NCBI RefSeq assembly: GCF_037042905.1
Contig: NC_087245.1
Location: forward strand, 3,412,001 to 3,476,000
Source: Lytechinus pictus
Taxonomy: Eukaryota
Length of the DNA stretch: 64,000 bases
Reading direction: 5' to 3'
Of this stretch, positions 1 to 64,000 are shown in pieces. Every line of letters begins with the position of its first letter. Within the stretch, counting starts at the first letter, position 1. Made by a program: the position numbers and the translations under genes. A model generated the notes under the pieces. The model did not search any database. It worked only from the letters and a program-made list of their open reading frames with translations, and was not told where the DNA came from.

Positions 1-120
1 ATATATATATATATATATATATTGTAAAGAAATTGATGAAGAGAACAATGGTAGGCGTAGCTTAAATCAAGGTTCCCCAGAGCTATCTACCCTTTGGAAA
101 ACTTGGTGATGCCGAAAAAA

Positions 121-1419
121 TGTCTCTGCCGGGAATCGAACCCGGGCCCCCAGCTTTGAACGCCGCACAGTGGGCCGGGGCGAAACAAAAGTGCGCCAAA
201 AGTCATTTTGGGCAATTTCAGAATTTTAATTTTTGTCATGCTCAGCTGAAAGACAACACTTTGAAGAATACTTCAGCAAAATATTTCATTCGGGAATTTG
301 CATAAAGGTTGTTAATTTCCTACCTCAAATCTTAAAATGTGACATTTTGCGAAATGCCGCGTGTATGACAACTTAGTTGAAAAACAAGCAATTTCACGGG
401 AGGTTTTTCATGTAGGAATCTGAAATGGCACCCACATAATCCTGTTATATTTTTTTTTTTCGTGTGAAATGGTCCAAATTAGATAAAAGACACATTTCAG
501 GAGGTTTATAGAACAATTATTCCTCGAAATAGGCTGATAATCCATGTTTTTAGCATTTACATGAGAAACGTTTGGATTTCCATGGATTTCCGTTTAAATC
601 CTATCATCATCATTTTGACAGATGTCTAAGCTTTAAGTCGATACCAAATTTAGCTGCCCGTTTTTGCCCGTTTTCATGTTAGAGCCGATTTTACTTGGCA
701 AAATACCCCCAAAACCTGTTCAAAAACGGTCATTTTTATACCGCACATTCATCGCAGCGCACCGTGTGGGGTGTTCATTGCCGTTCATTTTTGCACGGCG
801 AGGACGATTCCCCCTTCCATTCCATGAAAAAGACATGAATTCCGGGCATAATGCAAACAAAATAAAGGTTGATAACGCATATAAGGGCTACCCGCCCCTC
901 TTCCAGAGATAAAATTTAATTTACTAATTTCAGCCAAAAGCCCTCCTCACAGTAAAACATTCGTGGTCCTATATACTCTGCGTTTTACCCAAGTCTACAC
1001 CGCTTGATAAAGCACGGTTAAATTTTTTTTCAGATTTTTAATTATTTTTTTAATCTAATGATCACTTTGATGCCATATAATTATTTTCAGGATCTCATAC
1101 ACACTTGTTAGGCATGTGAGAAGCATAAACCAACATTCACTCTGGTCAATCTTAAAGTAACACATAACACAAAGTTTATATACTACACATTGTTTAGCGT
1201 AATTTGTCTTTTCACAGATAGGTTTTAAGTAGCCAATCAAAATTTGGTATCAAAGTGACGTCATATCGGCTTTAAATTATGTTCAGTAGATTCTACGCCC
1301 AAAATTACCCTTAATCAACATGTTAAAGTGAAAATATAACACGGAATATAATTTTGGCGCACTTTCAACTCATTCTGGCCCACTGTGCGCCGGTGCCTTA
1401 ACCACTAGACCACAGAGAC
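121..1419 (-). pseudogene. tRNA-like sequence with UCA anticodon, split by the Transib-like insertion
   Basis: Reconstructed minus strand: GTCTCTG TG GTCT AGTGGTTA AGGC A CCGGC GTTCAAA GCTGG GGGC CCGGG TTCGATT CCCGG CAGAGAC A. All four stems pair, and Pol III A and B boxes are present. Confidence 0.7.
166..1387. mobile_element. Non-autonomous Transib/RAG-like DNA transposon (1222 bp)
   Basis: Inverted termini CACAGTGGGCC at 166-176 and GGCCCACTGTG at 1377-1387. A second shared block AAAGTGCGCCAAAA lies at the same distance from each end. The 5-bp TSD CGCCG is at 161-165 and 1388-1392. The uninterrupted sister copy near 1791-1802 reads aacgccggtgcc and shows the empty site. No transposase ORF. 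Confidence 0.9.
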
Positions 1420-1752
1420 GGGTTAGTGGCTAGGGCGACCCCGATCCGATTGACCGTCAGATAGACAGATTTTCGACACTATACCAATTACAATTTCCTT
1501 TGTCGGGTGAAGGTGGGTTTAGAACAATGACAAACCGCCATGCTTCAGCTGGATCAAAGCTATTGCTTTGATACAGTACACGTATGGGAGAAAGTATACA
1601 AATATGTAAAGTTATACATGTACAACAGCTTTGGCAACTCTTTTATTTAAATATTGTAAAGAAATGGATGAAGAGAACAATGGTAGGGGTAGCTTAAATC
1701 AAGGTTCCCCAGAGCTATCTACCCTTTGGAAAAATTGGCGATGCCGAAAAAA

Positions 1753-1824
1753 TGTATATGCCGGGAATCGAACTCGGGCCCCCAGCTTTGAACGCCGGTG
1801 CCTTAACCACTAGACCACAGAGAC
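1753..1824 (-). pseudogene. Second, uninterrupted tRNA-like copy (72 nt, UCA anticodon) with a damaged acceptor stem
   Basis: Same cloverleaf as copy 1, but the 3' acceptor strand reads CATATAC instead of CAGAGAC and the T stem has one change (CCGAG). Confidence 0.65.
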
Positions 1825-1827
1825 GGG

Positions 1828-2100
<273 letters not shown>

Positions 2101-2608
2101 AATTATATACAAATATAAAGATACGATTATTATCTACTGTACAAATTGGTGTGCTATATTTATCAAAAATCAATTAGAATTCATTTTAAGAAATGAATAT
2201 GTTATGCGATTATATTTTATTCATATATACAATCTGGCTTTAAGAAACGTTTTATGAGATCAATGAATGAACGATGATTAATGGACATAGTGAACTGAAC
2301 GACTATTTTGTACGATCGGGAATTAAGATTGATTCCCTATTTTATTTACAAAATAAACAAAATTCATAAGGATCGTTTGACCTTTCATTGAATCAGAGAG
2401 ATTTGTTAAATTGTAGTAATGAAATATTGCATCAAAAGAATACTAAAAATTATCGTGTCAACGGCTTCGTTTTCTAATAATGAATGAACCGGGTTTAATT
2501 CCCTGGTATGCGTCACTTTTGTGCATACATTCCACCTACTACTTTAATCCTTACATCAACTTCGTATAGCTTCTACATGGAAAGGTTAATTGCTCTATAC
2601 GTTTTTTT

Positions 2609-3412
2609 TGCGTCCCACAAAAAACGAAACCGAGATTTATCGATGATTTATCATAACTTAATCACAAATACAATAGACAAATGACCTACTATTGTAAAGC
2701 TTAGAATCTCCTCTTTCATCTAAAATTACTTAGATTATTTCTCATTTACGCATGAGTGAGCAAAAACAATTTGAAGAGGGGATACCAAAAAGTCATTTGG
2801 CGGGCTGTATCTGGGTTTCAAAAAGAAAACCACATTTTTAAAAAGTTCAATATCTGCTCTGTAATTTGATACCTCAATTACAGAAAATGGTCAGAAAATA
2901 ACAAGGTTCTGGTTATTTGAAATAAGGCTTGAATTTCAATAATTTCATAAAATTAAGAGGTTCTACAGGCTAGCGTTCAAACTCACTTTTGTTGAAGATC
3001 AGCCATGCATTAAGTCTTTTGTTAACCATGCGATATCTTCTGTGTGAAACCGGTGAAAACACGTTTATTTAATGAAATTATGGAAATACAAGCATTGTTT
3101 CGAGGGAACATAACTTTTTACTTATTGGCTATTTTTTGTGATTAAGGTATCAAATAAAAGAGCAGATATTGAACGTTTTAGGCATGTGATTTTCTCTTTG
3201 AAATTCAGATACCCCCGCCAAATGAGTTTTTGGTATCCTTTCTTCAATTTTTTTTTGCTCACTCATGCGTGAATGGGGAATAATCTAAATAATATCAGAT
3301 GAAAGAGGAGATTATAAGCTTTACATTGGTAGGTCATTTGTCTATTGTATTTGTGATTAAGTTATGATAAATCATCGCTTAATCTCGGTTTCGTTTTTTC
3401 TGGGACGCACTG
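2609..3412. mobile_element. Tc1/mariner-type MITE with long inverted arms (CAGTGCGTCCCA family), left tip clipped
   Basis: tgcgtcccacaaaaaacgaaaccgagatt at the left end and aatctcggtttcgttttttctgggacgcactg followed by TA at the right. The arms are complementary over about 300 bp, and a near-identical copy starts at 63406. Confidence 0.85.
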
Positions 3413-5294
3413 TATGTAAACCCAACCATCATAATGATAAGGTATGTTATTGTGGCAGGGGCCATCTTAAAGAAGGGGCTTTTTAATTACCAAGATATCA
3501 AATGCTATATTTGTTCTAACACCGTGAACATGTTGATCAAAGTGGTCTTTGCAGTCATGGTTGATCTAAAGATGTCTGAGCTTAATCCATGCGGGAAGCA
3601 TATTGTCCAGCAGCAATTACTTTAGAATGGGCAAAATTTTCATCACACTGGATAAATAAAAATGCCCAAAAGAAATGCCCAATGTTGGTTGGATAAATGA
3701 ATTACCCTCATGGAGCACTTTTACCCAATATATTTTATAGTGAATGTGCACACAGGTAATTCAGACGTCCATTCACTCACGTTTTTAATTGCATCTCGTT
3801 CATATTATTGGTAAAAAATCTATATGTTTAATCATCTATTCACTTAGCGACACCTCCAATTTAAATTTCAATTTTAAATCAGATAAAACAGGTAATTATC
3901 AAGGCTGGCACGAAAGTAGTGGTAATTTTAGTCTTTTTAGGGGGAGAAAATACAAAACTACACTGATTCTCAACGATTTTTTATTTATTATATTCGTTTC
4001 ACTCACGCCCGTCTGAATGACATTAGGGAAAGGTAATTTCGTAGTGCTCTTGTATTTTTTTTACATTTTTATATGTAGATTTTACTTTTGAAATAAATTT
4101 GTAATTAACTATTTTATTGTCTTCCATCATGATTCTACAAACTTTTTTTCCTGTTTATTGATTTCAGAGTTTTTCATTAGAAAACCCTCGCATGTTAATG
4201 TGTCATGATTAATTTTGTATATTTGATTTTCTCATTTTCTTTTATCTCTAACTTGGACCAACTCGATTGATTCCGTCTTTCCCTCTGAAATTGCTGGTCA
4301 CCAGGTAAGAAACATTTTCCCCTCATAATGTCAACAAACACAATTAATACTATTGTGTGTGCCGTATGTCGTAATAAGCGGTCCTGTGGAGTTGAAAACA
4401 ACATCAATAAGACAAGTTGCAAATAAAATAAGTATTTATAGTAAGATGCATGCAACGCATGCCTCCGCGCTAAACGTATTGTATCATAGTTACTCCCTGA
4501 TGTTAATAATTAATGTTGCGTGAATTTTCACTTTTCTATTGTTTGAAGGCAATGAAGAGAAAATTTGCATTAACAAAGGACAAATCGTTTGTGTTTTAAC
4601 TATGTGAAATGTTTATACAAGCCTACTTGCTAATTTCTGGATTATATCCTGCCGAAGAAACCTCCTTCATCGTCTGAATATTTCGCAGTTCTGATCGTCT
4701 TGGCTACTGCAAATTACCCAGTACCTTAACGTGGGAGACGCGATGTTATTTGGGCATTTGCAGTGAAGGAATTGAATTCATTTTTTCATACTGGTAAGGG
4801 CTTTATCGACTCCTAGATTATATTTCCCCTTGGGGTTGCAATGACATTTTACGTGGCATCGTTTTCGTGCTATTTTTCTCATCCTCGTAGCAGATAAACT
4901 TAGACTAAATTTGAAACGAAAGAATATGGAAGTTGGGACGTAAAGTTATGATAATGCCTGCTTTTATGTCGTAAAATAACAACTATTAAAAGATTATGAA
5001 TATAAACAATATTTTTTGTAAAGTATATACAAATGGTGTATTTTACAAAAAAAAGAGGTAAACTTTTCATGCTTTTTCATTTATTAGGTATTTACTTCAG
5101 AAAGAAAAACAAATAGTCAATTTCAAGCAATCTGGAAAACCTGTGCCAATTAGGTAATATCCTACAGGTGTTTTTTCAGGACACACTTGGGAGGCTTCAA
5201 TCACTCAGTTTGCTTTATCATTCTTATATCACGGTAGTTGTACGTGTTGTTCGTCTCATAAGCAACAAAACATATCCAGGTTTCACATATTCAT

Positions 5295-5965
5295 TTTGTC
5301 TCGCCTATATAACAGAGCGAGGTTATACGCGCCGCTTTTCCGACGGCGTCGTCGACATTGATTTATTTTTTAAGTCCATATACATTTTAGTTAATGAAAT
5401 TTGGGTGTAAGGGTAATCCAGAATCACTAATCATGTGACATGAGTTTCAGATCGCATGATGAAGGCCAAATGTAATAAATGTCGTTTAGGGTCAACAGAC
5501 TGTGCCCATGTTGGTCAAGTTGTTAAAATGTCATAACTTTAAAAGTATAAAGGGCTATTGAAAATATGGATAATCAGGTCTCATTGATCATCTGACATTA
5601 GTTGCAGGTCACATGATCATGATCAAAGGCCATTTAGGGTCCACCAACTTGCTGTGATAACAATATACAAACAAATAGAAATTTATTTTGAACTTTAAGA
5701 TTATTTTTCACGTTTACGTCCCTATACCATAAAACTTACATTATGGTTATCAGGTATTGGTAAAAAGTAAAATTTGTTAAAATTGGTAAACGGGAATTTG
5801 GGGTTACTAGGCGAAGGTCAAAGTTTTTTTTTAGTTCAACGAACTCAGGGGGGGGGGGGTTATTAACATATGAATGTTTTCCTTTTCCCTCTCATTTAAA
5901 AAACCCGGTACTTGCTTCTATACTGTATTGCGAATGCAGGCAAGTGGCAGAGGCGTTGCACATCG
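5295..5965. mobile_element. Degenerate Helentron/HINE-like interspersed repeat
   Basis: Starts ttttgtctcgcct...gcgag, followed by a cggcgtcgtc microrepeat and internal ggtcacatg/aaggtcaaag-type units similar to those at 48738-49150. Boundaries are approximate. Confidence 0.4.
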
Positions 5966-8900
5966 TGAAAACCCTTGCACATAGTATGATTTAAGAAACG
6001 CATGTGAATGGCACCTAGTTAACTGTATTTACAAGACGAGTATGGGGGACTGTGGGTATGTTATAAGGACGATTCCACCAAGGTAATTAGGTTTTCTTAT
6101 TGATCTTTCTGTAATTGTTCCCTGGGTCAATGCAATGGTGGGTAACAGTTAGATAAACAGGGACGATGCCGACTTGCTTCTAATAATAAACCTTGCCATC
6201 TAAGTGATGAGTTCTTTCGCCTTTTTTTATTTGAATTCCCCCCACCTGTCTTTATCTTTACAAGAAGAGTAATGTAGTTTGTAGATTAGTTTTGGAATTA
6301 TGCCTTATGGTATGTAGGGATATCATTATGAAGAAATCGATTGCAACTTACATTTTTTACTTTTTTTACTTATCTATTCATGGACTTTGTTTTTGCTCTT
6401 CATGTATTATAGGCCTATACTTTCGGGCGGTGTGGGTAAACATAGGTAGACGGATTGTGTATCGTAAATGTCGGGTAAAAATGCATTCCAATGGTTTATT
6501 TTCAATACCAAGAATCCTCATCACTTTTAATGAAGGGGGTAAGTGTTTTCAGAAATCTGTTGCCACTGCCACTAAAAAAATAGTTATCTGAGTATTAGCT
6601 TGTAGTGTAGTTGTATCTTCATACAGACCAACGTAAAAACATGCCTGTTTAAAGCAATGATTCTTGGATTATCTTGGCCGTGGTGACGCACCATGCGGTC
6701 ATATTTTTATGTCAGATTGTCTGTTTATATTGCTGCCAATCGGAGCAATAAACATGAGCGGTTCAGACTGATATCTGGGATAGGAATATGATCATTCTGA
6801 CCTTCTGAATTGCTAAAAAATATGACGAGATCAGGGCTACGAAATATGGCACAGTTTATAGTGGTAAGACTCCAAGTGAAATCACCGTTTGGAAGGACAA
6901 ATGCTATCTGATTTTATTTTTCTCGAAGTGAAATATGTTTGGTTTGAATAGAATTTGACGCCGTTGACTTTTTACGTGTTTAAGAAATTCAGAGCGTCCA
7001 TACCATTTTTAAAAAGTTGTAGAATGAATACAAATGTGTAACTTAAGCACATTTAATTCATTATTGATGATGTTTGTGAATATCAAATCTGGAGTTAAAA
7101 CATTTTGTGCATATGTTGCAAATTGCACATTCATGCAATTGAATTGAACAACTGTATCTATTTAGTATATTAAGTACTGAAAGCAAAACAAAATTCAAAG
7201 TAAATATCAAAAAGGTAATATTATCACACACGCCATAAATAAATCATGCGCTCGTAATGCACCATTGCTATTTTCGCAAGAGCCTATACCAATATACAAT
7301 TCATTTTTTTTTTCAGAATTGACTGAATATACTAAATTGTGTATGTTTTAATTCCCATCGTACTGCATAATATTACTGGTATTAAACATTCCTGAAAAAT
7401 AAAGTTAAATAGCAAAATCGATTAAGGATGGCTTATAATTTTTAAGGGAAAATGTCATGGACGAATTTATTGATTACCCTCAACTATCCTTGTATGTGAG
7501 TGTGTGGGGTGTTAGGAAGGGTGAGGGTGTGGGTGTGTGTTCTCTATCCCTCTCTTGCTCTTTAATTCTGTCTTTTTCATACTCTTGTCAAAATAAAGAA
7601 TCCTGGATTACATCCCGGGGCATGTTTCTATCTATTCTTGTTCTATTTCCTGGGGCTAGTCGTCACTATTTGGTCGAATGTCTGTACTGAGACGCGCATA
7701 ATCCCATTTTCTATCTTAGGTTTCTTGATTTTCTTTTTGGTTTAGGTTTTCTAATCGGTTCAAATTAACATGATTTGCAGAATTAAAAACCTCTTCTCTC
7801 GTCTCCACCTTGATGTTTTCTTGTAAATTCCTACCCATTCACACACATTAAATAATTTTTGTTTAATTTATATAATCCGTAGCCAGTACTTTTATAAGTC
7901 CTAAACAACTTACGATCCCTTGATATATTAAAATTAAGCTTGAACGATTAATATATAAGAACATAATATTTAGCATATATTTATCCCAAAAAAAAGATTG
8001 GCACAGAAATTACAAATACAAGAAACAAGTACGAATAAGAATAGAGCCCAGTTCAGTAGAATCAATCAGGCAGGAAATATTTTTATAAAATGACAGATAA
8101 GGTAGAAATCTTGCATTAATTGAAATATATTTAATGATAAATGTCTATCTGAACTAAATAACCCGGTTCTCCTATATTCGTGTTTCGTGTCTTCTTGTTG
8201 AGATTTTAGACAACCTTAAGACATAGCTTTTTTGTCAATCTTACATGTTTAGTCATTGGCTCAAATCTTTATTTCAGCAGAATATTTACATACTGCTATC
8301 GTCGATGTAGGAAGCTGACGCGAGTTTATATCGAAATGCAAATCCTCATTGACATTTTCCCCGTATAATGCCCTTTTATTGTAAACCTAGGTTCTATGAA
8401 ACAGCGATATAAAACAGACCTTTTCATATCATTTCTACAATCATCCCAGTTTATACCAGATTTCAGATTAAGCGTGGGTGTATGAACCACTTCATACAGT
8501 TGATAATATAAATATATATATTGTTTTCATGTTAAAGAAACCTTGATCACTGTGTATCGATCGATGGCAATGAAAGTTGTTTTGCAGGTAAACTAGAAGT
8601 AGGAAGATATAAACTGATTGGTGGATAACTGTGCAAGCATCAGTGTATTGGGACTGCTTTTACGTTCAGTAAGGCAGTGTCAAAAGGTTTTAGAAATGGT
8701 ATCCCTGAAAGGAATCATTGAAAGTAGAACTCTAAAGGTACGAATGGTAATGTAACATGGAATTCCCAAATTGACAGTGTCAGAAATAAGTACAGACATT
8801 TGGTTCTTTAAAACTCAGTAGATTATCTGTACCAAGGTTCAATTCAACCAATATTTGACTAGAAATGTAGAAATACACTCCAACTAAATAATATTGTGGA

Positions 8901-10868
8901 TTATAGAACACTGAAGTCTATTTTGGTGGTAGAGCCTTCTTAGAGCCTTTATATAAGGTAAGCTAAATGCTGTAAAATCAACAAAAGGTGAAATAAGCAT
9001 CTTAGTTAACTTATAATCAAATTGGTTAACAATCTAGCCCCACCCCTGCTTTCCACGTAAATTGCGGGAATATTTATTACGAAACATAGATTGTCAAATT
9101 TAACTACCAAACGCTTATTCAAATTTCCACAGAAGCAAACAGCTTTGCTATGCTCCAAAACTCTTACCTGGATATCAAAAGCATTGTATTTGAGTGGAAA
9201 ATCTCTTTGAAAGCAATGAATCTGCCTTTGAGAATAACGAGTTATCGCCGTTTCTTTTCGTACAAATCAGCTGTTTTAACATTGGTTTTGTGATAAGAGG
9301 CTAAGAACCCTTAAAACACAATGTGAGTCTACATTTACTTAAGTACACAAAATTTGCTTATATTTCAAACAAATAGACAACACAGCGCTGAACTAAAATA
9401 CTAGCCATCTTAGAGCAATGTTCACATTGTTGCAAATACTATCTGTAGGTACGACGGAAGGTTAATATGGGTATATTATATGGATTTGTTCCTGTCCGAA
9501 TTACGTCTACCCTTGCCATATACAACTTATAATTTTGGGGATCCCCTGCAGCTGCAGTTTGAGTTGATGAATTGTCACCGAAAGGAACGAATACCCATCC
9601 ACCCACCACCCACCAACACTCACACACGCACATACTCTCCCTTCATATGCCATTGGTTACATTCGTCAGCCCAGCTTATTAAGATTGCGAAAAGACGGAG
9701 AAGTATTACGGGGGATGGTGGCAATTGAATCCCTAGGCCTTGCAGCCTAATGTTATCATTCGTGGAGCGTCAGAAGACCTCGATGGATACCCTTACAAAT
9801 GCAACATTTAAAATGCTCCTGAATGTATGGCATACACCTCACAATGCTTTCCAGATAAGATGTCATCAAAGGTTCAGCGAGTAAATGCAGTCGCGATTGC
9901 AATTATTTTGTTACATCTTCCATCCTATTTTTCATTCTTCATTTTGTTTTATTATTATTTCTGTCTTAACATGCTTAATACTTCATGGATTTCATAGAGG
10001 ATGAGGAGAATGAACGCACTTCACATTTAAAATCAAGCTCACTATTTCATGATGTATTTTTAGTGATTTGGCATGTCAATAAATTCACTAAGTTTATAAT
10101 AGACGTAACTATTTATTCATCCATGATATTATGATATCATAAAGATATTGAAAAAGGAAGAAGAATGAAGAAGATAAACGTTCATTTGCACAACTAAAAA
10201 TTATTGTAATGGCTAATTTTCATTGCCGGTATAGCCGCAAGGATATATTTTGATTTCTTCAGTCTTCAGGGAAGGAATATAAACTATATTGTAGGAATTA
10301 TATGGTTAAAAATAAAACCGCTTTATATGGCTATGTTTAAGATGGGGATTGGTGAAGCGTCAATAGAAAGCTTGAGCTTAAAGCAGTATAGACTGATGGA
10401 TGGTACCTATGGGAGTATTACGGCAAACCATCCATGATAGAATGTTTTATTAATTGCGAAGGAATGTTACCCAAAGGAAGATAAGAGGTTTGGTGATCTT
10501 GCACAATCGTATTACACTCCAGTCTGTGCCCCTTTAGCTTTACATTGACTCCTTGTCTGCCCATGCACGTTTTACCTTTCCTTCCCCTTCTTTGTGCTGG
10601 TAATTTATTGTAAACAAGTGTGTAACCCTACTCAGCCTCGATATCACTGAAATCATCTTCACTCCTCCCTCCTCTATTTCATTCCCTCTTTCTCTATTTC
10701 ACACTTTTTCTCACACCGCGTTTACGTCATCACATAACTCAGCACTTTCGGTAAGCTCGTCCCTTTGAATTGATCTCAATTATGTCTTCGAATATTTGGT
10801 TCTGTGTAATAGGAAATATTCCTACATCCTGTACCTGTCAGTTTTAACGCTGAACGAAGTGAGGAAGA

Positions 10869-11424
<556 letters not shown>

Positions 11425-13411
11425 ATAGCATTTAGTGGTGGCGGTGGTTGAAGAAGTAAGATTGATAAGAAAAGTACTGGTGGTATGGTTCTAAAGATAT
11501 CCACGTGACTTAACTTAAAAAATGCGGGTGCTCGTTTCGTATTTTATCATTTCAAATACATCATACTATATTCACATTGGGAGAAATCGAAGAGACATTC
11601 AAAACTGAGTAAGGATATGCAGTCGTGTAATGTTACGCCGATGAGATATATAACATCGGTGCCTCGCCCTTTGTTATTGAATAATATACTGATATATTGA
11701 ACAGTGAATCCATTTGGATGATGAGGGCAAAATAGTTCGTAAGTATTAATACATCCAATGGGGTTTTCAAGTGATAAACTTGCCATGGGAAGTCATGTTA
11801 GGGGAGCAGCATTTAGGAAAGGCTAATTCATGTTATCACTTGATCTGATGTTAAGAGTAACCACTATTTCATGAGGGTTATCCAGTAGTGAATTGAATTT
11901 TTGTTAATCAATTTATATTGATGCCCGTGGTTTGAATCATTACTCTGACGCAGTGTACAGATGCTAGGTCAGTCGTATTCTTAATTTATCGTACATTCTC
12001 CACTTAATTATTAACAATAATGAGCAAGACACCCTGTTATTTGGTCAGATGAATTTAGCGCTTAATTGTATCACTTATGTTAGAAAAAGAAGTGATTCCT
12101 TTTATGAATCTCTAGCAAACTACATGTTTACATCTGGAGTGATGCATTTAGACACATTAATGCTTTTTAGAGGGAAGCAAGGTATCATCCGACCAGCTGA
12201 TTGATGAAAACATACAAGTTGTAAGCGCCCATGAATAATCAATGCGTTCATTATCTTACCTTACCTTACCCCAACGCACACTTTATATAGTACATGACCT
12301 TAGCCGTGTTCTCCAACCTCCATTGCCCTAGATTTCGAACCCAAACGTCTCGTTTTATTCGGTTTGCCCTCATTTATCCCTGGTGATAGCTCGAGAAACA
12401 TGTATTATTCACATGTTGCCATCAAAGCGTATTGTACCCTTACAGAATGGAGCTTACAATGGAATGATTTTTTTCTTTCTTTTGGGACATGGATGTAACC
12501 TCATTCTCACATCAATTACTTTCATTGTATTTTCATTTTTATAAGTCATTCTTTGTTTCCTGATGTTCAGGCAGAATTTTCGATCGTAAGTAGTGGAATT
12601 CTCAAAAATATCCTCAAACGTAGCTCCTGTATTGTTGAGAACATGTCCTTTACCATTTGATTAATTATATGCATGTACCTGTATCATTCTTATAAAGGGT
12701 GCAGATGAACATATCGTGTTAGGTCGAATTTCTATCCTCCATCTCTACCCCTAACATGATTTACTTCGCGTAATTGAAAGTGGCAAATGTTTCTCTAGGT
12801 AATTGGAAAGTCATAACATAGCCTTAAGTTTAATTAGTACATAAAACTGAAGACTTGAAATACATTTGCTCTTTTTTTTTAACACGATAAATATTCATAG
12901 GATGACCAAATATGGTTGAATTGTTTTGTCCTCTTAGATTGTAGTATGATTACAGCAAGATCATATCCAACGACAGTTTAATGCACGGTGGCACCCCGTC
13001 GTTAATATTTTTTTATTTATTTATTAACTGGTATATAATGCCCAAAAGATAACCTTGATAATATAGTTATATATTCCAAATTTTATACATCTCTATGAAA
13101 TCGTCTGAATCTTGTAACCTAACACAAACCTCAAAATTCGTTGATGTGCTAAATCGAGCCTTTAACAATTTATCAGTTCCCTTTAATGGCCTATAATTTT
13201 AATCATTCATTATCATCTCCATCGGAGTAACTGTATGGACATACTGCTCTATTACAATAATCATTCTGGAAATATATTCACATCTACCCAAGATTTAGGT
13301 AATGCTTCAGGGATACTATAGTGATAAAAGCAATACCTACCCACGCCAATATTAACATCCAAAATGCCTATTTCGATACTTATCCTAACTACTGTGAAAG
13401 TTCTTTTACAG

Positions 13412-13433
13412 ATTGGTTAGTTGCCATGGTAAT
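13412..13433. promoter_or_regulatory. Candidate RFX X-box with adjacent reverse CCAAT box
   Basis: GTTGCCATGGTAAT at 13420-13433, close to the palindromic X-box GTTGCCATGGCAAC; ATTGG at 13412-13416. Confidence 0.35.
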
Positions 13434-15944
13434 GAATGACCATACTGTAGTGTGCATCGGCGACAGACATATCAATCTCTCCATTAAGGTTCAATCTCCA
13501 TATTCACTCTTCAATCTCTTTAATTGGTTGTATCTGGTATGTCAGGTGTGATGTCTCCATCTTATTTCCGATTGAATAAAGAGTGCAGTAGACCAGTACA
13601 TCTATCTCATGGATCGCACACATTTGACATCGAGACAGGGCTTAATATGGCTTAATGTTCATTTCCTAATTCATTTTTTTTTTTGTAAACATGGTAAAGT
13701 TTTGTAAAATTGGGATCAGGTTGTATGAAGTAGTTTCGTCTCATGTAATAAACAACGAAAGACAAATCACACGACTCGTTAAGTATTATTACAGTATTAT
13801 TGTTTATTATTAAACCTATTAACATGTGATATTAAAATTCTTCTTTGGCATACTCACATTAATGACGGGGTTTGAGATATTTTTGTGTTACATGCTTATT
13901 ACATGGGCCCTAAGATCATCGAATTTTGACCTTCTATATGTTACACTTTCTAGGAGATCATGGGGGAATGAGATGTGGCCTTGCAACCCAATCCTGTAGA
14001 ATTTGCTTTCACATGGTATAGGCAAAAATGCAATATCTGTAACTTTCTTTTTGAGCAACTTCTCCTGCATTTTTGTACTTGTGCTAGATGATCTGAGACA
14101 CCTTCTCTCATTTCTCTAATTATGAAAGCTCTTTTTCCCCGGTGGCCTGAAAACGATGGTCAATGTTGATATATAGACTTTGTGACGTGATACCTTATTG
14201 CACAATTTCTAATTCATGCTGAAAAATCAAAGTAATGAAAAATGTTTATCGTTATAATATGATATGCTGATATCATTAAATGCTATAAAAGCTACATATA
14301 TTTTATTAAGATTAAATGTATATGAAAACATGTTAGAAGAAACACTAATACATCTAGTGTTGAAGACCAAAGTATACATTTATAATAATTTACTATTTCT
14401 ACAATGTTTGGAAAAGGCCTGATTTCATTTTCTTCCAAAGTATTGTATGGGCTTCTTTTAGTGGAGTGCGTGTATATCTAATTTAAAGGGAAGAACTATC
14501 GATCCTAAATATGTCATATTTATCACCATCGTCATCATCGTAGCCATATAACCCTTTTCCTCTTCCCTTCCTTCCCCTTATCCTTATTGAGAGATTTTTA
14601 CATCTCATATCCGTTATTATTTCATATTTTTAAACAAAAAATACCAAACTATGAAATGGGTAAGCAGAATCTGTAAAGTACTTGTGATGGGTGTGTGAAT
14701 AGGATACTAGTGCTAGAAGTGACTATCATAAATTGATCATTCACATGATGCTTCTTGGAATTTCTAGATTGGAGGATTTATTATTTGATCCCATGGTTCT
14801 GCTTGGTTGAACAGAAACCTCAAACATTAAAAATTGCGAGACTGTGAAAAATACTAATGATATTCGTTTGGTATTCGACGGTTACTATATAAAACTTCCC
14901 TTTCATCATGATCCAAGACTCTGATTTTGATTTGATAAATTCAATGTGGAAATTATGTGAAATAAATGATTCTCCTTCTTTAACTGAAACCAACAAAATA
15001 ATGCCATTACCATTATTCCATTTCAGTTAGCATAGCGTCGATAATATAGTGCTGTTACAAATCATTATTCTAAGTCTTGATAGAATTCATGTAATGATCA
15101 AATTTTAGTATCAAGTTGATGGTGAATAACTGATGAGGTCTAATTTTCAGATGTCAGTCGACTTGTGTCCAAGATTTGCAAAGGAATGAAATTCAGTAAT
15201 GGATTTGTTTTCCTTCATCTACCAGTGAAGTACGAGGGTTTCTGCGTGCTAATCCTGCCAAAAGAACCTCAATTAAATGAGGAGAACAAGTCTGTTTTAT
15301 GATGAGGACGGAGCGACAAACAAAACACACTCTCCCCTCTGGAGAGACTCATGTTTTCAAATTGTGATTAATTTCCTGGTTATATCTCTACGGTCGATAC
15401 CTGATATACAACTACAAATAAAGTCAGGCTTTGAAAGAAAATTCAACCTCAAAGTGAGAGGCAATTTTAAAATTACAAGAAAGAAATAAGCTGAAGTAGG
15501 AGTACCGTGCCAATATGTACTCTGGAATTAATTCAATGCCTTCTTTGTGACGTAAACTAAAACGAAGATAGAGGATTGGTTTGTATTTCAACTTTGCAGC
15601 ATACGGCAGGGCAGAATCTATGAAATATTTCACAAGATGAATGTAAATGTTTCCACACTAACGATAGATGGTCAGGTTTTACTATTGGTTCCCATTTCAA
15701 GAGATAGAGTTTCTTTGATTATGAGTAGAAAGAACAGGTGCACAATACGATCTTAGACTGTCTATAAGGGAAGCGCATCTATCATGAAAATTTCTTTGAG
15801 CGGCTCATAATTTCCGGATGGTGCTGTCTTTGAGAAATAGTGACGGAAAAGTCTAGACTTGGCAGCCCTAAGGTTAGTTTGAAAAAAAAAGTCCTACGTA
15901 AAGGTCTGCACTAATCTGTAAGAGAATATTCACTAATATATATA

Positions 15945-15986
<42 letters not shown>

Positions 15987-18900
15987 TATAATTATAGTAT
16001 CACTTGAATTAGGATCATGATAATATTATGATGAAATGTTATGTTTTATAAAGATCTTAATTACTATACATTATTTAGTTAATTAGGTTCTTTATGAAAA
16101 ACTGATAACATCTGGAACATCGCAGACTACTTAATATCAGCAAATTGCGTAATACGATTGTGAAGGCCATATAAATTCTTGCTTTTTGCAGAAATATCGA
16201 TTTTCAAATGACAAAGGTTTTTGTAAATACACCGAATGAAATAATATTCCGAATTTGATCGAAATTTAAGTATCGTATTTATTGGAGGGGATGTATTTTT
16301 TTATTCAACCTACTATGCATGAGATAGCATGAATGTAGAGGCAATATATCAGTACACTCTTTTCATTTTTTTTCATCTGCTAAGAATATATTCAATAATT
16401 AAGTAGAAATATGATAATCTAAAGCTAATGGCAAATATTTTCAAAAAATATGTAAAACTGTAAAACTTTTTTTGTTTAGAACTGTTTTAAAATATCGTAC
16501 AAAAAACCATAATACTGTGAGCATTTAATGGATCATCCAAAGAAGAATATATCAATGATATGTAATATGTTAACCAGTCAGTAACGTAATGAGTCCAAAA
16601 GTGTTGAGGTTGTCAGACATGTCATATGAAGCAAAATCGCTACAAAGTTGCCAGCGAGTGAACCGAGCGAGCAAACAATTTGAATACTTTAATACAAATA
16701 TCAAATTTAGAGATAAATTTTGACATATATTCCAGAGAATGACATTTTATTTCTTATTTTTTCATTTTCATTTCTTTTCTCCTTTTTCTCTTGGTCGAGA
16801 AATGTTTTGGATTCATGGCCCTCATGCCCCCTGGTCCATCTGCACACCGGTGCAACCAGTTGGTTGAGTGCACCACGAAATACAATCATTATTGCCATTG
16901 AATCAAGGTTTTAATCCTTAAGAAATTATAATTCTGTTTGAAAAAAAATTGTGAATTGGTGTATATATATATATGATGTAAACTTATTAACTTCTTATTT
17001 GGTGTGTTTACTGTATGATGCTGCTTTCGATTTCAGATGTTCCCGATCCAATTCATTACGCTCTTTATAGTTTGACTTTAAACTACTTTGAGTTGACCCT
17101 GTCACGTGGTGTGGCTAAGCGATGCCTTACAAACAGAAAGTGAATGTTCACTGTAGATCAGGTTGATAGGCCTAGGGCGTATAAACATTATATCACACCT
17201 GTTAATCAAGGATAAAAGCATAATAAAGCAATATATTGCACACAATCACCTCCAAGCAACTTCAGCCTTGACGAATATCCACTCACACATCACCATGCTG
17301 TTTGTTTATATTACATCTCTCTTATTTCTCTTTTCCAATTACTTTTTTGGCATCCCCTACGTACTGCCTTTTAAAAATATTTTTCCTAATCTATATGTCT
17401 TATCTAGAAAACACTAGTTATTGTCGCTTAAATGAACAGCTTCAGACTACTCCTAAGGTTGGTAAAAGTAGTAAATGTCCTTAACCCATAAAAACCTCTT
17501 AATCCTTATTTAATGGTTAATTTATCTATCATTTTTGTTATGCACGTTATTATACAAACTCAAATCTTCTATTAGATAGTATTAGCCAATTTGTTTGAAT
17601 CATGAAAAAAAAAGAAATAAAGTGTATGTTGGAAAAACGAATCCGTCGTTCCAAATACAACTATTCTAAGGTACTTATTTTAGGTAGAAATACCCCGTAA
17701 TCTCGCTAGAAAGTTACATTGCCTTTATGACTATATCTACATCTACCTTTGATAATCAGGAGTGCGCGAGTAAATAAAGCAAAAGGTTACGTTGAATCCG
17801 TGTCTGTAAATGAAACTTTAGGAAAATGTTAAAGTCTAATCATCCCAGTCGTTAAAACAATACATTATTTGATATGACTGTATAGTCTTGAAACATTTAT
17901 ACATATCAAATGCCGGTCAATTGAAACCCAATGTACTGTGGATTCCATCATGTGAATAATTCTTTCTTTCCCTATATATAGATATAAATATTAATTAACG
18001 TGATTAACTCACTAAAATTCACTCGATCTAATTAGATGGATAGCGGAATGAAAAACAGTATTCATGAATCTAAATATCAAAGGGAAGCGATCTCACTACC
18101 TTTGATTGTCTTACGAAATATCAAGTTATGGGGAATGGGCATAAGATGAGGAGCATGCAACATTCTTAATTTAAGTATTTCACTAACATAATATATTGAT
18201 TTTCTTATCATTCTATGAAAACTTACAAATATATGATATACAAAGTACACGAAAATGACTTCAGAGTCAATATATGACAATGATGTTTTCGATGTGCTTG
18301 AAGCTACAATGTCCCAATGGATTAGAAATGATTCAAAACTTAGGTGAATACATGTCACTCTGGCCTGCCTCTCCAACCCACACACACCTGCCAAGGCAAG
18401 CACCACTTGAACTGCTCACGTCTTGGATCATGTTAGCTCTTCATGGCATGTCAACTTAAGACTCACGCCACCTGATTGAAATGACGTTCTTGTTCAGCTT
18501 CATTGTCAGTCACGCTAGCTCGCTAAGTGTGGATTCTTTTTTATAATAATGCGTGTTGGCTCTTGTGTCAATCCCCCAGTCATCAAGCAGTGATATATAA
18601 GGCATGGCCTGTAACCGTTTTGACTTAACAACTATGGAAGAATCCTTCAGTAATATAAATTATTATCACATCGCAAGGGGGGTATGTCTATTGTGTAAGC
18701 TTTCAGTCTTTCAAAGACAAATGTTTCTTATCATTATACGAATTTCAATTATTTCTCTGTTCTATGTAAAATATTATTTTCTAACAGATCCCAGTCAGGC
18801 AAACGAGTACAACTTTATATCATAGTTGTAGGTGAAGGATGATTAATCTTTAACAGACATTAATCAAGCCTGATCCGCAAGGAACATTGTATAGCTAAGA

Positions 18901-20123
18901 ATTGTAACTGACATTGATTCATATTACTCAGCTCAATCCCAGAAGACATAATTCCTTCATTCCAAGGTACTTTCTAAAACAAAAATTAAAAAACGAATAA
19001 ATAAATAGTAGCTGTGTCCCTGTTTTCGTGATTCCTCATTCTAATCATCGAGCTATTACATTCATGCTTTCATGATCATACTGTTTCAAGGGTTCATTAT
19101 TTGTGCCTTGAATTACTTGGCCTAGATATTCTTTCACTTAGGTCTGATTAGCATAGGCTAGAATTATTGTTACCAAGGGGTATTCATAATACATGATTGA
19201 GCTAGGTCTTTTTAAATTCCTTCTCACACACCCAAAGCAAAAAGTCATGACTATAAGCATTATTTCAATTCTGTACATTCCGTGGCGAGGGGATTTTATT
19301 ACATAAAATCAGTAACCTATTTTTTGTTCTATTTGTATGTTTGTTAAACAAATGAAAATAAACTTATTTTCTTTGCAGAACTACTTCAGTTTAACGTTCG
19401 TGTTACAATGTGACATGCGAATCAGCGTAACTAAGTTCCTGCAAATTTTTTTTGTTTTAAGGAATTTTAGAACCAATTATTGCCCTTTAATCTCTATCAT
19501 TTACCTATCGAATGTTTTCCTTATTTCACTAAAACTATTTTTTCTAAGTCGACAAACTTCGTCTTTAAGAACATTTGTTGTAAAGCTTACCGATGTGTTC
19601 GAATTGAGAACAAGGGGGTATTACATTCACCATCCCAAAGTAGATACCGGTCACGCCCAGTATCCTAGCTACTTTCTCGATTGCATCAAGTGTGTAAAAC
19701 CGCTCTTAACTTCACGATCGCATGCACGTTTCGAGTTCTGTACGTGAGAAAGTGGAGGTTCAATCAACTATTAAGGGTGAAAGATCGAAAGCGGGTCTGA
19801 CCAGAATATCAAAGGACTTCCTTTGTCAAGATCAAAACCACTCATCCATCCAGTTTATGTAGAGTGTTTTCGAGTCGAATCTTTGTGACATGGAAAGATA
19901 AGTATTAGAAGTATTTGAGGAAAAATTGTTAACCAAAGCCGAAAAAAAAGATTTAATTAAAAAGAAGGGGAACCATACTAATAGTCTTAATATGTTGTAG
20001 AATGTAAAAAAACTCTTAATATCTTAATAGAATGAATATAATGCTAATTTCGTTCTGTAACTATTCAATAGAAATGTAAAATTACATGTTAACACACAGA
20101 TGCAATCTTGAAGAAAAATCATT

Positions 20124-20161
<38 letters not shown>

Positions 20162-21310
20162 AATAGAAGTCTGGAAGATTGGGCAAATATCACTATAGTC
20201 TTAGAATGAACATGGATTATTTATATATAAACTTGAAAATAAACTTTGAAAAAAAGCGTATAATTTATTAGCCATAATATTTGCTAAAATTAGTATCTTT
20301 GAAGAAGGGCGAATTATTTCCCCTTATTGTATGTGTTTAGTTTATTTCAATACCGACCACTTAAAACTAATCGCCTTTCGGAGCAGGTGTTGAAAAGTAT
20401 CCAGTGTTTTGAAAACCCTGTCCCAGATAATTTCATATTACCTTATCTTTATTTTTTGTAACCCATTGGTACCTCACTCGCAGGAATCTATGGGTCTCTA
20501 AAGAGTATAACTGTATCTCGTTTCGACATTCTATATAAAAGTATATACCCCTATGTAAACATGATCGTACGATGTAGGCCTAACGGACTACCGTTAATCA
20601 AGATTTGTGTACTTATCATATTAAAGCGTAATCAGAATAATCTTGGTAGGACAAGTACAACAGCTGTTACCTTTTATCTTAAAAGGTTACCTTACTTTAC
20701 GTAATTAAGAAATATATTGGCCATGTGCTGATTTGCTGGCAATGACAAACATGTCTCATATCAGATAGATTCTAGAAGAAGGACTACCCTCGATATTTCA
20801 TGGGGAACACAAAAGAGCTTGACTCTCTTACACTATTCAATGTCAAGCTTTCCCCATGTCTGATTATCAGACGATTTGCCGTGTAAATCATGGGTTGCTA
20901 TTTTCATCTCTATGCGTGCTTCGGCAAGCTTCACTAAGCATTAGTGTTCTACGCTACATGTCGACATTACTCTTTTCTTAACACCGTATTTTTTCTACTT
21001 ATGTATTAGGTCCACTGTATGCTTAATCTTCTCGTGTTTTTCATCACCTAGTTAATCAGCGAAATCTAAAACGATTTACGTGTGTTCCACCGCGGCACAT
21101 GCCTGTGAGGTACTGCGAGGTCACGTGATGCCATTTCGATTGAAACATAAAGGCCAACAGGATGGCCTTTTTATTTCTCTGTAATTCGGCGTGCAAAAAA
21201 CTTTTGAACAATCTTGGAGTGCATTTCAATTCATTATTTTGAAACATAGTATACTGTGTATCGGTGAAATGATTTTTTAGAGAATAATAGTGCGTAATTC
21301 ATATCATATA

Positions 21311-22316
21311 CAGCGCGTCCCCAAAAAATGTCCCTCTTATATGGGGCTAAATTACTTCAACAAATAAAAATTATTCTCAATGAAATGTATTTAACTAGGA
21401 AGCTATTCTCATGTTCTAACTTCTATAGAAATGTCATTGATCTCGCCTCAGTGGTTTTGAATACACAGTCTATTATGTAAAAGTGGTGCTTTTCAGCCCA
21501 TTCCAAGTTTGCATGCATGCAGCATTACTGTGTGTTCTGCACTTTCTAGCATATCAACCCCCTTTGACCATTCTGACCAAGGAATTCCCTGATCTGACCC
21601 TTGAAATCTCCATGATATAACCAGACTCATCAAATCACAACCTTGAGATATTTGACAGCTCAGTTCATGTTTGAAAATGGGAGATGCACAATAATTAAGA
21701 CAACGGGTCATGTCTGTTTCATGTCTAATACTGCATTTTTGTTTTTATTAATGTTTTTTTTAGTTAATAAGCTACTGTGGTCAAGTTAATTCAATGTAAC
21801 TTTTTAAGAGAAAAAAGTCAATTTTTTCTCTGGTAAAGTTCCTTTTTCGCAAAGGGTGTTTAACTTGCGGATTCCCCTTTATTATTGAGCTTATTTTACT
21901 CATCCATCATTCACATTTTCTTTCAATTTGGTGCACTGATTCCCCTTATCAATCATCAAAAGACTTGATTTTTTATATTTCTTGCCCTTCTGAACATGCC
22001 CAAGTTTATAATTTGATGAGCCTGGATATGATTAGGGAAATGTCCCTGCTCAGATCCTGGATGTAAAAATTGGGGTTAACATGCCATAGACAATGCAGAT
22101 ATGCATCAATGCTGTAAACTTGGAATGGGCTAAAATGCACCACTGTTACGTAACAGGGTGTGTATTCAAAACTGCTGAAGCGAGACCAATGAAATTTTCA
22201 TAGAAGTTAGATCATGAAATGAGCTTTCTACTCATGAACATTTATTTGAGAATACTACCACATTTTAGAATTAATTCAGTCCTATGTCAGAGGGACATTT
22301 TTGGGGGGACGCGCTG
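21311..22316. mobile_element. Tc1/mariner-type MITE, about 1 kb
   Basis: TA|CAGCGCGTCCCCAAAAAATGTCCCTC at the left end and GAGGGACATTTTTGGGGGGACGCGCTG|TA at the right. Imperfect inverted arms extend about 230 bp. No ORF. Confidence 0.85.
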
Positions 22317-22372
22317 TATAAGAATTGTCAAATCTGTTGTACATGTATAATTCATCATACACACACACATAT

Positions 22373-23104
22373 ATAAACTCCTAAAAAAAAGGTTTGGAAA
22401 TCTGACTTTGATCGATTATCCCTTATCAGTTTTAGTGAACATTAATGTGTGATTGATACTAATGAAAAGATCATTTAATTTTTTAAAATGATACCCTACA
22501 TTACATGATTATGGTTCAAGTGGAGGTGCAGTGCCTTGAAATATGGGGCAAGGTCATAAATTCAAAAGTTGCAGAATGACACAATATTGAAAGTCACTGT
22601 TCTTTTCTTTCTGTGGTGATGAGTGAGTTTCTCAGCGGTTTCTTTTGTTTTCATGCACCTTAACATTAACATGGAATCAAACACACCTCGATCTGCACAA
22701 GCAAACACATAACAAACAAACATGCATGGGTATTCCAAACCAAGACTCAAACCATGTTATCTCATAGAACCATCACTACATAAACCACAACAAAACATAA
22801 AAAATGAAGAAGCAAGGGCTTGATTTGAATGGATTTTCATCTCTATTGACACAGACAAAAGACTCATGTTCTTTATTGACCCTTCGTGACTATTTGTCCT
22901 CGTTTTGCAGCTTTTCAATTCAGACCTCATCCAGCTTTTTGAATCCTGCTCTTTTCGTGATGGCATGATCGTAACAAGCATGGTATCATTTTAAAGAGAA
23001 TTAAATGATCTCTTGAATGATATCAAGTATGCATTGTGTAAAATTGGAGGTTGGGAGATATTAATGGCCAAACTCAGATTTCCAAACTTTTTCGAGAGGT
23101 TAAT
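22373..23104. mobile_element. MITE with imperfect TIRs of about 120 bp, flanked by TA
   Basis: The left end aaactcctaaaaaaaaggtttggaaatctga...aaaatgatacc is mirrored by ggtatcattttaaa...tcagatttccaaactttttcgagagg. The same terminus occurs inverted at 63260-63379. Confidence 0.65.
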
Positions 23105-25145
23105 ATATATGTACATGTTTCCACACTTTTTACTTTACATATCATTGCCTATTGAATGTTTGATACCACGAAAACCGATGAAGCCTATTAAACAGAAAAG
23201 ACTTTTACCGCTTTCCAGCATAGAGCTTACTCGAATTAACACTTCCAATTTGTCGGCGCTACCATCAGTAATGGTTTGAGAAGAAACCTGTTGCAATAGC
23301 AATTTGCGGTTGTTCCACTCCTTTTCATCCCGGTGTGTATACAGTCAGATCTGTGCAGAATTTATGACATTGCCGTCATGTTAATAAGATAGCCACACAA
23401 TTCTACTCACGCACAGTAACAAGCTATTCTGATCACATACAAACCAAGGCAATGTCATGGTGAGCCTTATTTTTATTTTATCTTTTATAAGAGGAATTTT
23501 ATGTAATCATGATCAGTTATGCTTAATGGAATATTTATCAAAACCCCGTCAATTTTTTTTCGCATTTTTTCCTATGGATTTCTTTGGGGGTCGGGGGTAT
23601 TATATGCTCCACATGTCTTCTATTTAATGATGAAGATTCATACAACTACAACTCTACGTTATATTCTGAACAATATAATAGGCTCACAGGCTGAGTCAGA
23701 ATCTCTTGTCGTGCCATATCTATTGGTAGATTTGTGTTGGACAAACGTGGGTATGTCCCTTCCTCTTTGACACTGAAATATTTTGTTGTTGTTGATGTAC
23801 GTATTGTCTGTTGGATTCATTAGATATCAATGATAGAATTTTGATAAAAACCTAATTTGTAGTCCTCACAAATGCTCATCACGTTCCATACAATTGGAAA
23901 ATTGGGACGAGAATGTCTGACGTCATGTCTTTATATCAACCCCTGCAGTAAAAGGTAGACAATATAAAGTTGGATAAAAGTGTTTTGTTCGTGTATATCG
24001 TTTGCGTAATATTTTGTCACACTGGAACTTCATTGTATTATGAAAGATTAACAAAAAACCTCATTACGGTTTCTGAAATTAGTTGCATGAAAAAAATGTT
24101 TTGAATAGCGTATAATCTATAAAAGAAAAGGGGGAGGTTAAGCAACAACTCACTATTTTTTTTTTTCGAAAGGGAGATGTATGTTTATTTTTCAAGTATC
24201 GGTTAAAAAATATGTTTCATGGGTTTGCACAAAACGTCGCATGGACTTCATCCAACATTTATTGTCATTTTACTAATAGACTAGTAAGCCATGGGCCAAA
24301 TAAAGGTAAAAACATTTCCAAATGTTTAATTAATCATAATCTCACCATTAAGTCTATGAAGCCCCTATTCTATATGATGTGCTAATAATGCCCATAAAGT
24401 GTTACATTCACTTCAAATTTATAATTAATAATCAATAGTAAGTATTGTGCAAGGATATACCAAGCTCTTAGTCTATGTTTCTAGAATTACACTTCATTTT
24501 TAGATTTATATTCATATGCCCTTGCAGAAACAGCATTCTGAAAGAAGAGAGTTATTTTATATTCATTTTTTTTCGTTATGTATCAGAGAGTACCAGTCCA
24601 CTATTACTATTCATTAATGTTGATTTGCCTCAAAAGCCATTGAAAATACCAGAAGATGAAGGGGGTCAGAAGGATGTGCAATTCACATGTCGCCGCGTGC
24701 CGTAAATAACATATTCAGTCGTCGATGGTACTTGCGAAAGCGCGGCCGCCTCGCGATGGAGTTTAAGTGTTTACATGAATTAGCATCAAACACACAATTT
24801 GGTGCTCCCACTTCAAAATGGGCAACCAAAGCGAGTGTACAGAAGTGATGACCTATACCTGCGGCTTGAGCTACTTTAAATCCTCTTTCATCCATTCCAC
24901 TAGGGCATAGACTAGAATCTATTCAGAGCTAGTGATGATTTTGCATGGAATATGAATGCACAATAAACTCCGTATCTCCTGCTCTCAGGCGACGGTGGAA
25001 GCGGCGAACGTCCTAAGGAGAGGGTGATGCAGGAATCACTTTAAGGCGTAAAGCATAAAAACCAAATCTGATCTAGAAAAATCATCATAATTATGCATGT
25101 ATTAAGGGAAAATATTTTAGCTTATATACATTTCTTGATATATTT

Positions 25146-25218
25146 AAATCGATATTGAGTGTAGTTTAAATGACTACTTTTGAAATCGATATTAAGTGTA
25201 GTTTAAATGACTACTTTT
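25146..25218. repeat. 37-bp tandem duplication
   Basis: aaatcgatatt(g/a)agtgtagtttaaatgactactttt occurs twice in tandem. Confidence 0.9.
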
Positions 25219-26267
25219 TTAGCTCACTTGTATTATCAGAGGAATCATTTATGTACCCCTATAATATATTTTTTAATTCCAACCAACCTTTAGTGTATGA
25301 GTTCCACATTCTCTCTGAAAATTAAGATAACCGTTACAAGTGAATAAAAGAACTTCACCAAAAAAATGATTAAAATGCATAATGTGTATGGTCTATGACA
25401 TGTGTGTCCATGTTTTTTCCCAAAAATAACAAGTACATTGATTAATGAAAATTAAAATTTAAGTTAATGTTTTACAGATATGAAGCACAAATATTTCATT
25501 ATTAAGAAAGATCATTTACATCAAACCGTCCTATATAATATGTCAAATTCCGGTTCACCGTAAACCCATAGTAGCAATTTTAAACGGAAATGCCATGGAC
25601 TTATTTGCGAATAGTTTACCCTTTCTCGGTGAACCAGCAGTGATCCATCATGAACATGTCACTCTTTCCTCGTGTTTATGGGTTCATTTCTAAAAACAAG
25701 ACTCATCATGGATGATGCATTCCAAATGCATTGAAATGCTATTCAATTTTCTCAAATACCTGGATTTAATAAACCGCGTCTTTTAGTCTCCCAAACCGCA
25801 GAAGTTGATTGAATTTTGACGGAGGGTAAATTGGCTAGTTTAATAATTATAGCCATATTGACACTGTATGTATTCCCTCTTTCATAGGTACGATAGGTTT
25901 TGACAAGAAATTATGAGTTGCATTGAGCGTTGAGCCCCTATCAAAGTCACATTTTAATATTTTCAGAAGCTTCAAAAGTAATATTATTTCATATTTATCT
26001 GCAGTATCAACCGCTTTGAATAATTAGGCATGATTATGTTTCAAAGACTTTACATTAGACACTCGACAATACATATTTATTTCGTATTTATTTGATGTAC
26101 ACCATCAAAATGTTTTTATTTTGAACCCGTTTTCAGTACCAACATCGGAAGATACCTTCAATGAGAAATATACTTTATTCTTAAAACCAGACCTTCGACA
26201 CATCAGAAATGTATTAAACTATTCTCGTTCCCGTTTACTGTATCTATTCTCCTTCACCCCACCCCCC

Positions 26268-26299
<32 letters not shown>

Positions 26300-26305
26300 T
26301 TATAA

Positions 26306-26345
<40 letters not shown>

Positions 26346-27606
26346 ATATACATATATATAAATATACATATAAATCCCTCTAAATCTACATCCATGTAAT
26401 ATCCGTATTTGTTTATCATATTTCTTTTACACTTATTTCACATTTTATTGTCATTGATTTTGTTCACTTTGACATTGATAACCTGTTTTCATCTAATAAA
26501 GATTTTCATGTAACCTTTTCTTCAATGTACCCTTCTCTACCCCCCCCCCCCCCACACTTTTTGAAGCCGGTTGATGATCCCTTTCTGCTCTCTCCTTTAG
26601 ATTCATTATTGAGATTTCGCTATATTTTCCCAACGTCTATCTTTATCTAACTCAACCGGCATCAACTCCTTAGAATTTTATGTTAGGCTCTGGGATTGAA
26701 TACCCTTACGCTGTAATCCAACTTAATACACGCAAAATTGGATTTCAAAATTGAATACTAGGGTAATATAAACCGCTGAAAAGCCATCCAACCGAGTCCA
26801 TTTATCATGGACGATATACACAAACTCTTGATAAAAGGCAAACATGAATGAATCCGTCGTTTTATTTTACGTGTGTGTGTGATAATGGGTTTGCTGGCGT
26901 GTGGGTTGATGGGGCCTGGAAGCATGTTCAAATGCTCCTTATGTTAAGCCATTTCCATTCCTTGATCTACCACGTATCTTGTGCAATTTCCCACGTCGAG
27001 TGATGTATTTCTTTAAAAGCAGATAAGTTATGAGAGAAAAAAGGGTATTTTCATATGCATGGATAATAATGAATCAAGCTATGCATAACAACGCTGTTTA
27101 TGTCAAACAAGAGATGCACCCTCTTTGGCTACAATGCAACACACAAATTGTTTTACAGGGGCCTATTTGTATTTTTTGAAAATGTATCATCCTCAAAATT
27201 TCCATCCCTTCGCACTTTCCTTATATTGATAAAAAAGACAATTTTCTGAGACGCTAAAGGCGACAGTTATTGTGACGTTGACTTATGACAATTTACCCAT
27301 CTAGGAATTAAAAACGCAAAATACAACCCACTTTCATTGCTATTTGGATCAAAGACAGAAAACAGAAAGTCCAAGCTATGACATAAAATTGATTTGAAGA
27401 AAAACCCCAGAGATGAATTTAAAAAAAGTTTTTTTCCCCCTTTAAGAATAGGGTAGGATCTGGTGTTTGGCATTGATCTGCCATGCTGTGTTGATTGTGT
27501 ATGGTTCCTAGGGTGTACCGCGTTCAACTCGGGATTAATCTCGCTCTATCCGTGCTCGCGCATGTGTAATCGACCCACTCGTAGACAAACACGAGCAGCA
27601 GAGTAA

Positions 27607-27610
27607 ATGG
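27607..27610 (+). CDS. Candidate alternative first coding exon of PDE1 (ATG G, phase 1)
   Basis: ATGG|GTAAGA strong donor after a CpG-containing stretch, with an in-frame TAA immediately upstream. Phase is compatible with exon 34330. No homology support. Confidence 0.25.
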
Positions 27611-28039
27611 GTAAGAGGTGTGAGGAAATAGATAAAAGAGGAGGATATGAAGAACCCTTTGGGTCTCTATGGGGCCTTCATTTCCATTATATTATCCGAA
27701 TGTTAGGAGATCTTAAAGGGTTCAAGTAGGTAACATATGGTATGACAAAAATCGTAAGTATATATTTTTAGACATTATACTGTACAGAGATCCCGTACTC
27801 CTCATGGTACTCAGATAATTTGATTTGTAAAGGATGGAGGAATTATTGAATCAATGTCATAAAATGGAGATGTACATGTAAAATGGTAAACAGAACGAAA
27901 TAGGCAAAATCTAGACACAGAATGCGCATTTCAATTTTTGTTATCTTTAGTCAATTTTCACTTCATAGCAGGCGGGGTGACGAAACTTGTGTCAAATAAA
28001 CATGTTACTTAAAATTGTACTGATGACATTGAAGGAGAG

Positions 28040-28622
28040 AGAATTAAACCCTCGGATCAAGTAACTTTGTATGAAAGTGAAAATTCAAAGAATGAAATCA
28101 ATGAAATTTGAGAACAATCGGACAAACAATAAAAAAGTTGTGAGCATTTTAATGTCGAAACCAGTAATGCTATGGAGATCCTCCATTTGGCAATGCGGCC
28201 AAAATTTGTGATGTCACAGAAGTTCAACTCTCCCCGTTGTACACTGAAAAAATACCCCGAAACATATATTTTTATCAATCTTATGATAGTACAAACTCTT
28301 TGTTCATGATATATTTTATGGAACCCCTAATGAACGTCCGCCCATGGAAAAACAATTTTGATCTAGCTGTCGATAGATTCGATAAGAGTGGCATTGTATT
28401 AAAGTATGTCTTAAGTTAATTTGGGAGTTGTACAACACACACATGTTGGCCGTAATACCAATAAAAGGATACCCACATTATCAGTGATTTCAACTTCAAA
28501 TGCCCATAAATATATTATTCGTCTGTTATTCGTCTATTTTTTCTCAAATTTTGATTAGTTCGTTTCTTGAATGTTCTTTTTTACACACAAGCTAACTTGT
28601 TCCTAGGTTTTTATTCTCTTTT
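28040..28622. mobile_element. Degenerate MITE-like repeat
   Basis: Weakly complementary ends (gaattaaaccctcggatcaagtaact... and ...gctaacttgttcctaggtttttattc) and internal aaatttgagaa/ttctcaaattt symmetry. Confidence 0.35.
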
Positions 28623-31600
28623 GATAACATTTGAAATGAGCAATTTCTCATGAATATGAAATATGACGAAATAATTCATGCACAATAATTCAATTGCAAC
28701 AGTTTGAATTTTACAACTCAACATACACTATATAAATTGTTAAAAACATACTGCGGGAAACATGTGTTTCACGTGTTGATACTCCATTTCCTATTCCATG
28801 TAAAATTCATGATAACTTGATAACTTATGAATCATACTATCTAGAGTAGATATGAACAGCGCGGTGATTCATAGGTTGAGAAGACATAGGATTATAATGT
28901 TCTGCTCTAGATGCAGAGGATAGAGTAAAGGTTATATACACATTCACTTTCCAAAGGCTATACCCTTAGGGCACAAGTGTCGGGGATATGGTTAAGCAGC
29001 CAAGGAGATTGAAAAAAATGAGGTCTGTTCTGGAGCAGACGTCGCTTTCTCTTCACTACGTCTCCAAGAACGCAAATGTGATTTACTGACAAATGGTCAA
29101 TATCTGGTGCCCAATGCACTCTACTCGCAGTACACTTTGATGCTAAAATTATGTGTTCTATGTAAGGAGAAAAATTAAAAATTCTGTAACTCTTCTTTTA
29201 ATTAAACGACCTTTAACTGAAATATGTATTAAATTATATGTGAATAGTAAAAAGAGTCACCTTGAGAGTCAACATTGACAAAAAAATATATATGGGAAGA
29301 TTAGAAATTGTACAGCTTGTGCCGCAAATAATAACTGAAGTTTTACCAATTTTGTTACTTCTAGGGTTAGCAAAAATCATCCAGTAGCTGCGGCAGGTTT
29401 GTATTCCTATTCACAGATGTTTGCACCATGGGGTTGAATACATGCTTGAGAGAGAGGTCAGCATTTACTAACCCCGTAGGACTCTATGATATTATCCTAG
29501 TCATAAAATATACAACAGAATTTCAATGCTCGATAACGTTGTTTCCAACAGCATATCTTTGACTCAGTATGCCTAATTTACCCAAGGGTCAGCTCAGATT
29601 AACTTTACCACTGATGCCTTAGGCTTGTTGACCATGGTGGCTGTATGGAGCGACATTCACACTGTCACTCTCACACATATTGATAGCACGCACACAATTA
29701 GAACCATCTCAAAATTATGTTCGCATATACTTTATCTGGGAAAGAAATCGTATAGTTTTCCACACACGCTCTTAGCTGCCAAACTTTCAAAATTCCAGAT
29801 TGCTAATGCATTTGAAGATAAAATGCAATCTGGAGGAGATTGGAAAGGCAATTATTGGATTCTTTTCATAGTCAAAGGGGAAACGCGTATACAAGGAAAA
29901 TCAGTTGAAAACTGCAGTTAATAACTTTACTTCATTTTGTCAATATCCCCGTAATATCACGTATCATATAGGTCAATCGAAATTATTTTCTTTTGGTTTC
30001 TACAACGTCTTCTCGCTTTGGCAAGGATGAGAAAAAGCTATAATATTTAGAATAGACAAAGGAAAAGTATGTAATCCTGCATGTTTTTAAGATCATACTC
30101 ATTGTTCTTTTAAAGTGAACGGAATTAATCTTATGTAATTAATCTATGTATGTAATACATGTATAAAACTATTTTTTGCCATTCTATGTGTGATAGTTAT
30201 TCAAAGGGATTTGTATCATATTCATATTTCCGGGCAAATCGATTCATGAATAACGGGTCAAAATGAATTATGGTCTTTTCAATCCTTGTTCGATGCAGTG
30301 TATGTTCCAATGGGAAATCAAGCATAAAATCGCTCCATTTTAGATCATCTACGGTTATCAATAATGATCTATTAGGCAACTGTTTGAGAATCAAATATTC
30401 ACTTTTACAAAAGTCATGTTTCTAAAATTATTTTGTTCATTCAAAATTACCCCCCCCCCCCCCACCGTAGCTTGTGGTTTTTTGCTTTACATACTCCTTT
30501 CATTTTACTATATTTTTGTAGTTCTCTGCAAAGTTTGTTGAGCGTATGCTGTTACCCTCATTCTGTACAGAAGACAATAGTTTCGTTTGTCATACCAGAG
30601 TATCACCTTATTATCTTATATCGGAAATATAATATGATTGCAATCCAAAGTGCAACAACAACATTACTTTGTTAAAAAGGTGGGATGGGGCATGGACGAA
30701 GCAATCGCAGAAGTATCCGTTGAGCGACCATCTGTGATATTATCTCGTTTGAAGAGCGTTAAAAGGAGACAAGAACCATTTCCTTCCGATCGAGTCAACA
30801 GCTCTCTCCAATTTCATCACATGAGCTGTTCTATGCTTCACGGTTGTCTTCGTCTTCTTCCAAGCTGAGTAGAGTTGGGATTATCAACTCATTCTAGCAA
30901 AAAATCCTTCATGATTACCCGATGATTACTCTTGTCATCAACTCGCACTCATCGCAGAGACTTGAGCACTCATTAAAGGGAGCAATCCCATCTATCTTTC
31001 ACAACCCATATGCGACATGCCCACTCCAACTCTCCTTCCATACATGATTAATTCTTCATGAAGTACCAATGTTGATGTAATGACAAGCATATTTTGTATA
31101 ATTATATCAAATGTTTTCAGTTTCATCTTTATCCATATAATATCATTTGCAATATGTTCTTTTTTAATTTCTTGCTATTTAGAATTAAAGATGCATTTAC
31201 CATTGTATTTTCTAATTATGATTTATTTATAATAATCAGTGTTAATTATTTGTCTTAGCAGTAGTTTTAGTGAAATATATTGAACCGCTTTCTTCTAATC
31301 TTCAATGTGTTCTACACTTACATTTTCAATTCGAATGGTTAATTTCATTAAAATAAACACAGTAATAATTAACTCGATTCTTAATGTCTAAAATAAATCA
31401 CAATTATCATCTTTTGTATGTATATCTTCATATTATCAGAGGAATAAAATGCAACTTTTTTAGCTTGAAGTTCTTATTGGTAGGGTTTGTTTACAAGCTC
31501 TTGTATTTTTATACCACACCAGCATTGTGTTCATATTGAGCAAATACTTGGGAAAGGTTTATTAATGTAAACTACCTGGTGAATTTAGGATTATAATTGT

Positions 31601-32054
31601 TGGCAATTATTGTTAGATCACTTTCTTATTAGCGCCCGTAGCATTCGGGCCATTTATGGTGTTCAAATTTTCAAAATCTTATTTTTATCTGAGAATTTAG
31701 TAATAAAATTAGATTTCGCCTATTGATAAATCCGTGTTTTAGCGGAAAAGCACCCGCTTATTTATTGATGTACAACATTCCCACATGATTACAAAAGGAA
31801 AAGAAAAATCCATATATACCTGAGGTAACACTTCTGTAGTTAGTATGATGATCATTGTATACATGGAAGGTCCAACTTCATCGTCTGTTATGTCATCAGG
31901 ATTTGCACACACATATGTAAGCCAGATATCTGTAGAACGATCATTGTTTTTTCCAAGAACCATAATAATACTTTCAATCCCTGGAAGGATAAGAAAAAAA
32001 AGTCGTACCGAATAACCCGCGTATATATCATAATAAATGCGCCAAGAAACGAAA

Positions 32055-32080
32055 CACGTGACAGACTGACGTCATTGACG
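32055..32080. promoter_or_regulatory. E-box, full CRE and half CRE cluster upstream of a candidate PDE1 first exon
   Basis: CACGTG at 32055-32060, TGACGTCA at 32067-32074 and TGACG at 32076-32080, in a locally CpG-rich segment. Confidence 0.5.
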
Positions 32081-32159
32081 TATACGCACAGGCCTCCGGG
32101 CTATTTGGCGGGGGCACATGGAGGGAGAGAAGATGCAGTTGCTGCAAGATTGAAATAAT

Positions 32160-32169
32160 ATGGCTCCTG
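32160..32169 (+). CDS. PDE1: Candidate first coding exon of PDE1 (M-A-P, phase 1)
   Basis: aataatATGGCTCCTG|GTATGT has A at -3 and G at +4 and a good donor. Phase 1 joins exon 34330 in frame to give MAPVANPP. Promoter-like motifs lie about 90 bp upstream. Confidence 0.5.
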
Positions 32170-32957
32170 GTATGTATTTTATCCAAAGATCGTAACACCG
32201 CTTGCGTCGGATATAAATCTACCGATATTCGCTATGCACAGTCTAAATCTTTCAAGCACGGTGTCTCACAAAGATTTTTCCACGCTTATAAGCTCGTAGA
32301 ATTCCGAACCACACAGTTGAATACCATTGGAATATCATTCCATTGCGAGATATAAGTAACAGTGACTTTGTGTAAAGAGGCAATTCCAAGTGCCCTAAAT
32401 GGCACATCAGTCCGAATAAGCTAGAAAAACGAAGCACGTATTCATAATGCCAGAGGCATAGATATCCAAAGCAGCATCGCCTATGTTGAGAAACTTTTTG
32501 TTATGGATTTTAATTTTTTGTATTATCATTTCCGATAATATCATAATGATGCTGTTACATTATTGTCTGTAAGCAAGACCTCTCTATACTTGTTATTCCC
32601 ATGCAGGGAATATCTCAATAATCTCTATTCCAATGAAATAGCATCAGTCCACGTTACTACTGGTACAGAATGGGCGATGTTGTGCAAAACACATTTTACC
32701 GAAAACGGATAAATTTGTCACATATGATTTTGTAAAATGTAACGGAAATACTAAAATTCTGTTTACATCTGATATCTGCATTCTCATTATGCTAATGAGT
32801 ATTGTTATAAACTTTTTAACAAACTTTTTCAATTGTGTCTTGTAAAAAGAACTTCATTATTCAATAATCACATAATCATATTAGAAAGAATAGAAAAAAA
32901 CATTTCTTCTTCTCTCTCTTTCTCTTTGCCCTATTTATTTGCCTCTCTCGTCCCCAG

Positions 32958-33050
32958 ACTCGTATGCCCCGGAGAGACTCATCAGTGACAAATACAAGCC
33001 AAATGGATCAATATGTGATATCTCTCCATGTCTTATACTGGCGGTGCGCG
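32958..33050 (+). CDS. Possible 93-nt symmetric cassette exon of PDE1
   Basis: A pyrimidine tract of about 55 nt ends in CCCCAG. The frame is open in phase 1 (DSYAPERLISDKYKPNGSICDISPCLILAVR). The donor G|GTATCT is weak, so the 3' boundary is uncertain. Confidence 0.25.
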
Positions 33051-33539
33051 GTATCTTCGAACAGGTGTTTTTTTCGGGATACCTCCATTGTGGTTGCCGC
33101 GCTAAAATCAATGACACTAATGCGAGAAACACATACACAACTTATACACCAATACAAGTTGGCTATGACGCCGATTGTCCATCACTGGCAATCTATTCAT
33201 TTATTTATTTACTTTTATACCGAATGCACGAGTTTAAGGCGTATGTCGAATTCTGGTACTGGTATTGAAAGAGGAGAGATAATCGAGAGGATCGTCTAAT
33301 CACTTACTTTTCATTAAATTAATTTTCATGTAGACATTATTAATTTAAAGGAAGATATTCAGCATAATAATCTTAATGATGATTATATTAATAAAGATAA
33401 TAATTATTATTCGTTTAATTATTAAAAATATCGGTAGTAGTAGCATTATTGTTCTTGTTGTTATAACTATTATTACTATAACGATGATAATAATCCATTT
33501 TTTCAAACGGAACGACGTCTCTAACCGCTTTATAGAATA

Positions 33540-33777
33540 CCCAGACGTCAGAATCCTCGCTTGCCTGATCACAATGCATTCCCTTCTCAACTCCCTTGAG
33601 AGTATTCCAACCACAGTTTTCAAAATCAAACATCCGACCAGGTGCCGAATTTACGCCTGATGATGGTTCGGAAAATATGGGAATGACGCCTTGCCAAAGG
33701 ACTCTTGACCGATAAGGGGATCGAACACTTGACCCTCTGATTACAAGCCCAGAGTCAGAATCAGTACACCACGACTC
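33540..33777 (-). mobile_element. tRNA-derived SINE, diverged, same family as 43524
   Basis: The reverse complement gagtcgtggtgtactgattctgactc...gtgttcgatcc...gtcctttggcaagg aligns with the head at 43524. Confidence 0.75.
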
Positions 33778-34329
33778 AGTAATCAATCATTATTGGTTAT
33801 TTTTCCTTACCTATCTCTTATTAGGCTTTATATTGTAATTAAACAATGAATAAACATTTATTTATATATATAGGTGTGTGAGTCTTATTGCCGGTACTGG
33901 TCTTGTATTAATGGATTTCATTTTCTTTTGCATTATCTATAATCTCACTTAGCATTTTGGTAATGAATTGGCATTAGCCAATTTTTTTTATATTTAACGT
34001 TATTTTAAACTATTATTCTGTCTAACATTTATCATTAATTAATTGTTATATTGTGATTTATCACAATTTTATCTTCCTACTATTATGCACATTTAAACTG
34101 CCGGCTCTAATTCTCATGTTATTCTATGTTGCACATGAACTTTGATATGATTCGCCACTACAATAGTTTATCATTGCATTAACAGATTGTCACCCAAATC
34201 TCAGCATGATATACAATTATCATTGGCTGTATATTAGTGATTGCCATGTGAGGCAATTTGCCAACATCAAACACGAATTGTGATCATCGTCTTACAATTT
34301 TGTTTATTTTTTCCTCTTGCTCCCCACAG

Positions 34330-34398
34330 TTGCCAATCCACCGAACAATGCGAATAAAGAAAGCCCGGCCAGTCCCAGAGGAAGAGTAGATGGAAAAA
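34330..34398 (+). CDS. PDE1: PDE1 N-terminal exon (69 nt, phase 1-1): ANPPNNANKESPASPRGRVDGK
   Basis: Acceptor ttttttcctcttgctccccacAG and donor GTGAGT. The frame is open and joins the next exon in phase. Confidence 0.7.
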
Positions 34399-34431
34399 GT
34401 GAGTATATTAGTTATAGTAATACGGCAGTAT

Positions 34432-34485
34432 CGTAGTGGTAGTAGTAGTAGCAGCAGCAGCAGCAGAAGTAGTTGCAGCAGCAGC

Positions 34486-34549
<64 letters not shown>
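34432..34549. repeat. (AGT)n/(AGC)n microsatellite
   Basis: Direct reading. Confidence 0.95.
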
Positions 34550-34977
34550 ATGTTGGTGGTGCTAGTAAATTGATTTAATGCGCGGCGGTTTCCAGAGATT
34601 TCTGGCCCCTTTTAGGGGGCGAGACCACTCTCCCCCATAGGCTGATTTACATACAGAATTTAGAGGGGGACACCCCCTCACCTTCCCTCGGGTTTGCCGC
34701 CCAAACTAGGAATTAGTTACGAGTTGGTGTTACCGCCTGTTAGTGTTAGTTTATTTTGTCATTGATGTTTTTGTTAATCATTGCTTTCGAGATATTACAG
34801 ACAGCAGGTTTCCACCCCTAGATATATTGTTAATTAATCTCTGGTTATATTCCCTTCTTTATGGGTATATATTTGAATCTTGTTTCCGAATAAGCTTTGT
34901 CACTCGCTATTTAAGCTCTTATTAATGCTTCTTTCTATACGGTTTCTGGATTCCTTACTCTGTCTTTCCAAATGTAG

Positions 34978-35254
34978 AAATGGAGTATAGGATAATAAAA
35001 AAGACAGACGGAAAACGGAGATTGAGGCGGCAGGATTCACAATCGATGGACGAAGAGTCCCTGGCTAGCATTGATCTTGAAGTCAGCGAGACCATGCCCC
35101 CTGCCACCTCGCCACAAGGGGCCGTCCTAGCTGCATTACGCCTGCGTAGTCTGGTATTACGGTTAGAAAGGGAAGAGGTATCGAAGAAGTACCTCAAAGA
35201 AAACTTGGAGTATGCTGCCTCAGTACTAGATACCCTTAAGCAGGATGAAACAAG
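34978..35254 (+). CDS. PDE1: PDE1 exon containing the first calmodulin-binding region
   Basis: AG acceptor at 34976-34977 and GTAAGC donor at 35255. It encodes LRLRSLVLRLEREEVSKKYLKENLEYAASVLDTLKQDETR, matching the PDE1 motif RLRxLVxxLE...LKxNLEYAAxVL...DETR. Confidence 0.93.
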
Positions 35255-35714
35255 GTAAGCAACTTTTGAAAACTAATAAAAGACTTTTCGGTTGTAAGCT
35301 AGACATTATGTTTAATGAAGGTCAACAGATAAATGCAGAAATATGTTTTTCTCAAGTTGTGATTATGATGTTTTATATCAGTTAAGCTATAAACCTGCCT
35401 AAGAGGCGTCTAACATTCATAGCTATTTTTATGGCACATTTTTATTAAAATGTAGTAAAGCATAATGACAAAGATTTATCTCATTCCAATGAACTCAATT
35501 TCTCTCCATGTCATAACCCTTCTCATTTACAGCTCCACTTGCTGCCAGATTATTTCTATTACTCATTTTCCACCCCTAATCTCGACGTCGATCGCCTCCC
35601 CATAGTCCATTTTATTCAAAATTAAAATCTTCCCGTCACTCCTATACACTGAAAAAACAAAACTTTTATCACATTATCCTCCCAAAATATTTTCATTACC
35701 CCCTCCTCCCTTCC

Positions 35715-38700
35715 ATGACCTCTTCACATTATCCTCTACTTACAACCTACCTCTTCCCATTACACATCTACTCACCATCAACCTCTTCCCATTATACATC
35801 TACTCACTACCAAACTCTTCCCATTAAACATCAACTCACCAACCTATTCCCATTACCCCTCTACTCACTACCAAACACTTCCCATTACACATCAACTCAC
35901 TACCGACCTGTTCCCGTTACCCTACTACTCACCACCGTCCTATTCCCATTAACGCTTTACACACCGTCGTCCTCTTTCCATATACCTACTATTCACTACC
36001 GTCCTATTTCCATTACCACTCTACTCACCAACAACCTCTTCGCATTACCCCCTCTACTCACCACCGACCTCTTCCCATTACCCCTCTACTCACCACCGAC
36101 CTCTTCGCATTACCCCTCTACTCACCACCGACCTCTTCCCATTACCCCTAATCTCAACACTGACATCCTCCCATTACTCCTCTACTCACCACCGACATCT
36201 TCCCATTACCCCTCTACTCACCACCGACCTCTTCCCATTACCCCTCTACTCACCACCAACCTCTTCCCATTACCCCTCTACTCACCACCAACCTCTTCCC
36301 ATTACCCCTCTACTCACCACCGTCCCCTTCCCATTATCCCTCTACTCACCACCGTTCCCTTCCCGTTACACATTCTACTCACTACCAAACATTTTCCAAT
36401 ATCCTCACTACCAAACTCTCCCCATTACACATTTACTCACTACCAAACTCTTCCCATTACACATGTACTCACTACCGACCTGTTCCCGTTACCTTACTAC
36501 TCACCACCGTCCTATTCCCATTAACGCTTTACACACCACCGACCTCTTTCCATATACCTCCTATTCACTACCGTCCTATTTCCATTACCTCTCTACTCAC
36601 CACCGACCTCTTCCCATTACACATCTACTCACCAACAACCTCTTCGCATTACCCCTCTACTCACCACCGACCTCTTCCCATTACACATATACTCACCAAC
36701 CTATTCCCATTACCCCTCTACTCACTACCAAACACTTCCCATTACACATCAACTCACCAACCTATTCCCATTACCCCTCTACTCACTACCAAACACTTCC
36801 CATTACACATCGACTCACTACCGACCTGTTCCCGTTGACCTACTACTCACCACCGTCCTATTCCCATTAACGCTTTACACACCGTCGTCCTCTTTCCATA
36901 TACCTACTATTCACTACCGTCCTATTTCCATTACCACTCTACTCACCACCGACCTCTTCCCATTACCGCTCTACTCACCAACAACCTCTTCGCATTACCC
37001 CCTCTACTCACCACCGACCTCTTCCCATTACCCCTCTACTCACCACCGACCTCTTCGCATTACCCCTCTACTCACCACCGACCTCTTCCCATTACCCCTA
37101 ATCTCAACACTGACATCCTCCCATTACTCCTCTACTCACCACCGACATCTTCCCATTACCCCTCTACTCACCACCGACCTCTTCCCATTACCCCTCTACT
37201 CACCACCAACCTCTTCCCATTACCCCTCTACTCACCACCGTCCCCTTCCCATTACCCATCTACTCACCACCGTTCCCTTCCCGTTACACATTCTACTCAC
37301 TTCCAAACTTTTTCCAATATCCTCACTACCAAACTCTCCCCATTACACATTTACTCACTACCAAACTCTTCCCATTACACATGTACTCACTACCGACCTG
37401 TTCCCGTTACCTTACTACTCACCACCGTCCTATTCCCATTAACGCTTTACACAACACCGACCTCTTTCCATATACCTCCTATTCACTACCGTCCTATTTC
37501 CATTACCTCTCTACTCACCACCGACCTCTTCCCATAACACATCTACTCACCAACAACCTCTTCGCATTACCCCTCTACTCACCACCGACCTCTTCCCATT
37601 ACACATCTAATCACTACCAAACTTTTTCCAATATCCTCACTACCAAACTCTCCCAATTACACATCTACTCACGACCAAACTCTTCCCATTACACATGTAC
37701 TCACTACCGACCTGTTCCCGTTACCTTACTACTCACCACCGTCCTATTCCCATTACCGCTTTATACACAACCAACCTCTTCCCATTGCACATCTACTCAC
37801 CACCGACCTCTTCCCATTGCACATCTACTCACCACGAACCTCTTCCCATTACACCTCTACTCACCACCAACCTCTCCCCATTGCACATCTACTCACCACC
37901 GACCTCTTCCCATTGCACATCTACTCACCACCAACCTCTCCCCATTGCACATCTACTCACCACCGACATCTTCCCATTACACCTCTACTCACCACCAACC
38001 TCTCCCCATTGCACCTCTACTCACCACCGACCTTTTCCCATTGCACAGCTACTCACCACCGACCTCTTCCCATTGCACATCTACTCACCACCGACCTCTT
38101 CCCATTGCATATCTACTCACCACCAACCTCTTCTCATTATCCCTCTACTCAGCAACGACCTTTTTCCAATTACCCCTCTACTCACCACCAACCTCTTCTC
38201 ATTACCCCTCTACTCACCACCAACCTCTTCCCATTACCCCTCTACTCACCACCAACCTCTTCTCATTACCCCTCTACTCACCACCAACCTCTTCCCATTA
38301 CCCCTCTACTCACCACCAACCTCTTCCCATTACCCCTCTATTCACCACCAACCTCTTCCCATTACACCTCTACTCACCACCAACCTTCTCCCCATTGCAC
38401 ATCTACTCACCACCGACCTTTTCCCATTGCACATCTACTCACCACCGACCTCTTCCCATTGCACATCTACTCACCACCAACCTCTTCTCATTATCCCTCT
38501 ACTCAGCAGCGACCTTTTTCCAATTACCCCTCTACTCACCACCAACCTCTTCTCATTATCCCTCTACTCAGCAGCGACCTTTTTCCAATTACCCCTCTAC
38601 TCACCACCAACCTCTTCCCATTACCCCTCTACTCACCACCGACCTTTTCCCATTACCCCTCTTCTCACCACCAATCTCTTCCCATTACCCCTCTACTCAC

Positions 38701-38890
38701 ACCAACCTCTTCCCATTACCCCTCTACTCAGCACAAACCTCTTCGCATTACCCCTCTACTCACCACCGACATCTTCCCATTACCACTCTACTCACCACCA
38801 ACCTCTTCCCATTACCGCTCTACTCACCACCAACCTCTTCCCATTACCCCTCTACTCACCACCAACATCTTCCCATTACCTTTCTACTGT
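35715..38890. repeat. 32-bp minisatellite, about 3.2 kb, with higher-order duplication
   Basis: Unit CCCCTCTACTCACCACC(A/G)ACCTCTTCCCATTA. Diagnostic variants recur at offsets of 918-950 bp, for example atctcaacactgac at 36151 and 37101. Confidence 0.95.
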
Positions 38891-40985
38891 AACCTGTAAC
38901 TCACTATTAGCCTCTCTATTATTATATCTCTGCTCATCAGTGACCCGTTCTCATTACTCCTCTATTACAATACCAACCTCTTCCAATTACCAGCTTTGTA
39001 CTAAATATATAATTAGCTAAAATCCATACATCTACATTATCAAATATATTCACTTTAACCTGCCCAATATAAACATATTCTGATTACCATGTTTTACTCC
39101 TTTACCTTACTTAGATTGCCCCCATTAACTTCTGATTACCCCAGTATCATTATCCTCCACCACTTGTCTGTATGATGCTCCCTGTTTAAGCTTCAAATTT
39201 CACCCCTCTCCTTTCCTCTGCCTTCCATAGCAACACACTCACAGTCGTCTTGGTTCACGTTACAGAAGCAATCATGGAAGGTGCCAACATATCCCTAATG
39301 AAAGATGGCGGTGATAATTTCAGATTTGTTGAAAAAACAAGTGTTCACAGCAATCTTCTCTTTGGCAGGCCAATCAGCGTAAAATTTATTTTTGCAAAAG
39401 AAAAGATAAAAGAACATTTACAAAAAAAGCATGGATAATATATTGTCATCGTCCGTTCAAAACCCATTAGATTGGATTTATGGGTAAACACATAAATTTC
39501 CCCTTGGAATTTGCTTTAGGGACGTGGATTGTTTGTTTTAGCCAAGCCAGACAAATTTGAAATGTATACTATACGATGTATAAATTGGGAAAAGGAGCTT
39601 ACGTCATGGAAATGACACACCTGGTTAAATGTTCCCTTTCTGAGTGATAGAATATAAACACCATTCATCATTTTGCTCATGTAACAGCTTCAAATCTTCA
39701 AACATGTGTGATTGGGAAGCTCTTGATTATCTACATCTAAGTAATGTTTACTGTAATCAAAATGAACATGTATCTCGTAAATCTTGATCAAACTTTCATT
39801 AAATTATTCTTTTTATATTTCGTTGAGAACTAATGTGATCATAATTCGGGTTAAAAACTAAGTAACTAACATTATCAATATAAAGTAGTGTAAAGACATT
39901 CATGAAAAATAATAATATTTAATGATAATATAATAATATTCATAGAAGGCAAAAATTATTTCGATCTTAACATATTTTCCTGCGCTATATGCGACTCTTA
40001 ATATGCTTTTTACTATTAAGTGTTTTGAGTTTTGAAAATGTGATACACATTCGTAATTTTCATTGCCAACAACCTTAACGAGGAAGTTTGTATATCAAAT
40101 ACTAAAATTATAATTCCATAAAAATAAAATCCGTTTTCATTTTTTGCTCGGGAGGAGAGCTTAAAACAAAAGGAAATTAATTTTCAAAGTCATTAAATTT
40201 GGCAGCAATTGATTGGAATGCTGAAATAGCGGGGTTTGTAGCAATCCCTTCCAAAATTACGTTTGTGTAAATACTTTACTTCACGTGAACCAGGGAGGTC
40301 CTCTTTACCTCCATTCTGAAATTGACAATTTTGTCCAATAGTTAGGTAATAATCCATTATTAGATTGTGTTCATTTAAAAAGTTACTAAATATTATATGC
40401 TGTGTAAAATTTGAGCGGCCAAGAACAGACATTTTGCTCAGCCATTTTCGTCTCGAATTCACCCAGCTGTGATGAATTATTCAGTAGCATCTTAAACGAC
40501 GCAATTGTTAGCATAGCCCTCGGCAAGGCCTACTTATGGAAGGTTCTACACTTGGGACTGTGGGGGTGAACAAATAGGCATAGGCTAGGCGTGTATTCAA
40601 TGCAAGCTGCTCAATTATTGAAAGGTGCACACACTAGAAGTTGGATACATGATTCCAATGATGCAGAATACAGAGTCGATTAAATATTCCAAGGGAGATC
40701 TGTTTCCTGGGATCTGTTGGTAAATATCACATTTTCATTGGGCGTAAATGAAAGCTAAATGATAATTCTAAACAAAATAAAATTCAAAAATTGTATTTTA
40801 ACAATGTGACATTTTGAAAGTGATGCTGCAAACTTTTCAAACTCCTGAAAACGAGCTCGAGTATGAGCCTCTGTGTCTAACAAATGCAAAATCCTTGAAT
40901 TTGATTGCCTTAACTGGATCAGTAAGGCTCTTGGTTTTAAAAGCATATGGAGGTAGTAGGCTAACATGATGAATAGAACCACCCC

Positions 40986-40995
40986 CACACACACA

Positions 40996-41026
<31 letters not shown>

Positions 41027-41031
41027 GCGCA
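40986..41031. repeat. (CA)n(CG)n alternating purine-pyrimidine tract
   Basis: Direct reading: about 13 CA units followed by about 9 CG units. Confidence 0.95.
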
Positions 41032-42777
41032 AGCAGTTGTGTTTCCTCAGGGAAACTCCCTGGTTTCCTTTTGTGCTAATACTCCCGTCATATGGATGAG
41101 GTTCTTAACAATACTGTACTTTGGTATTCTTTATTGTATTATTCACCATATATATCGAAAATGCTTATGGAGAGATTTGAAAGACAGTAATGTAGCTCAA
41201 CCTTTTTCCTTTCCTAAAACGAATCGACTGAACATGGTCGTCTGTACTTATTTTATCAGAATATGATACAACTCAAAAATGTAAAATTGTAATGAAATAA
41301 ACAGGATGATAAAATATGTTTTTAAATAGCATTTTTAATAGTCATCATTATAATAAGTACTCCATTCCCTTAAGATGAGTACGTGGGTCCATGGTGCAAT
41401 AGTGTAATGTTTTTAACGTGCATCGGTTGCGACCCTCCTATACAGGGGACCAACATTTGTATCCTTTCCGATGGACGGGACGTTTTTTAACTACATTCAC
41501 ACCTGCACTGAATACAATGATGAGGCACGCTATCACAAAACGCTATAACATCTTTTATTTTATTTGGGTATGTTTTCGATGTAGATGCCATGATTTCATT
41601 TTTAAAAGCTGCTGCTTTCTTATCTTACTCTATAACTTGAATAGGTTGGGTATTTCTTTATATTCTGAACTTTAATGTTATATATTTATCTCGTGAATCA
41701 TATTTTGTGAAGTTTACGTGCATTGGATAATATGGAACGTTTGATAGGATTTTACGGGTTTACACTTGTTTTTTTATAACTCATCCTCTGAATTTTTTAA
41801 TGATAGCTTTAAAATAAATAATAAATAAATGATATACAGCATTGAAAGGAACTCGAATGCGAAAAATCGCCAGATATAACGTGACTTCTATCTCAATACT
41901 GACATGTGCCATTAAAGTGTTTTTACAAATAAACGTTCAGGCGAAAAATTGTAAAGACGGTCCTTAAACGACCAGATTGAAGAACGGTCGTATTCTGTAG
42001 GAAATATAGTCTTTTATCACTAAAGTAAAACTTCTAGACCTTATTCTCTATAGACCTTCAATTGTGGACAACACGGGGTTCTATATTTCTTCCTGTATTA
42101 AACCGTCAATATTTCTTCAGGCTATGTCATGTCATCATCGCTCATTGAATGAGAAACAAAAGGTCGATGTGTACTTCTAATCCTATCAAAAACCCATCCG
42201 TTATCTTGATGACGTCACCAACATGCTTTCCAGCACAGAAATTGGATTATCGGATGTTGCAAGGTTTGTTGGTATTGGCGTAGGGGATGATGATTAGTAA
42301 ACTGTACAGAGTTGGAAGGGATATCGGAGCAGCCAAGGACCTAACATTTCTGAATTCACAGGGATTTAAAGGGATTTTTTTTTCCATAGATGAATCTGAC
42401 CTTTATAACAGTTTTTACCGTAGATAAATATTTGTTCGTCTTTTACCAATGATAGTCTGTAGAATGATACTTACTATATCAACCAATACATAGCAATCGC
42501 CTACGACGATGATCCAATCAGCCATAAGAATTTACACCAGCGTCATTGATTAATTGTTATTTAGGGACCATTATTGCACAAAAATTGCATAGTTACCTTT
42601 ATAATTACCAATACGTTATAAAACAAACCAATAGACCCGAAGAACTGAACTGCACCATAAGATATATAATAATCAGAAAAGGAGTATTGAAACCCAAGAC
42701 CCAACAAATAAGAGCTCTCATCTTACCTACTTTGTGTATCATAAATGTTATCTGACAATAACAGGAGTTGAAGTATA

Positions 42778-45062
42778 CAGTTGAGGCCAATAGTTTACCT
42801 ACACCCATGGAATTCAGTGAAATTTGTTCGCTTGCCAAACATCGTAAAATTTACTATATCTTCAAAAATATAAATACTACCATGCCGAATTTGGTATCAA
42901 ATGAAAGAGTGTATTCAGCTCTTTTACAATCACGATTAGGATGCTGTTGGGATTGATTTCTTTGAAGAAAAAAAGTAATATTCGTGCCAAATATATTCTA
43001 TTGTTTGTTAGTATATTTTCGAACATCATTTTATAGTAGACCGGCCAAACGTCAAAAAGGGCTTCTAGATAAGGATTCCACGGCAAAATTTGTTAATGCT
43101 TGGCATCCCAGCTAAAATTCTTGCAAAAATACCCAGGAATAGCGTACGGCCGGATGCCAAGCGCACTTTTGCGTGAAAGTGTCATTTTAGCGTAAAATGT
43201 GAAAGGATGTCAAAAATCACGCATTTTGGTATTTTTGACGGAATATGTAAACATTTTTGATTATCTTTGATATGCGATCCTTTTTATTTGGAGTTTCAAA
43301 TTATAATACTCATAAATATACATTTCAAATTTTAATATTAAACACACATATATGGCACAGTAAAATATACAATCGCGATTTCCTCAAAATAAAAGTTTTT
43401 GAAAACTATCAATAGTTTGAAGTTTTTTACGCAAATTAAAATTCTTCGATTTAAATTCGTTATCCATCGAATGTATAGTAAATGTCCCAATGCCACAAAT
43501 ATTAAAAGAATTGAAGAACGGAAGAGCCGTGGTGTAGTGGTTCTGATTCTCGCCTTGTAAACAGAGGGTCGTGTGTTCGAATCTCACCGCGGTCTAGCGT
43601 CCTTTGGCAAGGCGTTAATCCACACTTTGCCACTCTCGACCCAGGTGCTAAATGGGTACCCGGTAGGATGCGAAAGATATTGTATGTTTGATTTTGCCAG
43701 CGCCATAATGAGGCTGCGATGAATGCAAGGAATGCTCCCCAGGGAGTGGAAATTGTGCACTTTTCGTGCGGGATTGAAATGAATCCAATGACCGGGGTAA
43801 TAATATGCTGTTACGCGCTTTGAGCCGTTATCCGAAATGAAACAATGTGTATCTAACCATGTGCGCATTTTGAAAGAAAAATTGAAAATACCGTACATTA
43901 TGTACATTATGTACATAATTACATGCATAAGTACATACAAATACGAGCAAAAATTGTCAATTCTTAGCATCCCAGCTTAAAATCTTGCGGAAATACTGAG
44001 GAATAACGTACGGGCGGCTGTCAAGTGCACTTTTGCGTGAAAGTATCAGTTTTAGCGTAAAATCTGAAAGAATGTCGAAAATAACGCATTTTGATATTTT
44101 GACGGAATTTGTATAAGATTTGATTTCCTTTGATACGCAATCCTTTTTATTTGGAGTTTTAAATTATAAGCCTTCTAAATATACATTTCAATTTGGAATA
44201 TTACACAAACATATATGGCACTATGAAACATAAAACCGTGATTTACTCGAAATAAAAGTTTGTGAATACTATCAATATTTATACGTTTTCTAAATGGGTT
44301 TATCTATTGAATATCAATCGTTCTAATGTCACAAAATATTTAAAGAATTTTCAAGTAAGATGACAGGTATATTATCCGAAAGGGGACATGCATAATTTAT
44401 CGGGGGGAATTTTCACAAACTTTTATTTTGAGGAAATCGCGATTTTATGTTTCACTGTGCCATATTTGTGTGTGTAATATTCAAATTTGAAATGCATATT
44501 TATGAGACTTATAATTTGAAACTTCAAATAAAAAGAATTGCATATCAAAGATAATCACAAACTTTAAAATAATCCGTCAAAAAAACAAAATGCGTGATTT
44601 TCGACATTCTTTCATATTTTACGCTAAAAATGACACTTTCACGTGCGCTTGGCATCCGGCCGTACGCTATTCCTGGGTATTTTTGCAAGACTTTTAGTTG
44701 GGATGCCAAGCATTAGCAAGCATTAACAAATTTTGCCGTCCAAAGTATAAAAAACGTTTTGGCCGGTCTACTATTATAGAAATTGCATAAAAAGTAACAA
44801 GCAAAAATATGAAATGTTTTTGTCAATTTTTTTTTTTTTTTGTCTAAAATATGAACATTTTAGGGGGAAATGACACCTAAATATTTTCAGCTCCTGATGA
44901 CAAAGCAATGTGATGAAGAGGCATGACATACTCATTTGTTTGATATCAAATTCGTCATGATAGCACAAATATTTTACAAAATACAGTAAATTTTATGATG
45001 TTTGGCAAGTGTCAACTTTTCTTTGAATTTCCTTGGTGTATGTAAACTTCTGGCCTCAACTG
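42778..45062. mobile_element. Non-autonomous Tc1-like element (2285 bp) with long inverted arms, an internal duplication and a nested SINE
   Basis: TA|CAGTTGAGGCCAATAGTTTACCTACAC at the left end and GTGTATGTAAACTTCTGGCCTCAACTG|TA at the right. About 43080-43400 is mirrored at about 44410-44740 and repeated directly at about 43960-44350. Confidence 0.88.
43524..43830 (+). mobile_element. tRNA-derived SINE nested in the Tc1-like element
   Basis: A box TGGTGTAGTGG and B box GTTCGAATC, followed by a non-tRNA body (cactctcgacccaggtgctaaatgggtacc). The 3' boundary is approximate. Confidence 0.8.
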
Positions 45063-45766
45063 TATTATGTACAATTTTATTACAGCCACTTTGAAGAGTA
45101 AGGTTGGAAAAAAATTGTTTTAATCTTTTCACCAAGTAATATCGCGATACATATTGTAGTAAATGAAAACTTGTCTTTTGGAGATTTAAAAAAAAAGTGA
45201 ATTTCCAGCCCCTTTTCTTAGTCTTCAGATGGAAGTCGCGATTAGAAATGCATTGCTTCATTGTCATGCCTTATTGAGACCTCAATGATTCTTCCTAAGA
45301 ATATTTTTGTTTACCTGTATTCTTTTTAGTCCTAATTCAGATGTCATTTTGCCTTCACCTAAGCTCATGAAGCACTAGTAATAATGTGCCCAAAATAAGA
45401 TAAGGCGCAATGTGAAAACTATAAGGAGAATAAAAACCGTCCAATACCAATAAAGAAAAGTGGGAATTGAATATATAAATTCAAATAGCTCATGATGAAT
45501 TGTGAGTAATTGTTTTGTTAATGGTAGAGGTAGTAGTGGTATTGATGATGATGATGATGATGTTGGTGGTGTTGGTGGTGGTGGTGGTAGTGGTGATGCT
45601 AGTAACTGACGTCATCGTGGTGGTAATTATATTTCTTCAGATTTATTTCTAATTACTTCATACACAATGATGTACAGAAATGGAAAACAGCAATCGAGTA
45701 TTCTCTTAACAAAGGTCCGAAAATGCGATTTGTTGAGTGCATGTATGTCGTTTGATTCACGGGATG

Positions 45767-45768
<2 letters not shown>

Positions 45769-45798
<30 letters not shown>

Positions 45799-45833
45799 AT
45801 ATATATATATATATATATATCTATATATATATA

Positions 45834-45874
<41 letters not shown>

Positions 45875-45875
45875 T
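45769..45875. repeat. (TG)n(TA)n microsatellite abutting a splice acceptor
   Basis: Direct reading. Confidence 0.95.
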
Positions 45876-45892
45876 TATTTCTCTGTCTTTAG

Positions 45893-46075
45893 GTATCATT
45901 ATCACGAAGAAGAGGATGACCTATCGGAGGTTACTTCAGATGAAGTACCAGAACAGGTTCGACATTGGTTAACATCGACGTTCAGTCGGCAATCAACCAA
46001 GTCAAGACTAGGGGATGAAAAACCTCGGTTTAGGAGTATCGTCCAGGCCTTAAGAACGGGACTATTCATAGATCG
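45893..46075 (+). CDS. PDE1: PDE1 exon: PDEase_I_N region and second calmodulin-binding region
   Basis: AG/GTAAG boundaries, phase 2-2. It encodes EEEDDLSEVTSDEVPEQVRHWLTSTFSRQ...EKPRFRSIVQALRTGLFIDR, matching PDE1 VPxEVRxWLASTFxRQ...EKPxFRSIVxAVxxGIFVER. Confidence 0.96.
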
Positions 46076-46244
46076 GTAAGATATCCAAAAACATAACCGG
46101 AATATGGTTATTTAATGTGTCCATTGTTACATTTCAGGACTACTGTACATGCAATAAGATCGGAACTAAACGATCAGATATCATATATTTAGTGTTACCT
46201 TAATGGTTAACAGTACATACAGTCAGTCATTTTGTTGAAGATTA

Positions 46245-46404
46245 GGATCCCGTTGTATAAAGTGCTATTATCATGGTAACTTTGGTATCCAATGGTGACT
46301 AATATGCAAACAATGCTCATCAGTCAATCACAATGAAGGACTCCATGGGAATTACAATAAAATAGGAAAGTTACCGTAATGATAATGTTTATGCAACTGG
46401 TCCC
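46245..46404. mobile_element. 160-bp palindromic MITE
   Basis: ggatcccgttgtataaa...atggtaacttt is mirrored by aaagttaccgta...tttatgcaactggtccc. Confidence 0.6.
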
Positions 46405-47051
46405 TGTGCTCTAGTATAGGGCTTAAGAGTAGAACTTTTCGTACACTGTATAACCTGAATGACGGTAGTACGAGGACATATGTATCAACTTTCATCTTAT
46501 CGGATTTTCTTCTGCTCTTTTTTGCATAATAGTCAATAAAAGTACTCTCATAGGTACATATTCAAAGCACTTTAAATCACTAGAACAGCATTGTTTGAAA
46601 TTATATTGTACTTTGTCGCCGAACTAAGAACCTAGTAAGATGACTCCGATGTCCTAATGAACATACATCCAGCACTTCTATTTTCCCCCCATTTCTTGAC
46701 GATGCTAACGATGGATTAATTAGCTCTGTAAATTTCTTAAACTGAAAAATAGGGATAGGTACATATTCCTTAGTGTGTTTATGTACAGGCATGACAATGG
46801 CAGTACCAACAAACCTGAAACGACGTGTTTTCTAAAGGAATCATTACAAATTTACTAATGCACATGGCCATGATTCCTTAACGCCAAGATTATCTCTGAC
46901 ATTGTCTCTCAAACAAAGATAAGTCCGGAAGGCTTGGTAATTTAGTTTTTTCCGTAAAACTATCATTTTGACAATTCTTGCATATTGTTTTTCAATCAAC
47001 CTCTGACATTCAAAACCTAATTCGGCATCGACCATTTTCTTCTGATTGCAG

Positions 47052-47118
47052 AATGTTCCGGAGAACATCTGCAACAGCAGGAACAGTCTTACCGGCAAAG
47101 GTCATTCAAATATTCAAG
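47052..47118 (+). CDS. PDE1: PDE1 exon (67 nt), missing from the ORF track: MFRRTSATAGTVLPAKVIQIFK
   Basis: ttgcAG acceptor and GTAGGT donor, phase 2-0. It continues IDR|MFRRTS as in PDE1 (ERMYRRTS...P...V...LK). Confidence 0.92.
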
Positions 47119-48737
47119 GTAGGTGTCAACTTTCCTCCTAACTTTGACTAACGGCATACCGGATATCTTGTGTAACCCTGAGATTCATCAAGCTGCCCTC
47201 AGCTCTTTTTTTTTCACATGTCCTACTTTTGCTTTCTCTTTCTTCCTGCTGACTTTTTTTTAAATACACCCTCTGTTATTCGCTGTCTCGCTGTCTATTT
47301 TGCCCACAGTCGATTTATCATTCCCCCCACCCCCCCCCTCATTTCTACCCGACTGTCCCTTGCACATACAATGAAATAAAAGTTCTACTCTCTCGCCTGG
47401 ATTTTCATGCTTGTCATCAGTAGATCTGATCTCGATCTCTATCTCTCTTTCTCTCCCTCTCTTTGCATATCATTAAACTTCATTTTTCATCAAAATCATG
47501 CTCTCTTCACAGCATTATCTTGTGTTGATTACAAAATGATATCCATTATTATTTTATTCGAGCCTTTTTTTACGTTGTTGCTCACTCTAGTCTCCTGTAA
47601 TCACTTTCTCCCCGAAAGACCATAATATTTCCAAGTTTCTTGATCATCAATTCCCATTTGATCTTCTGTGTGTGTGTATATTCACAATTCGCTTTCGCGA
47701 CAGCGTCGTTATTATGTACCAGCGTGCATTATGCATTTCCATTCCAAACTATACACCCCTACAGCATTTGTTACCAAAATTAGCCACTAGTTTAACCACT
47801 CAGACCTTTTATAATGGATTCTTTGATCAACAAGCCACTTGTTCTTGAATTCATTTGCACATTTAAAGTATCGGGATCCGTCTTGTGATACGTTCGTATA
47901 TCTGTCAGTTCTATTCATCACCTACGAATGATCACAAACGTAATTACAACTACTAGTATTACAACAATTATTGAAATTAAAAAAGTTATAGGTGATTTTT
48001 CCCTTGACAAACGTTACGGATTTTTATTCAAGTGAGAAGTAATCTGTTTGATAGACATTTATCATAAACAGGTATGTGATATTGAATATTTTGGTCTCGC
48101 AGTAGAAGATAATATATACTTATATATAGCTTGATTGGTGATGTGATCTTAAAGTTGCAAAACCTTACTGTTGCATCACTTCTCCATAATCTTTTGTGAC
48201 CTAGAACAACGACCTGTTGAAAACAGTAAGGGTGTTAAGTACATGCACTAACACCGCTTTGGTTCTTGATAAACTGGTCATGAGTACCATTCCCTCTGAA
48301 ACTGATTTGTGTTCATGTAAATTGACAGAAATGTCTGAAGATGAAGTCTAATGTCTCAACATGTTGCGAACGACCATCCCATGGAGATTACGCCATTGTA
48401 ACGCAAGAGCATACTGCCATACTGAACATGTGGTGTGACGATCTAATAAAATTTCCATAACGATAGCCTAGCTGCTAAAATAGGGCTGATATTGAAAAGA
48501 ACAATCGCTAACTCCCCTAGGATTGGACAGTGATTTATGTAATATTGGTATTCATAGGTTGCTGTAAGTAGGCCATTTTCTTCTGAACAAGCTGAGTTAT
48601 GGGTCCTTAGTTAAAACCTTAATATCAGGAGGGTAATGAAAGGTACCAAACTAAAAAGAAAAGGGACTAGTGGATCACGATGTTGAAAGATCAAATCAAG
48701 CCTCTAGAAAACGAGAACATTATCTCTGAGATCTGAA

Positions 48738-49150
48738 TTTTTGTCTCGTCCGTCACAAACATTATGACACATAACTCCGCAACCGTTTTTCACGCAAACT
48801 TGGGTTGTAGATGTAATTAGGAAACCTGCATGTCATGGTGCAGGCAGGGGTCACATGGTAAGGTCAAAGGTCATTTTCAGGTCAACGATAAAGTTTACGT
48901 GCAAGACTCTCTTATGACACATAACTCCGCAACAGTAATTCATTTTTCACCCGAACTTGGGTTGTAGATGTACTTAGGAGACCTCCATATCATGGTGCAG
49001 TCAGAGGTCACATGGTAAGCTCAAAGGTCATTTTCAGGCCATTGTTATGACATAAATCCGCGACCATTAGTCACTTTTCGCCCAATCTTGGGTTGGAGAT
49101 GTACTTAGGAAACCTGTATGTCATGGTGCAGCCAGAGGTCACTAAGGTCC
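48738..49150. repeat. Internal tandem units (about 120-150 bp) of a HINE-like element
   Basis: Three copies of ttatgacacataactccgc...cttgggttgtagatgtacttagga...catggtgcag...ggtcac, beginning at ttttgtctcg. Confidence 0.65.
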
Positions 49151-49265
49151 AGAATTCCAGAATTGAGCAATATCGTAAACAAGTACTTCTAGCGTTCTTA
49201 CCCCCCCCCCCACACACACACACACACACCCATATGCTGACGTAGATTTGACCCATGAATCCTTT

Positions 49266-49515
49266 GACCGGTGTGTTAGTTCAGTTGGTAGATCGTCCGT
49301 CTGACAACTGGGTGGTCGGGTGTTCAAACCCCGGCCGCGTCAGACCAAAAGACGTTAAACGATGGGAGTTGTTGCTACCATATTTGGCGTTCAACGATTC
49401 CAGGGATAGAGCTACGTAGACCTGGTGTTGCACTGTGGCTGCCGGGCCCACGATTAATTGGGCAAAACTAATTTTCAGAGGATTTCTGTTTACGATGTCT
49501 GTTTCGAACAATGAA
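49266..49515 (+). mobile_element. tRNA-derived SINE, second family
   Basis: A box TAGTTCAGTTGG and B box GTTCAAACC, followed by the body gtcagaccaaaagacgttaaa...ttggcgttcaacg. Confidence 0.75.
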
Positions 49516-50394
49516 ACGTGGATTTAAATTTTCGATTTCGATATTCGAATTACAGTCCATGAGCAGCACTGTAACCATTCTACATTAATACAGCTCCAAT
49601 GGGGCCACAAAGATTAGGCTCAGTCCTACTGGTGAAACTGACTCAAGACCGATCGAAGTAACAACCTTATTTCAAATGACATATAATCGGTCTTTTTAGA
49701 ATCGGTTTCGTTGGTAGGACTGTTACACTAGTACGTAGTACCAGGTTGATGCGATCTCGGGTCACCCAGTGGCTCTTCTGGTGAATGCTATAAGAGCCTT
49801 TCTTTAGTTTTGGTTCCCCGCCCCCCCCCCCTCCCCCCAAAAAAATGACTGTTAATGTTTCATTTCATCAGATCATTATGATCAAACTTGTCCAACTACT
49901 TCTGGTGTCGATAATGTTTGCCTTTTGGCGAATGCGTTTGGCGGTGTTCCAAGAAAATGTATATTTGTCGAGAAACTGATCGAAATAAAATGAAAGGTGT
50001 TGGATTTTTTTTATATAAAAAGAACACTTTTCAAGCACAAAAAGGATTATGAAAAATCAGGATCTTATACTTAAAGTTTACTGATATGCAATTACTTAAT
50101 TGTAAGATAATAGAGTGATCAAACTTTAAACGTCCTTAAAAACATTACTGAGACAGGCCTCGAGATATTTCAAAAGGTAAAATGCAAATTTTAAGAAAGA
50201 ATTTATAAAAACAGATTCAGCAGTCACTACATTTTTGTAAAAATTTAAACGGTCAAATTCACATTCTCAAACATTTACCAAAGCTAGGTTTTTATGATAA
50301 CCATTTCCATTTATCTCGTTGACATAGTTAACATTTTGTAATATTTAAAATTCAGATGTTATCTCTCTCTTTACTTTCTTATTTAACGGATCGA

Positions 50395-50428
<34 letters not shown>

Positions 50429-53400
50429 CCTCTCTCTCTCTCTCTCTTCCTCCAAAATCATATTTGGCGAGGTGTCCACTTGACCGTGCCACAAGACCTA
50501 CGATCACCAATGCTGGCCACGCGTAAAACAAGTGCTTGAATAAGCACGTGACTTGGAAGATAACCCATACATCATATGTGTCTTTTTGTGCGTTTTGTTG
50601 ATTAGAGGGGAGAAGAAGGCGCGAAAAGCTGGAATTTAATCGGATGTTCCCAAGTACCCTTTTCCTTGAGGACGTCGGTCTGGGCCTACTTTTCTCTTGT
50701 CATTTATCAGTTTAAACACTTGAGTGTGTTATTGTCCTCCGATAGTGGATTTGCTCAAAAAAATTTATTTTGCTGTAATAGTGATCGGGACACATTTACG
50801 AAAAAAAAAATCCTGTGCCTAAACAATTCAAATGTTGGGCAACAGACTGTCCACTGTGTTGGGTAATGTATGTTGGTAAAAAATATATATTTTCTTGGCA
50901 ATCATTATCCCCAATTATTAGTTATTATTACCCAATTTGGGGAGATTTTAACCATTAGTTGTGTGGACAGTATGATGCCCAGGGTTGGTTAAAAGTTGGG
51001 CATTTTTTGCCCAACTATTTTAAGAGTGTAGTCCATATCCATGACAAATAACTTAACAGGATTCATATTTTTGCCAGAAAGTTATTAATTTTGCATCATT
51101 TTAGAAGTTTAATTCTTTTGTTATAAAAAAGATGATACCTAGACTTATCTCAATACATTGTGATATCAAATAGGGTTCATAAAAACGGGTTCTTGATGTG
51201 TTGTTGGATAGCCGATGGCCTTGTTCGAAAGATATTTGTTCCTATATTTTCCGCCCTAAAAAATTATATTTGGGTTCAACCAAAATTGAGTATTTTACGA
51301 AATTTTACGAAATTCCCCCACCAATAATGCGAAAAATATTTGGTTGAATAAACAGGTAGGAGAAATGCAATACTTACAATTGTGTCAAATTTGAAATTCA
51401 ATCTAAGTGTGACTTCCGTTATTATTTTAATCAGAGTATTAAAGTTTTATGCGATAAGGGTTGTCTCTCGCCTTCCCTTGGGGGTACCAACCATATTTAT
51501 TTCGACACTTCCTTTGAACCTAAAAATAGTACTGCTAAATTGGCTTACTTAGGGGACGAGGAAGTCTTCGTTCAGAAAGATTTTGAGAGTTAATGATTCG
51601 AATTACCCATAGTCTAACGTCACAACTTCACAGCCCATATGATATTATAAGAAACTCTCGTGAAATTAAACGACCTTCTCTCAGTACATCTTTGAATCAT
51701 TGCCGGTCGAAAAGAACCAAACGGTACTTTACATTTGTACTATTTTTCTAAGAAATCATATAGGATTGTTTTAGTATGTACTACAAACAAATTTCCGCAT
51801 TTCATGCCCCGGAATTTATCAAACCCTTATTACAAGTATTAATTCATTGATATAACTGACAAGACAATGTTGAGAAGAAAAACTGCTAGATGCAAATGTA
51901 TCTTACTTTTTTGGAACTTTGAAAAAAGAAGTTTTGTACACTTCCTAGTCTGATATTTCACCGTAATGTATACGCAACAACAAAAAATGATCCCCCCCCC
52001 TTTAAACAAACATCCATTATTTTTTAACCAGGGTGTGTTTTAAAAATATCTTAACATGAGCGTGTAGGTAATTTTATTAGCTACCCTCTGAGTGAATATT
52101 ACGTTTTATGTCATGCTCCAGTGAGCACAGCTAAAAGAAAAATTGCCAATTTTTTATAAAAGAAAAAAATACGATTTTCAAATATCCTAGGCAAGTATTG
52201 TTTGATTTGGGGAACTGAAATCATCTCATCAACTGTTTTGTTTTCGTAATGCTCATGTCCAATCAACATGCTTTAATAATTCTAAGGCGTTATGAAGCAT
52301 TCACACATGAATGAACATGATAGTGGAATGTGAATAGCTTTTTTTACGTTATTGCAAAAAATGCAATTGCTTACTATGGATATCTGTCACAAACCTTCTT
52401 GCATAGTTCAATTGATTTAATTTTTTATGAAAACTTTTATGTCTAATGCTTCAGTGAGCACACAATATTCGAAAACTATGCAAATGAGAAGAAAATTGAA
52501 GGCCTTGGCCCAACTTTGTGCCGTATCGAATGATTAATGTCACTCTAAAGCCATGTGCGAAGTTTCGTGACAAATGAAGGCAGAAGTTACAAAAGTCGTT
52601 CATGAAACAAACCCTCATTTCACTACTGTTTAAAGTTTGATTTCCTCTCAGACATTGCGTACAGTATATGGATGCATTGGCCCGTATTCTGATAGCAGGT
52701 TTAATTTAATCCTAGTCTAAAGTTATCCCTGGCTTAACTAAACCTCACTTGTGGTCGAGGTGTAGTTAAATCATTTTGGTATTCTGATAGTCAGGTTTAA
52801 CTAAACCTGGGTTAAACCCGGGTTTGAAATTCTTTTTGGAAATAATTACCCTCATTTGACCAAGACTAGCACCTTTTTGGTAAATTATTGCCACAGGAGT
52901 GACTGCAACAAAATTGAAAAAATGTCACTAAAAATGTTTTTCTTAACAGTTTGGATTTTATGGAAACAAATAACAACTATTGTAGTAAAAGAAGAGCATT
53001 CATCACCCATATTTGCTAAGAATTTTTTATTCAGATTATCTATATTTTTGTTATTAACAAAACATTTCAATCCCAAACCGAGTGACCAAAAAAAAAATGA
53101 TCAATCAACCATGAACATACGTTATCAATGATTAATAATAATAATAATACAGGTATATTTACCCAGGGAAGCCGCTTCAGTTCCGAAAACTGTTCTCCCA
53201 GCGGGCCCTGCTATTATTATTATTATTATTGTGAGGAGTGGATAGTAAAACAGCATAAGCACCATAAAATTCACACAAAAAAAACAAAAAAACAACCTTC
53301 TCCCAACTCTGTACATACATAATCTGAAAAACGACTCTTGGGACTTTCAAAAATTGTCATTTTTTATTTTATATTTGATTACTCATGCATGACCCAACCG

Positions 53401-53775
53401 ATAAATCTCATGTTTTCACAGGTTTTAATGAGTGTAAAATTATTCCGCTCAAAAGTTACAGCATATTTATTTAGGGGGAACTAACTTATTTGTTGAGTAT
53501 ATACAGTATGTGATTGTTGCTTATGTATTCATTGTACTCATGTTTTAAACAATTATTTTAGTAAAAAAACTTTTTTTCTTCCAGATAGGGAAAATGGACG
53601 ACTCCTGCGTTTACCATATCATATTTCGAATAGATAATATTCACTAAAAGGACTATCCCATTATACTACCAACTCATGTTTTCTGTTGAGGGTCAGAGCT
53701 GCCTATGATAGATCTCCGCTACCTGCCGACTGGTGGTAGATGAAATATCACAATTTTAATCAAACTTTCATTTAA

Positions 53776-54154
53776 AGTGATTGGTTAACATTGGTTTGAC
53801 TTTAAAAAAATCTGAGCTAGAAGGTCACACTTGTCACCTGTGTCTGTGATATGTTACAAAAAATGAAGCCCAGAAAAAATTGCGTTCGAAAATAATTATT
53901 TAGTGCTTCAAAAATTGAAATATAAAGTGACCGAAAACACCATCTTAATTTCATCCCATACACTTATGTGTACTATTTAGGCGTCTATAAGACGCCTATT
54001 TACAAAATCGGGGTTTGCCTTGTAGTTTTAGCTTTTCATTCTCAATAATGGTTGTTTTCAGGGTTTATTAGTTCTTATACATGCACTTGTACACATGTTT
54101 CATCTTGGTTTGAGAATTGTTTTAATCGGCTGCTCACAAAGTTAAACAATACCT
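53776..54154. mobile_element. Kolobok-like non-autonomous element with TTAA TSD
   Basis: Left TTAA|AGTGATTGGTTAACATTG versus right-end reverse complement TTAA|AGGTATTGTTTAACTTTG (14 of 18 match). Purine-purine termini. Confidence 0.6.
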
Positions 54155-54666
54155 TTAATAGCTTTATTGTCTTTTTATTTCTTCAGTCTTAAAATACTTT
54201 GAAGGGATATTCAGTTAAAATTGTAACTTTAATAAAACAAGATCTCATATCTCTGTTCTTTGAATTTTTGATATTTTTCATGAAGTTAAAGAATTTCAGG
54301 AAGTGAATCACTTGTCAACTAATCTTATCTGTATAATACGGTGGCGTTGGATTGTCTTAAATTTTAAAAGAAGTCCGTTTTTCCAGAGGAAGTTGGCGAT
54401 ATCTAAAAACCAGGTGTTTAAATTGTTTGTATAGTGTTATCTGCGTAAATCATCACATTTACCTTTTTGTTTCAATATCCTACTACGCGGTCTATCAAAC
54501 CCTAGTATGACAATATGCACCATCAAACATTCATTAGAGAGCCGACAAAGTGAGATTTATATACATGTACTTTCAAAACACTTTTATACCGCTCTCTATG
54601 AAAGAAAGCTACCATATATGATATAAGGAGTGGGAAAACAGGCGGCATAAAAAATGATAGTGTGAT

Positions 54667-54680
54667 GTCGCTATGGCAAC
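54667..54680. promoter_or_regulatory. Candidate intronic RFX X-box
   Basis: GTCGCTATGGCAAC. Confidence 0.35.
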
Positions 54681-56640
54681 CAGAAATGCTACTACATTTT
54701 AACCAGCGAAACACCTGTATCTGGTAATACATCATCAAAGCTTCTGTCAGCTATTCAGGAAATGTGCATCTTTTGACAAATGAACTGATCGGAAAACCTC
54801 ACACGCTGTTGCAATCTTTACACGTTTTTAATATGATATCACACGTTAGCCAAACAAGAGACGGTATCACAGAGGATTATAACGGTGGTATTCAAATTTA
54901 ACATTGGTGTTAGGTAAGATGTCGTATTATAAATGTGACGAAATTCCATCATCTCCGGTAGATATTAACTCACTTCATCTTTTGAATCATCTAATTTACC
55001 ACCTTATTTTCATGAAACAAACGATTAAAATTCCATGTTCAGAAGACTATTTGATAGCACAGTTTACGAGGGAGAAAGTTTTAAATGTTTATTCCTTGCG
55101 CGTGACTTTCGAACAGCTGAATTTAGAATGGTTTCCGAAGAACACCAAGGCATTCTAAGATACATATATTCGTTTGAAGAAACTTGGTAGTGTACTTCAA
55201 TTTTTTTAAATACTGAATTATACTAAATAAGTATACATATATTATGGCTACCGTACAAAATGTTTTTTTTACGTCTTTAAGTAAGATTTTAAATGTCTAG
55301 GTAAACGGAGATAAAACCATGTGATAATTTCAAATAGTTTGAATTTAATGGATATTGATAAACGACCTTACACCATGACGAAGAAAATACTTTTAGAATA
55401 TGAGATGTGCAATGCTGAACGTAGATTTCTCTTGTCCAATATCAAATAACCCCCAATGATATTTGCAATAAAGGAATTTATTTACGATATCATTTAAATG
55501 AAACCTTATCCAGAGTCGAGAAAAAAAATGGCATGCGCTATTATAATAATAACGAACCATGATGATATTTTTAATGAGATCATTTGATTTGCATTTATAT
55601 ATTTTGAATAACCAGATTCAAATTATATATCACAATCCTTCTTTAATCTCTTTTTTTAATATTATGTATAATCATGCAGGATATCAGGTAGTCACTATTA
55701 CCCATGACGTTAAATATACTTCTAAAATCATTTTCAATAATACTTACCTGTGAAGCGTCCGTTTCGACCCAAACTCAAATCCGGGTCAGAAAATAATCTG
55801 AAAAAATGAAATATATGACAGAAACAACTCATTACCCGGAGCGGAGTATAGTGATACAGACACTTGTCACCCGAAGGTCTGACAATCCGTAGTGAATGAA
55901 GTAATGATAAGATTATACATATCGTCATACTGAAAAATACTTAATGCCGAAGAATATAGTTAATGGTGTGATTATTGGCACACAGATAAAGGTATCTGGT
56001 AATCATACTCCATCAAATTTGAAATCTTTTGATAAATAATATTATCAAAATTATATTGGAGAATTACATCGGATAGATCTGACTATTTTGGGTAGAATTA
56101 GAATGACAAAGGACGTCACTAACGAAAATTCTCATTTTCAAATTTTTCATTTGGAGAAATCTGAAGAAACGAAATGAAGGAGAGAAGTATAACCAATAAG
56201 AAATGCACAGAAGGCTAAATTTACATGATATTGAGAAAATTCAGTTGAATCTGCACGCCACTAATGTAGCTTGGTTCGATATGATGAGTGAATAGACCCC
56301 CTTGGTAGACTAGAGAACGAGCCTATAAACAGCTCGACGATCGATAATGAAGAAGACGATCGATATCTTGCACCAGGAGCAAAGTTTCTCTTTCTCGTAC
56401 CATCGTGTCTATATAAGAGGGGTGAGCTAGGATAGGGTTGTTTGATTTTTGTAGCTCGTTCATCATTCCATAAGTCAATGTCTGGCTCAACATGTGTTTA
56501 AAACAGTATAAATTGTTTACTGTTTCGTTGTGTAACCGTTACAGACTTGTATTTTTCTCTGATAAGAAATTTCAAATGATTTATTTAAAGCTTTGTGGGG
56601 GTGTATAAAACTCAAACGGTCATTTTAGGAGAAGGTATAT

Positions 56641-56750
56641 ATTTTGTGAAAGAAATGGTTTTCTTGAAAGAAATGGATGAAGAGAACCATTTCTTTCACA
56701 AAATGTTTAAATAAAAGAGTTGCCAAAGCTGTTGTACATGTATAATTTAT
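56641..56750. repeat. Rearranged inverted fragment of the 21-1828 repeat forming a 64-nt hairpin
   Basis: About 56687-56745 is the reverse complement of about 1612-1667. Arms at 56641-56665 and 56680-56704. Confidence 0.8.
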
Positions 56751-56754
56751 TACA

Positions 56755-56798
<44 letters not shown>

Positions 56799-56915
56799 AT
56801 CCACACATGAAAAGTGCAAAACACCATGTTAAGAGGGCTCTACTATATAGGAGCAATAAACAAACAAGTAAAAATACTTGTTTATACATATATAATGAAT
56901 ATGTACATAAATATA

Positions 56916-56947
<32 letters not shown>

Positions 56948-57710
56948 CATACACTCACCCATATATGCATGTATTATAATAGAAAGAAATTGTGTTTTTT
57001 TTTACATAATAACCTCTATGCAAATATTCTGTTTAGTATTTGATAATTAAATATTCACCGTATTATTCTTAAGACAACATTATGAATACACAAAAGAAAG
57101 AAAACACAAATTTCTGAAAGGAAATGTGTTTACAGAGCGTTGACGTAATCACTGTTTCATTATACATTTTGATTCAACATGTTTAATGCCAGAGTTTAAT
57201 GAAAGGCTGAAAGACATGATTGCAAGAGGTAATTCATTGGGTCATGGACCGAGCTTATAACCTTGCCGTCTCGTTTTAAAGTAATTGCCTCCAGTCGCAG
57301 ACAAAATTAATAATTGGGATCTCAGACGGTTCAATCAGGAAAACTATGAGCTTAGAATAAAAAATCGCAATTAATAGACTGCAAGTGATAATATTCATTT
57401 TGATAATACGATATGGAGGTGCGCCCTCTCCATTGCACAGTGGTATTCTGTAGGGTAATTAAAAATTATGTGGCTCATACACTGCTCGTATATTTTCCCC
57501 TATTTTCTTTTCATTATTTCTTGAATAGGATATCAAACGACAGTGCTTAAAAATGTTTTAAGCACCAAGGTTAAAGACTCTGCATGGTCTAAAAGTCATC
57601 TTGTTTTTCTCAGTCATTTATATCATTTAAATAACACGAATCTAAGCAAAAATCGGTTTGATTGACACAATTTTAATATCTGGATACCTATTCTCTCTCT
57701 CGCTCCCACA

Positions 57711-58684
57711 CAGGGCCGGCGATCATGGGGGTGGGGGCACAGTACCCCCCCCCCTCCACACACACACACACACATTTTGAAGCACTGAAAAAGTGTCCTT
57801 TTTACACAAGAAAAATACCACCGTGTACTGTGTCCCTTTCACCTAAGGAGGGCCCGTTTTAGGTATTGCCTAGTGCCCTTTCTCTTATCAGTGTCATTTT
57901 TAACATAAAATACCCCCTATCGAAGGTGCTCTGTGCTCCTTTCACCTGAGAAAGAACTTTTTTGTGTTAACAGGTGCCCCTTTGCCTTTACTAAGGTGCC
58001 TGGTCTTTATATCAGATAAGTTTTCCTTCAAAACCGCTCTTTCCGTGCCCGATGAGCGTCCGTTTTCTTTATTTAGCGTTCTGCTTCATTCTGCAAGTGC
58101 ATCCTTTAATTTCATAATCCCTTTTAAATTATGGTTTGCCCCTTTGTCTACTTTTTTTCTTTTGATAATGAAATTCATCCTTTTGACCTCTAATTAAATG
58201 CCCTATTTTCAAATGCCTTACTTTCTTCTGATTAATGCCCCTTCTCTTTCCCATTTTGTTCAAAATGTTCAGTCTGTTAATATTCTGATGGCGTCCCTTT
58301 TCTTTTGAAACAACTGATCCTGTCATATGATTCTGGATTCAGAGATACAACAACCTTCTAATCATGCATGTACACGAACTGAGTGTTGATGCCCTGGACT
58401 TCACTGTGGACAGGAACAGCCAGCAATTTCAATGCTTTGACAAATTCCTACAAAGAAACACCACCATTGATAAGAAACAAGAAAACAATATCATTTTATA
58501 TGTTACTACTTATGAAGGAAAAAAAACTAGAATGATAATGTTGCATGCGTTTTATGAGTCATTCAAGTTTGGTATATGTGACATTTTTTCTTTGTTTTAA
58601 GAGAATGCCCTTTTCGAAAGAAAAGGTGCCATTTTCCCCCGTGCCCCCCCCCCCCCCACTTTCAAATTCGCTCCGCCACCCCTG
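57711..58684. mobile_element. hAT-like non-autonomous element (974 bp)
   Basis: Termini CAGGGCCGGCG and CGCCACCCCTG. Flanking 8-mers CTCCCACA and CTCTCACA match at 7 of 8 positions, consistent with an 8-bp TSD. Internal (g)tgcccttt subterminal repeats. Confidence 0.75.
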
Positions 58685-61020
58685 CTCTCACATAAACTCT
58701 TTATTAGTCTGTTGTTTCTCTTTCTGTCTCTCTCCGTCATTTCTTGCATCCCTCCTAGTTTTATCACATACACACATGACAAATAAACTTAAACCCAATC
58801 TTAATGTCCTTCCCATTCAACCATTTCTAAGGGTCTTTCATTTTAATTCCCTGTCGGTTCTCTCCCTTTCGCTGTCTTTCTTCTTTCATTCTTTGTCTTT
58901 TCCCTCATCATTTCTCACCCTCGCCCACTCGGAAGCACTGCGCTTGCCGAGCACTTATGTTTTAGCAATTCGGCACAAGTGGCTATCGATAGATATCCTC
59001 AATATTTATCACATCTTTCCCGATTGCACCTGGTGCTGCTGTACTTGTATATCTCCCCCAACTACCCCATATTCTACCATTCACCCTTTATTCCCTTTTC
59101 TTTCCTCAAATATGTCTACTCCCCTACCTACAAACTCACATGAACCTGGCCTTCATTATTCACACACCCTCTGTCCGCTAACCAAGACTCTCACTATACG
59201 TCCTTCCCGACACTTATGTCCCTTCCAAGTACCTTCAATATCTCCGTAAATAACTTGAAATTAATGTTCTGGTTGATCATGTCATGTATGTTTTAATCAA
59301 ATGTCCCCTCCCTAATCAAACACCCTTATCAATTATCGAACACACCCCGTACCCCTACTTTTCTCAACCGTTCAGCATTTAATTTTAATAAAAAATCTGC
59401 ATAAGAAAATTCACACTTGTTATTATTCAAATGATATTTCTTGTTTCTGAATAATATAGGGAATATGGGGTCAAAAGGGTTTGCTGGAAGTAGAAGCCAA
59501 GTAGAAGACGCTTCATTCAATTCATTCATCTGACTATACATTTATATAATGTTCCCTCTCCAATAAATGTCCGTTGTGATTTTCACTATGGAAGCATTTG
59601 TTAAGATGCTTAGTTATATTCTTAAATGCCATCATTACACACATATTTCTCTTCAAGCTTGCAGCTTCTTAACAGGTTGTATAGTACACTCCAAAAGGAG
59701 TGAAACCTTCGGTAGATCATTTACAAAGTATATCTTCAGATATATCCTCATTTGTATGCAATATATTTTATCTTTATGAAGACAACATAAGAAACAAAGG
59801 ATATTGTATCGATATTAGGGAGACCTATTAAATACAAGTTCAGTCACTACTCTAAATATTACATCCATTGTAGATCCTTTCTTCTAAATTGTTAAAGATC
59901 TGATCAGGGATGACCACCTGCGTCTGTGGCATACGTGTCAGACTATGCATCTCTAACAAGGCTTGTTTCCATTGCCTTTATCTTACATTTGCTATCCATA
60001 TTAACCATCCATAGTAAAAATAAAAAAAAGAGACTGATCCAATGTCAAGCAGCATTTACAAAAGAAGTGCCACTTTGGACTTTTCAAAAATTGACTTCAT
60101 GTGCGAACTTATAGGCTAGTGTGCGCAGGGCGTTTTGCTCGAGATGTGTTCATTAATTTTGAAGCATTTCTATTTCTTATCCGTTTCATGTTTTCTGATG
60201 GCTAGGAGTTTATATGTTTATGTAGCTGATAGGTAATTAGTCATTTCAACTATGCTTGGCTTACTCTTAAACATTTCATTAGGAAATGAATTATGAAACT
60301 GACATCATACTCGCACAATAAAGGAAATGTCAATATGACCTTCTATTACTCAAGAGAGATAAGATATACTAACACCAAATAGACTAACCTTGCAAATGAT
60401 AGAGAGAAAACGTGTTCCAACCGGTAGGCCCGTATTGATGGAAAGTTCATGAACTATAATGAAATACTTACCGAATAGCCATAAAATATTTAATGTCTTG
60501 ATCACCCACGATCCTGGAACAACGTACATGAAGGGAAATATAAGAACAATGTGCCCTATAGATAGCTTTAATAATTTATTGAATTGGGATCATATACAGA
60601 CTGCACTGGAGACTAACTGCTCGTCATTACAATGAACTTTGTCTATCATGTCTCTGTAGCATTTATACAGATGTGATCGGATAACGATATTCATTCTTTG
60701 AAATGTATCTGTTTCTTTATTTCTAATATCAGAAATAGTTTTCTTTCTCATAAAACCAAAGAGAATCTATTTATAGTTCATATTATCAGACTTCATATTT
60801 AATTCTAACGTACTTTTGAAATGAATTTTTCATAGCAGATCTGGAACTCATTTTATTCATATTTATATTGTGTTTTTCGGTAAAGAGTATCATTTACATT
60901 TAAAGTATTGAAATGAACTGAGAATTTAAAAACCTTAGGTTCAGTGATTTGTCCTGTCCAGTAGCTTAGACATTGATCTAACCAGCGTTTATTGTGTTTA
61001 CTTTCTTTTCTGAATTACAG

Positions 61021-61137
61021 ACGATTGATGATTGGTCATTCGACATATTTTCCTTGGATACAGAGAGTGACGGCCACGCCCTCAAATGCCTAGCAACGGA
61101 GGTCTTATCACGCTACGATCTCCAAACAAAATTCAAG
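61021..61137 (+). CDS. PDE1: PDE1 exon (117 nt), start of the catalytic-domain region
   Basis: ttacAG acceptor and GTCGGT donor, phase 0-0. It encodes TIDDWSFDIFSLDTESDGHALKCLATEVLSRYDLQTKFK, matching PDE1 VDxWSFDVFxL...HALK...ELLTRYDLI..FK. Confidence 0.95.
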
Positions 61138-61394
61138 GTCGGTAAAACATTTAATTTACTTATTGGTGATATATGAAAGGAACGTGGGCAATAGTTACTA
61201 CGTGTTTGTAGATTTTTTTAAGACTTCATTATATTCCATTCCAAACGAAAATGTTGCAATCACAATGAGCGCTGATATTGTTTTATCTAAATAATGATAA
61301 TGATAATAATGCAAATTATATAGCAACTTTGCAATTTGGACTTCACAAACTCGATACCGAACTAGTTCAGGTGGCCCCAGTAACAGTGAAGCCA

Positions 61395-62168
61395 ATCCCA
61401 CGCGCTCAACTCGCACAATGATCTTGACCTGACACACTCAACAACAATAATTTTCCAAACCCCCACAAACATATCCTAGCACCTAATCTCACACACTCAA
61501 CTAACACAATGATCCCAACCCAACGCACTCACGCAGCACATTGATCCCAATTCCACACTCTCACCTACCACAATTAACCTAAACCCAACACACCTACAGC
61601 TTAATGTTTTCGAAGCCCACACATTCAACTACCACTATGATCCCGACCCCACTCACACAACTAGAACAACTATCCTGACCCCACCCACTCACTTAGCACA
61701 ACGATCCCGACCCCACCAACTCACCTCGCACAGTGATTCCAACCCCACGCATTCACCTAGCACAACGATTCCGACCCCACCCACTCACCTAGCTCGACGA
61801 TCCGGACCCCACACACTCACCTCGCACAGTGATTCCAATCCCACACATTCACCTAGCATAGCAATCCCTATCCCACACACGCCCACCGACCATAATTATC
61901 CCGAGCCCCATACACTCTCCAAGAACAACGATCCGGACCCCACCCACTCACCTATCACAACGATCCCGACCCCACCCACTCAACTACTACAATGATCTTG
62001 ACCCCAAAAAATCACCTACCACAATGATCCTGACCCCAAACACTCACCCATTACAACGATCTCGACCCCACACACACACACCTAGCACAACGATTCCAAC
62101 CCCGTAACTTACCTAGAATAATGATCCTAACAGCACACACTCTCCCTTAACACGATGGTCCCAACCCC
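61395..62168. repeat. Degenerate 32-bp minisatellite
   Basis: Unit approximately CCCACTCACCTAGCACAACGATCCCGACCCCA; tcacctag recurs at 61753 and 61785. Confidence 0.9.
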
Positions 62169-62787
62169 TTCATTTTATCGTTTTGGCAATACATTTGTTG
62201 AAAATGGATATTGTCATTTTCATACCTAGATTACATTTAGTTTTTTGTAAAGATGAAATACCTTAGATTTGCAACTTTTCCGCCACAAATGATCCTTAAA
62301 AATACGTCCAGGATTTTGGTTTCTGTTTTACGATCCCGTTGGAAGTTTCGTAACTCAATTTCCACCTTCTCCACCCCAAGCTCCTAACACATGATGATCC
62401 ATAACCCATCACATCAAGTTCGATGATCCTCGACCCAACTTGCTGTATTGGTTGGTTTCTTTATTGTTTATTCTTCATCTTCATGGGATCTGTGACAGTT
62501 TTTAGAATCCGGGTATTAGCTTCGATGAGTCTGCCATCGGCTTCCCATGTGTGCAAATATTGATAGAAAAATACTGCGCACGCCGTTTGTCTTGCTCCGT
62601 CTTAGCCAAAAAGTCTGCGGCGATGTGTAATTTTAAACAAAGTTCAGACGTGATGTCTACTTTCTATTGGAGAAAGCTTATAACGCTTCTCCTGGGCAAA
62701 GAATCGATTGAGAATTTAATCGAAATAAACATTAAAAAATTGACCAATTGAGAAGAATATTCGTCCAAGGTTTTGGCTTACTGATTC

Positions 62788-63054
62788 AAATTGATTCAAG
62801 CCACGCATGAAAATGAGCACAGATTAACGAAGAACCCTTTTGGAAGTTAGAAATAGAAATTTAAATGATACAATAACAATGATTTGAGCATTTCTTGCCG
62901 TAAATTTCAAGGCGTATTCGCTCAACCATGATATTGAAATTAACGGCAAGAAATGCTCAAATTATTGTTATTGTATCATTCAAATTTCTATTTCAAACTT
63001 CCAAAAAGTGTTTTCGTTAATGAGTGCTCATTCACGCGTGGCTGGAATCAATTT
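62788..63054. repeat. Long inverted repeat with arms of about 120 bp and a 23-nt loop
   Basis: 62788-62910 is complementary to 62934-63054, for example atttgagcatttcttgccgt with acggcaagaaatgctcaaat. Confidence 0.92.
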
Positions 63055-63259
63055 TTCTTCGATCTATTGTACATAAAAAAGGCACTGCCCTTTGTGATAG
63101 CCAAAACATTTTTGTTAATAATGTGGGTGGATTTATCAATTGCAAATAGTGGAAGGTTCAACACAAGAAATATCCCCCAAATTGTGTTTGTTCATCGATG
63201 TGTGCAAGACATAATATGACTTTACGTGCGACTGAGTTTGACACTTTATTGTAAATATA

Positions 63260-63373
63260 GGGTATCATTTTAAAGAACATTAAATGATCTATTGGTATCA
63301 ATTACATGTTAATATTCACTAAAACTAAGGAGTGATTATCGATCAAAGTCAGGTTTCCAAACTTTTTTTGAGG

Positions 63374-63379
<6 letters not shown>
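63260..63379 (-). mobile_element. Terminus of the 22373-type MITE family, inverted
   Basis: Reverse complement of about 22373-22496. Confidence 0.65.
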
Positions 63380-63405
<26 letters not shown>

Positions 63406-63408
<3 letters not shown>

Positions 63409-64000
63409 TGCGTCCCACAAAAAACGAAACCGAGATTTATCGATGATTTATCATAACTTAATCACAAATACAATAGACAAATGACCTACCATTGTAAAGC
63501 TTAGAATCTCCTCTTTCATCTAAAATTACTTAGATTATTTCTCATTCACGCATGAGTGAGCAAAAACAATTTGAAGAGGGGATACCAAAAAGTCATTTGG
63601 CGGGCTGTATCTGGGTTTCAAATAGAAAACCCCATTTTTGAAAAGTTCAATATCTGCTCTTTAATTTGATACCTCAATTACAGAAAATGGTCAAGAAATA
63701 ATAAAGTTCTGGTTATTTGAAATAAGGCTTGAATTTCAATAATTTCATAAAATTAAGAGGTTCTACAGGCTAGCGTTCAAACTCACTTGACGATCAGCCA
63801 TGCATTAAGTATTTTGTTAACCATGCGATAGCTTCTGTGGGAAACCGGTGAAAACACGTTTATTTAATGAAATTATGGAAATACAAGCATTGTTTCGAGG
63901 GACCATAACTTTTTTACTTCTTGACCATTTTTTGTGATTAAGATATCAAAAAAAGAGCAGATATTGAACTTTTTAGGCATGTGATTTTCTTTTTTTAATT
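63406..64000. mobile_element. Second copy of the CAGTGCGTCCCA Tc1/mariner MITE, truncated by the window end
   Basis: (TA)n|CAGTGCGTCCCACAAAAAACGAAACCGAG, nearly identical to 2609-3200. Confidence 0.9.

Follow-up and report, generated by a model that had tools for sequence, protein, structure and literature searches.

A non-autonomous Transib element inserted in a tRNA-like repeat of the sea urchin Lytechinus pictus

Results

The element and its ends

Near the start of a 64-kb stretch of Lytechinus pictus DNA (the whole stretch analysed, hereafter the window), a short transposable element that we call N1 lies between two copies of a 5-bp target-site duplication (TSD). The features of the element, in window coordinates, are these:

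161..165, plus strand: left TSD, CGCCG (family consensus CGNCG)
166..1387, plus strand: non-autonomous Transib element N1, 1,222 bp, with no coding capacity
166..201, plus strand: left terminal inverted repeat, 36 bp, composed of CACAGTGGGCC, 11 variable bases and AAAGTGCGCCAAAA
188..201, plus strand: shared 14-bp box, positions 23-36 of the left end, containing the "12-spaced" AAA and the "23-spaced" AAAA
1352..1387, minus strand: right terminal inverted repeat, 36 bp, with the same box at positions 23-36 (window 1352-1365)
1388..1392, plus strand: right TSD, CGCCG

The initial annotation of this DNA had drawn attention to the ends, and its reading of them is borne out. Both begin with CACAGTG, the heptamer of V(D)J recombination signal sequences (RSS), at 166-172 on the left and likewise on the right when that end is read inward. 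On the left, the heptamer is followed by a 12-bp spacer and then by ACAAAAGTG (185-193), which matches the nonamer ACAAAAACC at 6 of 9 positions, as had been claimed, and the block that stands at a 23-bp spacing, CCAAAAGTC, also matches at 6 of 9. The right end, read inward, carries a 12-spaced TTGAAAGTG (3/9 to the nonamer) and a 23-spaced CCAAAATTA (5/9), and an A-tract follows the 23-bp spacer at both ends, overlapping the shared AAAGTGCGCCAAAA. The two ends are identical at 28 of 36 positions, and those of the window copy are unlike each other at 8 of positions 12-22. The terminal 11-mer CACAGTGGGCC occurs exactly twice in the window, namely at the two ends of the element; shuffled versions of the window hold it 0.19 times on average, and two occurrences were reached in 1 of 100 shuffles. 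The TSD is perfect, as reported. The element had also been called intact, which holds for its ends but not for its coding content: no stop-free stretch exceeds 91 codons, and the window element shows similarity neither to Transib transposase (best tblastn E 0.62) nor to RAG1-like (RAG1L) proteins (best E 8.4).

The host repeat and the empty site

The insertion interrupts a minus-strand tRNA-like unit of 72 nt, the break falling in the 5′ strand of the anticodon stem, and a second, uninterrupted unit lies nearby:

1388..1419, minus strand: interrupted tRNA-like unit, 5′ part, through the 5′ strand of the anticodon stem
121..165, minus strand: interrupted tRNA-like unit, 3′ part
1753..1824, minus strand: uninterrupted neighbouring tRNA-like unit, 72 nt, anticodon position TCA, empty site at 1793-1797

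The uninterrupted unit is called a tRNA by both ARAGORN and Rfam. We set aside the label "tRNA-SeC" that ARAGORN gives it, since that label is based on the anticodon alone and the unit is a 72-nt standard cloverleaf. The units sit in a 405-bp tandem repeat with at least 187 matches in the genome, obtained from the 38 candidates scored out of 1,174; most full-length matches show 96-98% identity. Because the tRNA-like unit belongs to this multicopy repeat, the "empty site" is a paralogue. The adjoining repeat copy had been taken to show the pre-insertion sequence; it does present an empty site, but as a paralogous unit and not as the pre-insertion allele, differing from the interrupted unit at 9 of 154 flanking bases. 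Even so, it fixes the breakpoints of N1 and the 5-bp duplication. The empty joint was also found in contigs from four DNA runs, which is to be expected because the host repeat is multicopy; none of the contigs listed bridges the junction between host and element, and such contigs cannot show absence. None of the runs listed was an RNA run. Elsewhere in the window, a MITE-like element of about 800 bp, its 196-nt inverted arms 91% complementary, occupies 2609-3409; two C-rich minisatellite arrays with a 32-bp unit lie at 35717-38888 (about 100 copies) and 61490-62142 (about 16 copies), and a (TAG)n array spans 10883-11425.

A family of hundreds of copies

In the 812-Mb genome from which the window comes, 40 of 45 matches to N1, obtained by scoring 40 of 658 candidates, were nearly full-length, with identities of 90-100%. 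Exact 32-mers of the left end occur 164 times genome-wide and those of the right end 221 times, and a pattern describing both ends found 723 ends against 0 for the reversed control, a count that takes in a sister family, N2. N1 is a family of hundreds of copies.

The GC-rich 5-bp TSD noticed in the window is a property of the whole family. Scanning 59 loci gave 38 two-ended copies (a query containing the TSD supplied the first 20 loci and end patterns the rest), of which 30 have an exact 5-bp TSD, 7 match at four of five bases and 1 at one of five. Duplications of 3, 4, 6 or 7 bp were seen in none of the 38, and five copies match also at 8 bp, inside CGG runs. With no 4-bp duplication in any of these copies, the family is not Chapaev-like, an assignment that had been named as one that would refute the Transib reading. 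The exact TSDs are mostly CGNCG, and among 128 distinct end flanks 106 read CGNCG and 17 are one base off; the whole 64-kb window has only 52 CGNCG sites. CACAGTG ends, CGNCG duplications of 5 bp and the alignment to a decayed autonomous Transib described below together place N1, as had been proposed, among the non-autonomous members of the Transib superfamily.

From the consensus of 26 full-length copies the window copy has diverged by 3.0%, and its nearest copy is equally distant (3.0%); 14 of the 37 differences of the window copy are private substitutions, and the closest pair among the 26 are 1.15% apart. The host unit and its best relatives share 98.6% identity. The initial annotation had suggested recent mobilisation, and these figures agree with it loosely, but the unmutated TSD that was offered in support is weak evidence of recency, because perfect TSDs also flank copies that are 6-7% from the consensus. 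The insertion in the window is young, but there is no sign of current activity.

Several arrangements of N1 copies deserve mention. Elements often stand side by side with 5 or 8 bp between them (CGNCG or CGNCGNCG), and at these loci (L072, L076, L175, L176) the TSD of one insertion seems to act as the target for the next. Fragments of the right half of N1 occur on several contigs with the same outer flank (L082, L083, L085, L087, L091, L092, L094, L174), which suggests that this piece has been carried and multiplied by another repeat; such fragments may account for part of the excess of right ends. A composite on C3 (L075, G000:C3:70521312-70523127) joins two different N1 copies, with halves 93% alike, right ends outward and CGGCG on both sides, its inner left end being broken. 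Pairing exact left and right ends for long copies yielded only N1 or N2 elements swollen by LINE, Tc1 or other inserts, and an 18.5-kb span on C3 was resolved into two separate N1 copies.

A decayed autonomous relative and a sister family

The autonomous partner sought for N1, with N1-like ends and a DDE transposase of about 700 amino acids, was found as a decayed copy only, at C11:197023-208991. This C11 relic has N1-like left and right ends, a TSD matching at 4 of 5 bases, a LINE insert and a frameshifted transposase that spans residues 6-697 of the full-length Transib protein P0008. It occurs in four copies with common flanks, which we counted as one insertion, and for a 106-residue piece of the transposase from a duplicate (L136) the sole PDB match is HzTransib of Helicoverpa zea (E 2e-8). 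Three portions of N1 align to it:

166..913, plus strand: left portion of N1, 69-71% identical to the left end region of the C11 relic (L134, L136)
925..1068, plus strand: middle portion, 66-68% identical to the relic just upstream of the transposase (L150, L136)
1121..1387, plus strand: right portion, 75% identical to the right end region of the relic

In coordinates of the element these are bases 1-748, 760-903 and 956-1222, at 68-75% identity. What N1 lacks, between about 1068 and 1121 of the window, is the 2.4 kb of the relic that holds the transposase. Because the relic aligns along N1 apart from this stretch, N1 is likely, and most simply, an internal-deletion derivative of the C11 Transib lineage. 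With no more than 68-75% identity to N1, the C11 relic itself is a cousin of N1's parent and not that parent.

The sister family N2 is about 2 kb long, has a 5-bp TSD in 6 of 6 copies and retains the C-terminus of a transposase. Over 183 bases it is 93% identical to a 495-codon open frame on C15 that matches HzTransib at E 6e-83, against 4.5e-5 for the RAG1L of ProtoRAG. The C15 frame is open over the C-terminal two-thirds of the protein and lacks the N-terminal third, and in its CxxC motif Tyr stands where HzTransib has Cys; no N1- or N2-type ends were found around it in the 30 kb fetched.

Among the 38 matches of the search with P0008 (64 of 126 candidates scored) there was no full-length open Transib frame, and so the mobilising enzyme is one that we infer. 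Transib relics surfaced at loci with variant ends, and further broken transposases lie at G000:C19:10.107 Mb, C8:38.985-39.007 Mb, C2:43.223 Mb and C2:47.33 Mb, those on C8 and at C2:47.33 Mb carrying N2-type ends. Two degenerate patterns for Transib motifs gave chance matches only, and the local Transib enzymes are one residue off in each of these motifs. The Pfam RAG1 model found RAG1L loci and missed all of the Transib relics.

RAG1L-RAG2L elements in the same genome

The loci found with the Pfam model include open RAG1L frames on C182, C233 and C4. What appears to be a complete RAG1L-RAG2L (RAGL) transposon occupies about 13.6 kb at G000:C182:10626-24199, with a 612-codon open RAG1L and a convergent RAG2L (matches to PDB 6B40). 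Its ends read CACAATG and CACAGTG followed by GCAAAT, CGGAG is duplicated on both sides, and the motif shared by its ends is offset by 11 bp. On C233 there is a second copy, equal to the first in RAG1L score, with different flanks and no matching TSD, and a divergent RAG1L with a 624-codon open frame and a convergent RAG2L-like gene lies at G000:C4:15.67 Mb.

Discussion

Relation to published Transib elements

RSS-like Transib ends, non-autonomous sea-urchin Transibs with nearly the ends of N1, and CGNCG targets have all been in print since 2005. Transib-N1_SP of Strongylocentrotus purpuratus is a non-autonomous Transib of about 0.6-1 kb (Kapitonov & Jurka 2005, PMC1131882), and as described there its ends are also 36 bp long, of the form CACAGTGGGCC-N11-AAAGTGCGCCAAAA, matching the left end of N1 at 32 of 36 positions and the right end at 28 of 36. 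It makes a 5-bp TSD as N1 does, with CGNCG in 10 of 11 left flanks (PMC1131882). According to the same account its two ends are identical, whereas those of N1 differ, and N1 is the longer element at 1.22 kb (PMC1131882); the two were compared at their ends, the internal sequence of Transib-N1_SP being masked in the published figure (PMC1131882, Fig. S4g). The suggestion that the N1 family may not be new is probably right. Literature searches found no publication on N1, which may already be named in Repbase/Dfam, and we regard the window element as a real, well-preserved but ordinary non-autonomous Transib copy that possibly has a Repbase name. What is added here is local: within one assembly, N1 can be connected both with a decayed autonomous Transib and with a sister family.

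Transib1_SP, an autonomous sea-urchin Transib of about 4.1 kb with a CGGCG TSD and a 676-aa transposase (PMC1131882), resembles, as published, the C11 relic minus its LINE insert in size and transposase, as well as relatives of 695-719 amino acids; it is autonomous, whereas the autonomous Transib copies in the genome studied here are broken. The closest solved structure to the local transposase relics is that of HzTransib (PDB 6PQN), which, as reported, depends on the heptamer and makes a 5-bp TSD, in line with the ends and TSD of N1 (Carmona 2016, PMC4840297). HzTransib differs in having terminal inverted repeats (TIRs) of its own with little or no likeness to the nonamer, and in an enzyme without most of the nonamer-binding region (PMC4840297).

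How N1 may have arisen and moved

We are highly confident in an account in which N1 is a non-coding copy of a Transib family with hundreds of members, an autonomous Transib likely having lost an internal segment to give rise to it, and a Transib transposase acting in trans, with no distinction between the two ends, likely having moved it. Of the two kinds of partner that had been envisaged, a Transib or a RAG1-like enzyme, it is the plain Transib that finds support, in the decayed autonomous copy with the same ends, and not the RAG1-like one. Transib transposase is described as needing the heptamer, cutting by nick and hairpin formation, working without RAG2 and leaving 5-bp TSDs (Carmona 2016, PMC4840297). 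In this light, an autonomous Transib would have lost its internal transposase segment to give N1, and an enzyme supplied in trans would pair the two near-identical ends by contacting the terminal CACAGTGGGCC and, probably, positions 23-36, where the box would be a second binding site used alike on both ends. The enzyme would then excise N1 and insert it with a 5-bp stagger into CGNCG, and repair would duplicate that target. The anticodon stem of a tRNA-like unit in a young repeat was probably entered merely because it offered CGNCG. The source enzyme is not intact in the assembly, and may have belonged to N1's own lost parent or to the sister lineage, that of the C15 frame.

Do the ends bear on the 12/23 rule?

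The initial annotation had suggested that the bipartite ends could inform how the asymmetry of 12- and 23-bp spacers arose, and this suggestion is not supported: the box is offset by 0, both A-tracts are present on both ends and a published relative has identical ends, so that the ends of N1 are likely uninformative on the origin of the 12/23 rule of antibody-gene recombination. Since the box holds two A-runs ten bases apart, any reader can find both a 12 and a 23 spacing on one end.

An alternative is that the ends form a cryptic 12/23 pair, such that the enzyme reads the 12-spaced block on the left and the 23-spaced block on the right and needs one of each. The nonamer score of the 12-slot is indeed higher on the left than on the right, in N1 (5.8 vs 3.0 of 9) and in N2 (5.0 vs 4.1 of 9), and in N2 the right end has the higher-scoring 23-slot (7.0 vs 5.0); in N1, however, the 23-slot scores better on the left, which is the wrong side. 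ACAAAAGTG, whose conservation had been named as a check, is present in 38 of 48 N1-type left ends, which is a weak test in a young family with ends partly chosen by exact pattern; the 12-slot is not fixed in relatives, where the C11 relic has ACTAAAGTG and one right end has TCAAAAGTG. The critical AA is found in both slots, on both ends and in nearly all copies, and at nonamer positions 5-6 of the 23-slot it stands in 48/48 N1-type left and 55/55 right ends (partly pattern-chosen).

From published work, HzTransib is reported to be sensitive to the presence and position of the nonamer on RSS substrates (Carmona 2016, PMC4840297). In the majority of Transib families both ends are RSS23-like, whereas a few have 12/23-like ones (Kapitonov & Jurka 2005, PMC1131882), the latter including, in what is given there, insect families; Transib5, Transib2_AG and TransibN1-3_AG are those listed with ends of the 12/23 type (PMC1131882). 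Against this stands Transib-N1_SP, which by the same source spread with two identical ends (PMC1131882). No displacement of the distal motif by about one helical turn between the ends was found: the best offset of the box is 0 in N1 (14/14), in N2 (14/14) and in the C11 relic (13/14), while the same test applied to the RAG1L-RAG2L transposon on C182 gives a best offset of 11 (10/14, a modest match). A weak hint in the same direction comes from the composite with two right ends outward, whose matching CGGCG flanks would arise about 1 time in 3 by chance given CGNCG and could have come about by other routes. All in all, we consider a cryptic 12/23 pair improbable.

We attach a similarly low probability to a variant in which N1 has dual-signal ends on the way to 12/23 asymmetry, the 12-slot having stayed close to the nonamer on the left while decaying on the right, by selective loss and not by insertion of a helical turn. 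Positions 12-22 of the ends do differ between left and right in a pattern common to N1 and N2; if the variant were true, we would be looking at ends that are identical in the purple-urchin relative and have diverged at these positions in the same direction in two sister families.

Two unlikely alternatives: a RAGL origin and tRNA targeting

That N1 is a miniature of the RAG1L-RAG2L transposon of this genome, or is cross-mobilised by it, strikes us as very improbable. Open RAG1L frames exist on three contigs, the pair on C182 lies between TIRs flanked by a 5-bp CGGAG duplication and includes a RAG2L match, and N1 and RAGL elements have the heptamer in common; but 20 stretches (200 kb) around RAG1L matches contain no similarity to N1 (best E 0.71), the ends read GCAAAT after the heptamer in RAGL and GGCC in N1, and N1 maps over its whole length onto a Transib relic. 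As described in the literature, RAGL transposons and V(D)J RSS share with N1 the CACAGTG heptamer and a GC-rich 5-bp TSD, and RAGL transposons, unlike N1, encode RAG1L and RAG2L (Martin 2023, PMC10629977; Martin 2020, PMC7204232). The distal motif of asymmetric RAGL ends is there offset by about 10 bp, against 0 in N1 (PMC10629977, PMC7204232). In Martin 2023 (PMC10629977) the ends of RAGL-A elements are put forward as the source of the asymmetric RSS, and direct descent from Transib is argued against.

A Transib lineage with symmetric ends and a RAG1L-RAG2L transposon with ends seemingly offset by 11 bp thus occur in one genome, a pair that would make a convenient natural contrast for the enzyme features that impose end asymmetry. 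The RAGL element, and not N1, is the better lead on that question.

That N1 specifically targets tRNA-like genes, in the manner of Dada-type transposons, which target small-RNA genes, is largely refuted and has next to no chance of being right: the window copy does split a tRNA-like unit within the anticodon stem, but ARAGORN found no tRNA at 19 of the 20 best N1 loci, the sole tRNA-bearing locus being the window's own, the flanks of N1 are varied and have only CGNCG in common, and of the 35 tRNA-like heads that were read (a few loci overlap), the one in the window is the only interrupted unit.

The host repeat has features of its own. The young 405-bp unit (window 12-165 and 1388-1830, and loci L100-L111) often adjoins (TA)n; its 72-nt tRNA-like gene is well paired and precedes a T run. 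TCA stands at the anticodon in 31 of the 35 heads read (overlapping loci included), and arrays of the repeat occur also head to head.

Follow-up and report, generated by a model that had tools for sequence, protein, structure and literature searches.

Features of the Locus

The window, meaning the whole 64,000-nt stretch of Lytechinus pictus DNA that was analysed and to which all coordinates refer, carries near its start two copies of a minus-strand tRNA, one split and one uninterrupted, within a partly duplicated repeat unit of which a further fragment lies at 56667-56764. The features are as follows.

1-21, (TA)n tract flanking the element 3', truncated at the start of the window
22-114, minus strand, 3' arm that follows tRNA copy A and belongs to the second occurrence of a repeated 177-nt segment; the element ends near 22 (equivalent to 1654 in copy B)
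115-120, minus strand, T6 (Pol III terminator-like) directly after the copy A discriminator
121-165, minus strand, 3' part of tRNA copy A (tRNA positions 28-73), of which 161-165 represent one of the two 5-bp target duplicates
166-1387, 1,222-bp non-coding Transib-type DNA element with CACAGTG ends, in the anticodon arm of copy A
1388-1392, second 5-bp copy of the target duplication
1393-1419, minus strand, 5' part of tRNA copy A (positions 1-27, A box)
1420-1467, minus strand, anti-tRNA leader: diverged antisense D arm, variable loop, T arm and 3' acceptor strand, without the anticodon arm
1468-1594, minus strand, 5' arm of a predicted rod, pairing with the sequence 3' of the tRNA; includes an 8-bp hairpin (1572-1553) and, in the family majority, a B-box-like motif (1525-1517)
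1595-1653, minus strand, optional 3' extension; 1623-1614 pairs with 1585-1576
1654-1746, minus strand, 3' arm of the rod after copy B
1747-1752, minus strand, T6 directly after copy B
1753-1824, minus strand, tRNA copy B (ARAGORN, Rfam), uninterrupted, with private changes at 1756, 1758 and 1774
1785-1793, minus strand, anticodon loop region matching GTTCRANNC
1825-1830, minus strand, 6-nt leader forming the 5' end of the local insertion
1829-2117, 145-unit (TA)n tract flanking the element 5'
56667-56764, plus strand, piece of the 405-bp unit anchored at the 3' end (1667-1595, 87%), preceded on its 5' side by 24 nt in inverted orientation and followed by (TA)n

Inspection of the sequence revealed that the 1,222-bp insert at 166-1387 is bounded on each side by CGCCG, a 5-bp duplication, while duplications of 3, 4 or 6-11 bp around the insert gave no match. 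Removal of the insert and one duplicate yields a 72-nt minus-strand cloverleaf, copy A, which was detected by ARAGORN with the same stems and loop as in the reconstruction proposed in an earlier note made from the sequence alone: an acceptor stem with 7/7 Watson-Crick pairs, a D stem of 4 bp including one G-U, an anticodon stem of 5 bp including one G-U, the loop GTTCAAA with the anticodon UCA, a variable loop of 4 nt, a T arm with 5/5 pairs and the discriminator A73. Copy B (c1753-1824) was detected by ARAGORN as well as by Rfam (RF00005, 44.3 bits) and is the sole Rfam match that reaches the gathering score within the 64-kb window, matches other than tRNA all being far under it. The two copies differ at 3/72 positions. 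Both are damaged, as had been claimed, copy A being split by the insert and copy B carrying three stem changes, of which the earlier note had recognised the two acceptor mutations (1756, 1758); the T-stem change at 1774 is added here.

Regarding the insert, the first 11 bp of its ends are identical (28/36 overall), both ends have an A-rich nonamer-like run 23 bp past the heptamer, and the left end has a second such run after 12 bp. These RSS-like termini and the 5-bp GC-rich duplication identify it as Transib-type, and its heptamer starting with CAC, its nonamer-like run and its GC-rich 5-bp duplication resemble what is described for non-autonomous Transib elements in parts of PMC1131882. No transposase was seen within 166-1387. 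The insert is multi-copy in the DNA contigs of two runs from organism A (X1 and X2) and has a different flank in those of organism C (X14).

Insertion Anatomy

The local element is a partial tandem of 582 nt, or about 1.4 units, in the order (TA)n, tRNA copy B, 3' arm, internal part, tRNA copy A, 3' arm, (TA)n. An internal part of 228 nt is enclosed, in the manner of pseudo-LTRs, by two direct repeats that each bear a tRNA and are about 177 nt long, such that 22-165 plus 1388-1425 duplicates 1654-1830, and 12-165 is 94% identical to 1644-1797. Other copies of the family in the public runs stop at 1595, 1605 or 1612, inside (TA)n/(TG)n, which places their ends 42-59 nt past the local element end at about 1654. 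At 56641-56764, inverted pieces of the 3' fragment of the unit make a local palindrome, followed by (TA)n.

Several characters of PLE insertions are thus seen, namely (TA)n on both sides, an inverted truncated piece, an optional tail and a partial tandem, and the probable assignment of the family to the Penelope type rests on this anatomy. No autonomous PLE partner was seen.

The 405-bp Unit and Its Family

Four of the 24 public runs listed were aligned to window positions 1300-1828, comprising DNA contigs of organism A (X1, X2) and of organism C (X14) and raw rRNA-depleted RNA reads of organism B (X23). Depth is high over 1388-1828 and records join 1792 to 1388, both in DNA contigs (X2, X14) and in 14,255 RNA reads; this junction and the high depth therefore define a unit of 405 bp (1426-1830), and the tRNA, described as repeat-borne in the earlier note, is indeed part of an abundant repeat. 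Matching contigs number 5,576 in X1 and 9,868 in X2, and the summed depth at the tRNA is about 617,000 in X1 vs 50-83 for the eight longest X1 contigs listed, from which a family of roughly thousands of copies can be read, depth itself being no copy number. In X14, the unit and the insert end are present at low depth and in a ratio about as in organism A, a signal that is due either to a relative with few copies or to a trace of another organism's DNA. Except for frames running through the TA tract, no ORF of at least 120 aa is present in the unit.

At the three sites private to copy B (1756, 1758, 1774), the pair-restoring letter is carried by 99.6-99.8% of the summed depth in X1 and X2 and by 98.9-99.8% of the X23 RNA reads. 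Because about 99-100% of the depth restores pairs at these sites, the perfect cloverleaf, with 21/21 stem pairs, represents the family majority and copy B a damaged member. The majority sequence has the cloverleaf, A box, B box and terminator all present. There are 82 variant entries in all, and each of the 40 listed reaches about 15% or more in some run; among these 40 of 82, the tRNA is hit only at the three sites above, and the variable anticodon that the earlier note had named as evidence against its proposal was not encountered in the anticodon loop, while rarer anticodon variants may be among the 42 unlisted entries. The tRNA has 0/72 variant sites vs 23/333 elsewhere in the unit (p 0.02; the 23 sites are the 40 listed entries minus 17, namely 6 in the insert, 9 private to the window copy and 2 second alleles). 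The 3' arm is almost equally conserved (1/109 variant sites), and a conservation specific to the tRNA was rejected on that account.

Transcription of the Unit

Of 8,710,588 X23 reads, 90,567 (1.04%) fall on 1300-1828 in this single rRNA-depleted run from one sample. In most stranded libraries a first mate on the plus strand denotes tRNA-sense RNA, and the first mate is on the plus strand for 99.86% of the reads over 1426-1785. Depth is 23,300-44,000 across all 20 bins of this interval, the control being the neighbouring insert end with depths of about 35 and 8 on its two strands. The tRNA-to-insert depth ratio is about 1,490 in RNA vs 28-65 in DNA, the RNA and DNA runs differing in organism label.

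The 14,255 junction reads continue from the tRNA into sequence upstream of it (another loop is seen in 69 reads), 7,871 reads extend past the ends of the stretch aligned, and the RNA passes through T6. As the RNA spans both the unit junction and T6, it is multimeric or circular, circles and linear multimers being indistinguishable in short reads. No pile of starts or ends was found on the main RNA strand within 1300-1828, positions 1829-1830 lying just outside. Depth over the doubled segment is 1.5x that of the single segment, which is compatible with linear partial-tandem transcripts or a mixture. X23 is a long-RNA library, tRNA-sized molecules being outside its range. Many alleles are of intermediate frequency in the RNA. 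At 1521, about half of the organism B transcripts carry an allele making the third B-box-like site more canonical, and this allele is at only 0.1-0.3% in organism A DNA.

Predicted Rod Fold and Antisense Leader

For folding, 11 positions of the unit were changed to the majority letter. The resulting 405-nt unit is predicted to form a rod centred on the tRNA (-144.2 kcal/mol), with z values of -7.0 for the linear and -7.1 for the circular form and -4.8 for the antisense strand (40 shuffles each); for the unedited local copy z is -3.4 and 0/100 shuffles are equally stable. The 48 nt before the tRNA constitute the leader, which pairs with the tRNA in 35/46 Watson-Crick columns and has a 19-nt gap exactly over the anticodon arm, its complementarity score being 27.5 vs a best of 19 in 1,000 shuffles. 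An assignment of 8/10 leader-tRNA differences to the leader side was discarded as circular, the retrieval pattern having fixed 31 letters.

In the full unit, the predicted pairing probability is 0 for the acceptor, D and T arms and 1.0 for the anticodon arm, and this pattern is predicted for the alleles of organism A as well as organism B, in linear and circular form alike; a forced cloverleaf is predicted to be 23-29 kcal/mol worse at 37-15 C. If the leader has at most 6 nt, the predicted pairing probability is 1.0 for the acceptor and only 0.19 for the D stem, and with at least 15 nt of leader that of the acceptor is 0. Since the leader is complementary to the tRNA, the acceptor, D and T arms are predicted to be masked unless the transcript starts at the tRNA.

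Regarding selection on the rod, variants break a rod pair at 4/23 sites vs 48% expected (p 0.003; energy permutation p 0.03), p values that are generous, given that common descent links the variants and that the predicted structure itself comes from the same majority sequence. The bias of G-U vs A-C between the arms is 7:4 and not significant (p 0.27), and selection on the rod at the level of the RNA strand is therefore unsupported by that test. The arms align as a diverged inverted repeat with 107 Watson-Crick columns (score 55 vs a maximum of 46 in 300 shuffles).

Anticodon Loop, B Boxes and Decoding

Pattern scans for relatives returned 0 and 0 loci in metagenome contigs and 0 in viral contigs, and a looser pattern of the D and T arms returned 1 locus, a viral Glu(TTC) tRNA. 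The resemblance of the arms to tRNA-Glu put forward in the earlier note agrees with this retrieval, the pattern itself having fixed 31 letters; for the same reason, the identities of 15/18 in the D arm and 20/21 in the T arm are circular and were not used. The anticodon arm is the only part of the comparison outside the retrieval pattern, and the comparison is with this one viral tRNA, not the host's own. Positions 28-37 match Glu(TTC) at 8/10 positions when shifted by one base and at 4/10 unshifted; the UCA thus aligns with bases 35-37 of the Glu loop, and the same slip also places a purine at 32. A pyrimidine at 32 is near-universal in tRNAs, and with G32 the tRNA lacks this character of functional cytosolic tRNAs. 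That G32 is atypical, as the earlier note held, agrees with a C32/A38 pair being common in the tRNAs covered by parts of PMC7293025.

The B box has the pattern GTTCRANNC, and three matches to it are found in the unit, at the expected B box of the tRNA, in the anticodon loop and at 1525; two or more matches occur in 0.1% of 20,000 shuffles and three in none. The slip and the B-box match fit a non-decoding reason for keeping UCA and G32. As for charging, eukaryotic Trp identity elements named in parts of PMC9976931 and PMC1538984 are A73, G1:C72, C35 and A36, all of which the tRNA carries; C34, a major determinant for human TrpRS (PMC1538984, in part), is replaced by U34.

Comparison with Known Systems

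Animal non-LTR retrozymes, as far as described in portions of PMC7229834 and bioRxiv 10.64898/2026.07.22.740005, resemble the unit in their short non-coding tandem units (a few hundred bp) of low GC and in an abundant structured RNA, and they are proposed to derive from PLEs as non-autonomous elements; PMC7229834 also describes a size of 150-450 bp and circularisation by RtcB. The junction reads fit circles or multimers, where retrozymes have circular monomers. The unit is without a hammerhead on either strand and has instead a full tRNA, T6 and an antisense leader: both strands lack an exact CUGANGA core, a core with stem II and GAAA was absent from the sense strand at one mismatch, the only candidate of the search being a weak antisense one, and no Rfam ribozyme family matched at E up to 10. 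In its working the unit is most like an animal retrozyme, save for the hammerhead by which these are defined.

Naiad PLEs in the passages seen of PMC8557442 have partial tandems or pseudo-LTRs, inverted 5'-truncated copies, an optional tail of 30-40 bp, (TA)n targets and no hammerhead. Naiad/Chlamys PLEs and their non-autonomous derivatives therein share with the unit the pseudo-LTR tandems, the inverted truncated pieces, the short tail (42-59 nt in the unit), (TA)n and the lack of a canonical hammerhead; the unit differs in having no ORF, and no tRNA module is described in that main text, where 'tRNA' has a single mention, on Sec recoding. The tail of PLEs reflects two start sites of reverse transcription, according to the relevant part of PMC11167929.

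The Helenus/Cassandra/Ajax TRIMs, in the sections of PMC10886601 seen, likewise have a small-RNA gene in the terminal repeat, which is taken as a Pol III promoter, and in Helenus the tRNA lies in two direct repeats and can inflate predicted sets of suppressor tRNAs. In contrast to Helenus-type TRIMs, the unit has no CA end, no PPT and no readable 4-bp duplication, and has microsatellite targets and an antisense leader. The UCA anticodon is shared with tRNA-Sec, and ARAGORN labels the tRNA SeC, a label it often gives wrongly to repeats (PMC5330540, in part). According to that part of PMC5330540, tRNA-Sec is 90-101 nt long, with an extended variable arm, 13 bp of acceptor plus T stem and G73, whereas the tRNA of the unit has 72 nt, a 7/5 fold, a 4-nt variable loop and A73, which bears out the earlier note in setting tRNA-Sec aside. 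Tandem insertion, the internal position of the tRNA and T6 directly after it distinguish the unit from tRNA-derived SINEs, with which it shares A and B boxes, a simple-repeat 3' end and high copy number. No paper among those searched describes a tRNA-bearing hammerhead-free PLE derivative or an antisense-masked tRNA repeat; Repbase, subscription papers or the Helenus consensus may contain the family.

Interpretation

The tRNA is probably, with confidence only a little above even, a module of a young, non-coding, non-autonomous Penelope-type retroelement, with a build like that of a retrozyme and no hammerhead. The long RNA would form a rod in which, by the fold prediction, the acceptor, D and T arms are opened by the antisense leader and only the anticodon hairpin persists; a transcript beginning no more than about 6 nt from the tRNA would take up a cloverleaf-like fold and then meet T6. 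The tRNA gene may have been retained as an internal Pol III promoter, with its A and B boxes and two further B-box matches, and as a structural module; the leader may have been born as an old inverted duplication of the kind that PLE insertion makes and would shield the RNA of the element from tRNA-processing nucleases, and a PLE reverse transcriptase would copy this RNA in trans into (TA)n. The UCA would have come about incidentally when a loop of the Glu(UUC) type slipped by one base, would have become fixed in a master copy and would have no role in decoding. Against the Penelope-type reading, a Pol III transcript should halt at T6 and the long RNA passes it, and the cloverleaf is more perfect than a promoter requires. 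How the RNA of hammerhead-less PLEs is made and processed is described as an open question in parts of PMC8557442, and the unit offers a small, abundant and testable case of it, in which deletion of the leader alone should flip the fold; if the Penelope-type reading is true, it would make a tRNA-based addition to retrozyme-like RNAs.

Of the other explanations, a rather unlikely one holds that the unit is an analogue of a retrozyme in which cloverleaf and rod alternate and host tRNA-processing enzymes replace the hammerhead in cutting multimers to monomers and circles, the cutters being RNase P/Z, or an anticodon-loop nuclease followed by RtcB. Unit size and tandem layout fit the animal retrozymes in the part of PMC7229834 cited above, the RNA spans the junction and neither starts nor ends pile up on the main strand, canonical tRNA geometry is preserved though the acceptor and anticodon stems differ from those of the Glu tRNA compared, and the leader skips exactly the anticodon arm, which has a predicted pairing probability of 1.0 in linear and circular folds; however, the 1.5x depth over the doubled segment is that of linear partial-tandem transcripts, a cut site is not visible as a pile of ends, and hammerhead cleavage is dispensable for PLE insertion in vitro (PMC11167929, in part). 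A broader picture, held with similarly low confidence, is that of a hammerhead-free, viroid-shaped selfish animal RNA, a 405-nt rod making up about 1% of non-ribosomal RNA that bears a complete tRNA beneath an antisense mask: with the mask off, the tRNA would be a Pol III promoter product and a signal for host enzymes of tRNA processing and ligation to cut and circularise the RNA in lieu of a ribozyme, with the mask on it would protect the template of the PLE reverse transcriptase, and a small UGA-reading tRNA with a Trp-like acceptor identity could be released as a side product from thousands of Pol III templates. An unlikely reading is that of a fold-back or MITE-like DNA element or satellite, with arms that pair by descent from an inverted duplication and RNA that comes from a few strongly transcribed arrays. 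The inverted-repeat score of the arms, the absence of a G-U bias and the folding of the antisense strand speak for it, but the local insertion starts and ends inside the unit and not at arm ends, the ends are variable and run into microsatellites, the RNA alleles of intermediate frequency point to many transcribed copies, and variants avoid breaking rod pairs.

A true UGA-reading tRNA, started by Pol III at the tRNA, stopped at T6, charged most plausibly with tryptophan and suppressing UGA, is very unlikely. The full cloverleaf of the majority copy with A box, B box and T6, the predicted acceptor pairing with a leader of 6 nt or less, the lack of an anticodon variant among the 40 of 82 entries listed (and of another loop in all but 69 reads vs 14,255) and the eukaryotic Trp identity elements G1:C72, A73, C35 and A36 (PMC9976931 and PMC1538984, in part) are in its favour. 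On the other side stand U34 instead of C34 (PMC1538984, same part) and a C:G rather than U:G pair 5, the atypical G32, a loop interpretable as a Glu loop after slippage and as a B box, a D stem predicted to pair weakly even without the leader, the role of mobile elements in predicted suppressor-tRNA sets, such as the Helenus tRNA-Sup-CTA (PMC10886601, in part), and the harm that a strong suppressor at such copy number should do to its host. The UGA-suppressor option of the earlier note is thus unsupported, given the predicted masking of three of the four arms and the origin of the UCA/G32 loop suggested by register slip and second B box. Its other option, a SINE-like head, is contradicted by the 170 nt of element sequence that precede the tRNA in most family RNA and DNA, by T6 after it and by the layout of copies as partial tandems in (TA)n. 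It is extremely unlikely that the unit is an ordinary tRNA-headed SINE whose head has been well kept: the 5'-most local copy does start 6 nt before the tRNA and the 3' end does enter a simple repeat, but T6 follows base 73 directly, the 170 nt upstream are family sequence in DNA and RNA and antisense to tRNA and body, and copies are tandem, so that the junction reads already largely refute this reading. Just as improbable is a Helenus-type TRIM consisting of LTR (with tRNA), internal part and LTR and mobilised by a Gypsy element. A 228-nt internal part does lie between tRNA-bearing direct repeats of about 177 nt, and on the plus strand the repeat begins with TG and is followed by TGG; the repeat ends in GGGTTA and not CA, however, the TGG stretch is the anti-tRNA leader itself, purines make up only 5/15 (plus strand) and 6/15 (minus strand) positions before the second repeat, hence no PPT and no PBS/PPT pair, no 4-bp duplication is readable in (TA)n and family ends vary.

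Whichever reading holds, the unit is a warning that 'SeC' or suppressor tRNA predictions in a genome of this kind can number in the thousands and yet stem from one repeat. Were the short Pol III product charged, it would amount to an opal suppressor that occurs naturally in an animal and is amplified by a repeat, and such a finding would be highly surprising.

Other Features in the Window

A further 14 relaxed ARAGORN calls in the window were not accepted as genes. A tRNA-Val(GAC)-like sequence at 49270-49342, found at the relaxed ARAGORN threshold only and under the Rfam gathering score, is possibly a SINE head. An element of about 800 bp with 196-bp inverted ends (91% complementary) lies at 2609-3409 and has a second copy, 95% identical, at 63400-64000. 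Strand-skewed minisatellites with 32-bp units are present at 35717-38888 (about 100 copies) and 61490-62142 (16 copies), and nested inverted and direct repeats of 350-770 bp at 42775-45065 are probably fold-back elements.
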